Part shown: positions 1 to 64,000 of the stretch, one piece after another
How the letters are laid out: the number at the start of each line of letters is the position of its first letter
Position numbering within the stretch: position 1 is the stretch's first letter
Assembly (NCBI GenBank): GCA_963729625.1
Contig: CAVSOU010000010.1
Location: 128,001-192,000, forward strand
Length of the DNA: 64,000 bases
Source of the DNA: an uncultured bacterium
GTDB taxonomy: Bacteria; Chloroflexota; UBA5177; JANWHV01
Direction: 5' to 3'
Translations under genes and position numbers: made by a program
Notes under the pieces: model-generated
Database searches by the model: none
Seen by the model: the letters and a program-made list of their open reading frames with translations, nothing else
What the model was told of the DNA's origin: nothing

Positions 1-185
1 ACTTTGACAAGCTCCCACGCTCCGTCTGCCGATTGCTCGAGGCGATCAAGTGTGGGAGATAGGATGCGACACGGCTGGCACCAGGCTGCCCAGAAGTCCA
101 CGACAATCGGCACGACCGACGATCGGGCTATCACGCGATCTTCGAACTCTGCCTGAGAAACATCCCGTTCGGCGACCGGTCCCAT
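1..185 (-). CDS. Thioredoxin-domain protein, 5' part only (runs off the window edge); possibly CnoX/YbbN-like
   Basis: Manual translation MGPVAERDVSQAEFEDRVIARSSVVPIVVDFWAAWCQPCRILSPTLDRLE has the VDFWAxWCxPC motif; GGGGAGAG SD upstream. Not in the ORF track. Confidence 0.85.
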   Translation of the reverse strand, partial: MGPVAERDVSQAEFEDRVIARSSVVPIVVDFWAAWCQPCRILSPTLDRLEQSADGAWELVK

Positions 186-533
186 GGTTCGGCTCTCCCC
201 TATTCTAGTCATACAACGTCGAGACGGGCGCCCGCGCGCGGCGCCCAGGTTATCTGCTGATTACAGGGTACAGGGTGTTCAAAATGCGGATGCGCGCCGG
301 CCACGAATGGAAGCGCGTACCGGTTGCAGGCTGCCCGACACTCATCGGCCTATGCGCCGCGATCCGCAGGGCGTAGACGCGCGATTTGCTACGATTATGA
401 GTGTGACAGACTGCTGTGTTGGATGGTAGATTCCAGGGACGCCACCGCCTGGCGCCGGCGGATTCGGCGGCGGCTTCGGAACTGCTGGTGGTTCTCCGCC
501 GGCGGAAGACCGCCCCATAAGGGAGACAGTGTC

Positions 534-776
534 ATGGCCATGTCGGGGCACGCGCGCCGAAGGCGCGGTGAGCGACCTCGGAAACCCTTGAGTGTCCCGC
601 TGGTGATCGCTCTTCTTGGAGTGGCACTATTCTTCCTGGGCATCGCGGTGGCCAGCGTCGACGTCTCCGCCCTTGGCGCGTTGCTCGCACTATGGGGCCT
701 CGCATCGTCCAGCATTCTGCTGCTCACTCGGTGGCGGCAGGCCCGCAAACGGGCGGCGCGCGCGTCGAGGCGCTAG
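534..776 (+). CDS. Small membrane protein (80 aa, two TM helices, basic ends)
   Basis: AAGGGAG SD before ATG 534; two hydrophobic segments flanked by Arg-rich tails. Confidence 0.6.
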   Translation: MAMSGHARRRRGERPRKPLSVPLVIALLGVALFFLGIAVASVDVSALGALLALWGLASSSILLLTRWRQARKRAARASRR

Positions 777-1071
777 GTCGCTCGCCTATCCGATGCGCTG
801 ACATGTCTGTCGGCGCCTGCACTGCGAGCGCGTTGCGTCCGTGAAGCCAAGCTGGTGGCGCCTGCAACTGCGGTCCCGCGCGGGCGATCCGCTGTCATGC
901 CGCTCCTGCCAACGCACCCGCGTTGCGTCGGGTGTGAACGTGCATAACTGCAGGTTACGCGGTAGCTCGTCGCCTATACTGGATGGGATCTCGCTTGGGA
1001 GCCGGCGGGGGGGAGTTCGGCGGTCACGTCGCGAAGATGGCTGGGCCGTGGCTTGGCATGAGAGAGTGTAG

Positions 1072-1977
1072 GTGCTGAGAATGATTGAACGACGGATCGT
1101 CATTCCATGGAGTGGTCGGTCGCTCGGTGAGCATTTGGACCTGGCGCGCACGTCGCTTCCAGTTCGGCAATCCCTGCTGTGCGATGCCAGCGAGGCAGAC
1201 TCCGCCGAGCCAGCGCCGTGGGGCTACCGGGACCTCGGGATGGTAGCTCTCTGGACGGCCAGCATAGCCACAGCCACGATTCTCGGTATGATCGTAGTCC
1301 GTTTGCTTGTGTCACTGGTGTTTCTCGTCGGGGAAATGGTCTGGCTGGTTCCGGACGGGGCCTATAACCAGCTCACGGCCGCGGCCGGGCCGTACAGCAA
1401 TGTGCTGACAGACCTCATTGTGGGTGCGGGCCTCTATGGAGGCCTTGTCTTCGGTGTCTACCGGCAGACAGTCGTTAAGTACGGCCTGTCGCTGAGGGCG
1501 TTGGGATTCGAACGTGTCTCTCGGCGAACCATCGGCCGTGTGGCGGTCGTGTTCGTGCCTGTTACGCTTGCGGGGGTCGCGATTAACCTGGCGTCACAAC
1601 GAGTTCTGGGCTCGGACACGCACGTGTCGCAGATATCCGTTCTCACGCGGGACATGAGCGCTTCGGCTGGCAATTTTGCCATCCTGTCACTTCTGCTTGT
1701 CGTACTTGCTCCGGTGGCAGAGGAAGTGTTCTTTCGGGGCTTCTTGTTCAGGATGCTTCGTTCGCGATATTCATCCTGGGTCACGATCGGCGCTACGTCA
1801 GTTGCCTTCGCGGCCCTGCACGGTTCGCCCACCGTACTACCGTGGCTTGTGTTCATGGGAGCTGTGTTCGGGACGCTTGTGGAAAAGACCCATTCGCTGT
1901 ATTCGAGCATCATCCTTCACGCCATGGTGAACGGATTGACGTTGCTGGGCGTCGTACTTGCCATGTCGTGGTCATAG
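1072..1977 (+). CDS. CPBP (CAAX/Abi) family intramembrane glutamic endopeptidase
   Basis: Motifs EEVFFRG, FAALH and ILHAMVN; multiple TM helices. Start uncertain. Confidence 0.9.
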   Translation: MLRMIERRIVIPWSGRSLGEHLDLARTSLPVRQSLLCDASEADSAEPAPWGYRDLGMVALWTASIATATILGMIVVRLLVSLVFLVGEMVWLVPDGAYNQLTAAAGPYSNVLTDLIVGAGLYGGLVFGVYRQTVVKYGLSLRALGFERVSRRTIGRVAVVFVPVTLAGVAINLASQRVLGSDTHVSQISVLTRDMSASAGNFAILSLLLVVLAPVAEEVFFRGFLFRMLRSRYSSWVTIGATSVAFAALHGSPTVLPWLVFMGAVFGTLVEKTHSLYSSIILHAMVNGLTLLGVVLAMSWS

Positions 1978-1981
1978 GGAA

Positions 1982-4885
1982 TTACCGCCGTTGCTTCTGG
2001 GTTCGTCGCTTCGCACTCAGCAGTCTGCTGGCGGAGGAGGCTGGCGATCGTTCCGCGGATTCCACGGCAGCATCCGTTGCCGGGCCCTCATGTCGCCCCT
2101 GCGACGAGGCCACGCTGTCGGCGGCAGGAGTACTCCCCTGCCCGGGGTTGAGCGCGCCTGATGCCGTAGTGCGCATCGCCGCACGCGTCGCAGCAATCTG
2201 GCTCAAGTGCGACTGCGTGGCCGGAGATGCGGCCGCGGCCGGCTTATTGCGCACGCGGCTCGACCACGCTAGTCGCCGTTCGCGGACCGCGGCAAGCGGA
2301 GGCAGAATGTCTTGTGCGACGGAGGCCCTCCGGCGTAATGTCGCAGCCTGAAGGAGCACTATCCAATCCTTGCGCTCGAGCACGAGCCGGCGCGTGGCTA
2401 CGTCCACCGGGAGGAGCAGGAGTGCGAGCACGAGCAACAGGTCCTGCAAGTGCGTGGCAACAGTCACGACAGGCAGATTTGGCGCGAACGCGTCCTGCGG
2501 CTGGCTGAGAACTGATCCTCCACCCGCACTGGCGATAGCGCGCAGAGCGGTCTCATCGACACCGACGTCGCGGTAGTCCGGGGCGTACGGTACCGCAAGT
2601 CCGCCGCTGACGGTTTGAATCAGGTCGCCATTGCCCGCTGCTGCCGGCTGCGCTCGCACATTCGCGAAGTAAACTCCTGCCGTAGTGGCCGTCCCCTGAC
2701 CCTGGAAATGGTCAGGCGCCGACGGCTCCAGGGCAATCGATTGTGTTCCGTGCGGCCCGACAATATGCGCGGTGAGGGAGCGATAAGGCTGGCCGGTGCT
2801 ACTTTCCACGTCGACAGACAGCGTGCCTCCCGACACTGAAAGCGAGAGGGCCAAACTGGAGCTCTGCGGCGGAGGCAAGGTCCAATTCACCATCGACGCC
2901 CAAAGGGCTCTGGTCCGCGAGCTGGCGAGCCACGATGACGTCCACATGCCAGTCGCGTCGCTGGTCCACGCCACCGATCTCCCCAGTCCATACTGCCATT
3001 GAGCCAACACGGGGTCACTCTTGGCACTCGCGAGCACGATTGTTGCGAGAGGCTTCGGCGTAGTAATGACGTATCCGCTTAGCTGCGGTACACTGGCCAG
3101 CCCATCGATGATAGGGCTCGGCGCAACCGCTTGAGGAAAGAACCGCCCTTCCATGATTCCGCTGTGGGCGACCGTTCTCGCTACCTTGAGAAAGACCTGG
3201 GGTATAGTGCTCACGTTATCAGCCGGGTAGTATTTGCCGCCGCCGTATCGGGCGATGTCTTGCATGTTCTGGAAGTCCGACGCAGCCGCGGCATTTGTCT
3301 CGATTGTAGAGACCCGGATTCCAGCCTTGTATATCTTCTGGAGCACCCCGGCGGTGTCACTGGCGGCATCTCCATCGCCGAGAAGAATGATGTGTTTCGT
3401 CTGAGCCTGAGCGTCCTTCAGGATGTCAAAGGCCTGAGCCAAAAACGGCGCGTAACTCGGCGGGTCGCCGGGCTGCATCTGTTCGATTGCCCGCACTATG
3501 GCCGCCTTGTCGCTGACGTGGCTCAGTGGCCAGACCAGCCCAGGTTGCGCGTCGCTCACCGCAACCTGATCCTGAGGGTTGAGCAGCCCAACCACGCCTT
3601 CACCGGCGCTCTTCGATATGTTGACCTCCGACTGCGACTCCAAATCCTCGATGATCAACACTACTGCGGCAGTAGGAAGATCCTTGCGTTTCGGCAGGTC
3701 CATGCTTACGGGCATCGCTTCTTCCAGCGGCGTCGAACCGTAGTTGCCTAGGGCGTAGCTGTTCGTTCCTCCTATGACTACCAGCCCATGGCCCAAGTCG
3801 CCCACAAACGAGCGAAGGGCCTCTAGTGTGTCAGCGCCAAGACTATCTGAAGACACATCCACGAGGACGATGGACGCGTAAAGTTGCAAGACGGACAGGT
3901 CCGGCGTGAGCGCGTCGGCGCCAGTGACCTCTACTGCGAGGTGTGCCGCGCGAAGCGACGCCACGACGTTCGTACCGTTGCCGCTCGCGCCCTCGACTAC
4001 CAGGACTCGTGCCGGGCCGGAGACAGTTGTGAACGCGCTTGCCTGATTGTTCTGAGTGAGCGTGTCCTGCTGCGGTTGCACCACGATCGAGTACGTGTGA
4101 ACCCCCGCGGACCCGGCGCGAAACGAGCTGCTGATCGTCGTTTCACCCACCTGCAGCCGCGCTGTGCCGGAGCCGGCAAGCTGCCCATCCTGAAATACCT
4201 GGTAGCTTGTCGTGGTCCGCACCGAGCTGTGGATATCGGCATCCGCCGTGAAGCGCTCTGCCTCGTGCACGATGGCGGGAATCGAGAGTGAATCGACGCG
4301 AACTTCCGGCCCCGACTGAGCCGCTACCGGCGCCGCGTCGACCCGGATGCCTTCGCTGCGCAGCAGCTGAGCCTCGCCAACTGCGTCTCCCAGGTTCTCC
4401 CGTCCGTCGCTCAGTAGCACCACTCTCCGCCTGTAGCTCGACGGAAGCAGCGCGCCGCCTAGCGCGAGGCCGGACTCGATGTTGGTGAAGTCCGGGTCGA
4501 CGACGGACTCAAATCGCCGGAACCCAGTAAGCGCAGCTGGCGGCTGCTCGACCAGGGAAGATTGGCCTGTCGCGACGATAGACGTTACGTCATTTGAGCC
4601 GCGCGACTGCAATGCAGTGTCGATATAATGCACTTCGCCAGGCTGACCGCCGATCGTGCTTGCAGACAAATCGCCGACGAAAGCGACGGCCTGCGCGCCG
4701 GTAGGCCGCTCCACCGTCATTCCGGCCGCGGCCAGGACGAGCGCGGTAAAGATAATGAGTCGCAGGACGAGAGCAGTTATCCACCGTGGGGTAGCCCGCC
4801 GGTGGACGCGTCGCAGCCGCGCCCAGCACGCGCCTCCAAGCACGACTGGCAATAGCAGAAGCATGCCGGGTGTATCAAAGCTCAT
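1982..4885 (-). CDS. Membrane-anchored VWA-domain protein with Ig-like and GATase-like domains
   Basis: N-terminal TM pair, MIDAS DLSAS, LLSDGREN, second VWA (ILLGDGD), WQYGLGRSVAWTSD. ATG 4885 overlaps the upstream stop (ATGA). Confidence 0.85.
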   Translation of the reverse strand: MSFDTPGMLLLLPVVLGGACWARLRRVHRRATPRWITALVLRLIIFTALVLAAAGMTVERPTGAQAVAFVGDLSASTIGGQPGEVHYIDTALQSRGSNDVTSIVATGQSSLVEQPPAALTGFRRFESVVDPDFTNIESGLALGGALLPSSYRRRVVLLSDGRENLGDAVGEAQLLRSEGIRVDAAPVAAQSGPEVRVDSLSIPAIVHEAERFTADADIHSSVRTTTSYQVFQDGQLAGSGTARLQVGETTISSSFRAGSAGVHTYSIVVQPQQDTLTQNNQASAFTTVSGPARVLVVEGASGNGTNVVASLRAAHLAVEVTGADALTPDLSVLQLYASIVLVDVSSDSLGADTLEALRSFVGDLGHGLVVIGGTNSYALGNYGSTPLEEAMPVSMDLPKRKDLPTAAVVLIIEDLESQSEVNISKSAGEGVVGLLNPQDQVAVSDAQPGLVWPLSHVSDKAAIVRAIEQMQPGDPPSYAPFLAQAFDILKDAQAQTKHIILLGDGDAASDTAGVLQKIYKAGIRVSTIETNAAAASDFQNMQDIARYGGGKYYPADNVSTIPQVFLKVARTVAHSGIMEGRFFPQAVAPSPIIDGLASVPQLSGYVITTPKPLATIVLASAKSDPVLAQWQYGLGRSVAWTSDATGMWTSSWLASSRTRALWASMVNWTLPPPQSSSLALSLSVSGGTLSVDVESSTGQPYRSLTAHIVGPHGTQSIALEPSAPDHFQGQGTATTAGVYFANVRAQPAAAGNGDLIQTVSGGLAVPYAPDYRDVGVDETALRAIASAGGGSVLSQPQDAFAPNLPVVTVATHLQDLLLVLALLLLPVDVATRRLVLERKDWIVLLQAATLRRRASVAQDILPPLAAVRERRLAWSSRVRNKPAAAASPATQSHLSQIAATRAAMRTTASGALNPGQGSTPAADSVASSQGRHEGPATDAAVESAERSPASSASRLLSAKRRTQKQRR

Positions 4886-6750
4886 TGCAGACGCATGGCC
4901 ACGAGCCACTCAGCCGCGAGGGCACCAACCGCCAGAAGGGCGACAACGCGCGTCAACTCCACCGGAATTTTCGCGTTGCCCGAGCTGCCGGGCGCGGCGC
5001 GCGGCGGAACGCCAACCGCAGCCACGCTGACCCCGCCGATCGGTTCGAGCACTGGATCGACGACGAAATGGGCGACATGTGCAACCGGGCCGCTTGAGAC
5101 CCTCATCTTGTATGGGCCGGGAAGGTCGGTGGCGCTGAACACGGCCTGCTCGCCGCCCTGGTCGGTCGTGATGGGCAGCAAGTCGTGCTCGGAGCCATCG
5201 GGACCGGTCACTGTCACGCGCGCCTGATCTGAAGGCAGAGTCACAGTCAGCAAAGCACCCGGGTGGATGACCGACATGTCGGCGGAGCGTATCGGAGCGA
5301 GCCAATTGATGAGGTTACTGATGAGCACGGGGAAGTCGAAACTTAACGGCAAGTCCGACTGCCCCAGATCGAACAGGGTTACAACCGCACGCCGACCGTT
5401 CGCGCCACCAACCGAGCCTTCAAGTAGAAGCGCCCCTCGCCCATCGCGCAACGCGGCATGCGCCCACGCCGGCATCGACGTGGATCGGGCCTTGAATACG
5501 TGCACGTCGGACGTCGAGAAATACGTTAGAAGCCCGTTCGGATCATCGTCGACGTGCATCGGTCCGGCGGTCCGGATGCTGCCGACGTGCAGCCCTAACG
5601 TGTCGTGCGGCGGACCAATGAACATAAGGTTTGTCGCCGGGAGCGATGGAGGAACATATCCATCAAACACAACGAGATCCTGGTCCCGAACGAGAGCGGA
5701 GTCGTATGCCTTCGGGGTCGTCGTGGCGACGACTGTGTCAGTGGCTGTGCCAAGGGCGGCCACCAAGAACATGTCACCTGACGTCACGAGGAGCACATGG
5801 CGAGCGCTCTGCGCCTGAAGCAGCGTCCACGTGGCATTATCGGCAGGCAGCGCGTCCTTCAACGTGAGGCGCGCCTCAAGGACGGAGACCGGTTTCGACA
5901 AGAACATCGTCGACATGACGGTCGACTTCTGTGCAGGAACGGCAACGGGCTCGACGGCTTCGACTCGGCCGTCTGCGACGAGCTCTACGTCGCTTTCGAG
6001 TGCAGTGCGGCCCGTGTTCGCCACGCGAAAGCTCGCCGCAACCTTGCCGCTCGCCGTCTGCGAGGCGACGAGGGAGTCGACTCCCAGGTTCGGCGAATCC
6101 TGGCTGCCGAAACGTAAGTCACGAAATGCGATCGACTGTGGTAGCGCCGGAACGGACGTAGCGGAGGAGCGCAACAAGTCTACGGCCACCTGACCGGTGC
6201 CTGCCCGCATAGCAAGTGCGAAGGCGAGATCCATGGCCGACGCTACGTCCGGCTGCTCAAATCCGGGTCGCTCGCCGGACAAAACGGCCTGTACCGCTCC
6301 CCGGTCGGTGCTGGACGCGACCAGCACTCGAGGCCGTCCGTCCAGGCGTACGAGGCTGACTGATTTGTCCTGTGGCAGGTTGTTGACCAGCGCACGAGCT
6401 GCGCTGACCTCTCTTGCAAAACGGGTCTGACCTCCATCGACAGTCTGAGTGCTCAGGGAGGCATCGAGCACAATGACCACGTCGGAGCCGAGCGCGCCTG
6501 CGCGCAATACGTACGGCTTCATCAGGGCAAGCGTGATCGCAAGCAACACCACAAGTTGCAGGATCAGCAGCGGCTCGGCACGAAGTCGCTGCCAGGGTGC
6601 GTTGGCGCGTGTATCGATCGCCGCCCGGTTCCACAGCAGCGTGCTCGGTACGGTCTTGCGGGCCCGCCGGAGCTTGAGGAAGTACTGCGCAACGATCAGG
6701 AGTGCCACTGCAGCGAACGCGGCTGCGACCGGAGCCGCGAAGCCAATCAC
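4882..6750 (-). CDS. BatA-like N-terminal domain plus VWA membrane protein
   Basis: YFLKLRR..VPSTLLW BatA-type N-terminus, VLDASLST MIDAS, C-terminal TM ending AAEW. Confidence 0.85.
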   Translation of the reverse strand: MIGFAAPVAAAFAAVALLIVAQYFLKLRRARKTVPSTLLWNRAAIDTRANAPWQRLRAEPLLILQLVVLLAITLALMKPYVLRAGALGSDVVIVLDASLSTQTVDGGQTRFAREVSAARALVNNLPQDKSVSLVRLDGRPRVLVASSTDRGAVQAVLSGERPGFEQPDVASAMDLAFALAMRAGTGQVAVDLLRSSATSVPALPQSIAFRDLRFGSQDSPNLGVDSLVASQTASGKVAASFRVANTGRTALESDVELVADGRVEAVEPVAVPAQKSTVMSTMFLSKPVSVLEARLTLKDALPADNATWTLLQAQSARHVLLVTSGDMFLVAALGTATDTVVATTTPKAYDSALVRDQDLVVFDGYVPPSLPATNLMFIGPPHDTLGLHVGSIRTAGPMHVDDDPNGLLTYFSTSDVHVFKARSTSMPAWAHAALRDGRGALLLEGSVGGANGRRAVVTLFDLGQSDLPLSFDFPVLISNLINWLAPIRSADMSVIHPGALLTVTLPSDQARVTVTGPDGSEHDLLPITTDQGGEQAVFSATDLPGPYKMRVSSGPVAHVAHFVVDPVLEPIGGVSVAAVGVPPRAAPGSSGNAKIPVELTRVVALLAVGALAAEWLVAMRLQ

Positions 6751-7644
6751 GCTCTGCCTCCCACGGCTCCGAGCTTGACCAGGTCCCTCAGCACCACATG
6801 TTCGAGGCTTGCATCACTCGCGACCTGTCCGAACGGTATTCGGTGCTGGGCGCACCAACTGCTGAGGTCGGCTGTGTGCGCGGCGAGCGCTTGGTGGTAG
6901 CGGGCAAGCATTGCAGGATTGGCACTCACCTCGGTTTCGACGCCTGACTCGCAGTCCACTAGCGTCCATTCGCCGTCCAGGACGGGCCGCAACTCGTCCG
7001 GAGCCAGCACTTGAATGACGGTCACATCGTGTTTGCATGCGCCCTGCAACGCACGAAGCCCTCCCCGCCAATCACTGTCGGTAAGCATGTCACTGAGCAC
7101 GACGGCGATGCCCGGTGCGGGGTGATAGCCTCGAAACCCATGCAGCCGGCCCAGATTGGTTGTGCCCGACGCCGGGAGGTCGGCGATGAACTTCCAGATC
7201 TCTGGTGCGCGATCGCTTCCGGATCGAGCCGGCAGGTAGGGTCCCAAGCGTTCCCCAATGCCGGCCACGGCAACCCTGTCATAATTCACCAGAGCGACAT
7301 AAGCAAGCGCCGCGGCGATCTGTCGCGTCAGTGTGTTCTTGGGCGGAGTGCCTCCGGCCATAGATGCGGAGCAGTCGAGGAATAAGGTCAGCGTGGTGTT
7401 CTCCTCGGCCTCGAATATGCGGAGAAAGAGTCGGTTGACCCGCGCAAAGACATTCCAGTCGATGCGCCGGAAGTCGTCTCCGCGCGCGTATGTGCGATAG
7501 TCGGCGAATTCGACTGAGCTGCCTGCCGCGGGCGACCTTCTCGGACCGGCGCCCGAGCCAAGGCGGCGTTGTCGCGCCAGAATAGCCATCCTGTTCAGAC
7601 GCTCAACGAGGCTTGGATCTAGGCCGCAGATGCAGCGACGACAT
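6747..7644 (-). CDS. DUF58 domain protein; the 5' end appears frameshifted (intact ORF from ATG 7589)
   Basis: GSSVEFADYRTY..GDDFRRIDWN and LDCSASM motifs. The family-like N-terminus LDPSLVERLNR lies upstream of ATG 7589; see findings. Confidence 0.85.
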
Positions 7645-7645
7645 G

Positions 7646-8644
7646 CTACTCCTTCAGATCGTTCAGCAACTCCGCAATCACGGCGTCAGTCGTCACTCCC
7701 TCCGCGACAGCTTCGAAGTTCAGCAGAATACGGTGCCGGAGCACTGGCAGCGCCAGCTCACGGATGTCGTCGATCGCAGCGTTGAACCGGCCATCCAGCA
7801 ACGCGAGAACTTGAGCGCCGGTGACCAGCGCCTGTAATCCCCGGGGGCTCGCTCCGGCGCGAACGTAGCGCCCGACATTTGCGCTTCCCGCTGCTTTGCC
7901 TGGATGGGTGGCCAGCACGAGCGCTATTGCATAGTCCGCCACGATCGTAGCTACGGGCACCGCCCGCGCGATCGTACGCAGCGCAAGCAGACGCGGCCCA
8001 TCGACCACCACCGGCAACGAATCGGGAGGCTGGATAGTGCGAAGGACAATCCCCCGCAATACATCCGCATTTGGAAATGGCACCAAGATCTTGAAGAAGA
8101 AGCGGTCGAGCTGCGCTTCCGGCAGCGGGTAGGTCCCTTCCATCTCCAGAGGGTTCTGCGTCGCAAGTACGAAGAACGGTTCAGGCAGCTTGTGCGTGGA
8201 GTCTCCCACGGTAATCGTGTGCTCCTGCATGGCTTCCAGCAATGCGGACTGGGTCTTTGGCGTGGCGCGGTTGATTTCATCGGCAAGGACGAGGTTGGCG
8301 AAGAGCGGGCCGGGCTGGAAGCGAAACGCCCTCCGCCCGCTTTCGTCCTCGCCGATAATATTCGTCCCGGTGCAGTCAGCGGGCATCAGGTCCGGAGTGA
8401 ACTGAATTCGGCTGAAGTGCATTCGAAGCGTCTGCGCCAGCGAGCGAACCAAGAGTGTCTTTCCCAGGCCGGGCACTCCTTCGAGCAGGACATGGCCCCC
8501 TGCGAAGAGAGCAACCAAGGTCTGTCGCACGACGGCTTGCTGACCGACGACGGCCCGAGCAATGCCAGCTTCCAGTTCACGCCCGATCCGCCGGATCTCT
8601 TCGGGTTGGATTTCAGTGGTAGGTGCCCCGACTTCGACGCTCAT
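7646..8644 (-). CDS. moxR: MoxR family AAA+ ATPase
   Basis: LLEGVPGLGKT, RIQFTPDLMPAD, LADEINRATPKTQSALLEAMQE, ATQNPLEMEGTYPLPEAQLDRF. Confidence 0.95.
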   Translation of the reverse strand: MSVEVGAPTTEIQPEEIRRIGRELEAGIARAVVGQQAVVRQTLVALFAGGHVLLEGVPGLGKTLLVRSLAQTLRMHFSRIQFTPDLMPADCTGTNIIGEDESGRRAFRFQPGPLFANLVLADEINRATPKTQSALLEAMQEHTITVGDSTHKLPEPFFVLATQNPLEMEGTYPLPEAQLDRFFFKILVPFPNADVLRGIVLRTIQPPDSLPVVVDGPRLLALRTIARAVPVATIVADYAIALVLATHPGKAAGSANVGRYVRAGASPRGLQALVTGAQVLALLDGRFNAAIDDIRELALPVLRHRILLNFEAVAEGVTTDAVIAELLNDLKE

Positions 8645-8738
8645 CACTTCGAACCTCACACTTGCGCAGGCGCGATGCTCCGAAAGGTCGGCCGCATCGG
8701 CTGCAGATGGGAGCTCGCCTCAGCCTCACTCAACTACC

Positions 8739-10673
8739 CTACCTGGCGCCCTGCAGGGTGCTGAAGTACCGCTTAATTGCGTCCTGGATTCCCGGTGGCA
8801 CGGCCTCTCGACCAAGCGCCGCGTTGGCCGATGTTGCGTACTTCTCGACCATTTGCTCGTAGCTAGGCGAGCCTACTTCCACGGTCGAGCCCAGCGGGCC
8901 TGCTTCCGTGACACCCGGACCCTTCAGCTGCGCGCCTGGCACATAGACCGTCGTGGCACGGCCCGGAGAACCGCTGCCGGCAGTTCCTTTCGAGCCCGAG
9001 CCGCTTCCCGATCCGCTTTGCCCGGATGTACTTGCCGAAGTCGACGCGCTTCCGACCGTGCTGGGCGATTGCAAGTTCACAGTCGCGCCTGCAGCCTGGC
9101 CGGCGCGCGACGCGGTACCTGCGAGGGCCGATTGGCCTGAATGAGTAGTGGCGGATCCGGACGATGCGGACGCGGCACCCGTACTTCCGCGCTGGCTCGC
9201 TCCCGATCCTGGCGATGAACTCTTTCTGCTGCGTCGGCCTGTGCCTGCGCCGGTAGCCGTCTTCGACACGGGGCTACCACTGCTAGCTGGAGGCGATGAG
9301 GCCGATTGACCGGAGCCCCGCGCTTGAGGCGATGCTGCAGCGCCCACGACGGGCGTTTCCTCACAGGCTGCCGCGATACTACCGGAGTTTCCGGCAGATG
9401 CCGTCGGGCAATTGATCGCGGAGTTGTCAGTCGCGCCGTTGGCAGCGTCGCTCTGAATCTTCTGGACTCCCACGGCGGCCTGCTGCGCCGAGCGGTCTGC
9501 GTTTGCCTGCTGCTGAAGTTGGGCAGCCTGGCTTGCAGCGGACTTCAGCGCGACACTGGCGCCGGCAGGATTATTATCAGTAAGGCTAAACGCAGCCTGG
9601 CGCAGGGTCTGCTTGAGTGCCGCTGGCGCTACGTTTGCGGCCCGTTCTAGCGCCCGTGCCGCCGCTAAGCGCTGCGCTGGCGACATGGAGGCAAGCTGCC
9701 GTGAGAGGGACTGCAGGGACTGTTTGACTGCGCCTGGGTCGCCTGCTTGCAAAGCATGAGCGACCTGCTGCGTTGGTCCTTGGCGCAGTGCGCTGGCCAA
9801 CGATTGGGTTGCGCCTCTTGCCTGCGCGGCGCCGGTCGCTATCTTCTGCAAGTTATCCTGAGCAGTCGAGAGTGCCCTGAGCGCCGCGTGTTGCGACTGC
9901 GCCGAAGCAAGCTGCTTTTGCAGGTTTTGCAACACGTTCTTGATCTGCAGGCTCGTCAGTGATTGCGCCGGCGCGGTCGACCGGGTCGAGGCCGCTGAGT
10001 TTCCAAGGTGATCCAGAAGTTTACCGGCGGCCGTTGCCGCGTGGCGCGTTATGGCAAGCACGTCTGAGTTCTGACTGTGGGCTGACCCCCGAGACGATGG
10101 CGAAGCCAGTGCCAGGCCCAGCAGCATCAGGCCCAGCGCAAACAACCCAAGCAGGCGACGCGGCAGACGGATCGTAACAGCCTCGACGAGCCGGGTCGTC
10201 ACGAGCAAACGTTGCAGCTCAGCTCGCTGAAGTGCAGCCATCCTGTCCGCGCGATTACGGTGTTCATACGCCGTCGAGAGGCGGTTCTTGAGACCCAGCT
10301 CGCGATCTACATGCTGAATCGTGGCCGGAATTGTGGGCCAATCCATGGCAATGCGAATGCCTGTGCCAATCAGGATGGCGAGGGCATAGGCCATGGCCGC
10401 AATCGCAATACGCGCCGAGCCTGTGGTTCCAGGCCAGGGCAAAACGCGGTCCAAGAAAAAGATAGTGGCGATGCCGATGAGTATCGCTGCCGCAGCGGCT
10501 ATCACGCGATGAGCCACGAGTGTAGTGGCCATCCTGCGCCGAAGCGGGCGTATCAGGATGCGAACATCCAGCGGTTCACCGTGCGGATGGTCAAGTGCCG
10601 CGATCATTGGCTGCGGTGCTCCGCGATGCTGCTGCCGGGATCCAATCACGTTGCGAACGACCGATAGGGACAA
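8739..10673 (-). CDS. Membrane-anchored coiled-coil protein with a Gly/Ser-rich linker, of the type found in MoxR operons
   Basis: 3 TM helices, LGLKNRLSTAYE motif, Ala/Gln coiled coil, C-terminal VPPGIQDAIKRYF motif. Confidence 0.75.
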   Translation of the reverse strand: MSLSVVRNVIGSRQQHRGAPQPMIAALDHPHGEPLDVRILIRPLRRRMATTLVAHRVIAAAAAILIGIATIFFLDRVLPWPGTTGSARIAIAAMAYALAILIGTGIRIAMDWPTIPATIQHVDRELGLKNRLSTAYEHRNRADRMAALQRAELQRLLVTTRLVEAVTIRLPRRLLGLFALGLMLLGLALASPSSRGSAHSQNSDVLAITRHAATAAGKLLDHLGNSAASTRSTAPAQSLTSLQIKNVLQNLQKQLASAQSQHAALRALSTAQDNLQKIATGAAQARGATQSLASALRQGPTQQVAHALQAGDPGAVKQSLQSLSRQLASMSPAQRLAAARALERAANVAPAALKQTLRQAAFSLTDNNPAGASVALKSAASQAAQLQQQANADRSAQQAAVGVQKIQSDAANGATDNSAINCPTASAGNSGSIAAACEETPVVGAAASPQARGSGQSASSPPASSGSPVSKTATGAGTGRRSRKSSSPGSGASQRGSTGAASASSGSATTHSGQSALAGTASRAGQAAGATVNLQSPSTVGSASTSASTSGQSGSGSGSGSKGTAGSGSPGRATTVYVPGAQLKGPGVTEAGPLGSTVEVGSPSYEQMVEKYATSANAALGREAVPPGIQDAIKRYFSTLQGAR

Positions 10674-10743
10674 TGTACCTGGCTGTGCGTCTACGAGCCT
10701 GACGGCATACGACTCTTCACATCATGCCGAGAACGCGACTTAC

Positions 10744-11547
10744 TCACGACTTTCGATGTCGAAGCGCGAGCGTGCTGATTGATACACAAACGCAGACGAT
10801 GACGGCTTCGGTGATCAGCGAAGTCTGCCAGACCGCAAAGGGCAGCTGGGGGCTAAATGACGGGTCCTGGTGGTAGAGCAAAGCAGCGAGACCAAAGCCC
10901 GGATCGAGGTACGCTGCAAAGGGTGCAGTGGAATCGCTGATGTTGTCCACATAGCCCGCCTCATACAGGTAGATCGTAAGTAGTGCTAACCCGGCTACGA
11001 GCGCCAGGACGGCAAGGTAGGTGATGACGGTCGCCGCGCTCGATCTCCGAGTGAGCGTGCTGATCGCCAACCCGATGCTGCCGAAGCAGACAATTGACAC
11101 GATGTAGAGCAGCATCAGCTCCAATACCGTGTCCAGGCCAACTCCGCCAAACAGGAAGACAAGCGAGAAGACAGGCATAGCGCAGAGGATAAGCAGAAGG
11201 TCGAAGGCTATCGCCGCCAGGAGTTTTCCTGAGGCAATGCCGAGCGACGACAGCTTCGTCACGAGCAGCAGATCGAGCGTCTGCCGCTGCCGCTCGCCGC
11301 TGATCGCTCCAGCCGTGGCCGCTGGAGTTATGAACATGATGAGAGCACCCTGAAGAATGGCCAGGGTGTTGAAGAGGTTCAGACCCAGGGACCGTGCCTG
11401 GTTCGCACTGAATGTCTGCGCGTTCAAGCCGTTCGAGAGAACGGCGTAGCTCACCAGTGACAGCATGCAGAGGTAGAGCATCATGATGGCAGGGGATCGC
11501 CACCCACGCATACGGACGCGCAGTTCCTTGCGCAGAATAGGGATCAT
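10744..11547 (-). CDS. ABC transporter permease (ABC-2 type)
   Basis: ILRKELRVRMRG, AISGERQRQTLDLLLVT, GKL motif; about 6 TM helices. Confidence 0.9.
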   Translation of the reverse strand: MIPILRKELRVRMRGWRSPAIMMLYLCMLSLVSYAVLSNGLNAQTFSANQARSLGLNLFNTLAILQGALIMFITPAATAGAISGERQRQTLDLLLVTKLSSLGIASGKLLAAIAFDLLLILCAMPVFSLVFLFGGVGLDTVLELMLLYIVSIVCFGSIGLAISTLTRRSSAATVITYLAVLALVAGLALLTIYLYEAGYVDNISDSTAPFAAYLDPGFGLAALLYHQDPSFSPQLPFAVWQTSLITEAVIVCVCVSISTLALRHRKS

Positions 11548-12569
11548 AACGCCGATGTCTCCGCGTCTGCGCTGGTGAGCTGCATGAAGACTTCCTCAAG
11601 GTTGTCGCGAATCGGGGCGAAGAACACCACCCCTAGCCCGTTCTCGACGAGCGCACGTAGCAGATCTCGGAGCGCCAAGTCGTCGGCCAGAGTGTGGAAC
11701 GCAACGGCACATATGTCCCCGGATAACGCTCCGTCGCTGTCAACCGTGTCCTCGCGTTTCTCGACAGCAGTGACTTCGGCACGGTCTTCGAGGAAGGATT
11801 CGACCGACGTGCGCTCGGCAATAGCCCGCAGCTCAATCCGCCGCCCGGCGCTCATGCCGCTGAGCACATCGCCAACCGGACCTTCGCGAATCAGCTTGCC
11901 TTGCTCCACGATGCCGATATGCGTGCAGATCTCGGCCAGCTCGAGCAGGATATGCGAGCTCAGAAGGACGGTCTTGCCCATCCGTCGCAGCTCCTTCACT
12001 ATCTCTCGCATTTCATAACGGGCGCGCGGATCCATGCCGGATGCTGGTTCGTCGAGGAGCAAGACCTGCGGATCGTGGACAAGGCAACGGGCCAGTCCCA
12101 GGCGCTGTTTCATGCCGCGCGAAAGCGACTCAACATAGGCAGTGCGCTTCTCGACCAGGTCGACGAGGTCAAGAAGGTCGCCAATGGTCGTCGTCCGCAC
12201 GCGGGACGGCACCGCGTACGCATCGGCGTAGAATTCGAGATACTCCTGGACCGTAAGGTCGTCGTACACTCCGAAGAAGTCCGGCATGTAGCCTAGCAGG
12301 CCCCGCACCTGAGCCGGGTGCTCCCACACGTCCAGTCCGCCGATCGCGCAAGAGCCCTTATCGGCTTCCAACAGCGTGGATAGGATGCGCATCGTCGTCG
12401 TCTTTCCGGCGCCATTTGGCCCGACGAAACCATAGATGCTCCCTCGCTTGACCGACATGGTGAGGCCGTCGACGGCCCGGACCTGACCGAACTGCTTCAC
12501 GAGGCCACGCACCGCGATCGCCTCGTCGGTTGGCGCCGGCAGCCGGTCGCTCGCATCACGTCCGATCAT
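11544..12569 (-). CDS. ABC transporter ATP-binding protein
   Basis: GPNGAGKTT, LSRGMKQR, LLLDEP, SSH. Confidence 0.95.
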   Translation of the reverse strand: MIGRDASDRLPAPTDEAIAVRGLVKQFGQVRAVDGLTMSVKRGSIYGFVGPNGAGKTTTMRILSTLLEADKGSCAIGGLDVWEHPAQVRGLLGYMPDFFGVYDDLTVQEYLEFYADAYAVPSRVRTTTIGDLLDLVDLVEKRTAYVESLSRGMKQRLGLARCLVHDPQVLLLDEPASGMDPRARYEMREIVKELRRMGKTVLLSSHILLELAEICTHIGIVEQGKLIREGPVGDVLSGMSAGRRIELRAIAERTSVESFLEDRAEVTAVEKREDTVDSDGALSGDICAVAFHTLADDLALRDLLRALVENGLGVVFFAPIRDNLEEVFMQLTSADAETSAL

Positions 12570-15148
12570 GGGCCTACGCGTCCAGTGACGCCGATGGCTA
12601 CACCATAGTTGGGATCACCGATGGTGAGCCCCGCCGTTTGAGCACTCATCCTGATCCGGATCACGCCGGCGCCGTCGACGTAGCGGGCAGGTCTGCTCAC
12701 ACGGACCTGTCCGCTTGTGATGTCCACGGGCATCCACCGAGCGGCAGTCCAGTCCCAGACGGCACAGGATTGTGAGCTGAGGGGGATGCCCGCTCCCGGC
12801 GACGACGCGACGATCGAAAGCGACGTCAACGGGACCCGATAGCCCGCGCTGGAAGCCTCCGGAAGTTGCGCGACGAACACCGCACTGCTGTTTGGAGCCA
12901 GGCTGATCCCGCTGTCACCGGCACTGGTCTGCAGGTCCTGGTCCGCGCCTGCCAGGCGGGCCGGCAGGGTGCCCGCGCCGAGCGCGAGAGTGCCGGCCGA
13001 CAGATGTAGCGGCAGGCTCTGCACGATCATGTTCGTGTCGCTCCGTTGCGGCACGGCCCCATTGACGCGCAGCGCTTCAAGCTGATCGGATGTCCACCCG
13101 ATCGCAAGTACGTTGTTGAACGCCGCCGCGTTTGTGCTCCCGAGCACCGCCTGAGAGATGCGCTGGAAGCGCTCACCGGTTGATTCTCCGGGGTTCAATG
13201 GAATTGCCGGTCCGGCGGCCAGCAGGTGTGCGCTCCCATCGAGCAACAGCGAGACCGGTGCCCGCACCAACGCGAGGCCGGCACCGCCCAACTGTGTCGT
13301 CATGGGCGGCCGTGGCACGACGGCGCCAAGGCTGCCGTATTGAGTTGAAATGTCCCCCTGGCTCTGACCGCCCAATCCCATACTCAGTGAGACTGCACGT
13401 ACTGCGCCCGGCGCCACATCCCCCAAGGACTGAATCGATCCGTCAGGTGCCTGGACGAGCACACCGTGGATGCTCGTCGGTCCGGCATTCACAATGGTTC
13501 CGACAATTACTCCAGCGCGGGAGAGCGTGAGATTCGAACCGAGCGAAGGCCGCCTGGGGATAGTCAGAGCAAATGAAACACTCCTGGACGACCAGCTGGA
13601 TATGCCGGGCAGCGTACTCTGAGTGCTATCTTCGGCAATAAGCACTTGACTTGCTGCATTGCCGATGTCCGGTGGAGCCCCGTTCTGCACGTTGTAGAAC
13701 AGGGGGGCGGCAAGGCTGCTTGGGCTGTCCAAGGAGAGTGTGTAGTCTCCCGACGTCGGCGCTATCAGGCCAACATACATTTGGCCCAAATCGGTGCTCG
13801 AGTCCGGCGCCTCATATTCGACACTGACCATGCTTGCCCGCAACTCCCGGCCCCTGACGATATACGAGCCGACGATAAGCGTCGCGACGAGAATCACGGC
13901 CAGTCCCGGCAGCGTCGCCCAGCTCAGACTTCTGCGCCTCAGCCTTTGAAGAACGACGAAGTTGACCGGGAGCAAGGCGAAGACGTATACGCCCAGAAGA
14001 ACGACGAAGAGCGAGATTGACGGGGGCTCTATGCTGCTTATCTCACTATTGAGGCTGCTCTGCGTGTTGGTGATGCCAGTCCCGGCGAAGGATGTGGCCA
14101 GCGTTGATCCACCGGCTCGCACCGTGGCTGTAAGCAGTATCCAAAAATTCTGAAGGCCCGGCCACGAGGCGATCGGCGCGAGTGTAGGATCGATGGCACT
14201 GTACACGACCGATCCCCAGCCCAGGTCGCGCCCCGTCACAAGAGGTCTGCCTCGAGCCCGATCTCCGATTCCAACGACAGTCGCGGACTGGTCGTCGAGC
14301 AAGACACGCGCATTCGCGGGTTGTGCGATGGCGGCCACGATTCCGCCGCCCGGGAGTACGACGCGGCTGAAGGCGCTCAACGCGGGAACCCCGGATAGCA
14401 CAATCGGTGAGCGTATTCCCGCCACGCGGAGTTCCGGTGGAAGCCCGCTCATGACCGCCGGGGCTGTCGGGCCGCCAATGGCGACGAGCACGCCGCCGAG
14501 ATGAACCCACGTAGCCAGCGCGTCTGCTTGATCCTGGCCGAGCGATGTCGTGTCAAAGTTCTCGACGATTATCGCGTCGAGGCTAGCCAGAGCAAACGGT
14601 GACGGATCCATTGACGCAGCAGTGAGCGGCACAACGCGAAGCTGTATGCCGCCCAGCGATCCACCAAAGCTCTTCAGCTGCACATACGCCGCCGGAGTCC
14701 TCGACAGCACGCCGATGAACTCGGTCGCCGTCGAGATCTGACCCACGTTTGCCGTTTGGCGCTCAATCAGACGACCCTGAGCAGACAGATCAACCGTGAC
14801 AGCGGGCCCCAGGTCGACACCAGGCACATACAGCACGATGTCTTTGACGCTGCCGTCGGGTAGCACGACGGTACGCGTATAGGTCACACGATTATACGGC
14901 AGCACGGTTGGAAACTGCTGCGCCGCATCGTCGATACGAACTGTGCCGACGAATCCGCCACCACGGTTCGCAATTCGAATGTGGACAGGGAGAAACGATG
15001 ATGGCCGATAGTAGCCGCCGTAGCCGGCCCAGATCTGCATTTGGACGGAAGAAGTGGCCGCATGAGTCGACGGCGCATCCGCGGCGAGCGCAAACACCGG
15101 CGCGCATACAACCAGTATGAGTAGGAGTTGACGACAGGCGGCCATCAT
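12566..15148 (-). CDS. Large exported/membrane protein with a GATase-like domain; first gene of the ABC-MoxR-VWA operon
   Basis: Signal peptide after ATG 15148 (AGGGGA SD), ALATWVHLGGVLVAIGG, two central TM helices. Confidence 0.75.
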   Translation of the reverse strand: MMAACRQLLLILVVCAPVFALAADAPSTHAATSSVQMQIWAGYGGYYRPSSFLPVHIRIANRGGGFVGTVRIDDAAQQFPTVLPYNRVTYTRTVVLPDGSVKDIVLYVPGVDLGPAVTVDLSAQGRLIERQTANVGQISTATEFIGVLSRTPAAYVQLKSFGGSLGGIQLRVVPLTAASMDPSPFALASLDAIIVENFDTTSLGQDQADALATWVHLGGVLVAIGGPTAPAVMSGLPPELRVAGIRSPIVLSGVPALSAFSRVVLPGGGIVAAIAQPANARVLLDDQSATVVGIGDRARGRPLVTGRDLGWGSVVYSAIDPTLAPIASWPGLQNFWILLTATVRAGGSTLATSFAGTGITNTQSSLNSEISSIEPPSISLFVVLLGVYVFALLPVNFVVLQRLRRRSLSWATLPGLAVILVATLIVGSYIVRGRELRASMVSVEYEAPDSSTDLGQMYVGLIAPTSGDYTLSLDSPSSLAAPLFYNVQNGAPPDIGNAASQVLIAEDSTQSTLPGISSWSSRSVSFALTIPRRPSLGSNLTLSRAGVIVGTIVNAGPTSIHGVLVQAPDGSIQSLGDVAPGAVRAVSLSMGLGGQSQGDISTQYGSLGAVVPRPPMTTQLGGAGLALVRAPVSLLLDGSAHLLAAGPAIPLNPGESTGERFQRISQAVLGSTNAAAFNNVLAIGWTSDQLEALRVNGAVPQRSDTNMIVQSLPLHLSAGTLALGAGTLPARLAGADQDLQTSAGDSGISLAPNSSAVFVAQLPEASSAGYRVPLTSLSIVASSPGAGIPLSSQSCAVWDWTAARWMPVDITSGQVRVSRPARYVDGAGVIRIRMSAQTAGLTIGDPNYGVAIGVTGRVGP

Positions 15149-15289
15149 GACGCGGTGTTCCCCTGAATTGGCCCAAGCCGAAGCACCCCAGGGTAGAGAT
15201 ACCCTGGAACAGTTTGGCGGCAGCCACCGGACATAGAACAACGCCCAGCTCCGGGCATCCGTTGCGCCGTGTCGCGCACGCTAAAGGGT

Positions 15290-15314
15290 ATTACACTGTC
15301 TGATCTAGTGTAAT
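15290..15314. promoter_or_regulatory. AT-rich inverted repeat ATTACACT-N9-AGTGTAAT, candidate operator
   Basis: Perfect 8-bp arms about 140 bp upstream of the operon start, in otherwise GC-rich DNA. Confidence 0.5.
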
Positions 15315-15385
15315 CCGGCCGCGGCTAAGTAGCGCGGGACGGCGACAGTCGGGCGCACACATGGTATGAATGCGTGCGGACGGCT

Positions 15386-17233
15386 CTAGCTCCCGATTTT
15401 GGCGATTAGCTGTGCCGCCGTTTTGCGAGCGAGATTCGACGGAATCGCGAAGAAGATGCCCTGCGTCTCCTTCTGGCTGAGCGTGTTGACGCCGACCACA
15501 TTGAACTTCTCATCCAGAAGCGGTCCGCCACTGTTTCCGTGATTGATGAAGCTCTGATGCTGTATCCAGACCGGACCGTAGCCGTCCTGGAGATCTCGGC
15601 CGAGAGCGGAGATCGCACCCTCCGTTGCCGTAGGAGGACCGGGCAGGTCGAAGGCGTCACCGTAGCCGATGCTGACCACCTTCTGGAGCACGTGCAGCTT
15701 GTCGGAGTCGGCCCAAGGCAGTGGCTTGAGGCCGGTCGGCTGAAGCTTGACGACTGCCAGGTCACCCGCGGTACCGGCCTCGGCAGTGTTCTCGACCACA
15801 GCAAGGGCCTGGTACGTGGTATTGCCGTCCGGACTCATGGCGGTGGTTCCCTTGACGGTTCCCCCGTCGACGACATGCTTGTTCGTGATCAGGTACGTTC
15901 CAGTCGAATCCGATCTGATGACAAAGCCTGTGCCTTCGGCTTCCATGTTATTCGGCAGCGAGACGTGCAGGCGGAGAATACTCGGCTCGATGCACGTCGC
16001 GATCACGTCGGATTGGCGACACACCGGCACTTTGACCGTCCGGCTTCCAACGCCAAAGAATGTGCTGGCCAGCACCTGGCCTCCGACAACGAGATCGGCG
16101 CGGTATGCGCCGTCGGGCCATGCGCCGACCGGAGCCTGCACGGGCGATATCTGCAGGCCATCTTTATAGGACGTGACGTACGGGCCATGCGTCACTACGA
16201 CCTGACCGCCGTGATTCCTGACCACCACGGTGTACTCCGTGACCTTGGGCACGGCATTCAGGTATTCGAAGTAGAACGCCACCACCTTTGTTCCCGAAAG
16301 AAACGTCGTGGTCTTCGTTGGGCGGGTCGCGGTAGAGCTCTTTGCCCATGCCTGTCCGGCAGCCTCAGTGGCAGGGTAGAGGATCCCGATGCTCACGGTC
16401 TGCCCGCCGACGACGAACGTCGTATGATGCTGCACCTTGCCGTCGAGGAAGAGGCTGGCGGAGTACGGTCCCGCGGGATACGCTTTGGCGTCGGGCGCGA
16501 GGACGTACCGCATGACCAGGCCATTCTTGTAGGACACTGCAAAAGGGCCTCGGCTCGTGTACAAGGAGCCAGTCGGGCCATAGATAGCGATCTTGTACTG
16601 CGTGACTTTTGGCGTCGCGTTCGTGTATTCGAAGTAGAACGCTACGATCGATGTCCCGGCAGAGAACTTCGCCGTCGGCGGCGGAGGCGCGGCGCTCGTG
16701 CTGGCGTTCCACGCATCGTACGCGCCTTTTGTGGCGGTGTAGAAGACCGACGCCGCCACCTTCGAAGTGCTGCCGACGGTGAACGATGTGCTCTCGACCT
16801 TGGCCCTGTTCACGAGCAGGTCGGCAGTGAACGCGCCATTGGAGAAGGCCGTCGTGGGGGCGTCAATTGCCTCCATGTGGAGCGCAGCGTTGTGATCGGT
16901 GGTGAACGGCCCGTCGGTGACCACGCTGGTGCCGGCGCTGTTCTTGATGACGATCGTAAACGTCGTGGAGTGCGCGGTCGCGCCATCGTACTCAAAATAG
17001 AATCCGACGGTGGCCGTGCCCGAAGCGAAGACGGTCGTCTTCGGCGGACGCGCGTCAGACTTACTGGAGTTCCAGGCGTCGTACGCGGCCTTCGTCGTCG
17101 GATAGAAGATGGAGACAGATGCACTCGAAGCCGGGCGCGCCGCCGCGGGCAACGTTGGCGTCGCCGCGAAGAGCAGAAGAATCATCGAGATCAATCGGCA
17201 TGTTCGCGGCCATGGGATGCGGATATTCCTCAC
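15386..17233 (-). CDS. Secreted trypsin-like (S1C-type) serine protease with three N-terminal repeats and no PDZ domain
   Basis: GGAG SD plus GTG 17233, signal peptide; catalytic motifs TNKHVV, GDLAVV, GNSGGP. Confidence 0.9.
   Translation of the reverse strand: MRNIRIPWPRTCRLISMILLLFAATPTLPAAARPASSASVSIFYPTTKAAYDAWNSSKSDARPPKTTVFASGTATVGFYFEYDGATAHSTTFTIVIKNSAGTSVVTDGPFTTDHNAALHMEAIDAPTTAFSNGAFTADLLVNRAKVESTSFTVGSTSKVAASVFYTATKGAYDAWNASTSAAPPPPTAKFSAGTSIVAFYFEYTNATPKVTQYKIAIYGPTGSLYTSRGPFAVSYKNGLVMRYVLAPDAKAYPAGPYSASLFLDGKVQHHTTFVVGGQTVSIGILYPATEAAGQAWAKSSTATRPTKTTTFLSGTKVVAFYFEYLNAVPKVTEYTVVVRNHGGQVVVTHGPYVTSYKDGLQISPVQAPVGAWPDGAYRADLVVGGQVLASTFFGVGSRTVKVPVCRQSDVIATCIEPSILRLHVSLPNNMEAEGTGFVIRSDSTGTYLITNKHVVDGGTVKGTTAMSPDGNTTYQALAVVENTAEAGTAGDLAVVKLQPTGLKPLPWADSDKLHVLQKVVSIGYGDAFDLPGPPTATEGAISALGRDLQDGYGPVWIQHQSFINHGNSGGPLLDEKFNVVGVNTLSQKETQGIFFAIPSNLARKTAAQLIAKIGS
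16046..17107 (-). repeat. Three tandem ~118-aa beta-rich protein repeats
   Basis: Each unit has (F/L)YxxTxxAxxAW, FxxGTxxVxFYFEY, GP(F/Y), Gx(F/Y)xAxL and FxVG. Confidence 0.85.
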
Positions 17234-17515
17234 GTTGCGTCTCCATGTTCCTGTCGCCCATTTGGGCTGCGTCCAATACTCGAAAGTAGTCAGGCATTGC
17301 CTGCTACTGTACCACGAGTTTCCGAAGGGAGCAGCCCTCCCATCAGTCCTGCAGTCGGCGCCAGGCACACGCGAGCCCCCTCGCGCACAGTCTGGATGGT
17401 GCACGATCACGTTCCATGGTCCGCCATGCCACACTCGGGGAACCGGCAGCGCGCAGCGCTGTTGTCTGAAGACGTCGTCGTATCGATCTTGGTCCGAGCG
17501 CTCGGTTTGCCCGGG

Positions 17516-18541
17516 TTACGCGACTGCCGTGGTATCCGACAGCTCAGCCCTGTAGCCATATGCCTGGAACAGGGTAGTAAGCAGCATCCTCGCCTCTCGC
17601 AGATTCGCCTGGCCCGTGGTGTTGCTGTCGTCGCTCAGGATCTGATTGAACAGAGCGACAAACCACTCCGGGTGATAGGACGAGTCGGAAAGGCGTTCAG
17701 CATACGGTCGAACCTCCTCACCGTCGTCAGTGCGAATAACGAGCCTGTCATCCTCGATTGCTATGCTACCCCTGGTCCCCTTTATCTCTCCATCATTGGT
17801 CCGCGCCGGCGCTGCCCAGGACAGCTCGATGCGTCCAGTCGCCCCAGGAAAGTCAAAATCGAGCGTAGCGACATCCTCAACGGGCAGGTGAACCGGCGCT
17901 ACCGTATCCAGTTTCGCTCGTACCTTGTCGGGGTTCGTGCCAATCCAGTTTGCCATCAGGTACAGCTGATGCCACCCGTGATCAAGGACAATCCCGCCCC
18001 CCGCGTACTTGGGATCGGTTCGCCAGCGAGGCTGCCAGCTCGAGACACCCAACGCACAGTCGGGACGCAGCGTCCGAAGCTGTACGTGGGTCACCGGCCC
18101 GATCGTGCCATCGCGCAGCACGGCGCTCACCAAGCGATGCAGATCACTGTGAAACCAGCTGTTGACCGTATAGACCTGCGAACTGGAAAGCGCGCGCGCG
18201 GACGCGATCGTTCGGTACTCGCAGGGAGCAGCGGTGAGCGGTTTCTCGCACACGATGCGACGGATCCCTGCCGAGCAGCCCGCAACGATACTTGGAGCAT
18301 GATCGTTAGGCGGCGTACAGACATCAAGGACATCAAGCGTCTCTTTTCGGAGCATGTCGGCGCAGGTTCCGTAGACATGCGCGTGAGGGAATGCCTCAAG
18401 GGCAGTTGCGCGCCGGACAGGGCACGTATCGGCGACGGCCACTATATCGGCAGATGGCAGAGCCATCCACGCAGGTGCATGCGCCGACTCGGCGATCTTC
18501 CCAAACCCCACGATGCCTACCCGATGTATCCTGCTTTTCAT
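17516..18541 (-). CDS. Gfo/Idh/MocA family oxidoreductase
   Basis: VGIVGFGKIA, CEKP, GGGIVLDHGWH. Confidence 0.92.
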   Translation of the reverse strand: MKSRIHRVGIVGFGKIAESAHAPAWMALPSADIVAVADTCPVRRATALEAFPHAHVYGTCADMLRKETLDVLDVCTPPNDHAPSIVAGCSAGIRRIVCEKPLTAAPCEYRTIASARALSSSQVYTVNSWFHSDLHRLVSAVLRDGTIGPVTHVQLRTLRPDCALGVSSWQPRWRTDPKYAGGGIVLDHGWHQLYLMANWIGTNPDKVRAKLDTVAPVHLPVEDVATLDFDFPGATGRIELSWAAPARTNDGEIKGTRGSIAIEDDRLVIRTDDGEEVRPYAERLSDSSYHPEWFVALFNQILSDDSNTTGQANLREARMLLTTLFQAYGYRAELSDTTAVA

Positions 18542-18561
18542 ACTCTCCGACGGACTCCCAG

Positions 18562-19890
18562 CTACACTGTGGTGCCTGACAGCACTGCCTCAATAACATC
18601 CAGACCAGCCGATGCATCTTCTTTCGAAATGACCAGTGGCGGATTGATGCGCAGCGCCGTACCGCTCGGCATGACGAGCACACCCTTGCCAAGAATATTA
18701 GAGAACACCGCTCGCATCTGATCGCGAGTCAAACCTGCCTTTGACCTCGAGTTGCGCACCAGTTCGACGCCCAACAGGAGACCCTTGCCCCGAACATCCC
18801 CAATGATCGGCGATCGCTGAGCGATTTCGCGAAGGCGATTGAGCATGAAGTCGCCGACCCCGCTTGCACGATCTCCCAACGATTCCTGGCGGAGTACGCG
18901 GAGCGTGGCCAACGCCGCAGCACAGGCGAGCGCATTACCACCGTAGCTGGAGCTGTTTCCACTGGGCTTGGCCCAGGGCTGCGCGCTGGCAATATCTTCA
19001 CGCGCTGCCACCCCGCTGATCGGATACCCGTTGCCAAACCCTTTTCCCATAACCAGGATGTCGGGCTCCACGCCTTCGTCATGCATGAAGGCGAAAGCTT
19101 TCCCTGTGCGATAGAAGCCGGTAATCATCTCGTCAACAATGAGCAGGGCACCGATCTCGCGCGCAACCTTCTGAACTTCGGCGAGAAAGCCCGCGGGAGG
19201 CACGACATTACCACCGCGGCCCTGAACAGGTTCGACAATGATCGCGGCAATCTCACGATTCGTTCCATGCTCAATCGATTCTCGCAGGAATCGAACACTC
19301 TCGACCGCGCAGTCGGTCCCAGGTCCGAAAACGTTCCGGTAGGGATTTGCATATGGCACCGCGTGCGTGCCGGGCGCAGGCAAGCCATACCCCGACTGCT
19401 CGCCCTCGGAGAGCGGCCGCGTGCCGTCGGTCTTGCCGTGATAGCCGCCCCAGAACCCGACGATGGTAGACTTCTTCGTGGCGCACCGCGCAAGCCGAAG
19501 CGCGGCCTCGACAGCTTCGGCCCCGCCACTGTAGAACTGCATGCGATTCAGGTGGGTGGGAAGGATCGCGCGCAGCTCTTCCAGTAGCTCGACACGCGCC
19601 TCGGAGGTGAAGGATCCGGCAGCGAGTTTCGCCGCCTGCCGCGCTATCGCCTCCGCATGCGCCGGATGGCCGTGCCCGATGCTGCACACTCCGATTCCTG
19701 CCATGAAGTCGATAATGCCGTTTCCGTCGACATCCCAGAGCACAGCGCCCCGACCATGGCTGAAGGACACGCGGGCCCACTGCGTAACACTCTGCAAACC
19801 CGGAGCGACTATCGACTCTTCGCGCCTCCACAGAGCGAGCGACCGAGGACCAGGGATCGTCGTGCGCACGAGAGGGAGAGACGCCTGCAT
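18562..19890 (-). CDS. Class III PLP-dependent aminotransferase
   Basis: SGGAEAVE, YHGKT, IVEPVQGRGG, VDEMITGFYRTG, MGKGFGNG; AGGAG SD. Confidence 0.92.
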   Translation of the reverse strand: MQASLPLVRTTIPGPRSLALWRREESIVAPGLQSVTQWARVSFSHGRGAVLWDVDGNGIIDFMAGIGVCSIGHGHPAHAEAIARQAAKLAAGSFTSEARVELLEELRAILPTHLNRMQFYSGGAEAVEAALRLARCATKKSTIVGFWGGYHGKTDGTRPLSEGEQSGYGLPAPGTHAVPYANPYRNVFGPGTDCAVESVRFLRESIEHGTNREIAAIIVEPVQGRGGNVVPPAGFLAEVQKVAREIGALLIVDEMITGFYRTGKAFAFMHDEGVEPDILVMGKGFGNGYPISGVAAREDIASAQPWAKPSGNSSSYGGNALACAAALATLRVLRQESLGDRASGVGDFMLNRLREIAQRSPIIGDVRGKGLLLGVELVRNSRSKAGLTRDQMRAVFSNILGKGVLVMPSGTALRINPPLVISKEDASAGLDVIEAVLSGTTV

Positions 19891-19928
19891 CAACACTCCT
19901 CGGTTCAAAGGTCGTAGCGTGCGGTCGG

Positions 19929-19957
19929 AACATAGCATGTCGCTTACGGACGGTCAA
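19929..19957 (-). promoter_or_regulatory. Sigma70-type promoter for the aminotransferase operon
   Basis: TTGACC-17 nt-TATGTT with an extended -10 TGn on the minus strand. Confidence 0.55.
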
Positions 19958-20187
19958 TGCAAAATGGGCCGGGAAACATTTCCATTTTTTGCCGATGAGC
20001 GAGCACGTACTACCGCAGCCGGTCGAAGCCGCCGCCAGAGTGTGCGCTCGAGCCGACCGCTGCCATTTTGTACGCGGCGCAGGGCTGCGGGCATCCGGCG
20101 GCAATTCACGCCGTCGGGCCGGTCGGACAGCCGCCGTCCGATTCGGATTTCCTCTTGCGCCTTGCAGTCGCCGCGGAGTGCTTCGGG

Positions 20188-20619
20188 CTAGGCCTGAATA
20201 GTCACTTGTGCCCGATGCTGGGCCGGTCCGGTCTTCCGAACTGCCGTGCCGGTCGCGGTGACCTCCATCCACTCATTGTTATGGAGATACTCAATCTTTA
20301 TCTCAACTCCGACGACAGAATCGGCGCCGAGTGAATCGGCCTCCGCCTGCATGCGTTGCAGCGCAAGCTCGCGCGCATCATACATCAGTTGGGTGACTTC
20401 CTTGATCTCGCCTTTGAAGTTGGCCTTGAAGCCCGCGAGCCAGTTACGCATGGCGCCCATTGAGTAGACACAGTTCCCGAGCACGAGCCCGAGCACCTGG
20501 AAACCCGCGTCATTAACCAGCCAGAACTCCTGGCCCGAAAGGTCTGAAGTGGCGGCATGCGGTCCCGCTGCAGGCACTGCTACCTGGCCGGCTTCTTGGT
20601 CGCGTCCATGACCGAACAT
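20188..20619 (-). CDS. YbjQ-like (UPF0145) putative heavy-metal-binding protein
   Basis: GEIKEVTQLMYDARELALQRMQAEADSLGADSVVGV and ATGTAV; GGAGG SD. Confidence 0.88.
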   Translation of the reverse strand: MFGHGRDQEAGQVAVPAAGPHAATSDLSGQEFWLVNDAGFQVLGLVLGNCVYSMGAMRNWLAGFKANFKGEIKEVTQLMYDARELALQRMQAEADSLGADSVVGVEIKIEYLHNNEWMEVTATGTAVRKTGPAQHRAQVTIQA

Positions 20620-20851
20620 CGTGATCCCTCCTGCGCGTCAGCCTCACTCGGCAGTCTTTGCTCAGTGCGTTCATGGCGCTCAGAAGGCCTGAGTGCCGGC
20701 CTGCCGTTTCAGGCCCGAGTATAGCACGTGCGGTCTGGGCAAATGCCACCTGCTACACTGTAGGGTTGTAGCTGATCGAAGGCATGCCGTGGGTAACGTT
20801 GTTTACCGGCGCCCTTGCATTGCAGACAATGTCGGTTAGGAGTTGGCAGGC

Positions 20852-21310
20852 ATGGTAAAGGTCGTATTGAACAAGGACGTGGCAAATCTGGGCAAGGCGG
20901 GAGAAGTCAAGGATGTCTCTCCTGGCTACATGCGCAACTTTCTCATTCCGCAGGGCCTCGCGGTGCTTGCCACGTCCGGCGCGCTGAAGTCGCTGGAAAC
21001 GCGGCGGTCGCAAATTATCAAGGCGCACGAAAAGGCGCGTTCCGATGCGCAATCGCTGGCCTCACGTCTCGCTGACGTCTCGCTCGTGTTCCAGGTACGA
21101 GTAGGCGAGCAGAACCGTCTCTACGGATCGATCACGAGCAAAGATATCGCGGATGAGTTGGCGCGCGCTGCCGAGATCACCGTTGATCGACGTGATATCG
21201 AGCTACCGGAGGCACTCAAGACCCTGGGCAACTACAGCGTACCGGTGCGATTGGGCCACGACGTTAAGGCTTCCATCAACGTTACGCTGCAGGAGGCGGC
21301 CTCCGCTTGA
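20852..21310 (+). CDS. rplI: 50S ribosomal protein L9
   Basis: DVANLGKAGEVKDVSPGYMRNFLIPQGLA and RLYGSIT. Confidence 0.97.
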   Translation: MVKVVLNKDVANLGKAGEVKDVSPGYMRNFLIPQGLAVLATSGALKSLETRRSQIIKAHEKARSDAQSLASRLADVSLVFQVRVGEQNRLYGSITSKDIADELARAAEITVDRRDIELPEALKTLGNYSVPVRLGHDVKASINVTLQEAASA

Positions 21311-21312
21311 TC

Positions 21313-22656
21313 ATGGAGACACTCGCGGCTGGAGGCGAAGAGCATCTACCGCGCAGTCTAGAAGCTGAACAGGCCGTCTTGGGCAGTCTGCTTCTTGATC
21401 CCGATGCCATCATCGAAGTTACCGCGATTTTGCGACCGGATGACTTCGCGCATGATGCCCATGCAGTTACCTACCGCGTCATGGTCGACCTGTACGAGCA
21501 GCGCCGACCGGTAGACGTTATTACCGTCCTGGAGGAGGTCGAACGCCGCGACCTCCTTCAGCGCGCCGGCGGTAGGGGTTACGTGCTTTCGCTGGTCGAC
21601 GTCGTACCCACTGCCGTCCACGTCGAGCACTACGCGCGGATCGTGGAGCGACTTGCGGTTCTTCGCCGGCTGATACGTGCCGGTGGCCAAATTGTCAGCA
21701 TCGCTCAACGCGACGGCGTCGAGGTCGAGGAGGCGCTGAACGATGCCGAAGAAGTACTGTTTGCCGTGGCCCAGGGCAGGAGCAGCGCCGGCTTTGTGCC
21801 GATTCGCGAGGTGCTTACAACGATCCTCGAGCAGGCCGACTACGTACACGAACACCGCGGAGCCATCCTCGGCACCCCCACCGGTTTCGTCGATCTTGAC
21901 AAGATTCTGGGCGGGTTGCAGCGTTCGGACTTGATCATCGTCGGCGCCCGGCCTGCGCATGGCAAGACCGCTCTGGCCCTTGGCATGTGCCATAATGCTG
22001 CTGTGCGGTTCAAACAGCGGGTTGCCCTTTTTAGCCTGGAAATGTCAAAGGAGCAGCTCGTGCAGCGCTTGTTGTGTATGCAGGGCAGACTCGACAGCGG
22101 GCGCCTGCGGTCCGGCTATATTGACGAGGCAGAGTGGGGCAGGTTGATCGAGGCTGCGGGCGTCCTGTCTGAAACACGCATCTTCATCGACGATTCAGCC
22201 GGGATTACTCCCGCTGAGATGCGCAATCGTGCGCGCAGGTTGCAGGCCGAGCAAGGACTGGACCTCATCGTGGTCGACTACCTGCAGCTGATGTCGGGCC
22301 GAGCGTCCGAGAATCGTGTGCAGGAGATCAGTGGGATCTCTCGCGCTCTCAAGATTCTTGCCCGCGAGCTGAACGTGCCGGTGGTCGCTCTCTCGCAGGT
22401 GTCCCGCGGTGTGGACTCGCGTACTTCGCACGTTCCGCTGCTCTCGGATCTGCGCGAGAGCGGCAGTATCGAGCAGGACGCCGACGTCGTACTATTCCTT
22501 TGCCGTGAAGAAATGTACGATCCCGAGACCGAAAAGCAACACATCGCCGATCTCTATGTGGCCAAACACCGTAACGGGCCGACCGGGCAGCTTTCGCTGT
22601 ACTTTGACAAAGTTCAGACTCGATTCCGGGACCTTGAGGCCCGCGCGCCGCTATGA
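21313..22656 (+). CDS. dnaB: Replicative DNA helicase
   Basis: EAEQAVLG, GARPAHGKT, VVDYLQLM, SDLRESGSIEQDAD, KHRNGPTG; no intein. Confidence 0.97.
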   Translation: METLAAGGEEHLPRSLEAEQAVLGSLLLDPDAIIEVTAILRPDDFAHDAHAVTYRVMVDLYEQRRPVDVITVLEEVERRDLLQRAGGRGYVLSLVDVVPTAVHVEHYARIVERLAVLRRLIRAGGQIVSIAQRDGVEVEEALNDAEEVLFAVAQGRSSAGFVPIREVLTTILEQADYVHEHRGAILGTPTGFVDLDKILGGLQRSDLIIVGARPAHGKTALALGMCHNAAVRFKQRVALFSLEMSKEQLVQRLLCMQGRLDSGRLRSGYIDEAEWGRLIEAAGVLSETRIFIDDSAGITPAEMRNRARRLQAEQGLDLIVVDYLQLMSGRASENRVQEISGISRALKILARELNVPVVALSQVSRGVDSRTSHVPLLSDLRESGSIEQDADVVLFLCREEMYDPETEKQHIADLYVAKHRNGPTGQLSLYFDKVQTRFRDLEARAPL

Positions 22657-23387
22657 GCGGCTTTGCCGGATTTTACCCAAGCAAAGCGGCGAACACGCCG
22701 GTACCGGATGCGTTCTTCAGCATACTGCTTCCCGAGATCGATTCCCTGGTCGAGCTGAAGGTGACTCTGCATCTGTTTTGGCTGCTCGCCCGTCGAACCG
22801 GCCTGCCAAAGGCCGTGGCGCTCGATGACTTGCAGGCCGATCGCTTACTCCTGAGGTCGCTCAAGCCCTCGCGTGGACCGCGAACTGCCGAGGATTGCCT
22901 TCGTGAGGGTCTCGAGCTTTCGGTGACGCGTGGCACAGTGTTGATGGTGTCGCTCGGCCAAACCGAGAAGGATCTGCGCCGGTGGTATCTCATCAACACA
23001 CCGGCCAGCCGCGATGCCCTCGAGGCGCTACGGCGCGAGGAGATCGACCCTTCCGCTGCCCTCGGCGAGCAGGTGGGGGCCGTCGAGATCGTTCGCATCT
23101 ATCGCCCAAATATCTTTACATTATATGAGCGGAACATCGGCGTGCTGACGCCGCTTATCGCGGACCGACTTCGCGACGCGGAGTTGACCTATCCGCACGA
23201 GTGGATAAGCGACGCCATGAGGCGCGCGGTCGAACAGAACAAGCGCAATTGGGCGTACGTTGCCGCAATTCTCAAGCGGTGGGAGGCTGAGGGGAAGGCC
23301 AGTGGAATCGATCGGCGACATTCTGAAACGCCTGGAGATTCGGAGAAATACACCGGAGGGCGATACGGCCACGTCGTCGAATCGTGA
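22653..23387 (+). CDS. DnaD domain protein
   Basis: NIFTLYERNIGVLTP and AVEQNKRNWAYVAAILKRW DnaD signature. Confidence 0.88.
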   Translation: MSGFAGFYPSKAANTPVPDAFFSILLPEIDSLVELKVTLHLFWLLARRTGLPKAVALDDLQADRLLLRSLKPSRGPRTAEDCLREGLELSVTRGTVLMVSLGQTEKDLRRWYLINTPASRDALEALRREEIDPSAALGEQVGAVEIVRIYRPNIFTLYERNIGVLTPLIADRLRDAELTYPHEWISDAMRRAVEQNKRNWAYVAAILKRWEAEGKASGIDRRHSETPGDSEKYTGGRYGHVVES

Positions 23388-24141
23388 GTCCGCGCCGGTC
23401 TGCGATCGATGTGGAGGCGCTGGCTACCTGCGCCTTGACGTGCCGGTGGACGATCCCGGCTTTGGTACGATCGTGCCGTGCGGCTGCAAGGAGCGCGAGA
23501 TTACCGAGCGTCGGATGCAGCGCCTGCTCGAGAAGTCGAACCTGCGCGCTCTCTCAAGCATGACCTTCGAGTCGTTCCTCGTGGACGCGCCGCAGCGCAA
23601 CGCCTTCAAGCGCGCGCAGCAATATGCAGCCAATCCCGATGGCTGGCTCGTGATCATGGGCGGCTATGGTACAGGCAAGACCCATCTTGCCGCGGCTATC
23701 GGCAACTATCGGCTGGCAATGGGCGCGCCCGCCCTGTTTATGGTCGTTCCGGACCTGCTTGACCACCTGCGCTCGGCGTACGCACCTGGTAGTGAGCTGG
23801 GATATGACGACTTCTTCGAAGGAGTTCGCGAAGCCCCTCTTCTTATCTTGGACGATCTCGGGACCCAGATCAGTACCCAGTGGGCGACGGAGAAGCTCTA
23901 CCAGCTCTTTAATCACCGCTATATCCACCGCCTGCCAACGGTGATCACGACGAACAGCTCGCTCGACGAGATTGGCGGCCGGCTTGCCTCGCGGATGTCG
24001 GACCCCGTGATAAGCACCTGCGTGACGATCGATTCGCGCGACTTCCGAGGCGGTGTTGGCGATTCGGACGAGCCTGGCTCGTCGGCTTCACGGCAAACCC
24101 GGCGCCGGCCACGCGGCATCGAATATACCGACCGCCCCTGA
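23302..24141 (+). CDS. dnaC: DnaC/IstB-like helicase-loader ATPase
   Basis: Zn motif CDRC..CGC, Walker A GGYGTGKTHLA, LILDDLG, VITTN. GTG start at 23302 overlaps the dnaD-domain gene. Confidence 0.88.
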   Translation: MESIGDILKRLEIRRNTPEGDTATSSNRESAPVCDRCGGAGYLRLDVPVDDPGFGTIVPCGCKEREITERRMQRLLEKSNLRALSSMTFESFLVDAPQRNAFKRAQQYAANPDGWLVIMGGYGTGKTHLAAAIGNYRLAMGAPALFMVVPDLLDHLRSAYAPGSELGYDDFFEGVREAPLLILDDLGTQISTQWATEKLYQLFNHRYIHRLPTVITTNSSLDEIGGRLASRMSDPVISTCVTIDSRDFRGGVGDSDEPGSSASRQTRRRPRGIEYTDRP

Positions 24142-24162
24142 CAGTACCGGCTGCGAACGGGT

Positions 24163-24192
24163 TTGACACAGTGGCTTCCCGACCAAGATACT
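24163..24192 (+). promoter_or_regulatory. Candidate sigma70 promoter for the uORF-secDF transcript
   Basis: Perfect TTGACA, 18-nt spacer, GATACT. Confidence 0.5.
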
Positions 24193-24257
24193 AGTGAGGA
24201 CTGGATGAGCAGCCTGCGGCGGCAGCAATCCGCGCGGTTCGAGGTAACTGAAACCTG

Positions 24258-24701
24258 ATGGGTGTGCGTTCCGTACCGTCGATATTGCGCACACTTGCTA
24301 TCTTCGTCGCTTCGCTCCATGCGACTGGCGGTGGCCTTGGCAGTGTGGTCGAAGCCCATGACCTCAGGCACGCGCCGGCGCAGCCCGTCGTACGAACCGA
24401 TGTGGCAGAACCAAGCTCGAGAACCGGCGCAGACGAGATCGCCGGCCAGACGTTACTGTTTGCCACCGCCGAACTGTCCTCACCGTCTCTACCAGGCTCT
24501 GTCGTTCGCCCTTTCGATTCGTCGCCGGTGCTGGCGCCTGGGCGGCGACCGATGGCCAGAGACCCGCGCTCGGCTCATTCCGCACAACAGGAGCCGCTAG
24601 CGCGCCAGGTCCGTGCGACCCAGCCGACTGTCGTTGAGTGGCTGGACATTGTCCTGACTTCAAGTCCAGCGAACGACCCACAGCGTATTCGCGCTCCGTA
24701 G
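24258..24701 (+). CDS. Putative secretion-monitoring translation-arrest peptide upstream of secDF (ends QRIRAP-stop)
   Basis: Signal-peptide-like N-terminus, low-complexity spacer, C-terminal IRAP resembling RAPP/RAGP arrest motifs, position directly before secD, adjacent anti-SD hairpin. Confidence 0.7.
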   Translation: MGVRSVPSILRTLAIFVASLHATGGGLGSVVEAHDLRHAPAQPVVRTDVAEPSSRTGADEIAGQTLLFATAELSSPSLPGSVVRPFDSSPVLAPGRRPMARDPRSAHSAQQEPLARQVRATQPTVVEWLDIVLTSSPANDPQRIRAP

Positions 24702-24703
24702 TC

Positions 24704-24811
24704 CGTCTCCTCCCAGTACGCGATGGCGTCCGGCAGCGTGGCCAGGCTCAATTGCGCCCAAGCTGCTCGGCCGAGTCCATACTCTTCACGTAGCACACTG
24801 AGAGGTAGACG
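24704..24811 (+). promoter_or_regulatory. Stem-loop predicted to sequester the secD Shine-Dalgarno sequence
   Basis: CGTCTCCTCCCAGT (24704-24717) pairs with ACTGAGAGGTAGACG (24797-24811): 13 bp, one mismatch, one bulge, covering GAGG. Confidence 0.7.
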
Positions 24812-24812
24812 C

Positions 24813-26213
24813 ATGCGTCAGCGAGCCCAACTATTCTTGATAGGGATTATCGTCCTGACATTCGCCGCCGTCCTGGTAGACCTTGCCGGCACGGTAGGCA
24901 ACTTTAAGGTTTTCGGTCACGGCACGGCGATCCATCAAGGTCTGGACCTCACAGGCGGCCTGAGCATGGAACTGAAGGCGACCGACCATAAGGCCGCCAC
25001 GAGCGATGCCATGGCAGCCGCGATTGACATCATCACCAAGCGCGTCAACGCCTTTGGCGTGTCCGAGCCGATCGTAACGCAGCTTGGAAGTGACGCGATC
25101 GATGTCGAGATGCCTGGCGTCAGGGATCCGGAGGTCGTGCGCCAGACGATCGGCAGCACTGGCCAGCTCGTTCTCTACGGGATGGGCAGCCTGACCCCAC
25201 TGCAGGACGGCGCCACGTTTCCTTACTCAAACACGACCACGCTCTGTGATGCCAAGAACGCGCCGACTCCGTGCGTGGTCATGAAAGGAAGCGAGCTCGA
25301 TTCGAGCCAGATCGCGAATCAGTTCGATCAGTACGGCCAGCCAATAGTAACATTTGGCGCGAAGGGCGGCGCCGTCGGCCGCCTTGGGACTTACACGACC
25401 GACCACGTCGGGGAATACATGGCGTTTGTCCTCGACGGGAAAGTGGTGACCGATCCCAAGATCCAGTCGGCTATCACCGGCGGGAACGGTGAGATCAACA
25501 ACATCGGCAGCAGTGACACCGCCAAGGCCATTGCCATTCGTCTCAAGTACGGCGCGCTGCCCATCGCCTTCACACCGGAAGCCAGCAGCCAGATCAGCGC
25601 CACGCTGGGATCGCAGTATGTCCATGACAGCATAACCGCCGCCATCGTCGGCATTATCGTGGTTATGTTCTTCATGGTCGCGAATTACAGGCTGCCGGGA
25701 CTCGTTGCCGACATTGCACTGTTGATCTACACGTCATTAGCATTCGCAGTGTTCAAGCTCTGGCCGTTCAGCGGCAGCGGCGCCAGCGGCATCACGCTCA
25801 CGCTGGCCGGAATCGCCGGGTTCATCCTCTCGATTGGTATGGCGGTTGACGCAAACGTGCTCATCTTCGAGCGGCTAAAAGAGGAACTGCGTACGAACAA
25901 GACACTCGGAGCTTCTATCGAAGCCGGGTTCAATCGCGCGTGGACGAGTATTCGGGACTCGAATGTGAGCACGATCATCACCTGCTGCGTGCTGTATTGG
26001 TTTGGCCAGAATTACGGCGCGACCGTGATCGCGGGTTTCGCCACTACGCTCGGCATCGGCGTAGGAGTATCGATGTTCACGGCGATCGTGATCACGCGCA
26101 CGTTCCTGCGCGCACTCGTGCGAAGCAACAGCAGCTATCACCCGAAGTGGTTTGGCGCCGGTCTGGAGAACGTCAGTCCACAGACGCGGCCGACCAAGGG
26201 AGGGCAGGGCTAA
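24813..26213 (+). CDS. secD: Protein translocase subunit SecD
   Basis: GLDLTGG, RVNAFGVSEP, LKYGALP, LSIGMAVDANVLIFERLKEE, DSNVST; GAGG SD before ATG 24813. Confidence 0.97.
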   Translation: MRQRAQLFLIGIIVLTFAAVLVDLAGTVGNFKVFGHGTAIHQGLDLTGGLSMELKATDHKAATSDAMAAAIDIITKRVNAFGVSEPIVTQLGSDAIDVEMPGVRDPEVVRQTIGSTGQLVLYGMGSLTPLQDGATFPYSNTTTLCDAKNAPTPCVVMKGSELDSSQIANQFDQYGQPIVTFGAKGGAVGRLGTYTTDHVGEYMAFVLDGKVVTDPKIQSAITGGNGEINNIGSSDTAKAIAIRLKYGALPIAFTPEASSQISATLGSQYVHDSITAAIVGIIVVMFFMVANYRLPGLVADIALLIYTSLAFAVFKLWPFSGSGASGITLTLAGIAGFILSIGMAVDANVLIFERLKEELRTNKTLGASIEAGFNRAWTSIRDSNVSTIITCCVLYWFGQNYGATVIAGFATTLGIGVGVSMFTAIVITRTFLRALVRSNSSYHPKWFGAGLENVSPQTRPTKGGQG

Positions 26214-26259
26214 TGTTTGTGCAGGCTGCCGGACGCTTCACGGCTGGGGGATCACGCTC

Positions 26260-27306
26260 ATGATTAACATCATCAGGTATCGCTACTGGTATTTCCTGTT
26301 CTCGCTGTTGATCATCGTTCCTGGTTTCGCGTTCTTCCTAGCGGGAGGGCTGAAGCTCGGAATCGACTTTACGGGCGGCACAGAGCTCACGCTGCGGTTC
26401 AGCACGGTCCAGGCCAGCGCACACCTGGAGGATCAGATTCGTAGCGCGGTGATCAGCGGCGCCAAGCTAAGCGAAGCGGAGGTGATTTCGTCGACGCCTC
26501 TCGGCGGCGCAGCAAACAACGGCGCCCACTATCTCGTGCGCATTCCATTCATTGGCGACTCGCCGCAGAAGCTGGCGGCCGTCCTGGCGCCGCTCTATCG
26601 CGAATACGGTTGCGGCTCGCTCGTGAAGACCACGGCTCCCGGGCTTTACAAGGTGCCATTGCCCACCTGCAAGAACTTGGCGCTCGAGCAGGAAACCGAC
26701 GTCGGCGGCGCAATTGGCTCGCAGATTCGTTCGCGCGCCGCGACAGCGGTGGTCATCGCCGCCGCGTTCATCCTGCTGTATATATCCTTTGCCTTCCGCA
26801 AGGTGGCTCACCCGTTCCGCTACGGAACGTGCGCCATCATCGCATTGCTGCACGACGTTCTGGTGGTCATGGGGCTTTTCGCAATCTTTGGCAGGGCGCT
26901 CGGCGTGACCGTGGACTCGTTGTTTGTCACGGCCGTGCTCACCGTTATCGGTTTCTCGGTGCACGATACAATCGTTATCTTCGACCGAATTCGTGAGAAT
27001 ATGGCGCGCCGTATCGGCGAGCCCTTCGAGCTTGTCGTCAACAACGCCATCCTTCAGTCGATGGCACGCTCGTTGAACACGTCGCTGACCGTGCTGATGA
27101 CACTGACCGCGCTCTTGCTGTTCAGTGGGGCCAGTATCCGGATTTTCGTCGTGACGCTTCTTATAGGAATTACAAGTGGGACATATAGCTCGATCTTCAA
27201 TGCGAGCCCACTCTTAGTAGTGTGGGAGAACGACGAGCTAGGGATAGGCAAGTTTCTTCAGCGGTTCAGGAGGAGCAAGACCGGGCGGCCGGCTACCGCG
27301 CGTTAA
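26260..27306 (+). CDS. secF: Protein translocase subunit SecF
   Basis: LGIDFTGG, ALLHD, IGFSVHDTIVIFDRIREN, RSLNTS, GTYSSIF. Confidence 0.97.
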   Translation: MINIIRYRYWYFLFSLLIIVPGFAFFLAGGLKLGIDFTGGTELTLRFSTVQASAHLEDQIRSAVISGAKLSEAEVISSTPLGGAANNGAHYLVRIPFIGDSPQKLAAVLAPLYREYGCGSLVKTTAPGLYKVPLPTCKNLALEQETDVGGAIGSQIRSRAATAVVIAAAFILLYISFAFRKVAHPFRYGTCAIIALLHDVLVVMGLFAIFGRALGVTVDSLFVTAVLTVIGFSVHDTIVIFDRIRENMARRIGEPFELVVNNAILQSMARSLNTSLTVLMTLTALLLFSGASIRIFVVTLLIGITSGTYSSIFNASPLLVVWENDELGIGKFLQRFRRSKTGRPATAR

Positions 27307-27332
27307 CCGACAATTCGGTATTGGCGAGGATG

Positions 27333-27365
27333 GGGAGTGCTGCCGACGCTCCTGTCGGCACTCCC
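27333..27365. terminator. Hairpin between convergent secF and xseB, possible terminator
   Basis: GGGAG-tgc-TGCCGAC / GTCGGCA-CTCCC stem; weak U tract. Confidence 0.5.
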
Positions 27366-27405
27366 TGTTAGCTCTGGAGATCTGCGCCTCAGGCAGGCAG
27401 GTGGC

Positions 27406-27651
27406 TCATTGACTGTTGCCGCCGTTCTCCGGCTGCTGAGGGCTCGGCGGTGAGCCGTTCGGCGCAGAGATGCTGATGCGCAACTCAGCCTTCGTCAACA
27501 GTGCGTCGCAGTGGCCTGCCAGGGCAATGCCCCGCTCGTACAGTGCAAGAGCTTGGTCGAGACTGAGGTCGTCTCCGCGCAGCTTCTCAACCGTGCTCTG
27601 GAGCTCTCCGAGCGCCTGTTCGAACGTGAGCTGGGCCGTATCGTCGTTCAT
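27406..27651 (-). CDS. xseB: Exodeoxyribonuclease VII small subunit
   Basis: TFEQALGELQSTVEKL..LSLDQALALYERG..C..L..AE. Confidence 0.95.
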   Translation of the reverse strand: MNDDTAQLTFEQALGELQSTVEKLRGDDLSLDQALALYERGIALAGHCDALLTKAELRISISAPNGSPPSPQQPENGGNSQ

Positions 27652-27666
27652 TGGCCGTTCAACCTC

Positions 27667-28935
27667 TCATCCTGCAGACCTGGTTTCACCTGAGCGCCAC
27701 ACGTCGTCAACGGTCGCCGCAACCGTGCCGTCCCGCAGACGGATGCGTATCTGGTCTCCGATGTCGAGCCCCGCGGCGTGGCGCACGATAGCGCCAGTCG
27801 AATCGGTGATCAGCGCATAGCCACGCTCGAGGGCGACGGTCGGATGAAGAAGGGCCAGCTCACCTTGCCGGCTCAGCAGGCGTTCCCGCTTGATCTGCAC
27901 GTGTCGAGTGGCCCGTTCGGTGAGGGCACGGACAAGGTCGTCGAGGTGCTGGTGCCACTGCACGATGCTTCGCCACGGACTGCGCTGCAGCAGCTCACGG
28001 TGCAGTGTATCCACCGAGCGGCGCGCTCTGGTCAACCGGTCGCCGAGCGCAGACAACATTTCCACGCCGTACGCCTCGACCTGCGAAAGTAGAATCTCTC
28101 GATCAGGGACGACTGCCACGGCCGCTGCCGTTGGCGTAGGCGCGCGCAGATCGGCTACGAAGTCCGCCACTGTGAAGTCGGTTTCGTGGCCAATCCCGGT
28201 AACCACGGGTACGGACGCACCGGCGATCGCGCGAGCTACCGCTTCGTCGTTAAATGCCCAAAGGTCCTCCACGGACCCCCCGCCCCTAGCGACGATGATC
28301 ACATCGATATCGCCGCGGTGCGACAGATGCTCGATCGCCGCAACTATCTGTTGGGGTGCTTCGACCCCCTGAACGAGCGACGGCGACAGGATTATCTCAA
28401 CTGCAGGGAAACGCTCGCCGATGACGCGGCAGATGTCCTGAAACGCAGCAGCTTGAACTGACGTGACCACGCCAATCCGGCGCGGAACTACAGGAATCGG
28501 CCGTTTCCGCGCGTCCTCAAACAACCCCTCTGCCCGGAGTTTCGCGCAGAGCTCCTCGAACCGCTGCTGAAGAATACCGAGCCCGGCGGATTGCAGGTGA
28601 TCGACGTAGAGTTGCACCGATCCCTGGACCTCGTAGATTCCGATTCGACCGTGGGTCAGAACTTGGTCACCGTTCTTGAGCGCTCTCAGAACAGCCTTTT
28701 GCACGCCGCTGTTGCGAAACGCGACCGCCCTGAGCTGGCATTCCTCGTCTTTCAGCGTGAAGTACGTGTGGCCTGCCGTTGAATGGCTGAGATTCGAGAC
28801 TTCGCCCTGCACCCAGAGACCGCTGAGAACCACGTCGTCGGCGAGCACGTCCCCCATGTAACGCACAACCTCGCCGACCGTGAAGACGCCGTCCACTTCG
28901 GCTCCTCGAACGAACCCGGCTGCGGATCCCTGCAT
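27667..28935 (-). CDS. xseA: Exodeoxyribonuclease VII large subunit
   Basis: WVQGEVSN, GHTYFTLKD, ARGGGSVEDLWAFN, GIGHETD, APTPTAAA. Confidence 0.96.
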   Translation of the reverse strand: MQGSAAGFVRGAEVDGVFTVGEVVRYMGDVLADDVVLSGLWVQGEVSNLSHSTAGHTYFTLKDEECQLRAVAFRNSGVQKAVLRALKNGDQVLTHGRIGIYEVQGSVQLYVDHLQSAGLGILQQRFEELCAKLRAEGLFEDARKRPIPVVPRRIGVVTSVQAAAFQDICRVIGERFPAVEIILSPSLVQGVEAPQQIVAAIEHLSHRGDIDVIIVARGGGSVEDLWAFNDEAVARAIAGASVPVVTGIGHETDFTVADFVADLRAPTPTAAAVAVVPDREILLSQVEAYGVEMLSALGDRLTRARRSVDTLHRELLQRSPWRSIVQWHQHLDDLVRALTERATRHVQIKRERLLSRQGELALLHPTVALERGYALITDSTGAIVRHAAGLDIGDQIRIRLRDGTVAATVDDVWRSGETRSAG

Positions 28936-29014
28936 CAGATGACCTCGCTCCGCACGTACGCGACCTTCGCGGCAACCAGAACACTGCGAATGGCTAACAG
29001 TGCGTCAGAGTAAC

Positions 29015-29467
29015 TCACCCTATCTCGACGAGCGGCTGGCCGAACTCCACGGCCGTACGATCTTGCACGAGGAATCGAAGCAGCATTCCTACCCGGTCGG
29101 ACCGGACTTCGTGTTGCAGCTGCATGGCCGCAATGACGCCGAGGAGGGTGCCTTCTTCGACCGGCTGCCCCTCCTCAACGTAGGACGGCGCTCCTGACTC
29201 CCCGGCGCGATGGAACACGCCTACCCACTGCGAGAGCAAGGCATAGGGGCCGCTCACCTCATCCGGCGTGGCTTCGGCTGCTCTCCGCCGCACCGCCCCG
29301 TCTGTCGCCAGGTCGAGCTTCAGTCGCACTGACCAGGATCCGTCTGCGACCTCGATCTCTTCCACGCCTGCCTGAAAGCACAGATCTGCCAATGCACGAA
29401 TGCCGGCCGCCGACGGAGTGGTCTCGTCGCTCTTCGCGGTATGCACACGATCCGCCATCGTAACCAC
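29015..29467 (-). CDS. BCCP/AccB-like biotinyl-domain protein lacking the biotin-accepting lysine
   Basis: SQWVGVFHR..YVEEGQPVEEG..LGVIAAMQLQHEV..VEFGQPL aligns with BCCP, but EAMK is replaced by AAMQ; follows efp. Confidence 0.8.
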   Translation of the reverse strand: MVTMADRVHTAKSDETTPSAAGIRALADLCFQAGVEEIEVADGSWSVRLKLDLATDGAVRRRAAEATPDEVSGPYALLSQWVGVFHRAGESGAPSYVEEGQPVEEGTLLGVIAAMQLQHEVRSDRVGMLLRFLVQDRTAVEFGQPLVEIG

Positions 29468-30034
29468 TTACGCCTTTGATACCCGCTCGATGTATTGCCC
29501 GGTCCGAGTGTCCACCCTGATCACCTCATCCTGGTTGATGAACAGCGGTACGAGCACGCTGGCGCCGGTCTCGACCGTTGCCGGCTTCGTAGTGCCGGAC
29601 GCGGTATCGCCGCGAACACCCGGCTCTGTATAGGTAATGCGAAGTTCCACGTTCGGCGGCAGCTCGATGGCAATCGGCTCCTCGCCGTAGCTCAACAGCT
29701 CGACTTCCATGTTCTCTTTCAGGAACTTCACATCGTCGCCGATCAGCGTTTGCGGTATCGCAATTTGATCGAACGTTTCGGTGTTCATGAAGTTGTACGA
29801 ATCTCCATCGGCGTACAGGAATTGGACGGCATGCGATTCCAGCCGAGCGCGCGGGAAGCGCTCCCCGGCCTGCACGGTCTTCTCTGTAATTGCCCCAGTA
29901 CGGAGATTGCGGAGCTTCATGCGCACCTGTGCGCTTCCGCGTCCCATCTTGATGTGATTGAAATCCAGCACACGGAACAAATCACCATCGATTTCGAACG
30001 AGATCCCACGCTTCAAGTCACCGGTCGAGATCAC
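29468..30034 (-). CDS. efp: Elongation factor P
   Basis: HIKMGRGSA, TEPGVRGDTA, KPATVETG, VPLFI, VDTRTGQY. Confidence 0.97.
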   Translation of the reverse strand: MISTGDLKRGISFEIDGDLFRVLDFNHIKMGRGSAQVRMKLRNLRTGAITEKTVQAGERFPRARLESHAVQFLYADGDSYNFMNTETFDQIAIPQTLIGDDVKFLKENMEVELLSYGEEPIAIELPPNVELRITYTEPGVRGDTASGTTKPATVETGASVLVPLFINQDEVIRVDTRTGQYIERVSKA

Positions 30035-30058
30035 GCATTAACTCCTTGTTGATAAGTG

Positions 30059-31282
30059 CTATTGCACGGCAACGCCGGCTTGGCTTGTCTGACACTCGAG
30101 CGTCTCGCAGAAGTAGGTGTGCGAGTGTTTGCCATCCTTCGTCAATACCTCGAAGAATAACCACTTGGATTTCGTCGGGTAGAGTGCGGCATTCAGCGCA
30201 TTGAGACCAGGGTTGCTGATGGGACCAGGCGGGAGATTCGGGTGGAGATAGGTGTTGTAGAGGCTCAATACGCTGTTGTAATAATCCTGGCTTGGGATCT
30301 TGGGCCACCAGGTCTTCTCGGTCGCGCTGTAACCCATGCCATATTGGACCGTAGGATCGGCCTGCAGCAGTCGGCTGACGATCGAGTCGTTCTTGGGATC
30401 AAGCCTGTTCCAGTAGACTCCGGCGATCGCTTTCTGAACCTTGGGCAGGGAGCTTTCGCGCTGAATGATCGAAGCCATCGTCACGACCTGGAAAACGGTG
30501 TGATGCTCTCGATTTGCCTGCGCCACCATCGCGGCCGTGACCTCCTGCCCAAATCGCCTCAACATGAGAGCGATCACCGCGTGCGGATCCATGTGTGGGA
30601 GCAGTGTGTATTCCCCAGGAGCCAGAAATCCTTCGAGCGACGCTCCGGCCGGCAGCCCTTTGAGGAAGGCATAGTTGTACTTCGGTGTGGGGTCTTGAAT
30701 CTGCTTCATCACATCGGCGTACGGGGCGATGTGGTACTTGTCGAGAATCGTGGCGATCTCCTCTGCCCGCTTGCCGGCGAGAATGTTGTATTGGTTTTGC
30801 GGAGGCACGAATACGACATGGGTGGGAGGTGACTGGAGATTCTTGGCAATGTCATCCATTGACATATCGGTGTTAAGGGTGTGCGTGCCGGCCATCAAAC
30901 TACCTGATCCCCCGAAGAATCGGTAGTAGATGCCGAACAGCCAGCTACTCGACACAAGTCCGTCGCTCTGCAAATCATTGGCAATGGCGGATACGCCCTC
31001 TCCCTGCGTCACCAGGAAGCTCACCTGCTTGCGCGGGCCGCCTACCGAGGAATGGATCTGCTTGACCACATAGCCAATTCCGCCGAGAACGACAACTGCC
31101 ACCACGACCACTATCAGCAGGCCGAACAGGGTGCCGCCGCGCCCACCAGTGCGCCCCTGCCGGGTGTGAAATGCGGCAGGCAACTCTCCGTTCTGGCCGA
31201 TTCGTCCAGGCTCCAGACGTGTTGCCGATTCGCCTCTCGCCGCACGCAGCCTCTGCAGCCGATCTAGCTGGTCCTGTGACAT
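30059..31282 (-). CDS. mltG: Endolytic transglycosylase MltG
   Basis: Single TM helix, LEGFLAP, MASIIQRE, LQADPTVQY, YNTY..LPPGPISNPG. Confidence 0.93.
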   Translation of the reverse strand: MSQDQLDRLQRLRAARGESATRLEPGRIGQNGELPAAFHTRQGRTGGRGGTLFGLLIVVVVAVVVLGGIGYVVKQIHSSVGGPRKQVSFLVTQGEGVSAIANDLQSDGLVSSSWLFGIYYRFFGGSGSLMAGTHTLNTDMSMDDIAKNLQSPPTHVVFVPPQNQYNILAGKRAEEIATILDKYHIAPYADVMKQIQDPTPKYNYAFLKGLPAGASLEGFLAPGEYTLLPHMDPHAVIALMLRRFGQEVTAAMVAQANREHHTVFQVVTMASIIQRESSLPKVQKAIAGVYWNRLDPKNDSIVSRLLQADPTVQYGMGYSATEKTWWPKIPSQDYYNSVLSLYNTYLHPNLPPGPISNPGLNALNAALYPTKSKWLFFEVLTKDGKHSHTYFCETLECQTSQAGVAVQ

Positions 31283-31426
31283 TCCTCAACATATCCCATC
31301 GCTTCTGTACTTGGAGTGCGCACGCGTCTTTTGGCTCTGCTCGAGCAGCCGGCCCAAACTACTCACGCTGACCACAGTATCGCAACCCGAGACTACGCTC
31401 ACCCTTCATCCACATCGTGGCAGCCC

Positions 31427-31870
31427 CTAACCGGCAGCGTCTTCCGCCAGCCCCTTCTGTCGCGATGCTGCATCGAGGAAATCCTGGAGCATGATCGCCG
31501 CGGCGATAGCATCAAGACGCTCGCGACGCCGGGGATCGCGGAATTTCACCTGCCGTATCACCTGTTCGGCTTCCCATGATGACAGGCGCTCATCCCAAAA
31601 TCGTACCGGTACAGGAAGAGGGCCAAGTTCTTCGATATAGGCGTAGGTCTCTTCAACCTGAGCTCCGCTGCTCCCGTCCATGTTCAGCGGAAGACCGACG
31701 ACTACCGCCCCAACACCGTGTTCTTCGATCAGCTCTCGGACGTAGACGCCATGAGCATCCGCCCGTTTCAGCGTTCGAAAGGGCGTAGCCAGGAACCCGG
31801 TTGGATCGCTGAGGGCGATCCCAATCCATCGGTTACCGACATCCAGGCTCAGATAGCGCACGAGCGACAT
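31427..31870 (-). CDS. ruvX: RuvX/YqgF pre-16S rRNA nuclease
   Basis: LSLDVGNRWIGIALSD, VVGLPLNMDG, DERLSS, DAIAAAIMLQ. True start may be GTG 31861. Confidence 0.93.
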   Translation of the reverse strand: MSLVRYLSLDVGNRWIGIALSDPTGFLATPFRTLKRADAHGVYVRELIEEHGVGAVVVGLPLNMDGSSGAQVEETYAYIEELGPLPVPVRFWDERLSSWEAEQVIRQVKFRDPRRRERLDAIAAAIMLQDFLDAASRQKGLAEDAAG

Positions 31871-31937
31871 GATACCACAGCAACCTTATGTTCCGCGCGT
31901 GACGGTTCGGCGTCATCGCGGTTCCAGCCCAGGCTCT

Positions 31938-33761
31938 TCATTGGACCATATGGATCGAGATGAGCCTGGAGGTTATCGGCAGCCGGTTGGCCCAACTGGG
32001 ATCCGTACTAATCGTGGCGTGCCAGCCCGCGGGCTTCCCTGTGTCGTCGAGAATGGTCAGAGCGTCTGTTACGGTTGTTCCTGCTATTCGCGCGGCGAGA
32101 CTCCCGAGGTCGAGGGCAGGCATGGTACGACCCTGCACGCGCATAGCGATCTGAGCTGGGATGGTTCCTGCAGCTTGGAGAACCTTGACACTTGCCACAC
32201 TGCCGATTAGTAGCTGGCCAGTACGATTCAGGTCGCCTCTGGCCTTCCGGAGGCCCGCGGCGCGAATGTCTTCAGCGTGCAGATACGCCATATCTGTTGT
32301 CAACGTTATAGAAACGCGTGCGTACGGCCGCCCTCCCTGCGACGATCGCGTTTCCGAGAACGCGGTCTGGCGAGTCCTCTCCACAGTGCGAAGCGGACTC
32401 TGCGAATACTCCTGGTTTAGCCATGACACTTCGGCAGCTGCCAACTTCGCTCTGGCGGCGTCGATGGCGGCCGTCTCATCTTGCTGCGTGATGGTATAGA
32501 CAATCTTGCTGGTGCCGCCGGAGAGACCTGACGGATTCGTAACGAGCAAGACCCCGGCCAACCGCCCTTCAATTGCCGTGATCGCTCCCGCAGGCACATT
32601 TGAGGCTGTCCCGCCCAGTAACGCTTCGATCGGAGCCAAAGCCTGCCCATTTGTCGTCCCGGAGAAGTTCTGCACCGCGCCGGGCACGTTGACAGCCTCT
32701 GTCGTGGCAAAGCGCAGGCCGTCCCGCGCGGCCAAAGCAGTGCCGGCAGGGACTATGACAACGCCCGAGAGTGGGTTGGCGAACGCGATTGTGCCTGTGG
32801 CACGCAAGTCCGGAATGAGCAACGTGCCCGTACCCACGATCTGTGCCGATAGCGACTGGGTAGTATGCGTGTGGTACAGCGGTAGCTCGTCCAGAGCCGT
32901 CGATCCTACTGTGACCTGATACGTCCGATCAAACGGTCGCGGAGTAAAGACGATCGACACTGTGGCGAAAGGAAATAGCCACACCCAGCCGAGACCTGCG
33001 GCGCACAAAACCAGCAACGGCAGGGCAGCGATGCGCACCCACGGGCGACGCCGGTCAACCTCGGGGACTGCGCGTGCGCCATTTCCAGGATCCTCGCTCG
33101 CTGCCTCGCCCCCGAGGGCGGTTCCCGTGTCCAGACTTCCGGCGCCGGAACGGTGCCCGTGCGACACGAACGCCGGTGATGCGTGGTAGCCCGCGTGCTC
33201 GCTGTTACGCTCAGCGAGGTCGATAACGTCTCCGACTGCGGCGCTTTCGTGCAGCCCGGGCGGCCTGGTTGCGAGATCATGTCCGGGCACGATTGTAGCC
33301 GGGTCTCCCGGGGAGGCTAGAACCGGCGCCTGCGCCTCCGCGACTCCCTTCGACGGTGCAGTCGACAGCAACGCGTGCGGATGGGCTAGACCTTCCGCGA
33401 GCGCCTTGCGTGCTTCGCCAACTGTGGCGAAGCACGACACTCCGGCTCCCTGCAGGTGCGACACGGTTGCTCGGTCAGTGGCCACAGCTGCGACGCCGAT
33501 TCCTGCAGCCTGGGCCCGGCGTTTGAGAAGCCGCGCAGCCACGGCGCCGTGGACGGCACGGGCATTGTCCGGAAGCACGAGTATGGCCGGTGCCGGCGCC
33601 TCTTCCACGCGATCCAGCAGCACCGGAAGGTCGTCGTCCACGTCGATGTAGATCAAGCGAGGGGTTCCAAGCCCGACGTCTTCCACATTGTTCAGGACGC
33701 TCCCGGTAGCACCGCCTGAATGCACAGGCTGCCCGCTGGCGTCTTTAGGAGACAGAGGCAT
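31938..33761 (-). CDS. Single-pass membrane protein with a baseplate-J-like extracytoplasmic segment
   Basis: Cytoplasmic IYIDVDDD..RLLKRRA domain, linker, one TM helix, then ATGTIAFAN..VPAGT..F.TTEAV..GGTASNVPAGAIT..VTNPSGLSGG. Confidence 0.7.
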   Translation of the reverse strand: MPLSPKDASGQPVHSGGATGSVLNNVEDVGLGTPRLIYIDVDDDLPVLLDRVEEAPAPAILVLPDNARAVHGAVAARLLKRRAQAAGIGVAAVATDRATVSHLQGAGVSCFATVGEARKALAEGLAHPHALLSTAPSKGVAEAQAPVLASPGDPATIVPGHDLATRPPGLHESAAVGDVIDLAERNSEHAGYHASPAFVSHGHRSGAGSLDTGTALGGEAASEDPGNGARAVPEVDRRRPWVRIAALPLLVLCAAGLGWVWLFPFATVSIVFTPRPFDRTYQVTVGSTALDELPLYHTHTTQSLSAQIVGTGTLLIPDLRATGTIAFANPLSGVVIVPAGTALAARDGLRFATTEAVNVPGAVQNFSGTTNGQALAPIEALLGGTASNVPAGAITAIEGRLAGVLLVTNPSGLSGGTSKIVYTITQQDETAAIDAARAKLAAAEVSWLNQEYSQSPLRTVERTRQTAFSETRSSQGGRPYARVSITLTTDMAYLHAEDIRAAGLRKARGDLNRTGQLLIGSVASVKVLQAAGTIPAQIAMRVQGRTMPALDLGSLAARIAGTTVTDALTILDDTGKPAGWHATISTDPSWANRLPITSRLISIHMVQ

Positions 33762-33784
33762 CGGTGGGTTACCTCGCCTTCACG

Positions 33785-35038
33785 CTAGAGCCTGAGCGCG
33801 CGGACGGCGCGAACGAGGGCATCCGTGGCAATGGAAGCCGGCAGTTGCATTGCCAGAGTCTGAAATGCGAGGCCCAGGGCAGTAATGTCCTGCCGGGTTG
33901 TAAGTCCGCCCGTTTCATCGCGCATCGATCCGACGTCCCCCGGTTCGATAACTGTGACTTTCGGCGGCCGAGCGCAAGGAAGCTGCTCGGTCCAGGGAAA
34001 GCTCTCGAGCCGCTCGACTATGTCCGGAAGCCCGGAGGCGCCTCCGCAAAGATAGATGTGTGGAGGCAACCTGCCTTCGCCGCTCAGTTCTTCGAGAATC
34101 AGTTGAACGCCGTCCATCCACGTCGAGACGTCCCGGTCAAGCACCTGTTTCACATCACGCATGTCGCCCACCCGCAGCTCGCCATGCGCGTATTGCAGCT
34201 TCAAGGCCTCTGCAGTGTCGAGGTCGACGCCCCGCTCGATGGAGATACGTCTTGTGAAGGCACGTCCCGCCAACGCAAATGACTGCGTTGCCTCTATGCC
34301 CCCATTGCGCACTAGGGCGACGTCCGTCGTACCTCCGCCAATGTCGACAAAGATGCCTCCCGCGTCCGAAGCTATGGCCGGGGCAAGGCAGCTCGCCACC
34401 GCGAAAGGCTCGGCGACGACACTCAGAAGCTCAAGGCTGAGGTGGCGTGCAATCGACTCCGATGCGCCAACATGGACGAGAGGAGCAAACGCATTGAAGA
34501 CGGTGACCTGGAGATACCGCCCCTGAAAGCCGAGTGGATTGCTGACCAAGTGCCCATCCATCTTGATCGAGACGATCGACGAATTGACGAGTCGGACATC
34601 GACGATGGGCTGGCCCATCTCGGTCGATAACCGGTCGGTGACACGCCTGAGCGCCAGTCGCTGAACGCGCTCCATCACATCTTCGATCTCTTCCATGCCC
34701 AAGGGATCGGCAGGTCTGTCGCGCTCAATGGTGACCGCCGTTGCCATGCCCTTGACGAGTTCGCCCGCAAGCCCCACTATGGCGCGCTTGCTGACCCGCC
34801 CTGCCATGCGTTCGGCGGCGCTCAGAGCTGCGTGGCAGTTCTCGACGACCGCTTCTATATCGGTGATCAGACCGTTCTCCATCGCGGTCCGGGTCTGTCG
34901 GTGCCGGCCAAAGCCTCGGACCACTCCGACGCCGCCCTCGACAGTAAAGACCAGTGCCTTGGCGTATTCGGTCCCGATATCAAGAGCTGCAAACGCGGCC
35001 GGAGTCGACTTGCGGAAAGGGACACTAAAAGCCGGCAT
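33785..35038 (-). CDS. FtsA-like actin-fold ATPase outside a dcw cluster
   Basis: ALDIGTE, NPLGFQG, VAEPFAVA, VDIGGGTTD, AEALKL, LCGGAS. Confidence 0.85.
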   Translation of the reverse strand: MPAFSVPFRKSTPAAFAALDIGTEYAKALVFTVEGGVGVVRGFGRHRQTRTAMENGLITDIEAVVENCHAALSAAERMAGRVSKRAIVGLAGELVKGMATAVTIERDRPADPLGMEEIEDVMERVQRLALRRVTDRLSTEMGQPIVDVRLVNSSIVSIKMDGHLVSNPLGFQGRYLQVTVFNAFAPLVHVGASESIARHLSLELLSVVAEPFAVASCLAPAIASDAGGIFVDIGGGTTDVALVRNGGIEATQSFALAGRAFTRRISIERGVDLDTAEALKLQYAHGELRVGDMRDVKQVLDRDVSTWMDGVQLILEELSGEGRLPPHIYLCGGASGLPDIVERLESFPWTEQLPCARPPKVTVIEPGDVGSMRDETGGLTTRQDITALGLAFQTLAMQLPASIATDALVRAVRALRL

Positions 35039-35175
35039 CGTCGCTGTGCACCAATTTTCGTAGCCCACTCACGAAAAGAGCAGGAGTGGCAACACCACAC
35101 CTACTCTCCATCGTGTCGTGAAATGGAGCGGACCGCAAAGGCACTGTCCACAGGTTTTGCAGGAAACGCGCCGGC

Positions 35176-35496
35176 CTATCGAGGTTTGCGATCGGTCAAC
35201 GATGCCTTCTTCGCGGCTTCGAACTGCTCGGTGAGCTCTTTCCGCGTCAGCGCTGCCGTCGCGCGGCCTTCTTCAACTGCCAGTTGAATCTGCGCTCGCA
35301 CTTCGGAAACAAACATACGTGCGCGATCCACGAAGCCGTTGATCGGCTCGAAAGGGGTCGGACGTGACACGTGCTTGCCTGAGTCCTGCACAGCAGGTAC
35401 GGCAATGTTGGCTCGAGACGACAGGAGCAGCGCAATTCCGCCCCCAAGCGCAGCGCCCACCGCTAGACCAGAGAAGAGTCTTCCGGCCCGGGACAT
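35176..35496 (-). CDS. YtxH-like small membrane-anchored protein
   Basis: FSGLAVGAALGGGIALLL N-terminus followed by an amphipathic helix. Confidence 0.6.
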   Translation of the reverse strand: MSRAGRLFSGLAVGAALGGGIALLLSSRANIAVPAVQDSGKHVSRPTPFEPINGFVDRARMFVSEVRAQIQLAVEEGRATAALTRKELTEQFEAAKKASLTDRKPR

Positions 35497-35519
35497 GCCA
35501 ACTCCCTGCACCCACAATC

Positions 35520-35789
35520 CTAACTTCGAGTCTGATTATACCATACGGCGGCAAACCTCAGGCCGACGAACATGACAATTGTAAACGCCAAGCCGGTGCC
35601 CAATTCAACAGACCCAACGTTAAAATACGCGATGCCTGCGGCACGACCGAACACCTGGCCGATCAGCATCGCTACAACGCCCAGCACCCAATAGACCGGG
35701 AAATAGTATAGGGGTTTCCCCGTGACCAAGCCGGCGACGCTTGCGGTCACAAAGGCAACGACGAACACGAGCAGGAGCTGGGGAGACAT
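35520..35789 (-). CDS. Small 3-TM hypothetical membrane protein
   Basis: 89 aa, hydrophobic, in operon orientation, AGGGA SD. Confidence 0.7.
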   Translation of the reverse strand: MSPQLLLVFVVAFVTASVAGLVTGKPLYYFPVYWVLGVVAMLIGQVFGRAAGIAYFNVGSVELGTGLAFTIVMFVGLRFAAVWYNQTRS

Positions 35790-35834
35790 ATCCCTAGCAG
35801 CCGCAGGCGGCAGCGGAAACCTCAGCTGCCATAG

Positions 35835-37055
35835 TTACCGCCCCGCCAACAGGTCCTGCTCTGCGCGTTGTAGCTGCAGGTCATTGCCTGCAGCCGGTTG
35901 CTGAACGATGAGATCGGGCGTGATGCCCTGCCCTTCGACCTGATGCTGCTTTGGCGTGAGCCACAAGGTCGTGGTGATCCGAAGGCTCGACCCGTCTGCA
36001 AGCTGCTTCTCCTCCTGCTCGCTGCCTTTGCCGTAGGTCGTCGCGCCGATGACCCGCGCCCGGCCATTTTCCTGCAATGCCGCGGCGAGAATTTCGGCTG
36101 CACTTGCGGTGTCGCCGTTCACAAGCACGTCAACTGGCACGCTCTGGGCGATGCCCGGAGACGAGACTCTGTTTGCGGTGGAGTGATAGACATTGTTCCC
36201 CAGGTTCGTCTTCTCCCACCAGATTATGGCGTTCGTTGGCAAAAACTCGCCCGCGATCTGGCGTGCCTGCTCGACATAACCACCAAGGTTGTTCCGCAAG
36301 TCGATGACCAGGTACTTCACGTGCATCGCGTGCAAGAGCAGGCTGATCGCGCCGCGCACGCCCTTCGCGGAGTCGGAACCGAACACGGTGAAGCCGACAT
36401 ACCCTATAGCGCCGTTTGTCGCGTACATCACTGTGGGTACAGCCCCACGTACGACGCGCACCGATAGGGGCGCATGGAGCGGCTCGCGCGTGATCGTCAG
36501 GTTGACGCTCGTGCCGCTCCTGCCGTGGATGAGTGCCAATGCGCGAGCCGACGCCAGTTGCCGAATGTCCTTTCCGTCGACCGTCGTAATCACATCGCCT
36601 TGTTTCAGACCCGCGCGAACCGCGGGCGAATCAAAGCCCAGCGCAGTGATCTGCAGACCTCCGGCGGTTTGTCGGACGCTCGCACCAATTCCGTACAGCG
36701 ACTGATCGTTGAGTTGTTGGTACTGGTAGGTGCTCTCCGCCGGTGGCAAGTAGACGGTATGCTGATCCTTTGCGCAACAATTGTCCACCAGGCCAGCGAC
36801 GGCGCCTTGGAGCAACTGCTTCGTATCGAAAGGTCTCCAGTAGCTGTCCGTGTTCAACGTCTGATAGGCAAGCCAGAGATCGTCGAGCGACTGATCCATG
36901 TTTGCCGGCACCGAGACCCCACCGATCACATACTGCTTGTCGTTCTGCTTGGCAGTTCCTATGCTGACACCCGCCGCGAAACTTGTGGCCATCACGGCCA
37001 GTATCAGCATCGCCGCCAGCACGCTCACCCGCCCCCGGTTGCCACGGCTAATCAT
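35835..37055 (-). CDS. S41 family carboxy-terminal processing protease (CtpA-like)
   Basis: PDZ (YGIGA..SPAVRAGLKQGD), IDLRNNLGG, TASAAEI, TYGKG, GITPD. Confidence 0.93.
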   Translation of the reverse strand: MISRGNRGRVSVLAAMLILAVMATSFAAGVSIGTAKQNDKQYVIGGVSVPANMDQSLDDLWLAYQTLNTDSYWRPFDTKQLLQGAVAGLVDNCCAKDQHTVYLPPAESTYQYQQLNDQSLYGIGASVRQTAGGLQITALGFDSPAVRAGLKQGDVITTVDGKDIRQLASARALALIHGRSGTSVNLTITREPLHAPLSVRVVRGAVPTVMYATNGAIGYVGFTVFGSDSAKGVRGAISLLLHAMHVKYLVIDLRNNLGGYVEQARQIAGEFLPTNAIIWWEKTNLGNNVYHSTANRVSSPGIAQSVPVDVLVNGDTASAAEILAAALQENGRARVIGATTYGKGSEQEEKQLADGSSLRITTTLWLTPKQHQVEGQGITPDLIVQQPAAGNDLQLQRAEQDLLAGR

Positions 37056-37108
37056 GGAGCATGCTTCCTTGCGGTTCAGTCCCCCCGCTGAGGCGGAGCA
37101 ACCGCAAA

Positions 37109-38231
37109 CTATTCTGCCATCTGGGCGCGGAGAAACGCTCCCATGAACGGATCGAGGTCTCCATCCAGCACTCCGTAGACGTCTGTAGTCTCATGACCGG
37201 TTCGTTCGTCCTTGACAGCAGTATACGGATGCAAAACGTAAGACCGATCGCGGTTACCGAAGTTGGCCGCGATCGGCTCTCCTCGGAGTCGTGCCTGCTC
37301 TTCTTCGCGGCGGTGCAGCTCAATATCGAGTAACTTTGCCTGAAGGATTGTCATAGCAACCTGGCGATTCTGCAATTGAGACCGTTCGTTTTGGCAGGTC
37401 ACCACGATTCCCGTGGGCAAGTGCGTGAGGCGGACAGCAGACGACACCTTGTTGACATTCTGCCCACCAGCCCCCGTCGACCGGTAATGATCTTCTCGGA
37501 TATCCTTGGCGTCGACGACGATTTCAGGCGCGCCTTCATCGATCGCAGGCAGGACCTCCACTGCAGAAAAACTTGTCTGGCGGCGATGGGCGGAGTCAAA
37601 CGGCGACAGACGGACCAGTCGATGACTGCCGCGCTCGGACAGCAGATACCCGTATGCGTAGAGTCCATCTATCTCGATTGTGGCGTTCTTGAACCCGGCT
37701 TCTTCACCCTCGGTACTCTCGATTAGCTCGGCCTTGAATCCGCGGCGCTCGGCCCATCTGAGATACATGCGGGTGAGCATCTCTGTCCAGTCCTGCGCGT
37801 CGACACCTCCTGCGCCGGTTGTAATGGTGACCACCGCGTTATGGTCTGAGTACGGCCTGTCAAGCATCAAATCGAGCTCGCCTTTGTCCAGGTCCTGCCC
37901 GACCTCTTCGACCTGGCCAGCTACCTCCGCCAGGAAGCTCACATCGCCAGTCGCGAGCTCTGCCATATCGGCAAGCTCGCGGAGATGCGTCGACATTGCC
38001 TCCCAACTGCTGAGCTTCTGCTTGAGCACGGTAAGCCGCTGCAGAACGCCGGCCGCATGCTTCGGATCATTCCAAAGCGCGCCGTCAGACGCCTGCCGCT
38101 CGAGATCTTCGATTTGCGCGCGTTTTCCGGGTGCGTCAAAGACGCACCAATAGGCCTTCGAGGCGCGCTCGAAGTGCCCCTATCTTCGACTGAACTTCCT
38201 CTTGCGAGAGGATTCTGCTAGCTTCGACCAT
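37109..38231 (-). CDS. prfB: Peptide chain release factor 2, translated through a programmed +1 frameshift
   Basis: ORF1 from ATG 38231 (MVEASRILSQEEVQSKIGALRARLEGLLVRL) ends CTT TGA C at 38141-38135. The +1 frame carries SPF and GGQ. Confidence 0.95.
38135..38150 (-). promoter_or_regulatory. prfB +1 frameshift site TTGGTGCGT-CTT-TGA-C
   Basis: Canonical CTT TGA C slippery site with an SD-like GGTG 3 nt upstream. Confidence 0.92.
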
Positions 38232-40905
38232 GGCACTGCTTGTACTTCCTACCGCTTCCGCACGGACACGGATCGTTGCGGCCGACTTTGGACGACGGGC
38301 CGGTTGTCTTTGGCGCGCCCATGCTTGTTCGAGTCATCGGGCCCTCCGAGCGCACGACCTGCCGAGCAGCCGGGCTGGCGACGGCGCTTGCCCCCATAGC
38401 CGCATCGGGTGAATGAGGACCGCTTGCGATCGCGGACATGGTGGTCGGCGGCGCGAACGTCGGCATAGGGGGTGGCGGCGGCTGTTGCTGCACTTCGAAT
38501 TGATAAATCACGTGCACTACCTCATGGCGAATCATCTCCTGCAGGTCGCCAAACATAACCGACGCGGTCTTGCGGAACTCTACCAGTGGGTCGCGCTGAC
38601 CGGCGGTTTGGAGCTGAACGCCTTCCCGCAGCTCGTCGAGGGCGTCGATATGCTGAATCCAGCGCCGATCGATAATCGACAGCAGGATGAATCGCTCCAC
38701 CTGGCGCACGATCTCGGAGCCAATTCGCTCCTCCCGCCGCTCATAGGCGAGATCGGCCTCGTCCAGGACCTCCTGGATAACGTCAGCCTTCTTCTGCGCT
38801 CGAATGTACGTGTCGTTGAACTCTGGCGGAGCAGGGAATACAGCGCCTAGCGCCTTCAGCATGCCGTCGACATCCCAGTTGTCGGCATACGTGTCCGCGA
38901 GATGGATTTCCGCGATGCTCGTAAGCTCCTCGTGCACCATCTGGATGATAATGTCGGAGACATCCTCACCTGCCAGGATTCGCTGCCGATCGGCGTAGAT
39001 AACGGCACGCTGGCCTGCTATCACATCGTCATACTGGACAAGGTACTTGCGAGCGTCGAAGTTCCAGCCCTCGACCTTCGTCTGCGCGCTTTCAATGCTT
39101 CGGCTGACCATGGTGTTCTCGATGGGCTCGTCGTCTGGCAAACCAAGCCTGTCGAGAATGCCCTTCACGCGGTCCGATCCCACGCGTCGCATGAGGTCGT
39201 CCTCAAGCGACACGTAGAAGCGAGAGGATCCCGGGTCACCTTGCCGGCCCGATCGTCCTCGAAGCTGGTTGTCGATCCGACGTGACTCGTGACGCTCGGT
39301 GCCGATAATATGAAGGCCGCCGACACCAACAACCCCTTCGCCAAGCTTGATGTCCGTGCCTCGGCCAGCCATATTCGTCGCGATGGTCACAACGCCGCGC
39401 TGTCCGGCCCTTTCCACGATCGCGGCTTCGCGTTCGTGCTGCTTGGCATTGAGCACGCTATGGGCAACGCCGGCGCGAAGAAGCAGCGTAGATAGGAGCT
39501 CCGACTTCTCAATCGACGTGGTGCCGACGAGAACGGGTTGGCCGATCTCTTGCTTCTGCTTGATTGCCTGGACGACCGCATTGAACTTCGCCGCTTCCGT
39601 CTTGAAGACGATGTCGTTCATATCCTTGCGAATCATCGGCATGTTCGTGGGAACAGCCACCACGTCGAGCCGATAGATCTTGAGGAACTCCTCCTGCTCC
39701 GTGGTCGCCGTGCCGGTCATTCCGGCCAGTTTCTTGTAAAGGCGGAAGTAGTTCTGGAAGGTAATCGTGGCCTGGGTAATGTTCTCGCGTTCGATGCGGA
39801 CGCCTTCCTTGGCCTCCAGCGCCTGGTGCAACCCCTCGCTGAACCGCCTTCCCTCGAGCGCGCGCCCCGTGAACTCGTCGACTATTATCACCTTGCCGTC
39901 GCGAACGAGGTAATCCTTATCGCGCTTGAAGATGGCGTGCGCCTTCAAAGCCTGTTCGAGGTAATGGGCCAGCTCGTAGTTCTTCTCGTCATAGATGTTC
40001 TCGACGCCAAGCAGACGCTCCATGTGCGTGATTCCGCTTTCGCTCAGCGTCACTGCCCGCATCTTATGATCGACTTCGTAGTCGTCACCTTCGCGCAGTT
40101 TCGGCACTAGCCGCGCGAAGTGATAGTACGTCTCCGCGGACTCCTCAGCCTGGCCGCTGATGATCAGCGGCGTCCGCGCTTCGTCGATCAGGATGTTGTC
40201 GACTTCGTCGACGATACCGTAGGCCAGTGGCCGCTGCACGCATTGGTCGAGCGACTGGGCAAGGTTGTCACGCAGGTAGTCAAAGCCGAATTCGTTATTC
40301 GTGCCGTAGAGGATGTCCGAGTCGTAGGCTTCTTTCTTGGTGGTCGGACGAAGATGACGAAGGCGTTCGTCAGTGGGATGCTCGTCGGTGTAGTCCGGGT
40401 CGAACGCAAATGACGTGTCGCCGGCCCCTCCGCTTGAAATAATGCACCCCGTCGACACCCCGAGCAGATTGAATATTCGGCCGTTCCATCCGGCATCACG
40501 GCGGGCCAGATAATCGTTGACAGTAACCAGGTGCACGCCCTCGCCGGTAAGTGAATTCAGGTACGCAGGAAGCGTGGCGACCAGTGTCTTACCCTCGCCT
40601 GTCTTCATCTCGGCGATCTTGCCGGCATGAAGCACGACCCCGCCGACAAGCTGAACGTCAAAAGGGCGCTGGCCGAGCGTCCTCCGCGCAGCCTCGCGCA
40701 CATTCGCAAACGCTTCTGGCAGCAGGTCGTCAAGACTCTCGCCGTCCTTGTAACGCTGGCGCAGCTCATCAGTTTTCTCGGCGAGCTGCGCGTCCGACAA
40801 CTCGACAAAGCCAGGCTCGAGCTCGTTAATTTCGTCGACGACCGGTTGGATCCGCTTGAGCTCCTTTTCGTTTGGATCTCCGAGGATCTTGGTGAACCAG
40901 GGCAT
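38218..40905 (-). CDS. secA: Protein translocase subunit SecA
   Basis: EMKTGEGKT, VDEVD, ATNMAGRGTD, QLRGRSGRQGDPG, SEC-C GRNDPCPCGSGRKYKQCHG; AAGGA SD before ATG 40905. Confidence 0.98.
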   Translation of the reverse strand: MPWFTKILGDPNEKELKRIQPVVDEINELEPGFVELSDAQLAEKTDELRQRYKDGESLDDLLPEAFANVREAARRTLGQRPFDVQLVGGVVLHAGKIAEMKTGEGKTLVATLPAYLNSLTGEGVHLVTVNDYLARRDAGWNGRIFNLLGVSTGCIISSGGAGDTSFAFDPDYTDEHPTDERLRHLRPTTKKEAYDSDILYGTNNEFGFDYLRDNLAQSLDQCVQRPLAYGIVDEVDNILIDEARTPLIISGQAEESAETYYHFARLVPKLREGDDYEVDHKMRAVTLSESGITHMERLLGVENIYDEKNYELAHYLEQALKAHAIFKRDKDYLVRDGKVIIVDEFTGRALEGRRFSEGLHQALEAKEGVRIERENITQATITFQNYFRLYKKLAGMTGTATTEQEEFLKIYRLDVVAVPTNMPMIRKDMNDIVFKTEAAKFNAVVQAIKQKQEIGQPVLVGTTSIEKSELLSTLLLRAGVAHSVLNAKQHEREAAIVERAGQRGVVTIATNMAGRGTDIKLGEGVVGVGGLHIIGTERHESRRIDNQLRGRSGRQGDPGSSRFYVSLEDDLMRRVGSDRVKGILDRLGLPDDEPIENTMVSRSIESAQTKVEGWNFDARKYLVQYDDVIAGQRAVIYADRQRILAGEDVSDIIIQMVHEELTSIAEIHLADTYADNWDVDGMLKALGAVFPAPPEFNDTYIRAQKKADVIQEVLDEADLAYERREERIGSEIVRQVERFILLSIIDRRWIQHIDALDELREGVQLQTAGQRDPLVEFRKTASVMFGDLQEMIRHEVVHVIYQFEVQQQPPPPPMPTFAPPTTMSAIASGPHSPDAAMGASAVASPAARQVVRSEGPMTRTSMGAPKTTGPSSKVGRNDPCPCGSGRKYKQCHGRS

Positions 40906-41396
40906 CAGCCAGTCCTTATGAACGGCAAGCGACAGCGCTTGGCAGTGACTTCGCAAAGCATTCGCGGCATGGGCTAGTCTAGCACACAGTCCATGTCGGG
41001 ACAACGAAATGATACGTCCTGCGGAGCTTACGTGGTGCGATAATCAGTCTCACCGATGCAAGACTGGGCTTCCTGCCCGAGTGGTGCGATTCCAATCCGT
41101 GGATGACATACCTCTTGCTGGGAACGCTTGAAGGTGGCACTATGCTGTCAGCGTGCCGCTACAGAGCGCAGTGGGCTTCATAGAGTTTGAAGCGACTTGA
41201 TGCGGGTATGCCTAGTGGTGCTGGAGAAACTCGAATAGCGTGTCAAGGCTGTCGATAGCGTGTCTCACGATTGCAGGCGCACAGACATCTCAGAGGTATC
41301 GCGCTGTCGGCGCCCGTTGTCCGCCTCGTGGACGACGGGGAACATACGATCGAATCCTCGTCGCTCCGCATGTGGTCAGCGCGTGATTGAGGTGGA

Positions 41397-42860
41397 ATGG
41401 TGAGGCTCCGCCCCAGGAGTGGCGTCGAGCGCGGCCGGTCGATCGACGATGCCGGGCGGCTCCGCCTGACGACCGCAGTAATGGCCGGGCGAGCGGCGAC
41501 TGCGGTATGCAGGTTCGTGGGCCGCGGGGGAACCAGCCTTCCCGGATTGATTAGTCTTCGACTGGAGCCGCGAGCCGTGCGCATGCTCTCGTCTCAACTG
41601 GGCGACGGTTCTATCGTGGTGGCGGGCACAAACGGCAAGACCACGACGTGCGCGTGGACCGCGGCTGCTATGACTGCAGGTGGAAAAGACGTCCTTCGCA
41701 ACAGCGAGGGCTCCAACATGATGCGCGGAGTTGCGACGACACTCGTCGGCGAAACGAGCATTACGGGCCGAGTCCGGCGTGCGCACCGCCGATCTGGCCT
41801 GTTTGAAGCCGACGAGGCTGCCTTGCCCACATTGCTTGAAGAGCTTCAACCGCGCATTCTAACGATCACCAATCTGTTCAGGGATCAGCTCGACCGCTAC
41901 GGTGAGATCGCGACCACGGCTGGCCGCTGGCGTGTCGCGATGTCTAGGCTGCCAACGTCCACGAGAGTCATTCTCAACGCCGACGATCCGCTGGTCACAT
42001 CTCTGGCCGATGGGGCACGAGGCCCGGTCGTGTTCTACGGTATAGCCAACTGGGCTGGCGACACCTCAAGCGAATCGAGGCCGGCGCTCTCTGCCGACTC
42101 GCTCTTCTGTCCGCGATGCGCGGTGGCGCTCAGCTTCACCTCGATCTCCTACGCCCACCTCGGTCACTATCACTGTGAGGCCTGCGGGTACAGTCGGCCT
42201 ACTCCCCAGGTATGCGCATCGGCGTCAACGGTCGATGCCGCATCGACCGTTGTGGAGATGCGGGCTTTTGGCGATAGTGCAGCGTGTCGGGTGGCGCTGC
42301 CAGGGCGCTACAACGTGTACAACGCTCTGGCAGCCACCGCCACGGCGGTAGTAGCCGGCACCCCCCTGGCGGAGGCGACGCGTGCGATTGGCGATGCTCA
42401 TGGCGCTTTCGGCCGCGCGGAGTCCGTGATGGTGGACGGCCTGGAAGTGCGATTGTTCTTGATCAAGAATCCGACCGGCGCCGACGAGGTGTTCCGTGTT
42501 GTGGCTTCAGGCGATCACGACGGAACACTTGTGCTGCTGTTGAGTGACAATGCCGCGGACGGCGAAGACGTCAGCTGGATTTGGGATGCGTCGATCGAGA
42601 TTCTGGCGCCGTGGACGGGCCCCGTGCTGTGCGGAGGGACGCGGGCCGAGGACATGGCGCTGCGCCTGAAGTATGGCGGCCAGAGAGAGCCGGTCGTGGT
42701 CGTACCTCGCGACGTCGCCCAGGCCGTTCAGCGCTCGATAGACATGACGACTGCGCGGAAGCAGGTCAACATCCTTGCCACCTATACTGCGATGCTCGAC
42801 GCGCGCTCCGCGCTGGCTCGTGCCGGCCACGTCGAGCAGTACTGGTCGAGGAAACCATGA
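41397..42860 (+). CDS. murT: Lipid II isoglutaminyl synthase subunit MurT
   Basis: GTNGKTTT, NLFRDQLDRYGE, Cys4 Zn finger, KNPTG, DVSWIWD. Confidence 0.93.
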   Translation: MVRLRPRSGVERGRSIDDAGRLRLTTAVMAGRAATAVCRFVGRGGTSLPGLISLRLEPRAVRMLSSQLGDGSIVVAGTNGKTTTCAWTAAAMTAGGKDVLRNSEGSNMMRGVATTLVGETSITGRVRRAHRRSGLFEADEAALPTLLEELQPRILTITNLFRDQLDRYGEIATTAGRWRVAMSRLPTSTRVILNADDPLVTSLADGARGPVVFYGIANWAGDTSSESRPALSADSLFCPRCAVALSFTSISYAHLGHYHCEACGYSRPTPQVCASASTVDAASTVVEMRAFGDSAACRVALPGRYNVYNALAATATAVVAGTPLAEATRAIGDAHGAFGRAESVMVDGLEVRLFLIKNPTGADEVFRVVASGDHDGTLVLLLSDNAADGEDVSWIWDASIEILAPWTGPVLCGGTRAEDMALRLKYGGQREPVVVVPRDVAQAVQRSIDMTTARKQVNILATYTAMLDARSALARAGHVEQYWSRKP

Positions 42861-43612
42861 GCGGGCGAATCGCTCTAAGACTGGCATACCTGTATCCCCG
42901 CCTCATGAATCTGTACAGCGATCTCGGCAATGTCGTGTGCCTGGCACGACGCTGCGAGTGGCGCGATATCGAGCTGAGCGTGGAAGAAGTCGACCTCAAA
43001 GAAAAACCGGACTTCGAGCACTTCGACCTTCTGTTTATCGGCGGAGGCGAGGATCGCCAGCAGACGATTGCCGCCGACGATCTGCTTGTGTACAAGGCAG
43101 ATGGACTGAAGGCGGCGCTGGCCGGAGGTCTTGTCTGCCTTGCGGTCTGCGGCGGCTATCAACTGCTCGCCGAGTTTTACAAGCCTGCCGACGGCGATCC
43201 GTTGCCTGGACTGGGTCATTTTCGAGCGCACACGGTCCACCCGGGAAGCCACGTGAAGCGCTGCGTGGGTAACGTGGTCGCGCGTCGCGGCACGAGCTGG
43301 CTGGTGGGTTTCGAGAACCATGGAGGTCGTACGGTCCTAACCGGATCGGAGCCGCTCGCAAAGGTCACGTTAGGTAACGGCAACAACGGCAGAGATGGGA
43401 CTGAGGGCGCCGTCGAAGCGAACGCGTACGGCACGTACCTGCACGGTTCGCTCCTGCCAAAGAACCCCGACTTCGCAGACCACCTTATCGCATTGGCGTT
43501 GCGGCGGCGCGGCGATGCAGGGCCGCTGCGCCCGCTGGACGACGCGGCTGAAGTGCGGGCGAGGCAGGCAATGCTCGACCGCTTGAAGGTGAAGCAGCCC
43601 GCGCGCGGGTAG
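42857..43612 (+). CDS. gatD: Glutaminase subunit GatD
   Basis: ATG 42857 overlaps the murT stop; LYPRLMNLYSDLGN, VCGGYQ, GFENHGG, TYLHGSLLPKNP. Confidence 0.93.
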   Translation: MSGRIALRLAYLYPRLMNLYSDLGNVVCLARRCEWRDIELSVEEVDLKEKPDFEHFDLLFIGGGEDRQQTIAADDLLVYKADGLKAALAGGLVCLAVCGGYQLLAEFYKPADGDPLPGLGHFRAHTVHPGSHVKRCVGNVVARRGTSWLVGFENHGGRTVLTGSEPLAKVTLGNGNNGRDGTEGAVEANAYGTYLHGSLLPKNPDFADHLIALALRRRGDAGPLRPLDDAAEVRARQAMLDRLKVKQPARG

Positions 43613-43707
43613 CAGCCTGCTTACAGGGAACGCACGGCCGCCGTGCGAGACAGGCGAGTCAAACATGTGTCGAGACTTCCCTAGCGATCCATGTGAGCGG
43701 GAACCCA

Positions 43708-44400
43708 TTATCCCCGTCGCAGCGCAGCTCTCAAGTGCGCGATAGAGTCGGCGACCGATTGCTTGTCGTTGAACACCGAGGAGCCCGTTACAAAGACATT
43801 CGCGCCTGCGCGAGCGACCGCCGCAATATTGTCGGCGGTGATGCCACCATCGACCTGCAAGCGTGCCTTCGATCCGGAACGCGCAAGGAGATCGCAGGCC
43901 CGGCGGACCTTGTCCAGCGAGTGCATGATGAACGACTGTCCCCCGAAACCTGGATTCACGGTCATGATGAGCAGCAAGTCGATGTCCGCTGCTACTTCTT
44001 CAATCGCGGCGAGGGGCGTTCCGGGGTTGAGCGCTACGCCGGCCTGCGCGCCGATATCGCGGATCTGGTGGATCTGGCGGTGCAAATGCACGCATGCTTC
44101 CGCCTGCACGGTAATAGACGTCGCGCCGGCCTTGACGAAGGCGGGAACGTAACGCTCGGGTTCCACGATCATAAGATGTGTGTCCAGCGGGAGGTTGGTG
44201 GCATTGCGGACCGCAGCGACAATCAGCGGGCCAAACGTGATATTCGGTACAAAGCGACCGTCCATGATGTCCAGGTGAACCCAGTCCGCTCCGCCGGCGT
44301 CTGCCTCGTGTATGGTTTCGGTGAGCCGGCCGAGATTGGCGGTCAGAATCGAGGGTGCCAACCGGATGTCTTCCGGGCGATATACTTCTTCGTCCGTCAC
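43708..44400 (-). CDS. rpe: Ribulose-phosphate 3-epimerase
   Basis: LAPSIL, HLDIMDGRFVPN, MTVNPGFGGQ, VDGGI; GGAGG SD plus GTG 44400. Confidence 0.96.
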   Translation of the reverse strand: MTDEEVYRPEDIRLAPSILTANLGRLTETIHEADAGGADWVHLDIMDGRFVPNITFGPLIVAAVRNATNLPLDTHLMIVEPERYVPAFVKAGATSITVQAEACVHLHRQIHQIRDIGAQAGVALNPGTPLAAIEEVAADIDLLLIMTVNPGFGGQSFIMHSLDKVRRACDLLARSGSKARLQVDGGITADNIAAVARAGANVFVTGSSVFNDKQSVADSIAHLRAALRRG

Positions 44401-44568
44401 CTTGCCTCCAGATCGCTGAACCGTGGCGCCTCCGCACAACCTGGCTGCGCCCGCGCTGCTGCCGGCACGACACTGCTCATTGCCTGCTCGTGCCGAAGAC
44501 CGTCGATTCGGCGGCGCATTCCAGCATACTGCAATGTACCGTTGGCAAGGCGGGACAATGCTGGAGCG

Positions 44569-45438
44569 CTACTCGCCAACCGCCTGAAGGTACTCGACGA
44601 CCGCGCGTGTGACCTCGGTCGGCGTCGAGGAGCCGGAGGTTACGGCGACGGTCTGCACGCCACGGAGCCACTCCGGCTGGATGTCGGCGGCCGAGTCAAT
44701 CAGGCGCGCAGGCCTTCTTGCTATGTCCTGCACAACCTGGACGAGACGGCGCGAATTGTTGCTCCGCTCGTCGCCGACGACAATGACCAGGTCCGCATCA
44801 ATCGCCTGGTTTACGGCCGCCTGTTGGCGCTCCAGCGTCGCATGGCAGATATCGTTGTTGACTAGCGCGTGAGGATAGCGGATCCTGATGCGTTCGATGA
44901 CATCGGCGGTGTCCCACTGGCTTATCGTGGTTTGGGTTGCGACGGCCAGCCTCGGAGCCTCGATGCTCAGTGAGTCGACGTCGTCGGTCGTCTCGACCAG
45001 ATGAACCCGCCCTGGCGCTTCGCCGATCACGCCTTCAGGCTCGGGGTGGCCGCGCTTACCGATATAGATCACGTCATATCCGCGCTCGACAAGGTCCACG
45101 ACGAGATCATGCGTTCGGGTCACATCCGGGCACGTAGCATCGATGCAGTGAAGCCCTTTTGCCTGCGCGGCTCGCTTGATGGCGGGAGAAACGCCGTGCG
45201 CCGTGAAGATGACGGTCCCAGTGTCGACACGCTCAAGGAGCGCCATGCGGTCGGTGCCGTCCAACGTCACGATTCCCAGAGCAGTCAAACTCTCCACTGC
45301 ATGCCTGTTGTGTACGATCTGGCCCAGCACGTGAATTGGACGCGGCACGGCCGCATCCTGGGCGACACGCCTGGCCAGCTGCATGGCGTCCACGACACCA
45401 TAGCAGTATCCTCTCGGGCTGATCTTTATGACTCGCAT
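44569..45438 (-). CDS. ispH: 4-hydroxy-3-methylbut-2-enyl diphosphate reductase
   Basis: PRGYCYGV, IVHN, TAHG, DATCP, ICHAT..RQ, SNNS. Confidence 0.96.
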   Translation of the reverse strand: MRVIKISPRGYCYGVVDAMQLARRVAQDAAVPRPIHVLGQIVHNRHAVESLTALGIVTLDGTDRMALLERVDTGTVIFTAHGVSPAIKRAAQAKGLHCIDATCPDVTRTHDLVVDLVERGYDVIYIGKRGHPEPEGVIGEAPGRVHLVETTDDVDSLSIEAPRLAVATQTTISQWDTADVIERIRIRYPHALVNNDICHATLERQQAAVNQAIDADLVIVVGDERSNNSRRLVQVVQDIARRPARLIDSAADIQPEWLRGVQTVAVTSGSSTPTEVTRAVVEYLQAVGE

Positions 45439-45613
45439 TCGGGACCCATGACCTTCCAGCCTGGAAGCCGAGACGGGAGCGGAACAGCACCGTTCCTTCG
45501 CGCCGACTCGCAGCGTCAGGCGCCGAGGCGCCATTCATGCGGCCCAGGCAACCTGCAATACGTGGAGTGTAACCCATGTTCCGATACAGCTTGCTTTGCG
45601 CTACAGTGCTGGT

Positions 45614-47506
45614 ATGCACGACACACTCGAGCCCGTTGGCCCGAATCTTGGCCAAAGCGTTGCGCGCCAGATTGACGCCGGCCGGTCCTGCCTTGTCTTG
45701 ATGCCGGGAGTCGCGGCACGGTGCGACCTCGCAGCCGGTATGGCGAGGACGCGACCGCGAGCTGTCGTCGTGCTGGGAAGGCTGCTCAAACACTATCGCG
45801 CAGGCCTGGCGCGCGCAGGATCACCCGAGGGCCGGTTTGGCGCCCTACCTCCGGCGACAGACCTGTCTGAGTTCTCCATGAGGCTGGCTCAATATGAGTC
45901 AGGGGCCTTCGACATGTTTGGGATCTCGCCTGATCAGGCGTGGCAGGCCGAAATCCTGCTTGCGCTGCGCTCCGCCCCTCCCTCCGCCGTCATAGTGGAC
46001 GTTGCAGGTCTTGCCGGCGGCCTGCACGAGTGTCTCCTCCGCGCGCGATTGCTGCTCACCCGCATCGGCACCGAGATTCCAGGCGTGCCTGTTATCCTCA
46101 CAGGTGATCCCATGAGCCCGCACCTGACGGACCTTCTGCTGCACGGTGCGGATCTCGACTGTGTACGGGATACGTCAGTCGTTCCTGTCGCCGCGCGTCT
46201 CCGGTCAGTTCGAGTCCGAAATGAATGGGAACGAGCCGAGCGTCTCCGGCAACTCTGCAGCGAGCGGAGGCGAGTGGTCATAGTCGTGGCTCCGTCTCGC
46301 GGCATTGCCGCGCGCCTACGCACCGCGTTGCACTCGAAGGGGATCGATTGCGGGCTGTTCCACAGTGGCCTCACAGCGGCCGAGCGAACTGCCGTTCTGG
46401 CGGCGATCGACGGCGCGCGGTTGCGAGTTCTTGTTGCCACGGAGGCCATTCTCGTCGAGCCGGCAATGGCCCGTGCCGGCGTGCTCGTGTTTTCCCATCC
46501 TCCGGCGTTGCCAGAGATTGTCACTCGTGCCGGGAGTTGGGCAGGCACTGGGGAAGCTGCCTTCGAGATCGTCATGCTGTTCGCCCGGGACGACTTTCGA
46601 GCTATGCAGAGTCGCGCGCGCGCCCGCACTCCCACGTTAGCCGATGTCCGGGAGACATACAGGTCTCTCCGCGCACAGGCCCGAGAGGAGTATGTGCTGT
46701 ACGCGATGACCGCCAGCGCTTCCGTTCCCAGGCATCCGAGCGGTCCCGACCAGTCAGCGCAGAGCCTTGCCCTGTTGGAAATTGCCGGCTACTGCCGCAG
46801 ACTAGATGATTTCCCCCGGGCAGCCACGATAACTGCTCTTGTGGGGCCTGATGAGCTGTCGTCGATTCCGCCTGAGCTCCGGTCGTCCCTGGGCCACATC
46901 TCACCGCTGCAGCCAATGCAATTGGCTGGCGCGCTTCGCACATCGCCTGTGACACTGCAGCGATCACTGCTTGAGGCCGATAGAAACGGAACAGTCGCCT
47001 TTCGACCCCACGGCCGAGAGACGCTGTACGAGCTTCTGGCGCCGCCGCCATCCGCAACTGACATGCTCTCGTATCTCGTCAGCAGCATGGCATCCAGCGC
47101 TGCGCGCGCTGCCTCAACCATACCGTCAATTGTCCTGCCCGGTTGCCGGTGCAGGGTGCAGGCACTCGCAATGGCGATGTCCTGGAGCGCAGTGCCGGTA
47201 TGCGGTCACTGTGATCGCTGCCTACCTGAAGGTATCGCGGCGCGACCGCAGCAGGTATCCGACGCCGTCACAGCACTGACTGCACTCGCCGGCGTACCCT
47301 TTGCCATGCGGCGAGGTGCGGTGCATCGTGTCATCGCGGCGTCCCTCCGGGACGCGAATCGGGCGGCAGATCGCGAGATTGTCGGGGCTTTGATCGACGA
47401 GCTCCTTGCGCGGCGATTGATCGAACGGCGTCCTGGACAACTTGGAGATCTCTTCGGAGTGGGCGAGCAGGGCCGTGCCGCGTTGGACGCATGGGATCAG
47501 GTATAG
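45614..47506 (+). CDS. Degenerate RecQ-like helicase-fold protein
   Basis: Keeps FHSGLTAAER..VLVATEA and the RecQ Zn motif (CRCR..CGHCDRC), but helicase motifs I, II and VI are eroded. Confidence 0.7.
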   Translation: MHDTLEPVGPNLGQSVARQIDAGRSCLVLMPGVAARCDLAAGMARTRPRAVVVLGRLLKHYRAGLARAGSPEGRFGALPPATDLSEFSMRLAQYESGAFDMFGISPDQAWQAEILLALRSAPPSAVIVDVAGLAGGLHECLLRARLLLTRIGTEIPGVPVILTGDPMSPHLTDLLLHGADLDCVRDTSVVPVAARLRSVRVRNEWERAERLRQLCSERRRVVIVVAPSRGIAARLRTALHSKGIDCGLFHSGLTAAERTAVLAAIDGARLRVLVATEAILVEPAMARAGVLVFSHPPALPEIVTRAGSWAGTGEAAFEIVMLFARDDFRAMQSRARARTPTLADVRETYRSLRAQAREEYVLYAMTASASVPRHPSGPDQSAQSLALLEIAGYCRRLDDFPRAATITALVGPDELSSIPPELRSSLGHISPLQPMQLAGALRTSPVTLQRSLLEADRNGTVAFRPHGRETLYELLAPPPSATDMLSYLVSSMASSAARAASTIPSIVLPGCRCRVQALAMAMSWSAVPVCGHCDRCLPEGIAARPQQVSDAVTALTALAGVPFAMRRGAVHRVIAASLRDANRAADREIVGALIDELLARRLIERRPGQLGDLFGVGEQGRAALDAWDQV

Positions 47507-47577
47507 TGTACGAGCGGGAAACCCAGTGGAAGAGGGAGCGACACTGCAGTGTGGCTGTGCCCGAGGAGCGTTGAGCC

Positions 47578-48000
47578 GTGATCGTGTTTGTTCTCGGGTG
47601 TGGCCGGCTCGGCGCCCGCCTCGCGAAAGACCTGGACGCAAGAGGCCACGACGTCATCGTCCTGGACCTTTCGAACGAGGCGTTCTCGCGACTGGGGTCG
47701 GAATTCAAGGGACGCAAGGTGCACGGGGATGGTCTTGACCTGGACGTGCTTCTGGACGCAGGTCTGTCGGATGCGGAGGTGTTCGTCGCTTGCACGAGCG
47801 GTGACAATCGAAATCTCACAGCGAGCCAATACGCGCGCGAAATCTTCGCGGTGCCGAAGGTGATATCGCGAGTCAGCGATCCTCTTCGCGGCGAGATCTA
47901 TGCAGAGATGGGACTGCAGACGATCTCTCCCACCGTGTTGGGCGCCCAGCTCATCTTCGACGCGTTGACCGGCCGGATCCCAACGGTCGACTGCGAATAG
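47578..48000 (+). CDS. TrkA-family RCK/KTN N-terminal domain protein
   Basis: VLGCGRLG, HGDG, TSGDNRN; 140 aa; GAGGAG SD. Confidence 0.9.
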   Translation: MIVFVLGCGRLGARLAKDLDARGHDVIVLDLSNEAFSRLGSEFKGRKVHGDGLDLDVLLDAGLSDAEVFVACTSGDNRNLTASQYAREIFAVPKVISRVSDPLRGEIYAEMGLQTISPTVLGAQLIFDALTGRIPTVDCE

Positions 48001-48006
48001 GCGCGT

Positions 48007-48594
48007 CTAGCTCACATGCCTGGCGGCCTCGGCGGCCTGGGCTTCAGTCATTCTAGACCGCTTGAGCACGGTGCCGGGAGCTCCCACGACAATCGAGCCG
48101 GGCGGGACGTTCTCAATCACCAGGGCCATCGCGCCAATCTTGCTTCCGGCGCCGATGGTCACGGGGCCCAGGATGCTTGCTCCGCAACCGATCACGACAT
48201 CGTTCTCAATCGTAGGGTGACGTTTCACACGGCCCGACTTCATGTCTTTCCACCAGCCGGTGGCGCCGAGCGTGACCTGGTGGTACAGCATCACGTTATC
48301 GCCGATCTCCGCGGTTTCCCCGATCACCACGCCTGACCCGTGGTCGATGAAGAACCGCTCTCCGATCTTCGCACCCGGGTGGATCTCGATGCCCCCGGTG
48401 AGAATCCTGGCCACCTGGCAGATCAAGCGCGGAACAAACGGCACATTCTTGGTATAAAGCCGGTGAGCAACCCGGTATGCCCACAGCGCATGCAGGCCGG
48501 GGTAGAGCAGAACCTCGGCAACGTTCTTGGCTGCCGGATCCTTCTCGAATACGACCGCGATATCCTTCCGCATCTGAGAGAGTATCCCACCCAT
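48007..48594 (-). CDS. cysE: Serine O-acetyltransferase
   Basis: [39 protein letters not shown]. Confidence 0.95.
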
Positions 48595-48627
48595 GACCCC
48601 ATCCCTGCGAACGCGCTGCCACATGAC

Positions 48628-48890
48628 AACAAAAAACACCCAGCCCCAAAGGGCGGGTGCCATCCCGTGGTTCCACCTTTGTTGCCTGCCCAGAAGCGAG
48701 CCACTTATGCGCACCGCATGCGCCGCCCTCAAACCGTGGCGACCGGACGATCCATACGCCGACCAGCGCCGCTCAGGACCGCTGCTCAGGTAGAAGGGCA
48801 CTTCCCCGAGCCGGACTTCAACCGCGCTTTCACCATTCGCGGCTCGCTGGACGGTTGCCGCTCGAGTACTCTTCTTCTACAACGCTGTAC
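48628..48890 (-). ncRNA. T-box riboswitch with a Cys (UGC) specifier, controlling cysE
   Basis: Stem I with AGTA, AGCGA and GGTGAAAG boxes; specifier GAAG-TGC at 48800-48798; T-box AACAAAGGTGGAACCACGG; terminator hairpin plus T tract at 48659-48631. Confidence 0.93.
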
Positions 48891-49034
48891 TCGTAACGTA
48901 CTTGTGGGTTTGTCACTTGTCAAGCGAGTGCGGACATCTCACTCGGGGTCTGCAAATAGTCGTCTGTATAAGGGGCCGTGCCCCTTGCAAGGCTCTGGCC
49001 CGCCACCCTCGCCTGGCGACCCTTCGATGCGCAT

Positions 49035-49063
49035 TTGACCCGCCGCACCGCGGCGTGTAGCAT
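49035..49063 (+). promoter_or_regulatory. Sigma70 promoter implying a leaderless cinA mRNA
   Basis: TTGACC-17 nt-TAGCAT, then 6 nt, then ATG 49070; no SD. Confidence 0.6.
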
Positions 49064-49069
49064 CGCGTC

Positions 49070-49579
49070 ATGATCGATGAAGAGGCCAATCTGCACGAGC
49101 TGGCCGCGGCGGTCGCCGGCGCGGCGATGAGGTCTGCCACAGCCATCTGCACTGCCGAATCCTGCACTGGAGGCGCATTGGCATATCTGCTCGCCCAGGT
49201 GCCGGGCGTGTCGGCGGTGTTCCAGGGCAGTGTTGTCGCGTATGCCAATATCGCGAAGGTCGAGATCCTTGGTGTGCCTGTGTCGGTGCTCGATGCCTAC
49301 GGAGCCGTAAGTGAACAAGTTGCGCGAGCGATGGCCAGGGGCGCGTGCCGCCGTTTGCATGCGTCGGTAGGCGTATCTACCACCGGTATCGCCGGCCCTT
49401 CAGGCGGCACTGACGCAAAACCCGTTGGGCTCGTCTATATCGCCGTCTACGGCCCGGACATCGACGTCGTCACTGAGTTCCGCTTTGCTGGTGGGCGTGC
49501 AGCGGTGATACGTCAGGCAACGCGCGAAGCGTTGCACGGTCTTGAGCGGGCTCTCTCAGCGCGGTCCAATTGTGTTTAG
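49070..49579 (+). CDS. cinA: CinA C-terminal domain protein (PncC-type NMN deamidase)
   Basis: TAESCTGG, GAVSEQVARAMA, STTGIAGPSGG..KPVGLV. Confidence 0.92.
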   Translation: MIDEEANLHELAAAVAGAAMRSATAICTAESCTGGALAYLLAQVPGVSAVFQGSVVAYANIAKVEILGVPVSVLDAYGAVSEQVARAMARGACRRLHASVGVSTTGIAGPSGGTDAKPVGLVYIAVYGPDIDVVTEFRFAGGRAAVIRQATREALHGLERALSARSNCV

Positions 49580-49590
49580 GGCTGAGGCCA

Positions 49591-49619
49591 TGGTATCATA
49601 GATTCTAGAACGCACGTTC
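49591..49619 (+). promoter_or_regulatory. recA promoter (extended -10 TGGTATCAT) with LexA box GAAC-GCAC-GTTC
   Basis: Perfect GAAC-N4-GTTC at 49608-49619, just downstream of the -10 and upstream of the recA SD. Confidence 0.85.
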
Positions 49620-49637
49620 AAGGAAAGGTAAGAATAC

Positions 49638-50675
49638 GTGGCCGTTGCAACTCAGCAATCGGATCGCGACAAGGCACTCGAAACAGCCATGGCCCAGATT
49701 GACCGCCAGTTTGGCAAGGGTGCGATCATGCGCCTTGGCGAAGTCACCAAGATGAATATCGAGGCCATACCGACCGGGTCGATCGCACTCGACCTCAGCC
49801 TTGGCATCGGTGGCGTTCCGCGTGGGCGCATTATCGAAATCTTTGGCCCTGAGTCTTCTGGAAAAACGACATTGGCCCAGCACATCCTGGCAGAATCACA
49901 GCGGATGGGTGGCGTTGTTGCCTATGTCGACGCCGAACACGCGCTCGATCCGCAATACGCAGCGCGATGCGGCGTCAATGTGAATGACATGCTCATCTCG
50001 CAACCAGATACCGGTGAACAGGCTCTCGAGATCGTGGACGTGCTGGTTCGTAGCGGCGCAGTCGACGCAATCGTTGTTGATTCGGTTGCCGCGCTCGTGA
50101 CCCGCGCTGAGATCGAAGGCGATATGGGCGACGCGCACGTGGGCTCACAAGCGCGCCTGATGTCCCAGGCGTTGCGGAAGCTGGCCGCCGCCATCAGCAA
50201 GTCGAACAGCCTCGTGATTTTCATCAATCAGTTGCGCGAAAAGATTGGCGTCGTGTATGGCAATCCCGAAACTACGCCTGGAGGCAAGGCGTTGAAGTTC
50301 TACGCTTCTGTCCGTCTGGATATTCGTGCAATCGACCAGATCAAGCAGGGAACTGAGTCAATAGGCAGGCGCGTGCGCGTCAAGATCGTCAAGAACAAGG
50401 TCGCTCCCCCGTTCCGCGTCGCGGAGTTTGATCTCATGTACAACGAGGGGATTTCCAAGGAAGGTGGACTCCTGGACGTTGGCCTCGAGCTTGGCATCCT
50501 GAAGAAGAGCGGCGCCTTCTACTCCTTTGGCGACACAAAGCTTGGCCAGGGGCGGGAGAACGCCAAGGAGTTTCTCCGGCAGAATCAGGACATGCGAGAC
50601 GAAATCGATCGCCTGATTCGCGCCAACGTGGCGAATTTCCACGCGCCTCTGATCCCTGACACTTTGACCGACTGA
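49638..50675 (+). CDS. recA: Recombinase RecA
   Basis: [38 protein letters not shown]. Confidence 0.99.
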
Positions 50676-50845
50676 CGCTGCGCTCGGCCGAGCAGGTGCT
50701 CGAAGCGATCGAGTGCAGAGACCCGCATTCGCGCTGGGCGCGCTGCACTGGCGGCAGCACGTGTGGCGCCTGACAGGCATGCCTCGCGACGTGTGCCTGC
50801 ACTTCAATTCGCTGTGATGCCCGGTCGCATGCTACCTTTGTGTGC

Positions 50846-53104
50846 GTGAACAATGATGTGCTCGGCGGACGATATCGCCTGATCCGCATATTGGGCGAGG
50901 GCGGGATGGCCCGTGTGCACGAGGCCGAAGACCTTCGTCTTGGGCGACGTGTGGCAGTCAAGATCCTGCTTCCGCAATTCACCGCCGATGCGGAGTTCCT
51001 GCGGCGCTTCCAGCAGGAGGCTCGTCTGGCCGCGAGCCTCTCGCATCCAAACGTCGTGGGCGTGTACGACGTTGGGCAGGACGGCTCATCGAACTACATT
51101 GTCATGGAGTTGGTCGACGGTGAGACGCTCAAGGAGAAGATCCAGAAGACGGGGCCGTTGCCGGTAACCGAGGCACTTCGTATCGCCCTAGAAGTGTGCG
51201 CGGCGCTCAGTGCGGCGCACGCTCGGAGCCTTATCCATCGCGATATCAAGCCGCAGAACATACTCCTAACGGAGAATGGCCAGGTCAAGGTTGCCGATTT
51301 CGGCATTGCGCGCAGAACAAGCAGCTCGACCATAACACAAACTGGGACGGTCCTGGGCTCGGTACACTACCTTTCGCCGGAACAGGCTACCGGACAGGAG
51401 GCAGGCCCCCGAGCTGACCTCTACGCGCTTGGCGTCACCCTGTTTGAGATGCTCACAGGGCGTCTGCCGTTCAACGCCGAGAACCCGGTCGCAGTGGCCA
51501 TGCAGCACGTCCAAAGTGCACCCCCCTTGCCGCGACAGTTCAATCGGTCCATTCCGCCTGCCCTGGAAGCGCTGGTTCTTCGGCTCCTCGCTAAGAATCC
51601 AGCCGAGCGCTTTCCAGACGCGTCTGCTGTTGCTGAGGCGCTGCGAGGCATTCTCGGTCATGCAGCGGGCAGCACACGAATGATGCGACCAGTAGTCGCT
51701 CCGAGTGTTCCGCAGCCCGAGGTGAGCTTGACTCCGGAGCTGAAGCAAGGGGTCACAGGCACGCGGGTGATGCCGGTAACTGCCGCGCCCGCCTCCGTGA
51801 CAATGCTTCAGGCTGAAGCATCGTCCAGTGCGGCGCGGCGACCAGCCAGAAGCGGTAGGCGGTCCGTGCTCATTGGGTCCGGATTCGGCGCCGCTGCCGC
51901 GCTGGCGATCGTCATTGTCCTCGCCCTCCTTGCATCCGGTGGCTCGCCCAGCCTTAGCGGCATAGCGCACCTGGCGGCGACGCCCACGCGTACGCCAACT
52001 TTGGTGCCTCGGCCCACGGCGACACACAGGCCATCCGCGACGCGGACTGCTACGAGCACTGCCGCTCCGTCCACCGCGACTGCGTCGGCCACACCAGGTG
52101 CATCAATGACGTTCACCCCTGTGCTGTACATGCTTGCCACCGCGTCGGTGAGATTCACGCCGACATTGACACCCGTTCCGCCCAGTCCGACCGTGACGGA
52201 CACGCCCATTCCGACGGTCACGCGCACCTGGACGGCCACGCCGACCACCACCAATACGCCCACCGTCACGCTGACGCGTACTTTCACGCGTACGCCGACC
52301 GCGACGGACACGCCGACTAACACCCCGACACACACGCCCACTGTTCCACCCACAAGAACATCGACGCCCCTGCCGACTGACACTCCAACGGCGAGTCCAA
52401 CTCCGACGGACACTCCAACGGCGATTCCAACGGCGACTGAGGCGCCCGCTACGCCAACAACTGCGCCCCCGACGCCAACAACTGAGCCCGCTACACTTGC
52501 GCCTGATACGCCGACTTTGTCGATACTTTCCACAGTGTCACCAACCAGTGCTGCTGGTCCTCCCGAGAGTTCACCAACTTCTCTGGTCAGTCCGGTCGCT
52601 AGCTCTCCAACCGCGGCGAGCGGTCCCTCTGCTGGCTCGGCAACCCCGGCAGTTAGCCCAGCGGCGGGCTCACCGACTTCGGTGGGCAGCCCCGGGTCCG
52701 GCACCGCCGCGGTCGAGTCTGTATCACCGTCTGGGACCCCGGCAGTCGAGGCTGTAACGCCCTCTGGGAGCTCGGGGGTTGAGTCGGCAACTCCGTCTGG
52801 GACCCCGGCAGTCGAGGCTGTAACGCCCTCTGGGAGCTCGGCGGTTGAGTCCGCCACTCCGTCTGGGAGCTCGGCGGTTGAGTCCGCCACTCCGTCTGGG
52901 AGCTCGGCGGTTGAGTCCGCAACTCCGTCTGGGAGCCCGGAGGCTGAGTCCGCAACCCCGTCCGGGAGCCCGGCGGTTGAGTCCGCAACTCCTTCCAGCA
53001 GCCCTGCTCCGCTATCGACGATCGGGTCGGCTACGCCCGCGCCCAACTCGACGACTGCAGGATCGTCGGTCGTTGTCACGCCCACGGCTACTTTTGTCGG
53101 TTGA
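50846..53104 (+). CDS. Hanks-type Ser/Thr protein kinase with one TM helix and a Thr/Pro/Ser-rich ectodomain (no PASTA domains)
   Basis: GEGGMA, VAVK, HRDIKPQN, DFG, SPEQ; TM segment AAAALAIVIVLALLA. Confidence 0.93.
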   Translation: MNNDVLGGRYRLIRILGEGGMARVHEAEDLRLGRRVAVKILLPQFTADAEFLRRFQQEARLAASLSHPNVVGVYDVGQDGSSNYIVMELVDGETLKEKIQKTGPLPVTEALRIALEVCAALSAAHARSLIHRDIKPQNILLTENGQVKVADFGIARRTSSSTITQTGTVLGSVHYLSPEQATGQEAGPRADLYALGVTLFEMLTGRLPFNAENPVAVAMQHVQSAPPLPRQFNRSIPPALEALVLRLLAKNPAERFPDASAVAEALRGILGHAAGSTRMMRPVVAPSVPQPEVSLTPELKQGVTGTRVMPVTAAPASVTMLQAEASSSAARRPARSGRRSVLIGSGFGAAAALAIVIVLALLASGGSPSLSGIAHLAATPTRTPTLVPRPTATHRPSATRTATSTAAPSTATASATPGASMTFTPVLYMLATASVRFTPTLTPVPPSPTVTDTPIPTVTRTWTATPTTTNTPTVTLTRTFTRTPTATDTPTNTPTHTPTVPPTRTSTPLPTDTPTASPTPTDTPTAIPTATEAPATPTTAPPTPTTEPATLAPDTPTLSILSTVSPTSAAGPPESSPTSLVSPVASSPTAASGPSAGSATPAVSPAAGSPTSVGSPGSGTAAVESVSPSGTPAVEAVTPSGSSGVESATPSGTPAVEAVTPSGSSAVESATPSGSSAVESATPSGSSAVESATPSGSPEAESATPSGSPAVESATPSSSPAPLSTIGSATPAPNSTTAGSSVVVTPTATFVG
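52709..53005 (+). repeat. Nine tandem 33-bp (11-aa) repeats, consensus AVESATPSGS(S/P)
   Basis: Unit GCGGTTGAGTCCGCCACTCCGTCTGGGAGCTCG, with identical and diverged copies. Confidence 0.92.
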
Positions 53105-53176
53105 CGAGAGGGCTGTGACGCGAGTTACGGCTATGATAGGTATCGCGCTGCACCACGTCCCCGCGCGTGCCAGCGT

Positions 53177-54271
53177 TCAGCGCGCTCGCACATACTGCAT
53201 GTGCGTGACCTGTCGCACGATGCCCCGCAGCTCGAGCATTGCCAGTGTGCTGCTTACCACACTGATCGGGAGGTCACTCGCCCTCGTCAAGCTGTCCACG
53301 TGCACGGGCTCGCTCCCGAGGAGACCAAGGAGAGTCTCCTCGGTACCATCGTGAGCCAGCACCAATTCCATGGCCAATTGCTGTGGCGCTGACTCGAGAT
53401 GAAGCTCCTCAAGAATATCTTCCACAGAGACGACGAGCTTGGCCTCGCCGCGGCTAATCAGGCGGTTTGTTCCCGCCGACCGTGGCGCAAACATGCTCCC
53501 GGGAACGGCGAACACTTCGCGGTTTTGTTCGCAAGCCCGCGCTGCAGTAATCAAAGCTCCGCTCGCATCGCCGGCTTCCACAACGAGCGTACCCAGGCTG
53601 AGACCGGATATCACCCGATTGCGCATGGGAAAATTCGGCGCGTCTGGTTTTGTCCCGAGCGGGAACTCAGAGATGATGGCGCCGTGTCGCGTGATATCGA
53701 GTGCGAGCGATCTGTGCTCCGATGGATAGATGATGTCGACTCCGCAGCCCAACACCGCGATGGTTCGCCCGCCGGCGTCGATGGCGGATCGATGCGCCAC
53801 CGCATCAACTCCTCGGGCAAGGCCGCTCACGATGGTCACACCATTTCTGACCAGGCCTTCCACCAGGTGAGCCGTGGCCTGACGCCCGTAACTTGTGACA
53901 TTGCGGCTGCCGACAACTGCTATCGCGACCTCATCGTGTGGGGAGAGAGCACCGATCACGTGAAGCGCTGCCGGCGCGCCGTCCACCGTTCGAAGCAGCG
54001 CCGGATAGTCGTGGTCACCCATAGTTACGAAGTCGGCTCCCGACCGGGCCAATCGCTCTCGCTCGGCTACTGGATCGAGAAGCGGTCTTTCGCGAATGGC
54101 AGCCTCAACAGTGCGCTGATCGAGGCCGGCGGACAGGAGATCGTGGGGTGTCGCCTTCCAGGCGCGTTCCATGTCGCCGAAATACTCCCACAGTCGCCGC
54201 AGGCGGGCGGCGCCAATGCCGCTGATCTTGCTCCACGCTATCCATTGGCCGGCGTCGCACCGCGTCTCCAC
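53177..54271 (-). CDS. dprA: DNA-processing protein DprA
   Basis: AVVGSR, VSGLARGVD, FPMRNRVISGLS, SGALITA, C-terminal winged helix. Confidence 0.96.
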   Translation of the reverse strand: METRCDAGQWIAWSKISGIGAARLRRLWEYFGDMERAWKATPHDLLSAGLDQRTVEAAIRERPLLDPVAERERLARSGADFVTMGDHDYPALLRTVDGAPAALHVIGALSPHDEVAIAVVGSRNVTSYGRQATAHLVEGLVRNGVTIVSGLARGVDAVAHRSAIDAGGRTIAVLGCGVDIIYPSEHRSLALDITRHGAIISEFPLGTKPDAPNFPMRNRVISGLSLGTLVVEAGDASGALITAARACEQNREVFAVPGSMFAPRSAGTNRLISRGEAKLVVSVEDILEELHLESAPQQLAMELVLAHDGTEETLLGLLGSEPVHVDSLTRASDLPISVVSSTLAMLELRGIVRQVTHMQYVRAR

Positions 54272-54273
54272 TT

Positions 54274-54729
54274 TCAGTCGACGTGGCTCAGCGCCAACGC
54301 GATGTCTCGCAAGCGCGATTCGAGCGCTCGAAGACTGGCATCCTGCAGGCTCACGTGTCGCAAGAACTCAGCCCGCTCTTGCGGCTTCAGTACGGCTGCC
54401 GGAACCATGTTGATCTTCTTGGGGGCGTTCCGCAGGTAGTCGCGAAGCACGGCGACCCGTGGAAGCTCCTCGGTGACAGCGATCGCTGCTTCTGCCCGCC
54501 GCCCGTCGAACGCGTGTTCAAGGAGGCGCCTTACCCGTTCGGCAGCCTTGATCCAGTCGGCGAAGCTCCGACCCGTCGCGTTCTTGATGTCCTTCTCGAC
54601 GAAGCCGCGAGCAAAGAATCCGAGGCCGCTCACCTTGGACTGGATTGTTCGAAGTTGCTGCTCCATGTCGGAAAGCGCAGCCACTGCGCCTTCAAGGTTG
54701 GTCTCCACGTCATCACGCTCGCTCGCCAT
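54274..54729 (-). CDS. Hypothetical all-helical protein just upstream of dprA
   Basis: GAGGGAGAG SD before ATG 54729; stop lies 2 nt before the dprA start. Confidence 0.7.
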   Translation of the reverse strand: MASERDDVETNLEGAVAALSDMEQQLRTIQSKVSGLGFFARGFVEKDIKNATGRSFADWIKAAERVRRLLEHAFDGRRAEAAIAVTEELPRVAVLRDYLRNAPKKINMVPAAVLKPQERAEFLRHVSLQDASLRALESRLRDIALALSHVD

Positions 54730-54941
54730 GCTGAAGCTCTCCCTCGTCCGACGGTCCCAGTGATTATAGCTTACCTTAGCTCCTCCCCTTGCGGTGCGTG
54801 GGCACTGGCCGTACAATCCGTGGTATCGGGCGTCTTTCTACCATATATCTGTACATAACGATTTCATCGCTTTCCGGCACCGATGTGGCCGGAGTCCGCG
54901 GTGCGGTTACGTGACGAGTCCGTCGTAGAATTAGGATCCTT

Positions 54942-56645
54942 GTGCAGGCAACGAGTTCAGTTTGGGTCAATCCGCAGCATAGCGGCTCGGCGGTGCAGCT
55001 GCAGCAGCTCCGCGACATCGCCCCTCCTATCGTGGCGCAGATTCTCTTGGCTCGCGGCGTATCGGCGGCTCACGCGCAAGCGCTCTTGGGGCCGGGCGGC
55101 GGCGCCATCCACGATTCCAGCAGACTGCAGGATGTAGATAGAGCAGTCGATAGGCTTGTACGGGCACAAGCCGCTGGCGAAAAGGTCGCGGTCTATGGGG
55201 ATTCAGATGTAGACGGAATTGCGTCGGTGGCCGTGCTGGTCGAGGCGCTGAGCGCCGTTGGCATCGTGACGCTTCCATACGTGCCGAACCGATTAGAGGA
55301 GACCATAGGCGTTCACGTCGAGCCACTGCTGCGATTCGTCGATCAGGGTGTTACACTCGTGGTCACGGCAGATTGCAGTGTCACGAGCGAGTCCGTGGTC
55401 GCGCGATTTCTCGCGGCAGGATTGGAATTTCTTGTCACTGACCACCATGCGCCATGCCTTGTCCTGCCAGGCGTGACTGCTGTTGTCAATCCGCAGCGTG
55501 CAGATTGCGTTTACCCCTGCAGGGACCTGGCTGGGGTTGGCGTTGCGTTCAAGCTTGTCCAGCGCTTGTTCCAGGTGTTCGGCCTGCCTGATGAGCGCGC
55601 GAAACGGCTGCTCGATTTGGTGGCGCTCGGCACAATCGCGGACATGGTGCCGCTTGTGGGTGAGAATCGCGCCCTTGTATGGCAAGGCCTCAACGTGCTC
55701 AATACCTCAATTCGTCCGGGTCTGCGGTTGCTTGCCTCGCAAACAGGGCTGAGCCCAGGGTCGATCACTTCGACGTCCGTGGGGTGCCGCGTTTGCCCGC
55801 GCCTCAACGCCGCCGGCTTTACGGATGGGGGATCGGTTGCCTACGCGCTGCTGACCGCGCGAACTGAAGAGGACGCAAGAGATGTTGTTTCCACCATAGA
55901 GAAGCGCTTTCTCGACCGCCAGCAATTGGCCAAGAGGGTGCTCGCCGCGTGCATCGAGAGTATTGGACGCGGGCCATCCGCAGCCAGTCCTCTGGTTGTT
56001 GCGAGCATCGATCCGGCCGAAGCGTCCGTTGCAGGCTTTGTCACAGGTAAGCTGGTTGAGACATACGGTGGCGCGGCAATGGTGCTGCATCAAAGCGGCG
56101 AAATGGTGCGTGGGACAATGCGCGCAGCATCGCCTGGCTCCGTGGTCGACGCCCTGATTGCCCACAGGGACTTGCTCGACCAGTTTGGCGGTCATGCGCA
56201 GGCCGCCGGCTTCACGGCGCCTGCCGGTCATGTCCCTGCCTTAATCCCTGGCCTGCGCGAGTATATTGGACGCGCATACGACGACAGACAACTCGCCCCA
56301 TTATTGCGCATCGACGCAGAAGTGACCCCGTATGAGATTGACTGGCAGTTGTACGAGCAGTTGCAGGCACTTGAGCCACACGGTCCGGGCAACGAGAAGC
56401 CTCTTCTGCTCTGCCGGCGGCTTCGCGTTCACGACTACCGCCGCGTTGGAGCGAATCATCTGCAGATGACGCTGCGACGCGGAACCGTGATGCTGCAGGC
56501 CATTGCATATGGGCATGCCGCCGTTGCCGAGTACCTTCGCCGGAATCTCGAGGTCGATATAGTATTCAGCCTGGGTATAGCAGACTGGAACGGCGAGCAC
56601 ACGCTGCAACTCCGCATCTGCGACCTCGTCTTCAACCCAGCCTAG
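54942..56645 (+). CDS. recJ: Single-stranded-DNA-specific exonuclease RecJ
   Basis: GDSDVDG, TDHH, LVALGTIAD, PRLNAAG, FGGHAQAAG, OB-fold C-terminus. Confidence 0.9.
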   Translation: MQATSSVWVNPQHSGSAVQLQQLRDIAPPIVAQILLARGVSAAHAQALLGPGGGAIHDSSRLQDVDRAVDRLVRAQAAGEKVAVYGDSDVDGIASVAVLVEALSAVGIVTLPYVPNRLEETIGVHVEPLLRFVDQGVTLVVTADCSVTSESVVARFLAAGLEFLVTDHHAPCLVLPGVTAVVNPQRADCVYPCRDLAGVGVAFKLVQRLFQVFGLPDERAKRLLDLVALGTIADMVPLVGENRALVWQGLNVLNTSIRPGLRLLASQTGLSPGSITSTSVGCRVCPRLNAAGFTDGGSVAYALLTARTEEDARDVVSTIEKRFLDRQQLAKRVLAACIESIGRGPSAASPLVVASIDPAEASVAGFVTGKLVETYGGAAMVLHQSGEMVRGTMRAASPGSVVDALIAHRDLLDQFGGHAQAAGFTAPAGHVPALIPGLREYIGRAYDDRQLAPLLRIDAEVTPYEIDWQLYEQLQALEPHGPGNEKPLLLCRRLRVHDYRRVGANHLQMTLRRGTVMLQAIAYGHAAVAEYLRRNLEVDIVFSLGIADWNGEHTLQLRICDLVFNPA

Positions 56646-56832
56646 GCAAAGATCGTGGCACCTCGGCGTGCCCGAAGCCGACCAGTGCCGATCCGTATGG
56701 GCTTGGCACGAACTGCAGGGAAACCGCTTACCGGATTTCCCGGATTCGCATGATCACGTCACCACTACCAGGTATACTCTGGTAGAGTGGTGGTTCTCGA
56801 GGTTTTTTGCATTGGCGCTATCAGCACATTCT

Positions 56833-59067
56833 ATGGTTCAGCGGCCGATCGCGACGGGTGTCGATGACCTGCTTGCGGTCGCAGGCACGTACCTTCCTCC
56901 GCAGGCGCTTGTCGCGATCCGGAAGGCTTATGATCTGGCTGACCACGCGCACGAAGGCATGGTACGGAAGTCAGGCGAAGCGTACGTTATGCACCCGCTG
57001 GCTGCATCGATGATCGTGGCCAGCATGCATCTCGACGCCACAACGATCGTCGCCGCGCTGCTACACGATGTTGTTGAGGATACGGCGGTATCGCTTCCCG
57101 AGCTCCGGGAGCGGTTCGGCCCCGCAGTAGCGCATATCGTGGACGGCGTCACGAAGTTCGAAGAACTTGGGCGGCGGCAGCGCAACTGGACCGATCAGCA
57201 GCTCAACGCGAGCGATGAGCAGCGCAAGAACCGCGAGCGCGCCGTCAAGCAGCAAGCCGAAAACATCAAGAAGATGTTCCTGGCGATGGCCGAGGATCCC
57301 CGCGTCGTGCTGGTCAAACTTGCCGATCGCCTCCACAACATGTGGACCCTTGATGCGCTACCAGCCGCGAAGCAGCAGCGAATCTCGACGGAGACGCGCG
57401 AGATTTACGCGCCACTCGCCGGTCGCTTAGGCATGGCGCAGATCAAGTGGGAGCTGGAGGATATCGCGTTCCGCTATCTTGAGCCCGAACAGTATGACCG
57501 GCTTGTGGCCGAGCTCGCTACAAGAGGAGCGCAGCGCGAGGAGTATATTGAGCGGGTAACCGCCCTATTGCGCCAGACGCTGCACGAGCACCATATCAAA
57601 GCAGAGGTCAAAGGCAGGGCCAAGCACCTTTACAGCATTTATAAGAAACTTGTCCGATCCGGAGAGTCCGATCTCTCCCACATTTACGATCTCTTCGCGC
57701 TGCGCGTGCTCGTGGACACAAAGAACGAGTGCTACGAGGTGCTCGGTATCGTACATGCCCACTGGCCGCCGTTGCCTGCCCGCTTCAAAGACTACATCGC
57801 AACGCCCAAACCAAACGGGTACAAGTCGCTGCACACGACAGTGATCTGCGAAGAAGGCCGTCCGACCGAAGTGCAGATCAGAACGCACGACATGCACCGC
57901 GAGGCCGAATTCGGCGTGGCTACCCACTGGTACTACAAGGAACAGGGCCTCTCGGCATCGCTGCCGACTGCCCTCACAAGCTGGATTTCGATGCTCAAGA
58001 GCTGGCAAGACGAGCTCAGTCAGAATGCCACCGACTTCGTGGATACAGTCAAGATCGACGTATTCCAGGACCAGGTGTTTGTCTCAAGCCCGAAGGGCGA
58101 CATCATCGATTTGCCTGCCAGGTCGACGCCAGTTGATTTTGCGTACCGCGTGCACACGGAGCTCGGTCACAGGACTATAGGCGCCAAGGTCAACGGAATC
58201 ATGGTGCCTCTTGACCATCGCTTGCAGAATGGCGATCGCGTAGAGATTCTGACTACCAAGACCGCTCACGGACCCAGTCGCGATTGGCTGGACTTCGTGG
58301 CGTCTGCGAGCGCGAGAGAGAAGGTCCGGCAATGGCTTCGGCGCCAGGACCGCGACAAGAACATCGGTCGTGGGCGTGAGCTGGTCGAGCGCGAGCTGAA
58401 CAGGCTTCAGCAGCGCGCCCTTGCCGCGATCACTCCTGACATGCTCGGAACCGTCACCGCAGCCCTGGACTTCCGAACCCCGGACGATCTCTTTGCCGCG
58501 GTCGGATACGGTGCAGTCAGCCCGCAGGGCGTGGTTATGCGCCTGCAGCCTCGGGAAGAAGTGCAACCGCCGCCACCGGCGGAAGTACCGCAAAAGGGGG
58601 ATGTACCCCCTCCTGCGGGTGTGACTGTGATGGGCGTGGGCGACCTGATGATCCGGCTTGCGGGCTGCTGCCAGCCTGCACTAGGCGACCAGATCACCGG
58701 TTATGTAACCCGTAACAGTGGCGTGACCATACATCGCACGTCCTGCGGACACATCGTTAACGAAAAAGAAGTCGCGCGGTTGGTGCCGGTCGAATGGGGC
58801 AAGTGGGTTGACAAGGCGCTCTACAAGGTCGGCATCGTCGTGCGCGCGTGGGACCGGGATGGACTTCTGCGTGATGTGAGCGCCGCGGTGACTGAGGAGC
58901 ACGTTCCAATTACCGGGGCGAAGGTTGACGCGCAGTCCACCGGCTACGCGATGATCCATCTCACAGTGAAGATCACCGACATCGAGCAGCTGAGTCGCGT
59001 GTTTTCCCGCCTTGAACGCGTGCGAAACGTCCAGGAAGTGCGTCGAGACGGGAACTCGCACTCATAG
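56833..59067 (+). CDS. relA: Bifunctional (p)ppGpp synthetase/hydrolase Rel
   Basis: LLHDVVED, KLADRLHN, KDYIATPKPNGYKSLHT, EVQIRT; TGS, ZFD and ACT domains. Confidence 0.97.
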   Translation: MVQRPIATGVDDLLAVAGTYLPPQALVAIRKAYDLADHAHEGMVRKSGEAYVMHPLAASMIVASMHLDATTIVAALLHDVVEDTAVSLPELRERFGPAVAHIVDGVTKFEELGRRQRNWTDQQLNASDEQRKNRERAVKQQAENIKKMFLAMAEDPRVVLVKLADRLHNMWTLDALPAAKQQRISTETREIYAPLAGRLGMAQIKWELEDIAFRYLEPEQYDRLVAELATRGAQREEYIERVTALLRQTLHEHHIKAEVKGRAKHLYSIYKKLVRSGESDLSHIYDLFALRVLVDTKNECYEVLGIVHAHWPPLPARFKDYIATPKPNGYKSLHTTVICEEGRPTEVQIRTHDMHREAEFGVATHWYYKEQGLSASLPTALTSWISMLKSWQDELSQNATDFVDTVKIDVFQDQVFVSSPKGDIIDLPARSTPVDFAYRVHTELGHRTIGAKVNGIMVPLDHRLQNGDRVEILTTKTAHGPSRDWLDFVASASAREKVRQWLRRQDRDKNIGRGRELVERELNRLQQRALAAITPDMLGTVTAALDFRTPDDLFAAVGYGAVSPQGVVMRLQPREEVQPPPPAEVPQKGDVPPPAGVTVMGVGDLMIRLAGCCQPALGDQITGYVTRNSGVTIHRTSCGHIVNEKEVARLVPVEWGKWVDKALYKVGIVVRAWDRDGLLRDVSAAVTEEHVPITGAKVDAQSTGYAMIHLTVKITDIEQLSRVFSRLERVRNVQEVRRDGNSHS

Positions 59068-59172
59068 CCGGGACGCCCGATCCGCGTCGAGTGCGGCGCA
59101 AGGCTGCGGCACGCGGGCTGCGGTTCAGGTACCTGTCGTGGCCCGCGACGGTTGCGTGCTGGAAGGCCTTCA

Positions 59173-59210
59173 AGCGCATAGCGATGCAGCGATGTGTATA
59201 ATGACCCTGG
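59173..59210 (+). promoter_or_regulatory. arg operon promoter (TATAAT) with a candidate ARG box
   Basis: GCATA-GCG-ATGCA ARG-box-like element, followed by a second half-site TGTATA overlapping a perfect TATAAT (59197-59202); argR is in the operon. Confidence 0.6.
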
Positions 59211-59286
59211 CGGCAAGAGCGCGCGCTATCGGTGGGCTCGTGCAGTGATCTGAGTGAGGTTGCACTAGAAGAAGGCGAGACACGCC

Positions 59287-60492
59287 GTGCAAGTCCGCGA
59301 TGCGGATCAGGGCGTTACAGTGCCGTTGGGGTACCGAGCCGGCGCTGTGGCGTGCGGGATCAAGGATGGTAGCGCCAAACCAGATCTCGCTGTGATTGTT
59401 TCCGACGTACCTGCTGCCGCGGCTGCGGTGTTCACGCAGAACAAGGCCGCCGCGGCGCCGATTCACCTCAATCGCGCGCGCATTCAATCGCATCGTGCCT
59501 CTGCGATCGTTGCGAACAGTGGGAACGCCAACGCCTGTACCGGCTCACAGGGTCTTCAGGATGCGCGGACCATGGGCACGCTTGTCGCGGCGAGATTCGG
59601 CGTGCCGGACGAGGACGTCCTTGTGTTCTCGACTGGCGTCATCGGCGTCCCATTGCCGATGGATCGCGTCGAGTCAGGGTTTGCGCGGCTCGACGTTTCG
59701 ACCGTGGGAGGCCAGGATTTCGCTCGCGCGATCATGACTACCGACACGCGCCCGAAGAGCTGCTCGATTGGCCTGGAGATTGACGGTGTGGCGATCAACA
59801 TCGGCGGGGCAGCTAAGGGCGCGGGAATGATTCATCCCAACATGGCAACGCTCTTGGGGTTTCTCACAACTGACGCTCGGATCGAGCCCGAATTCCTCCA
59901 GGCGTCGCTCACTTCAGCCGTGGAGAGATCATTCAACATGATCAGCGTGGATGGCGACACATCGACGAATGACGCAGTCGTGCTACTGGCAAACGGCGCC
60001 GCGGGCGCCGCCTGCATTCACGCGGCACATCCGGAGGCAACGGCGTTCTCGCAGTCACTGACGGCGCTCTGTCTTCACCTTGCGAAGCAACTCGTTTCTG
60101 ATGGCGAGGGTGCGCGAACGCTCGTCGAAGTCCAGGTGGACGGTGCACGCTGCGAGAGTGATGCGCGCGCGATCGCACGCGAGATTTCGAAATCAAACCT
60201 GGTGAAGACGGCGGTCTTTGGCGGCGATCCGAACTGGGGGCGGATCATCTGCGCGGCAGGCTATTCTGGGTGCGATTTCGACGCCGAACAAGCGACGCTG
60301 CACCTGAACGATATGTGCCTCTATGACAAGGGCCTTGGGCTGCAGTATTCACGGGGAAGAGCGTCAAGGCTGCTCAAGGAGCCTACGGTGACGCTTCGCC
60401 TCGATCTCCATCTGGGAGACGGATCGGCAACCGCATGGGGCTGCGACATGAGCTATGACTACGTACGCATCAACGCCGAGTACACGACATGA
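59287..60492 (+). CDS. argJ: Ornithine acetyltransferase / N-acetylglutamate synthase ArgJ
   Basis: NSGNANACTG, STGVIG, AKGAGMIHPNMAT, VDGDTSTND, DPNWGRI, YVRINAEYTT. Confidence 0.97.
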   Translation: MQVRDADQGVTVPLGYRAGAVACGIKDGSAKPDLAVIVSDVPAAAAAVFTQNKAAAAPIHLNRARIQSHRASAIVANSGNANACTGSQGLQDARTMGTLVAARFGVPDEDVLVFSTGVIGVPLPMDRVESGFARLDVSTVGGQDFARAIMTTDTRPKSCSIGLEIDGVAINIGGAAKGAGMIHPNMATLLGFLTTDARIEPEFLQASLTSAVERSFNMISVDGDTSTNDAVVLLANGAAGAACIHAAHPEATAFSQSLTALCLHLAKQLVSDGEGARTLVEVQVDGARCESDARAIAREISKSNLVKTAVFGGDPNWGRIICAAGYSGCDFDAEQATLHLNDMCLYDKGLGLQYSRGRASRLLKEPTVTLRLDLHLGDGSATAWGCDMSYDYVRINAEYTT

Positions 60493-61289
60493 CCGGACCC
60501 GGATCCGGCGGTACTGTCGTTATTAAAGTCGGGGGCGCCGTAGCAGACCTTGATGGCGCGCTTCTCGGCCTTCCCAAGCTTATTAGCTCCGGCTACCGTG
60601 CGGTGGTCGTTCATGGAGGCGGGCAGGAAATCTCCGCGCTGATGGGTAGGCTATCGCTGCCGGTTCGCTTCAAGGATGGCCTGCGCGTGACAGACCCCGA
60701 GTCGATGGAAATCGCCACCATGGTGTTGCGCGGCAAGGTAAGCGTGTCGCTGGTCGGGGCCCTCGTGCGCCACGGCGTGCGCGCCATCGGCCTCTGCGGC
60801 GTGGACGCCGGCATATTGACCGCGCGCCCGCATGCCGACGCCGACCTTGGCTTGGTGGGTGAGGTCGACACCGTGAATCCTGACCTGCTCGACGTTCTCA
60901 TGCGCGATGGCTACGTGCCGCTCCTAGCGCCAATCGCGCTCGACTCGTCGGGTGTGCTTCGCAACATCAACGCTGATAGTGTGGCCGGAGCAGTAGCCGG
61001 AGCGCTTCGTGCAGCAGTCTCGGTATTTCTGACTGACGTGCCAGGAGTGCTGGATGGGCATGGGGCGGTCCTCGCGAGGCTCACACCGGCGCAGGTCACC
61101 GCGCTGGTCGCGGACGGCACGATTCGCGGCGGCATGCTCCCAAAAGTCGGGGCTTGCCTGGCGGCACTGGATAGCGGGGCTCAAGCGTCGTGCATCGCGC
61201 ACGGGCGCGATCGCGAGGTGCTGCGACCGATGCTCAACGGTGGCCTTCCGCGGGGAACGGTTTTCACCGCGCTTGAATTGGGCGCCTAG
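60489..61289 (+). CDS. argB: Acetylglutamate kinase
   Basis: VIKVGG, VHGGG, GLRVTD, NINAD, LTDVPG, GGMLPKV. Confidence 0.96.
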   Translation: MTGPGSGGTVVIKVGGAVADLDGALLGLPKLISSGYRAVVVHGGGQEISALMGRLSLPVRFKDGLRVTDPESMEIATMVLRGKVSVSLVGALVRHGVRAIGLCGVDAGILTARPHADADLGLVGEVDTVNPDLLDVLMRDGYVPLLAPIALDSSGVLRNINADSVAGAVAGALRAAVSVFLTDVPGVLDGHGAVLARLTPAQVTALVADGTIRGGMLPKVGACLAALDSGAQASCIAHGRDREVLRPMLNGGLPRGTVFTALELGA

Positions 61290-61307
61290 AAGGTCGAGGG
61301 AGATGGT

Positions 61308-62489
61308 GTGGCGACGATAGCCGAGCGCGAACGACAGGTCTACATGCCCACTTTTCTGCGCCAGCCAGTGGTGCTTGTGCGCGGCGAGGGGTGCTACGTT
61401 TGGGACGACGCAGGCCACAAGTATCTTGATTTGGTGGCGGGTATCGCCGTCAACGTGCTGGGGCACTGCCATCCTCGGCTGGTGAAGGCTCTGGAAGAGC
61501 AGGCCCGCACGCTGATTCACGTGTCGAATCTCTATTACTCAGCGCCACAAATCGAGCTTGGCGAAATGCTTACGAGACTGACGGGCATGGACCACGTATT
61601 CTTCACGAACAGTGGTTGTGAAGCGAACGAAGGGGCGATCAAGCTGGCGCGGAAGTTCGGCAAGGCCCACAAAGGAGGAGCCTACGCCATTATCACGGCA
61701 GACCACAGTTTCCACGGGCGCACGCTGGCAACCTTGGCCGCCACCGGCCAGGAGAAGTACCAGCGGCCGTTCACCCCGCTGCCTCCGGGTTTCACGCACG
61801 TTCCTTACAACGATCTCGAGGCTCTCCAGGCTGCGACTACCGCCGACACCGTTGCAGTCATGCTCGAGCCGGTTCAGGGCGAGAGCGGCATACATCCTGC
61901 GACCGGAGCATATCTCGCGACTGTGCGCGACTGGTGTGACCGCAATGGACTGCTCCTGATTCTCGACGAAATCCAGAGCGGTATCGGCCGAACAGGGACC
62001 TTCCTCGCCGCCCAGGGCTTCGGCGTCGTACCGGATATCGTCACGCTAGCCAAAGGTATGTGTGGGGGACTGCCTGCTGGCGCGGTGCTGGCGCGCCGGG
62101 CGGTGTCATGTTTTGAGCCGGGTGATCACGGTACGACGCAAGGAGGCAATCCGCTCGTTTGCGCCGCTGGGGTTGCTACGCTCGGGGTGATTCTTGACGA
62201 AGGGTTGATGGAAAATGCAGCCCGCATTGGCGCGGTCTTCCTTGATGGTCTGCAGCAACTGCAGGGAAAGCACGACGTGGTGTCCGCGGTCAGAGGCAGG
62301 GGCCTGATGCTCGCAATCGACCTGAATGGATCGAATGCGGCAGACGCGGTACGGCGGGCGCGCGAGCTAAGGCTTCTGGTCAATAGCACTGGTCCGTCGA
62401 CGATCAGGATGGTTCCCCCTCTCATCCTGAGTGCGTCCCAGGTGAGTGACGCGCTTTCCGTGCTGGACAGTGTCCTTGGTGTGCTATGA
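61308..62489 (+). CDS. argD: Acetylornithine aminotransferase
   Basis: NSGCEANE, SFHGRT, EPVQGESG, DEIQSGIGRTG, HGTTQGGN; operon context. Confidence 0.95.
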   Translation: MATIAERERQVYMPTFLRQPVVLVRGEGCYVWDDAGHKYLDLVAGIAVNVLGHCHPRLVKALEEQARTLIHVSNLYYSAPQIELGEMLTRLTGMDHVFFTNSGCEANEGAIKLARKFGKAHKGGAYAIITADHSFHGRTLATLAATGQEKYQRPFTPLPPGFTHVPYNDLEALQAATTADTVAVMLEPVQGESGIHPATGAYLATVRDWCDRNGLLLILDEIQSGIGRTGTFLAAQGFGVVPDIVTLAKGMCGGLPAGAVLARRAVSCFEPGDHGTTQGGNPLVCAAGVATLGVILDEGLMENAARIGAVFLDGLQQLQGKHDVVSAVRGRGLMLAIDLNGSNAADAVRRARELRLLVNSTGPSTIRMVPPLILSASQVSDALSVLDSVLGVL

Positions 62490-62962
62490 AGGGTGATTCG
62501 AAGCAGGTCCGCCACAGGCTTATCCGGAAGATCGTTGCCGAGGGTGCCATGCACACCCAGGACGATCTCGTCGACGCGCTGAGAAGGCAGGACATCTTCG
62601 TCACGCAAGCAACTGTTTCTCGCGATATGGTGGAGCTTGGCCTGGTGCGCGCGGCGGTCGATGGCCGGGTCGTCTACACATTGCCCGAGTCCGTTTCACC
62701 GAACGACAGTCTTTCGGCACGGCGGAGACTTGCGCATCTTCTCGGCGACGTGCCGCTTGCATTCGGCGACAGTTCACAGCTTCTGGTGGTACGGACGTCG
62801 CCCGGAATGGCCAACATGATATGCGCGACGCTTGATATGTGTGCTTTTCCGGAGGTCGTGGGCACCGTGGCGGGGGACGACACGATCTTCGTCGCGCTTC
62901 GGTCGACCGCCGATCGCGACATTGTCCTCGGCTATCTCACGGACATCCAGGTGATCTCCTGA
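62486..62962 (+). CDS. argR: Arginine repressor
   Basis: TQATVSRD and GTVAGDDTIF. Confidence 0.96.
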   Translation: MKGDSKQVRHRLIRKIVAEGAMHTQDDLVDALRRQDIFVTQATVSRDMVELGLVRAAVDGRVVYTLPESVSPNDSLSARRRLAHLLGDVPLAFGDSSQLLVVRTSPGMANMICATLDMCAFPEVVGTVAGDDTIFVALRSTADRDIVLGYLTDIQVIS

Positions 62963-63062
62963 GATACACTTGTAGGGCCGGCGCTCATGACATCCGACCC
63001 GCCCGGTCGTTGGGACGGCGGAATGACGGCGCGTCAGCGCGCAGCCGGCACACGGGGCGTTT

Positions 63063-64000
63063 GTGAGCAGCAGTGTTGCTTCGGGCTTGGTCGTCACTCT
63101 GCGGGTGCCTGCTACATCCGCCAATCTCGGGCCAGGTTTCGACTGTGTTGCACTGTCGCTGCGGCTGTTCAACCATATCAGTGTCGAAGTGCTGCCGGAG
63201 GACTCCAGATCATCGGTTAGTGTCACCGGGGAAGGCGCGAGTACGCTCGGCACTCAGGATGAGAACCTGGTCCTCATTGCCATGAACAGATTCGCCTCGA
63301 CGCACGGTCGAAGGCTACCTCCAAGCCGGCTCCGCATGCACAACAGGATTCCTCTGGGGCGAGGCCTCGGGAGTAGCGCGGCGGCGATCGCCGGCGGCGT
63401 GATGGCGGCGGCGGTGCTGCTTGGCATGGAGTATCGTCCCGACGTGTTGCTGCCGCTCGGACTGGACATGGAAGGGCATCCAGACAACATTGTCGCGGCA
63501 CTCTGGGGCGGATTCACGATCGGCGTGATCGAAGGCAAGACTTCCGTCGTTCAGCGGATAGTTCCGCCTGCCGATCTGCAAGCGGTGCTGCTGATTCCCG
63601 AAGACTCCTCAAGCACGGCCGAATCGCGCGCGGCGTTGCCGGTCGCGACCACACGAAGCGATGCCATTTTCAATGCAGGACGCGTTGGCCTCCTGGTGTA
63701 CGCTATGTCGCAGAACAGGAGCGATTTGCTTCGCGTGGCCATGGCCGACCGGCTGCATCAACCCTATCGTAGCGAGAAATTCCGCTACCTATTGCCGGCG
63801 ATCGATGCCGCAGTACAGTCTGGGGCCCATGGCGCGTCGCTGAGTGGCGCCGGCTCTTCGGTCATTGCCCTCGCCTCGAGCGGCTTTCAGAGGATCGAGG
63901 CCGCGTTCGCGCGCGTCGCGCACGAACACGGCCTCTCCGCGCGAACGTGCACGGTTCCAATTGATACGGAAGGCGCACGGTTCACCATTGGCCGCGCGCC
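63063..64000 (+). CDS. thrB: Homoserine kinase, 3' end beyond the window
   Basis: Manual translation from GTG 63063: VPATSANLGPGFD, IPLGRGLGSSAAA, EGHPDN, DRLHQPYR, LSGAG. Not in the ORF track. Confidence 0.93.
   Translation, partial: MSSSVASGLVVTLRVPATSANLGPGFDCVALSLRLFNHISVEVLPEDSRSSVSVTGEGASTLGTQDENLVLIAMNRFASTHGRRLPPSRLRMHNRIPLGRGLGSSAAAIAGGVMAAAVLLGMEYRPDVLLPLGLDMEGHPDNIVAALWGGFTIGVIEGKTSVVQRIVPPADLQAVLLIPEDSSSTAESRAALPVATTRSDAIFNAGRVGLLVYAMSQNRSDLLRVAMADRLHQPYRSEKFRYLLPAIDAAVQSGAHGASLSGAGSSVIALASSGFQRIEAAFARVAHEHGLSARTCTVPIDTEGARFTIGRA

Follow-up and report, generated by a model that had tools for sequence, protein, structure and literature searches.

A candidate RAP-type Sec-monitoring arrest peptide upstream of secDF in Chloroflexota, ending at a stop codon in one subclade

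In the 64,000-nucleotide stretch of Chloroflexota DNA analysed here (the window), an upstream open reading frame of 147 codons plus TAG (uORF; 24258-24701, plus strand, ATG start) lies directly before secD, as an earlier sequence-only reading of this DNA had stated together with the N-terminus that it quoted; the gap between the two is 111 nt. secD (24813-26213, plus strand; Pfam SecD_1st, SecDF_P1_head and SecD_SecF_C) most likely starts at the ATG at 24813, behind the Shine-Dalgarno sequence GAGAGG at 24800-24805, and was found as a single copy in the window's genome (G000). It is followed by secF (26257-27306, plus strand; Pfam SecD_SecF_C at 5e-50, and Sec_GG). The sigma-70-like promoter of the uORF-secD-secF unit (TTGACA, 18 nt, GATACT; 24163-24192, plus strand) lies 22 nt behind the stop of a DnaC-like gene and matches the consensus in 10 of 12 positions, with one site found against 0.2 expected in shuffles; a TTGACA..(G/C)ATACT pair likewise precedes the uORF in the related loci G001 and G004. 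The Shine-Dalgarno-like GAGGT of the uORF (24241-24245, plus strand) is placed 12-13 nt before the ATG, an unusually long spacing that is kept in relatives and counts against the interpretation preferred below.

The same arrangement recurs in relatives. secD lies 95-117 nt 3' of the uORF and on the same strand in all five loci with downstream DNA (G000, G001, G003, G004 and L033), so that the uORF occupies the position of a Sec/YidC monitor, directly upstream of and co-oriented with the Sec gene; 21 of the 27 family members are known as proteins only, and the copy in G002 is cut. YajC was ruled out as the identity of the uORF, as neither the uORF nor any of 18 family members matched PF02699, and no PF02699 match was found in G000, which is 87% complete. 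In G000, secD is in frame with the uORF and the TAG is the only stop that separates them, whereas the frames differ in G001; the shared frame was therefore taken as coincidence and a read-through fusion rejected. No similar uORF was found before secA within the window.

The family comprises 27 distinct full-length sequences; homologues recovered by protein-level searches at 18-30% identity preserve the start, the length (142-166 aa) and the C-terminal RAP. Gene callers label relatives hypothetical proteins of Chloroflexota metagenome-assembled genomes, and the uORF and 18 members had no Pfam or NCBIfam match. Matches to the family profile were confined to one genus (5/5 genomes of this genus, 5/21 of the class and 5/401 of the phylum), and a second draw from the phylum returned the same five genomes; two further matches (E 0.002-0.005) touched only the low-complexity middle and were rejected. 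Scans of public contigs contributed L033 as the only new locus with secD context, along with L032, whose contig is cut, and L031, which duplicates G003. At 26 other Chloroflexota loci, a search for RAP-type uORFs before secD gave loose-motif matches only in frames without a signal-like start or in the tails of upstream genes. Because the sequences are related, the tallies given below do not count independent events.

The uORF ends in the codons CAG CGT ATT CGC GCT CCG TAG (QRIRAP-stop, 24681-24701), exactly as first read. The heptad PQRIRAP occupies 24678-24698 (plus strand), with RAP at 24690-24698; the Pro codon CCG (24696-24698) is the proposed P-site codon and TAG (24699-24701, plus strand) the proposed A-site codon of a stalled ribosome. 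C-terminal RAP is present in 26 of the 27 sequences, P0010 being the one that lacks it. The last seven residues reach a majority fraction of 0.72, compared with 0.28-0.41 in the middle of the protein, the combination of conserved C-terminal motif and poorly conserved spacer that characterises monitors. The tunnel segment beyond about eight residues upstream of RAP is also poorly conserved, which counts against the preferred interpretation. By itself, a RAP-stop ending is not remarkable genome-wide, since 34 of 29,204 six-frame ORFs of 60-250 aa in the window's genome share it; the position of the RAP ORF before secD together with its conservation in relatives (26/27) is far beyond chance.

What follows RAP varies within the family: a stop in six sequences, the window's among them, Cys in 11, Asp in five, Asn in three and Ser in one, and Pro in none of the 26. 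Sense residues are followed by a further 5-7 residues, and these tails show a recurrent x-x-V-x-x-G-N pattern. All 20 sense residues fall within the set that permits arrest in the A site of ApcA, where the commonest of them, Cys, ranks second. The sequence-only reading had taken the stop for a substitute of the A-site Pro of RAPP. This part did not hold, as the stop is limited to one subclade (6/26) and most relatives carry RAP followed by Cys, Asp, Asn or Ser and a short tail.

The N-terminus (codons 1-33, 24258-24356, plus strand) is signal-like, with a basic n-region, a hydrophobic core of about 11 residues and small-x-small sites. By hydropathy heuristics, all 18 N-termini scanned have a best 11-residue Kyte-Doolittle window of 1.7-2.1 and an n-region charge of +1 to +5, and, by similar heuristics, all 18 contain sites after ARA (before G) or after VEA. 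Conservation within the family peaks in the N-terminal 26 residues (majority fraction 0.68-0.77). A Tat signal was considered for the twin Arg of tail-bearing relatives; the window and its subclade are without this pair, which makes Sec more likely than Tat. Codons 34-140 (24357-24677, plus strand) form a variable spacer with majority fractions of 0.28-0.50, and across the family 109-133 residues separate the hydrophobic core from the Arg of RAP. Long, variable spacers are reported for Sec monitors in the 2024 survey of arrest peptides (Fujiwara et al. 2024, PMC10987492). Indels are numerous in the hypervariable presumed mature part, and islands of conservation occur in the middle of the protein within the RAP-stop subclade. 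The Pro/Ser/Ala-rich spacer of about 110 residues described in the sequence-only reading is only moderately enriched in these residues (36% Pro+Ser+Ala in residues 34-140). The comparison of relatives which that reading had proposed turned out in its favour: the ORF before secD, the conserved signal-like N-terminus, the variable middle and the C-terminal RAP (26/27) were all found.

In the two RAP-stop loci with downstream DNA, G000 and G001, folding of the free mRNA predicted pairing between the segment after the stop and the Shine-Dalgarno/AUG region of secD. In the window, the minimum-free-energy fold pairs an anti-RBS segment (GUCUCCUC.CAGU; 24705-24717, plus strand), which lies 4-16 nt after the stop and within the footprint of a stalled ribosome, with 24797-24810 in the secD ribosome-binding site (RBS; ACUG-AGAGG-UAGAC through the ATG at 24813-24815; 24797-24815, plus strand). 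Removing the footprint lowered the energy needed to open the RBS in the window from 17.3 to 10.5 kcal/mol, and a footprint at the Pro codon of RAP lowered it in silico by about 6.9 kcal/mol in G000 and 9.6 kcal/mol in G001. This effect was limited to ribosome positions near the uORF end, between about -3 and +27 nt relative to the Pro codon. Shuffles of the 28-nt footprint equalled the real gain in 1 of 70 cases (G000) and 0 of 70 (G001), with shuffle means of 0.6 and 1.5 kcal/mol. Whole-region fold z-scores of -1.5 to -1.6 were not significant, and the paired probability of the Shine-Dalgarno hardly moved (0.81 to 0.75), a measure less informative than the opening energies. In the tail-bearing loci G004, G003 and L033 the predicted gain in RBS accessibility was only 1.5-2.1 kcal/mol, of the order of the shuffle means in G000 and G001, which counts against the model for these loci; RBS masking and attenuation of transcription by the GC-rich hairpin behind the stop are candidates for the output of the tail-bearing type. 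The RBS-masking helix is predicted in the two RAP-stop loci and is not predicted in the tail-bearing loci.

Taken together, we estimate a probability of roughly 0.65 that, judged from its sequence, the uORF encodes a RAP-type Sec-monitoring arrest peptide that stalls at termination in the window's subclade; the arrest-peptide interpretation of the sequence-only reading is thereby partly supported. On this view the uORF is the translated leader of an operon that continues with secD and secF. The signal-like N-terminus would target the nascent chain to the Sec translocon. In the window's subclade, the arrested step would be RF1-dependent release at UAG, and in most relatives it would be peptide-bond formation with Cys, Asp, Asn or Ser. 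The paused ribosome would cover the 13-nt anti-RBS after the stop, leaving the Shine-Dalgarno and AUG of secD open and allowing translation of secDF. Under efficient export, pulling on the spacer of about 110-125 residues would end the pause quickly, the long-range helix would re-form and secDF translation would fall. A more far-reaching version, which we think less likely than not, is that a single R-A-P serves two arrest modes between which one leader-peptide family naturally switches: most members would arrest in elongation, against a non-Pro A site (mostly Cys), and the window's subclade in termination, against UAG/RF1, where the mRNA would have been rewired to place an anti-RBS right behind the stop. 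It would then be the first catalogued Sec monitor of Chloroflexota and would govern the cell's only secDF.

Other explanations of the locus differ in what they ask of the peptide. That the uORF is untranslated, with an RNA leader or fortuitously open frames of GC-rich DNA behind its conservation, might be suspected in a genome of about 62% G+C, where long spurious ORFs are abundant, from a uORF GC3 of 0.64 that lies below the 0.70-0.76 of its neighbours, and from RNA evidence that is limited to short contigs from RNA libraries. Against this, the uORF frame is the sole frame without stops in all five loci; the other frames and strands, rejected as candidates, each have stops in at least one of them, and minus-strand ORFs do not fit the codon-position pattern. 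Differences by codon position (57/41/94 and 22/14/34) are in excess at third positions, pN is below pS (0.34 vs 0.68 and 0.13 vs 0.25), and homologues at 18-30% identity keep start, length and RAP. Within RIRAP, the differences in the R, I and P codons between G000 and G001 are synonymous, as are all four differences in the PQRIRAP codons of a related strain (run X13), indicating selection on the peptide and not on the RNA. The TAG stop also occurs in G001 and shows no differences in the RNA-library contigs. These short contigs, from related strains, cover 24626-24832 in two RNA-library runs at low depth and with possible DNA carry-over; they were used only for the pattern of synonymous change, and neither bridges the secD start under the 31-letter rule. 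The uORF is a real gene under purifying selection, and we regard an untranslated leader as very improbable. More serious, though still unlikely, is an ordinary small secreted or membrane-anchored protein, co-transcribed with secDF, in which RAP and its tail have a role in the mature protein, such as sorting or binding, and the ribosome does not stall. Close pairs show purifying selection along the whole length (dN/dS 0.25 and 0.47; 0.46 in the middle of the protein), and selection on the middle would fit a function of the mature protein, as would the conserved islands in the RAP-stop subclade and the recurrent tails. In such a protein, however, conservation would be expected to run the other way, whereas here it is strongest in the N-terminus and RAP, with a hypervariable mature part. 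Nor does an ordinary protein account for the lack of any Pfam or NCBIfam domain in all 18 members, for the restriction of the residue after RAP to arrest-permissive A-site residues or a stop, or for a predicted anti-RBS helix exactly at the ribosome footprint.

The predicted helix bears as well on ordinary translational coupling, by which any ribosome finishing the uORF would melt the RBS-masking structure, with no programmed arrest or export sensing and with RAP kept for another reason such as slow, unregulated termination. Three points speak for such coupling: in silico, the RBS opens whenever a ribosome stands between about -3 and +27 nt relative to the Pro codon, a C-terminal Pro is generally a slow terminator, and the RNA switch is not predicted in tail-bearing relatives. 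A conserved signal-like N-terminus, a spacer exceeding 100 residues and an R-A-P kept at the amino-acid level through synonymous changes would, however, all be superfluous for coupling alone, and we consider this explanation rather unlikely, slightly more so than an ordinary secreted protein.

If the arrest-peptide interpretation is right, Sec-monitoring arrest peptides extend to Chloroflexota. The mechanism itself is already known in other bacteria; the family described here is new and unannotated, and it is absent, with its phylum, from the 2024 catalogue files as far as these were available. The natural variation after RAP (Cys, Asp, Asn, Ser, stop) independently mirrors the A-site mutagenesis of ApcA, and the RAP-stop members make it possible to ask whether release-factor action, too, is blocked by the RAP conformation. 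Should both arrest modes be real, the family would supply natural matched variants for studying how RAP blocks peptidyl transfer and peptide release. For annotation, "hypothetical proteins" before secD of this kind can be labelled candidate regulatory leaders.

Among known systems, SecM, VemP and MifM share the common logic of a stalled ribosome that opens the Shine-Dalgarno of a downstream Sec/YidC gene, while their arrest motifs and families differ from those described here. SecM (arrest motif FXXXXWIXXXXGIRAGP, as quoted in Sakiyama et al. 2021, PMC7897499) has I-R-A near its arrest point in common with the window's family and, unlike it, needs an A-site Pro. A language-model feature search placed the SecM cluster (PF06558) at rank 27 among the 30 nearest clusters with a score of 0.93, a weak lead. 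ApdA/ApdP, to which the sequence-only reading had likened the uORF, combine a signal peptide, the counterpart of the signal-like N-terminus here, with a spacer and R-A-P (there in the P site) before secDF genes. They regulate a second paralogue, secDF2, whereas one secD copy was found in the window's genome, and their R-A-P-P is matched by none of the 26 RAP sequences. Their A-site Pro is indispensable (PMC7897499), and the structural model of their arrest rests on its imino group; an A-site stop or Cys would therefore need ApcA-like tolerance or a different block to termination.

The family instead looks like ApcA or the RAP-X peptides of Bacteroidales. ApcA (RAPG) lies upstream of yidC2 in Actinobacteria, and Cys, Asn, Thr, Ser, Asp or Ala can replace its A-site Gly (Sakiyama et al. 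2021, PMC7897499). It arrests with RAP-tRNA(Pro) in the P site and a non-Pro residue in the A site, and the Cys, Asp, Asn and Ser of the window's family lie within its permissive set, a likeness of motif. In contrast to the signal-like N-terminus, spacer of 109-133 residues and position before secDF found here, ApcA is anchored by a transmembrane segment, its spacer is short, and it serves as a monitor of YidC. The 2024 survey notes RAP-stop, RAPC, RAPD and RAPS variants in the ApcA cluster, and RAP-stop was already one of its query motifs (PMC10987492). When representatives of its RQH class stall ribosomes, the P site is occupied by the third motif residue (Fujiwara et al. 2024, PMC10987492). 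The window's family agrees with the first three positions of the RQH consensus as given there, (R/Q/H)-(A/G/D)-(P/G/S)-(P/G), but falls outside it because the fourth is never Pro or Gly. It does contain the survey's extended query motifs (RAPC 11, RAPD 5, RAPS 1, RAP-stop 6), and its presence in 5/5 genomes of one genus accords with the accompanying rule of more than two uORFs in one order. RAPN, found three times here, is not in the quoted motif list and yet labels a Bacteroidales row of the survey's table. Rows of that table for uA_RQH_Bacteroidales show (K/R)IRAP followed by S, N or E (PMC10987492). Like the window's family with its signal-like N-terminus, these peptides are small uORFs before a Sec gene in which a localisation signal at the N-terminus and a long variable spacer lead up to a C-terminal (K/R)IRAP and a non-Pro residue; they differ in lying upstream of secA in Bacteroidota, as opposed to secDF in Chloroflexota. 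No overall sequence similarity was seen between the two families, an HMM search returning the window's family only. More than 500 Chloroflexota genomes are on the survey's list, while the 12 supplementary files examined contain no Chloroflexota candidate, and RAPC is missing from the candidate table (PMC10987492).

For the RAP-stop members, a mechanistic precedent is a pair of Bacteroidota peptides in the same survey, uDF_NAP-stop and uA_NSP-stop, which end in N-(A/S)-P and a stop. In these peptides residues -3 and -1 are essential, toeprints place the stop in the A site, and arrest depends on that stop (PMC10987492); for uDF_NAP-stop, arrest at a stop after a C-terminal Pro upstream of secDF has thus already been shown experimentally. 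As in the window's RAP-TAG, a uORF before secDF or secA ends in x-A/S-Pro-stop. The residue at -3 is Asn in these peptides and Arg in the window's family, so that the six Pro-stop sequences among the 26 do not belong with them; families and phyla are unrelated. The window's family differs further in that stop and sense-codon variants coexist in one homologous family. By analogy, the window's RAP-stop may work by the same mechanism as NAP/NSP-stop while belonging to a different family.

The 147-codon uORF (ATG at 24258 to TAG at 24701, + strand; last codons CAG CGT ATT CGC GCT CCG TAG) proved to be as the sequence-only reading had described it, with the quoted N-terminus, a QRIRAP-stop end and secD as the next gene. 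secD, likewise on the + strand, likely starts at ATG 24813 behind GAGAGG at 24800-24805, matches the Pfam models SecD_1st, SecDF_P1_head and SecD_SecF_C, and is followed by secF; this secDF was the only copy found in the genome. Upstream lie rplI and genes for DnaB helicase, a DnaD-like protein (PF07261) and a DnaC/IstB-like loader (20843-24141, with the loader ending at 24141; the latter two ORFs overlap as listed). A sigma-70-like promoter (TTGACA, 18 nt, GATACT; 24163-24192) stands between this replication-gene operon and the uORF, and the same hexamer pair precedes the uORF in two relatives. The DnaC-like gene and secD also remain neighbors in another family of the same class, there without the uORF. 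In the window, uORF and secD share a frame in which TAG 24699-24701 is the sole stop between them (24258-26213, an open frame of 653 aa). Programmed read-through was rejected because the two genes occupy different frames in G001, a genome of the same genus, so the shared frame is probably a coincidence. secA lies in the same window (about 39685-40893, - strand), and no signal-bearing or RAP-ending uORF was found ahead of it.

A RAP-stop ending alone is not rare: among the 29,204 six-frame ORFs of the window's genome that are 60-250 aa long, 34 carry one. A word-indexed search returned three 147-residue relatives of about 50% identity, genus-level genomes gave three more, and profile searches yielded 13 matches among 1.84 billion representatives and then, in a second search, 18. 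After removal of one duplicate, 27 distinct sequences remained, all full-length and 142-166 residues long, with RAP near the C-terminus in 26. The sequence lacking it, P0010, shares its first ~65 residues with members P0008 and P0021, diverges completely through the C-terminal half and is perhaps a copy that has frameshifted or decayed. In species-representative genomes, matches to the profile were confined to one genus (all five genomes, including the window's; 5/21 in the class and 5/401 sampled from the phylum), and two further matches (E 0.002-0.005) touched the low-complexity middle only. The genome G018, marked as unpublished, entered these genome comparisons as a single negative row, and none of the positive findings depends on it. 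Neither Pfam nor NCBIfam had a model matching any of 18 family members, and public gene calls in Chloroflexota MAGs list relatives as "hypothetical protein". The uORF family is lineage-restricted and new.

Across 18 aligned sequences, the majority fraction was 0.68-0.77 for residues 1-26, 0.28-0.41 for residues 46-140 and 0.72 for the last seven residues. The N-terminus carries a net positive charge of 1-5, a hydrophobic core of 11 residues with a mean hydropathy of 1.7-2.1, and sites of the ARA|G or VEA| type, a pattern that fits a putative Sec signal peptide. The spacer, 36% Pro+Ser+Ala in the window's uORF, places the core across the family 109-133 residues from the Arg of RAP, in keeping with the long, variable spacers of Sec monitors in the available parts of Fujiwara 2024 (PMC10987492). 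Relatives in which RAP is followed by a short tail start with M-R-R-(R/H)-x-(F/I/V)-P-R-W (family alignment A4, residues 1-12); their twin arginines faintly recall a Tat motif, and the window's subclade has R-V-R there.

That the uORF is a secretion monitor, with stalling, export and regulation all putative, we hold to have a probability of about 0.65, and it passed every comparative test run. We consider an ordinary small secreted protein unlikely and a leader that works through ordinary translational coupling alone quite unlikely. A non-coding region is very improbable: although GC3 is low (0.64, against 0.70-0.76 in neighboring genes), the one weak point of the coding case, the uORF frame is the sole stop-free frame of six across all five loci compared at the DNA level. 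Differences moreover accumulate at third codon positions, both between the window's genome and G001 (57/41/94; secD 88% identical) and between the congeneric genomes G004 and G003 (22/14/34), and pN lies below pS by Nei-Gojobori counting (0.34 vs 0.68, ratio about 0.25, and 0.13 vs 0.25, ratio 0.47, respectively). The RIRAP Arg, Ile and Pro codons differ synonymously between the window's genome and G001. Contigs of related strains showed four differences within the seven PQRIRAP codons (24680, 24683, 24686 and 24695 in RNA-library run X13; 24695 also in run X8), all at third positions and synonymous, and replacements just upstream (24660, 24663, 24677). From these codons we infer that selection on the RIRAP segment acts on the peptide.

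The sequence-only reading had the stop codon replacing the A-site Pro of RAPP. No family member has Pro after RAP, and within this RAP-X family the stop is instead a variant of one subclade, the window's: it occurs in six sequences (those of the window and G001, plus four metagenome proteins), each with Ile ahead of RAP, while the others carry Cys (11), Asp (5), Asn (3) or Ser (1), then 5-7 more residues, and have Ala or Thr ahead of RAP. Cys, otherwise a rare amino acid, is thus the commonest residue there. Sakiyama 2021 (PMC7897499), in the parts available, mutated the A-site residue in three RAP peptides; ApdA and ApdP require Pro, Cys ranked second in the ApcA and ApdP assays, and all 20 sense residues of the family fall within the set permitting ApcA arrest, a match that is no statistical test because the members are related. 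These residues still agree, specifically and independently, with a function in arrest. The natural stop/Cys/Asp/Asn/Ser series, upstream of the sole secDF copy found, is the main interest of the family.

In the minimum-free-energy fold of the window, 24705-24717 (GUCUCCUC.CAGU, from 4 nt past the stop) pairs with 24797-24810 (ACUG.GAGG.AGAC), a stretch containing the secD Shine-Dalgarno. With a ribosome modelled at the RAP Pro codon (covering P-12 to P+15; secD RBS as -18 to +6), the predicted RBS opening energy fell from 17.3 to 10.5 kcal/mol in the window's genome and from 20.6 to 11.0 in G001. The effect appeared only around the uORF end in a scan of ribosome positions, and shuffling the 28 covered bases matched the gain in 1/70 and 0/70 trials, respectively. 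Against an RNA switch, whole-region fold z-scores were unremarkable and mean Shine-Dalgarno pairing probability changed little. Tail-bearing relatives gained only 1.5-2.1 kcal/mol. Three such loci (in G004, in G003 and on a public contig; 95-100 nt uORF-secD gap) have a strong GC-rich hairpin directly behind the stop of the uORF and another hairpin ahead of the secD Shine-Dalgarno, with no U-tract, and the A-R-x-A-R-A-P codons of tail-bearing relatives themselves form a GC hairpin. These predicted hairpins might serve for attenuation instead of masking the RBS. Short contigs of relatives in two metatranscriptome libraries cover 24626-24832, reaching from the end of the uORF across the intergenic region as far as the start of secD, and hint at expression, at low depth, with neither spanning the secD start (31-letter rule) and DNA carry-over possible.

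Full-text literature searches, leaving aside the nine-phyla figure of Fujiwara 2024 and bioRxiv supplements, turned up no paper on such a Chloroflexota peptide; arrest peptides and "Chloroflex" co-occurred only in a figure legend on motif frequencies (PMC12992588). In the portions available of the 12 supplementary files of Fujiwara 2024, "Chloroflex" appears only in the screened-genome list (at least 512 rows), and the candidate table, to the same extent, contains neither "RAPC" nor any row in which RAP forms a whole word. Morici 2024, as far as available, traces RAPP arrest to the A-site Pro's imino group, and release factors are not considered there, so a block of release by RAP at UAG is not covered by that model. 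The available text of Fujiwara 2024 (PMC10987492) reports a screen of >30,000 genomes and defines the RQH family, whose RAPP-like uORFs precede secA, secDF and yidC; among the motifs queried were RAP*, RAPC, RAPD and RAPS, from the ApcA cluster. Toeprinting in that study assigned the third residue of the motif to the P site, uDF_NAP-stop and uA_NSP-stop were shown to stall while a stop codon occupies the A site, and a Bacteroidales secA group has (K/R)IRAP with S, N or E as the next residue. By these precedents, stop-codon arrest after a C-terminal Pro and a non-Pro residue after RAP are both of known kinds.

Follow-up and report, generated by a model that had tools for sequence, protein, structure and literature searches.

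Introduction

Feedback on the Sec and YidC machinery by arrest peptides is patchy in distribution but widespread. In several such systems, a ribosome stalled on an upstream open reading frame (uORF) opens an RNA stem-loop that masks the next gene's Shine-Dalgarno (SD) sequence. Stem-loops of this kind are described for secM-secA, mifM-yidC2, vemP-secDF2 and uDF_RQH_Enterobacterales-secDF2 (PMC10987492). For secM-secA, exposure of the SD sequence by the stalled ribosome is established (PMC10987492, PMC7897499). In uDF_RQH_Enterobacterales-secDF2 of Alteromonas naphthalenivorans, stem-loop 2 was verified using stem-disrupting mutations and a premature stop codon (PMC10987492).

Other arrest peptides contain the residues R-A-P. 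Briefly, the RAPP-like, or RQH, peptides ApdA and ApdP are encoded upstream of secDF, and ApcA upstream of yidC. A proline in the A site is needed for, or contributes to, their stalling (PMC10951233). According to Sakiyama et al. 2021 (PMC7897499), structure prediction gave no SD-sequestering hairpin for ApcA, ApdA or ApdP. RAP-stop (RAP*) and RAPC are among the motifs of uORFs that cluster with ApcA (Fujiwara et al. 2024, PMC10987492, Methods). For Rhodothermales and UBA7662, which both belong to Bacteroidota, the supplementary code of the same paper gathers secDF uORFs with a RAP or RGP ending. The class uDF_NAP-stop, also upstream of secDF, stalls with a stop codon in the A site (PMC10987492). 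A 2026 preprint on LudP describes an arrest peptide able to stall both elongation and termination.

The term 'Chloroflex' is absent from the main text of PMC10987492 and of PMC7897499. In the supplements of PMC10987492, it occurs only in the list of screened genomes; this statement covers the 12 files searched, with files 6 and 9 outside the set. Our literature search found neither the uORF family described below nor a Chloroflexota arrest-peptide case. Here we analyse a window of 64,000 nucleotides from an uncultured member of the Chloroflexota. A sequence-only reading had proposed that a uORF upstream of secD encodes an arrest peptide, and that a hairpin masking the secD SD sequence is melted by the ribosome stalled at the uORF stop codon.

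Results

A uORF precedes secD and secF

On the plus strand, the gene order is rplI, dnaB (21307-22656), a DnaD-like gene, a DnaC/IstB-like gene (to 24141), the uORF, secD and secF. Genes xseB and xseA lie on the opposite strand to uORF-secD-secF. The uORF and secD are co-oriented, with a gap of 111 nt, and secF is the next gene. Weak consensus scans found neither promoter-like nor terminator-like sites between the uORF and secD. Coordinates are listed in Table 1. The sigma-70-like candidate promoter is 66 nt 5' of the uORF start. A GAGG sequence belonging to the uORF itself (24240-43) is 14 nt ahead of its ATG, a long spacing for an SD sequence.

Table 1. Features of the uORF-secD-secF locus, in window coordinates.
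Feature	Position	Strand	Remarks
Candidate promoter, TTGACA-18-GATACT	24163..24192	+	Weak consensus match; 1 site against 0.2 expected in shuffles; candidate operon promoter
uORF, 147 aa	24258..24701	+	From ORF list; without Pfam family; candidate Sec monitoring substrate (arrest peptide)
R-I-R-A-P codons and stop UAG	24684..24701	+	Proposed stall: CCG 24696-98 in P site, UAG 24699-701 in A site
Outer 5' pairs	24692..24700	+	In MFE folds; inside last codons and stop of the uORF; absent from the sequence-only reading
5' arm (anti-SD), CGUCUCCUCCCAGU	24704..24717	+	CCUC 24709-12 pairs with SD
Spacer within stem, 79 nt	24718..24796	+	Local hairpins 24718-29, 24730-70 and 24773-84
3' arm, ACUGAGAGGUAGACG	24797..24811	+	Holds secD SD GAGG 24802-05; spacing to AUG 7 nt
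secD, 466 aa	24813..26213	+	Pfam SecD_1st, SecDF_P1_head, SecD_SecF_C
secF	26260..27306	+	Pfam SecD_SecF_C, Sec_GG; ATG 26260 preceded by GGGGGA

In an alignment of 17 SecD sequences, M1 and R2 encoded from ATG 24813 are conserved at 90% or more, and homologues at 85-89% identity have the same length. The best named SecD relatives are proteins from Chloroflexota metagenome-assembled genomes. The uORF, the 111-nt spacer and secD share one reading frame. The sole stop between them is TAG 24699-24701, and the spacer comprises 37 sense codons.

The uORF family has conserved ends

The uORF product ends PQRIRAP, and TAG follows. Three homologues of exactly 147 aa share 49-51% identity. A profile search of 1.84 billion representatives yielded three more of 146, 155 and 154 aa, at 45%, 27% and 27% identity, respectively. 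In all seven proteins, R143, R145, A146 and P147 (RxRAP) are invariant, even at 27% identity. Conservation concentrates at the two ends of the protein, with residues 1-26 (MxxRxxPxxxRTxAIFxAS...) containing 12 of the 19 invariant columns (n=7). The 35 or so residues ahead of RxRAP (about 107-140) vary freely among the same seven. The N-terminus is hydrophobic and signal-like, but its core is short, at about 9-10 residues. The 9-mer of highest hydropathy is TLAIFVASL (residues 12-20), with R4 and R11 before it and HATGGG after. Five of the seven members end RAP-stop, and the two most distant (P0126 and P0127, both at 27%) run on as RAPC plus 6-8 residues. As a lead only, pyrimidine-rich codons resembling CUCC might specify the residues that follow RAP in these two proteins (EVIS, PSP).

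These features recall two described classes. Like uDF_NAP-stop of Bacteroidota, the family combines a signal-like N-terminus with A-P directly followed by a stop (5/7 members) and, in the window, secDF downstream. The phylum differs, as does the residue at -3, which is N in the tested uDF_NAP-stop member and R here. With the RAPP-like peptides, the uORF shares R-A-P, with proline in the P site at the proposed stall, and a place upstream of Sec/YidC genes; its signal-like N-terminus may correspond to their localisation signal. The RAPP-like motif itself is incomplete: the family has RAP, followed by a stop in 5/7 members and by Cys in 2/7. Both of these endings are known as variants of the ApcA cluster. 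The canonical RAPP-like mechanism has Pro- or Gly-tRNA in the A site, whereas UAG would occupy it here. Hence, RAP-stop cannot use that exact mechanism, and arrest would take a related but non-identical route.

Relatives of the locus in other genomes

Genome scanning with SecD alone as the query found no relative. With the 17-sequence SecD alignment, at least 80 loci were found, with identity of at most 63% by best matching segment. Full-length SecD matches were 34-55% identical among the matches listed, and the closest of these loci, at 53-55%, were from Chloroflexia. The source genome probably has no close relative in the species-representative genome set. None of the 80 secD loci, among the matches listed, carried the uORF. 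Comparing four uORF proteins with these loci by tblastn gave a best E of 0.17, and comparing the spacer by blastn gave a best E of 0.095. In the first 45 of the 80 listed loci, open reading frames upstream of secD were YajC-like or unrelated only. A regular expression for RAP-type C-termini matched 17 times in the 80 listed loci, never just upstream of secD. Turning to RNA families, comparison with Rfam produced no hit, either for 23500-25500 with E values as high as 1 or for the whole window at the gathering score.

The secD SD sequence is paired in predicted folds

The hairpin had been described as CGTCTCCTCCCAGT (24704-24717), separated by TC from TAG 24699-24701, pairing with ACTGAGAGGTAGACG (24797-24811), ahead of ATG 24813. 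All of these strings and coordinates are correct, including the onset of the stem 2 nt 3' of the stop codon of the conserved uORF. The core helix comprises 13 bp with one bulge (U24806) and one mismatch (C24713/A24801). Briefly, there are three segments: CGUCU 24704-08 with AGACG 24807-11 (5 bp), CCUC 24709-12 with GAGG 24802-05 (4 bp) and CAGU 24714-17 with ACUG 24797-800 (4 bp). When 24690-24830 was folded, this helix appeared in the MFE structure as well as in the centroid, and folding 24600-24900 gave the same outcome. Pair probabilities were computed in contexts of 141, 211, 341 and 693 nt. Across the four contexts, sampled internal core pairs had P = 0.97-1.0, and the pairs of the CCUC-GAGG segment had P of at least 0.99. 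The basal pair 24704:24811 was less certain (P = 0.65-0.97), and the apical pair 24717:24797 had P = 0.87. Masking of the SD sequence was thus borne out in prediction, with P(unpaired) for GAGG at 0.001 in every context.

Further pairs lie outside the core. In the MFE folds, 24697-24700, the last two bases of the proline codon and UA of the stop, pair with 24814-24817, UG of the AUG and CG. Bases 24692-95 pair with 24820-23. In these folds, part of the secD start codon (ATG 24813) is thus engaged with the region around the uORF stop. The probability of the outer pairs varies with context, at 0.07-0.96 for 24697:24817, 0.57-0.93 for 24700:24814 and 0.001-0.67 for 24692:24823. An apical extension of the stem, 24717-23 with 24786-92, had also been suggested. 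The two stretches are complementary on paper (6 bp, one mismatch), but they are not part of the dominant structure (P 0.16-0.20). Enforcing the extension costs 1.3 kcal/mol (MFE -51.8 against -53.1), making it a minority alternative.

Is the helix more than chance?

The region is 60% GC, and its total folding energy is not unusual. For 24690-24830, the z-score was -1.75 and 7/200 shuffles folded equally well; for 24600-24900, the values were -0.81 and 23/100. The arms themselves stand out more. With 31-nt arms, the duplex energy was -27.7 kcal/mol, matched by 347 of 18,248 same-spacing window pairs on both strands (1.9%). For the core duplex, at -18.5 kcal/mol, the corresponding figure was 213 of 18,248 (1.2%). 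Shuffling the 5' arm (5,000 times each) gave duplexes as good in 0.7% (31-nt arms) and 1.2% (core) of cases. A search for ungapped inverted repeats did not report the stem because the bulge and mismatch split the arms into runs of 5, 4 and 4 nt.

We then compared ribosome-binding sites by the cost of forcing positions -18 to +6 single-stranded. Control starts came from a crude ORF and SD rule that gave an SD-led start in 32 of 45 ORFs and dropped 13; some are probably wrong, since 37870(-) lies inside prfB and 34924(-) inside an FtsA-like ORF. The secD site costs 17.8 kcal/mol to open, third among the 32 SD-led starts in the window, for which the median is 11.25 kcal/mol. Its SD sequence has the lowest P(unpaired) of the 32, a tied rank. 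Starts of secD could be scored in 78 of the 80 loci from other genomes, among the matches listed. Only one of these 78 crudely called starts was as costly to open, and one of 26 when GC content was at least 0.55. We also shuffled the spacer alone (24702-24794, n=291), keeping the uORF end and the ribosome-binding site. The native opening cost was reached by 11 of the 291 shuffles. Taken together, the hairpin is genuine, holds up across the predicted folds and departs moderately from chance.

A modelled ribosome at the uORF stop partly relieves the block

The modelled ribosome had CCG 24696-98 as its P-site codon and UAG as its A-site codon, and pairing was forbidden from -15 to a variable 3' limit. 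Numbering takes the first base of the P-site CCG (24696) as +1. With 341 nt folded, the secD site took 18.5 kcal/mol to open without the ribosome, and 15.4, 14.0 and 11.4 kcal/mol with it for limits of +11, +13 and +15, respectively. The last value is close to the window median. With the P site at earlier positions on the uORF tail, the cost changed by about 2 kcal/mol or less. By the usual exponential scaling of energy with initiation, the relief might amount to a roughly 10-fold effect. In the spacer shuffles, no sequence matched the relief by a ribosome on the stop codon: native values were 6.1 and 7.3 kcal/mol, against shuffle maxima of 5.4 and 5.5 (0/291).

Hence, the prediction that a ribosome on UAG lowers the barrier to secD initiation holds in the model, but full release of the SD sequence does not. 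At a limit of +13, GAGG was still paired (P unpaired 0.009), and release required 24710 (+15) or beyond to be open. From +15 onwards, even with the arm fully open, P unpaired for GAGG was only 0.26-0.28 because ACUCUUC 24781-87 partly recaptures the SD sequence. This segment is the main alternative SD partner once the 5' arm is held open, though a weaker one (P 0.2-0.6). It may provide a second, weaker layer of masking.

The geometry is borderline in the model. A duplex can begin about +11 to +13 at the mRNA entrance, and toeprints fall at about +16. The 5' arm runs from +9 to +22. Its CCUC, the partner of the SD sequence, takes up +14 to +17, where the mRNA channel ends or farther out. In the sequence-only reading, the greater part of the arm was placed within the ribosome footprint. 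In fact only 5 of its 14 nt (to +13) or 7 of 14 (to +15) are inside.

As a positive control, E. coli secM-secA (NC_000913.3) was put through the same pipeline, which recovered the known anti-SD helix. Positions -16 to -9 of secA pair with 802-808, which are +5 to +11 when counted from the P-site codon for Gly165. The secM arm is therefore wholly inside the ribosome, and the candidate anti-SD sequence lies 8-9 nt farther downstream. Yet the modelled relief for secM-secA (11.3 to 9.2 kcal/mol) is smaller than for secD here.

Finally, each of the 32 starts was scanned with a virtual footprint of 28 nt at 13 positions upstream. Relief peaked at 8.0 kcal/mol for recA and 7.7 for secD, followed by 6.8 and 6.5 for two other starts that are probably mis-called; the remaining 28 gave 4.9 or less. 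The hairpin had been said to support the arrest model independently of the peptide motif. This is too strong: 3 of the 31 other starts in the window show similar relief, so the hairpin indicates coupling to a ribosome at the uORF end rather than arrest.

Discussion

A putative Sec-monitoring switch

Taking the hairpin together with the signature of the uORF, we favour, as somewhat probable, a Sec-monitoring switch like that of secM-secA, in which the hairpin would serve as output module and termination would be arrested at RAP-stop. This draws on the helix and its robustness, the conservation pattern of the uORF, the gene order and the modelled relief. Briefly, the uORF, secD and secF would probably be co-transcribed. 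In free mRNA, the long-range helix 24692-24717 with 24797-24823 would bury the secD SD sequence and part of the AUG; hence, initiation of secD-secF is proposed to be low. Translation of the uORF would yield a product with a signal-like N-terminus and an RxRAP C-terminus, on which the ribosome may arrest at RAP-stop. The stalled ribosome would keep the outer pairs from closing, along with the 5 bp at the base of the core and possibly the first bases of CCUC. The opening cost would then fall by about 4.5-7 kcal/mol, to roughly the window median, and secD could initiate, so being derepressed in vivo. Active Sec would pull the nascent chain and release the arrest, and the helix would re-form.

Several observations weigh against such a switch. 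The CCUC sits at the channel edge, the folding energy is unremarkable, the duplex falls only in the 1-2% tail and similar relief occurs at three other starts. In addition, RAPP peptides need an A-site proline, two uORF members continue as RAPC, the hydrophobic core is short and the uORF is missing from the 80 listed secD loci.

The likeness to secM-secA consists of a uORF with an export signal (putative here), a C-terminal motif of R-A-x-P type and a helix that pairs the downstream SD sequence near the stall site. The target differs, being secA for secM and secDF here. SecM arrests in elongation (Gly165 in P, Pro166 in A), four codons ahead of its stop codon, whereas arrest is proposed here at the stop itself. 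The secM stem has a short loop in place of the 79-nt insert, and the two loci have no sequence homology. The same stem logic applies to uDF_RQH_Enterobacterales-secDF2, mifM-yidC2 and vemP-secDF2, but these are elongation arrests with unrelated peptides. An SD-sequestering helix, which the parts of PMC10987492 cited here do not describe for uDF_NAP-stop, is predicted at secD. It is predicted clearly, in contrast to ApcA, ApdA and ApdP.

Alternative explanations

Plain translational coupling, without regulated arrest, would also use the helix. A ribosome finishing the uORF would transiently melt it, and secD expression would track uORF translation; alternatively, the terminating ribosome would re-initiate at an AUG held beside the stop by the helix, RAP being kept for another reason. 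Relief arises only once the ribosome reaches the last uORF codon, and the stop and start codons pair in the same helix, as coupling would have it. Coupling by unmasking also appears ordinary in this genome, given the 3/31 other starts with similar upstream-footprint relief, such as recA behind cinA. Against this, 111 nt is a long gap for coupling, and a ribosome in passing frees no more than the stem's base. Moreover, RxRAP that is invariant at 27% identity, a conserved signal-like N-terminus and secDF downstream make up the signature published for monitoring substrates (PMC10987492). We consider coupling alone unlikely. Less likely still is a chance helix in GC-rich intergenic RNA, with secD translated in spite of the helix or from a transcript begun within the spacer. 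The unexceptional total folding energy, the 1-2% or so of same-geometry window pairs that are equally stable and the 11/291 spacer shuffles with as high an opening cost would all fit. Chance accounts poorly for ribosome-dependent relief that none of the 291 shuffles reached, for a helix that pairs exactly the SD sequence from 2 nt after the stop of a conserved uORF, and for pairs robust to folding context. The lack of a promoter-like site in the spacer points the same way, although this is a weak test.

A structure that works independently of the uORF ribosome is very improbable. It might be an RNA thermometer, a stabilising element, a site for RNase III or processing, or the target of a protein or sRNA controlling secD, and a long imperfect helix with a structured 79-nt insert could serve in such roles. 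Nothing specific points there, and ribosome-dependent opening better explains both the placement flush with the uORF stop and the stop-start pairing. We reject, as scarcely credible, stop-codon readthrough that would fuse the uORF, spacer and secD. The frame would allow it: 24258, 24702 and 24813 are all 0 mod 3, and 24702-26210 translates without a stop. However, at 60% GC it is common for 37 codons to pass without a stop. SecD relatives start MRQR and are 455-466 aa long, and a search for N-extended or fused SecD spanning the spacer gave one match, P0002, covering 54% of the query and its SecD part only. The two distant uORF homologues stop 6-8 codons past RAP, and a signal peptide ahead of SecD TM1 would upset topology.

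Implications of the proposed switch

Returning to the Sec-monitoring switch, the joint reading goes further, and we hold it tentatively, as a possibility that falls somewhat short of probable. In the uORF product, Chloroflexota would gain its first described Sec monitoring substrate, a RAP-stop peptide blocking RF1-dependent termination at UAG. Its stop codon would be paired with the secD start codon in one long-range helix, so that the arrested ribosome opens the base of the helix and the rest, which contains the SD sequence, can then be opened. Among RAP-type arrest peptides, it would also be the first to come with a clear SD-sequestering helix. If true, the locus would offer a tractable model for control of downstream genes by RAP peptides, a matter left open for ApcA, ApdA and ApdP by Sakiyama et al. 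2021. It would extend the principle of arrest-peptide feedback to another phylum, and contribute a RAP-stop example, upstream of secDF, whose SD-masking helix is clean and testable. With the anti-SD sequence at the footprint edge, it also raises the question of how much of the helix a stalled ribosome must cover for derepression.

Other features of the window

Gene secA (38218-41004, minus strand) is 12 kb away. Its translation probably begins downstream of the listed TTG start, and MPWFTKILG... seems to be the true N-terminus. We searched 41005-41396 on the minus strand, upstream of secA, for a secM-like uORF with a signal and an arrest motif; none was convincing. The recA start at 49638 (49070-50672, plus strand), which gave the largest modelled relief, did so with the footprint ending 32 nt before the start. 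The model suggests that recA is translationally coupled to cinA (49070-49576). The ATG of prfB overlaps the end of secA. Gene prfB, encoding RF2, has an apparent classical programmed +1 frameshift (38100-38240, minus strand): a 31-codon ORF (38231-38136) ends ...CGT CTT TGA C, and the RF2 body, with PCRF and RF-1 domains, is in the +1 frame.
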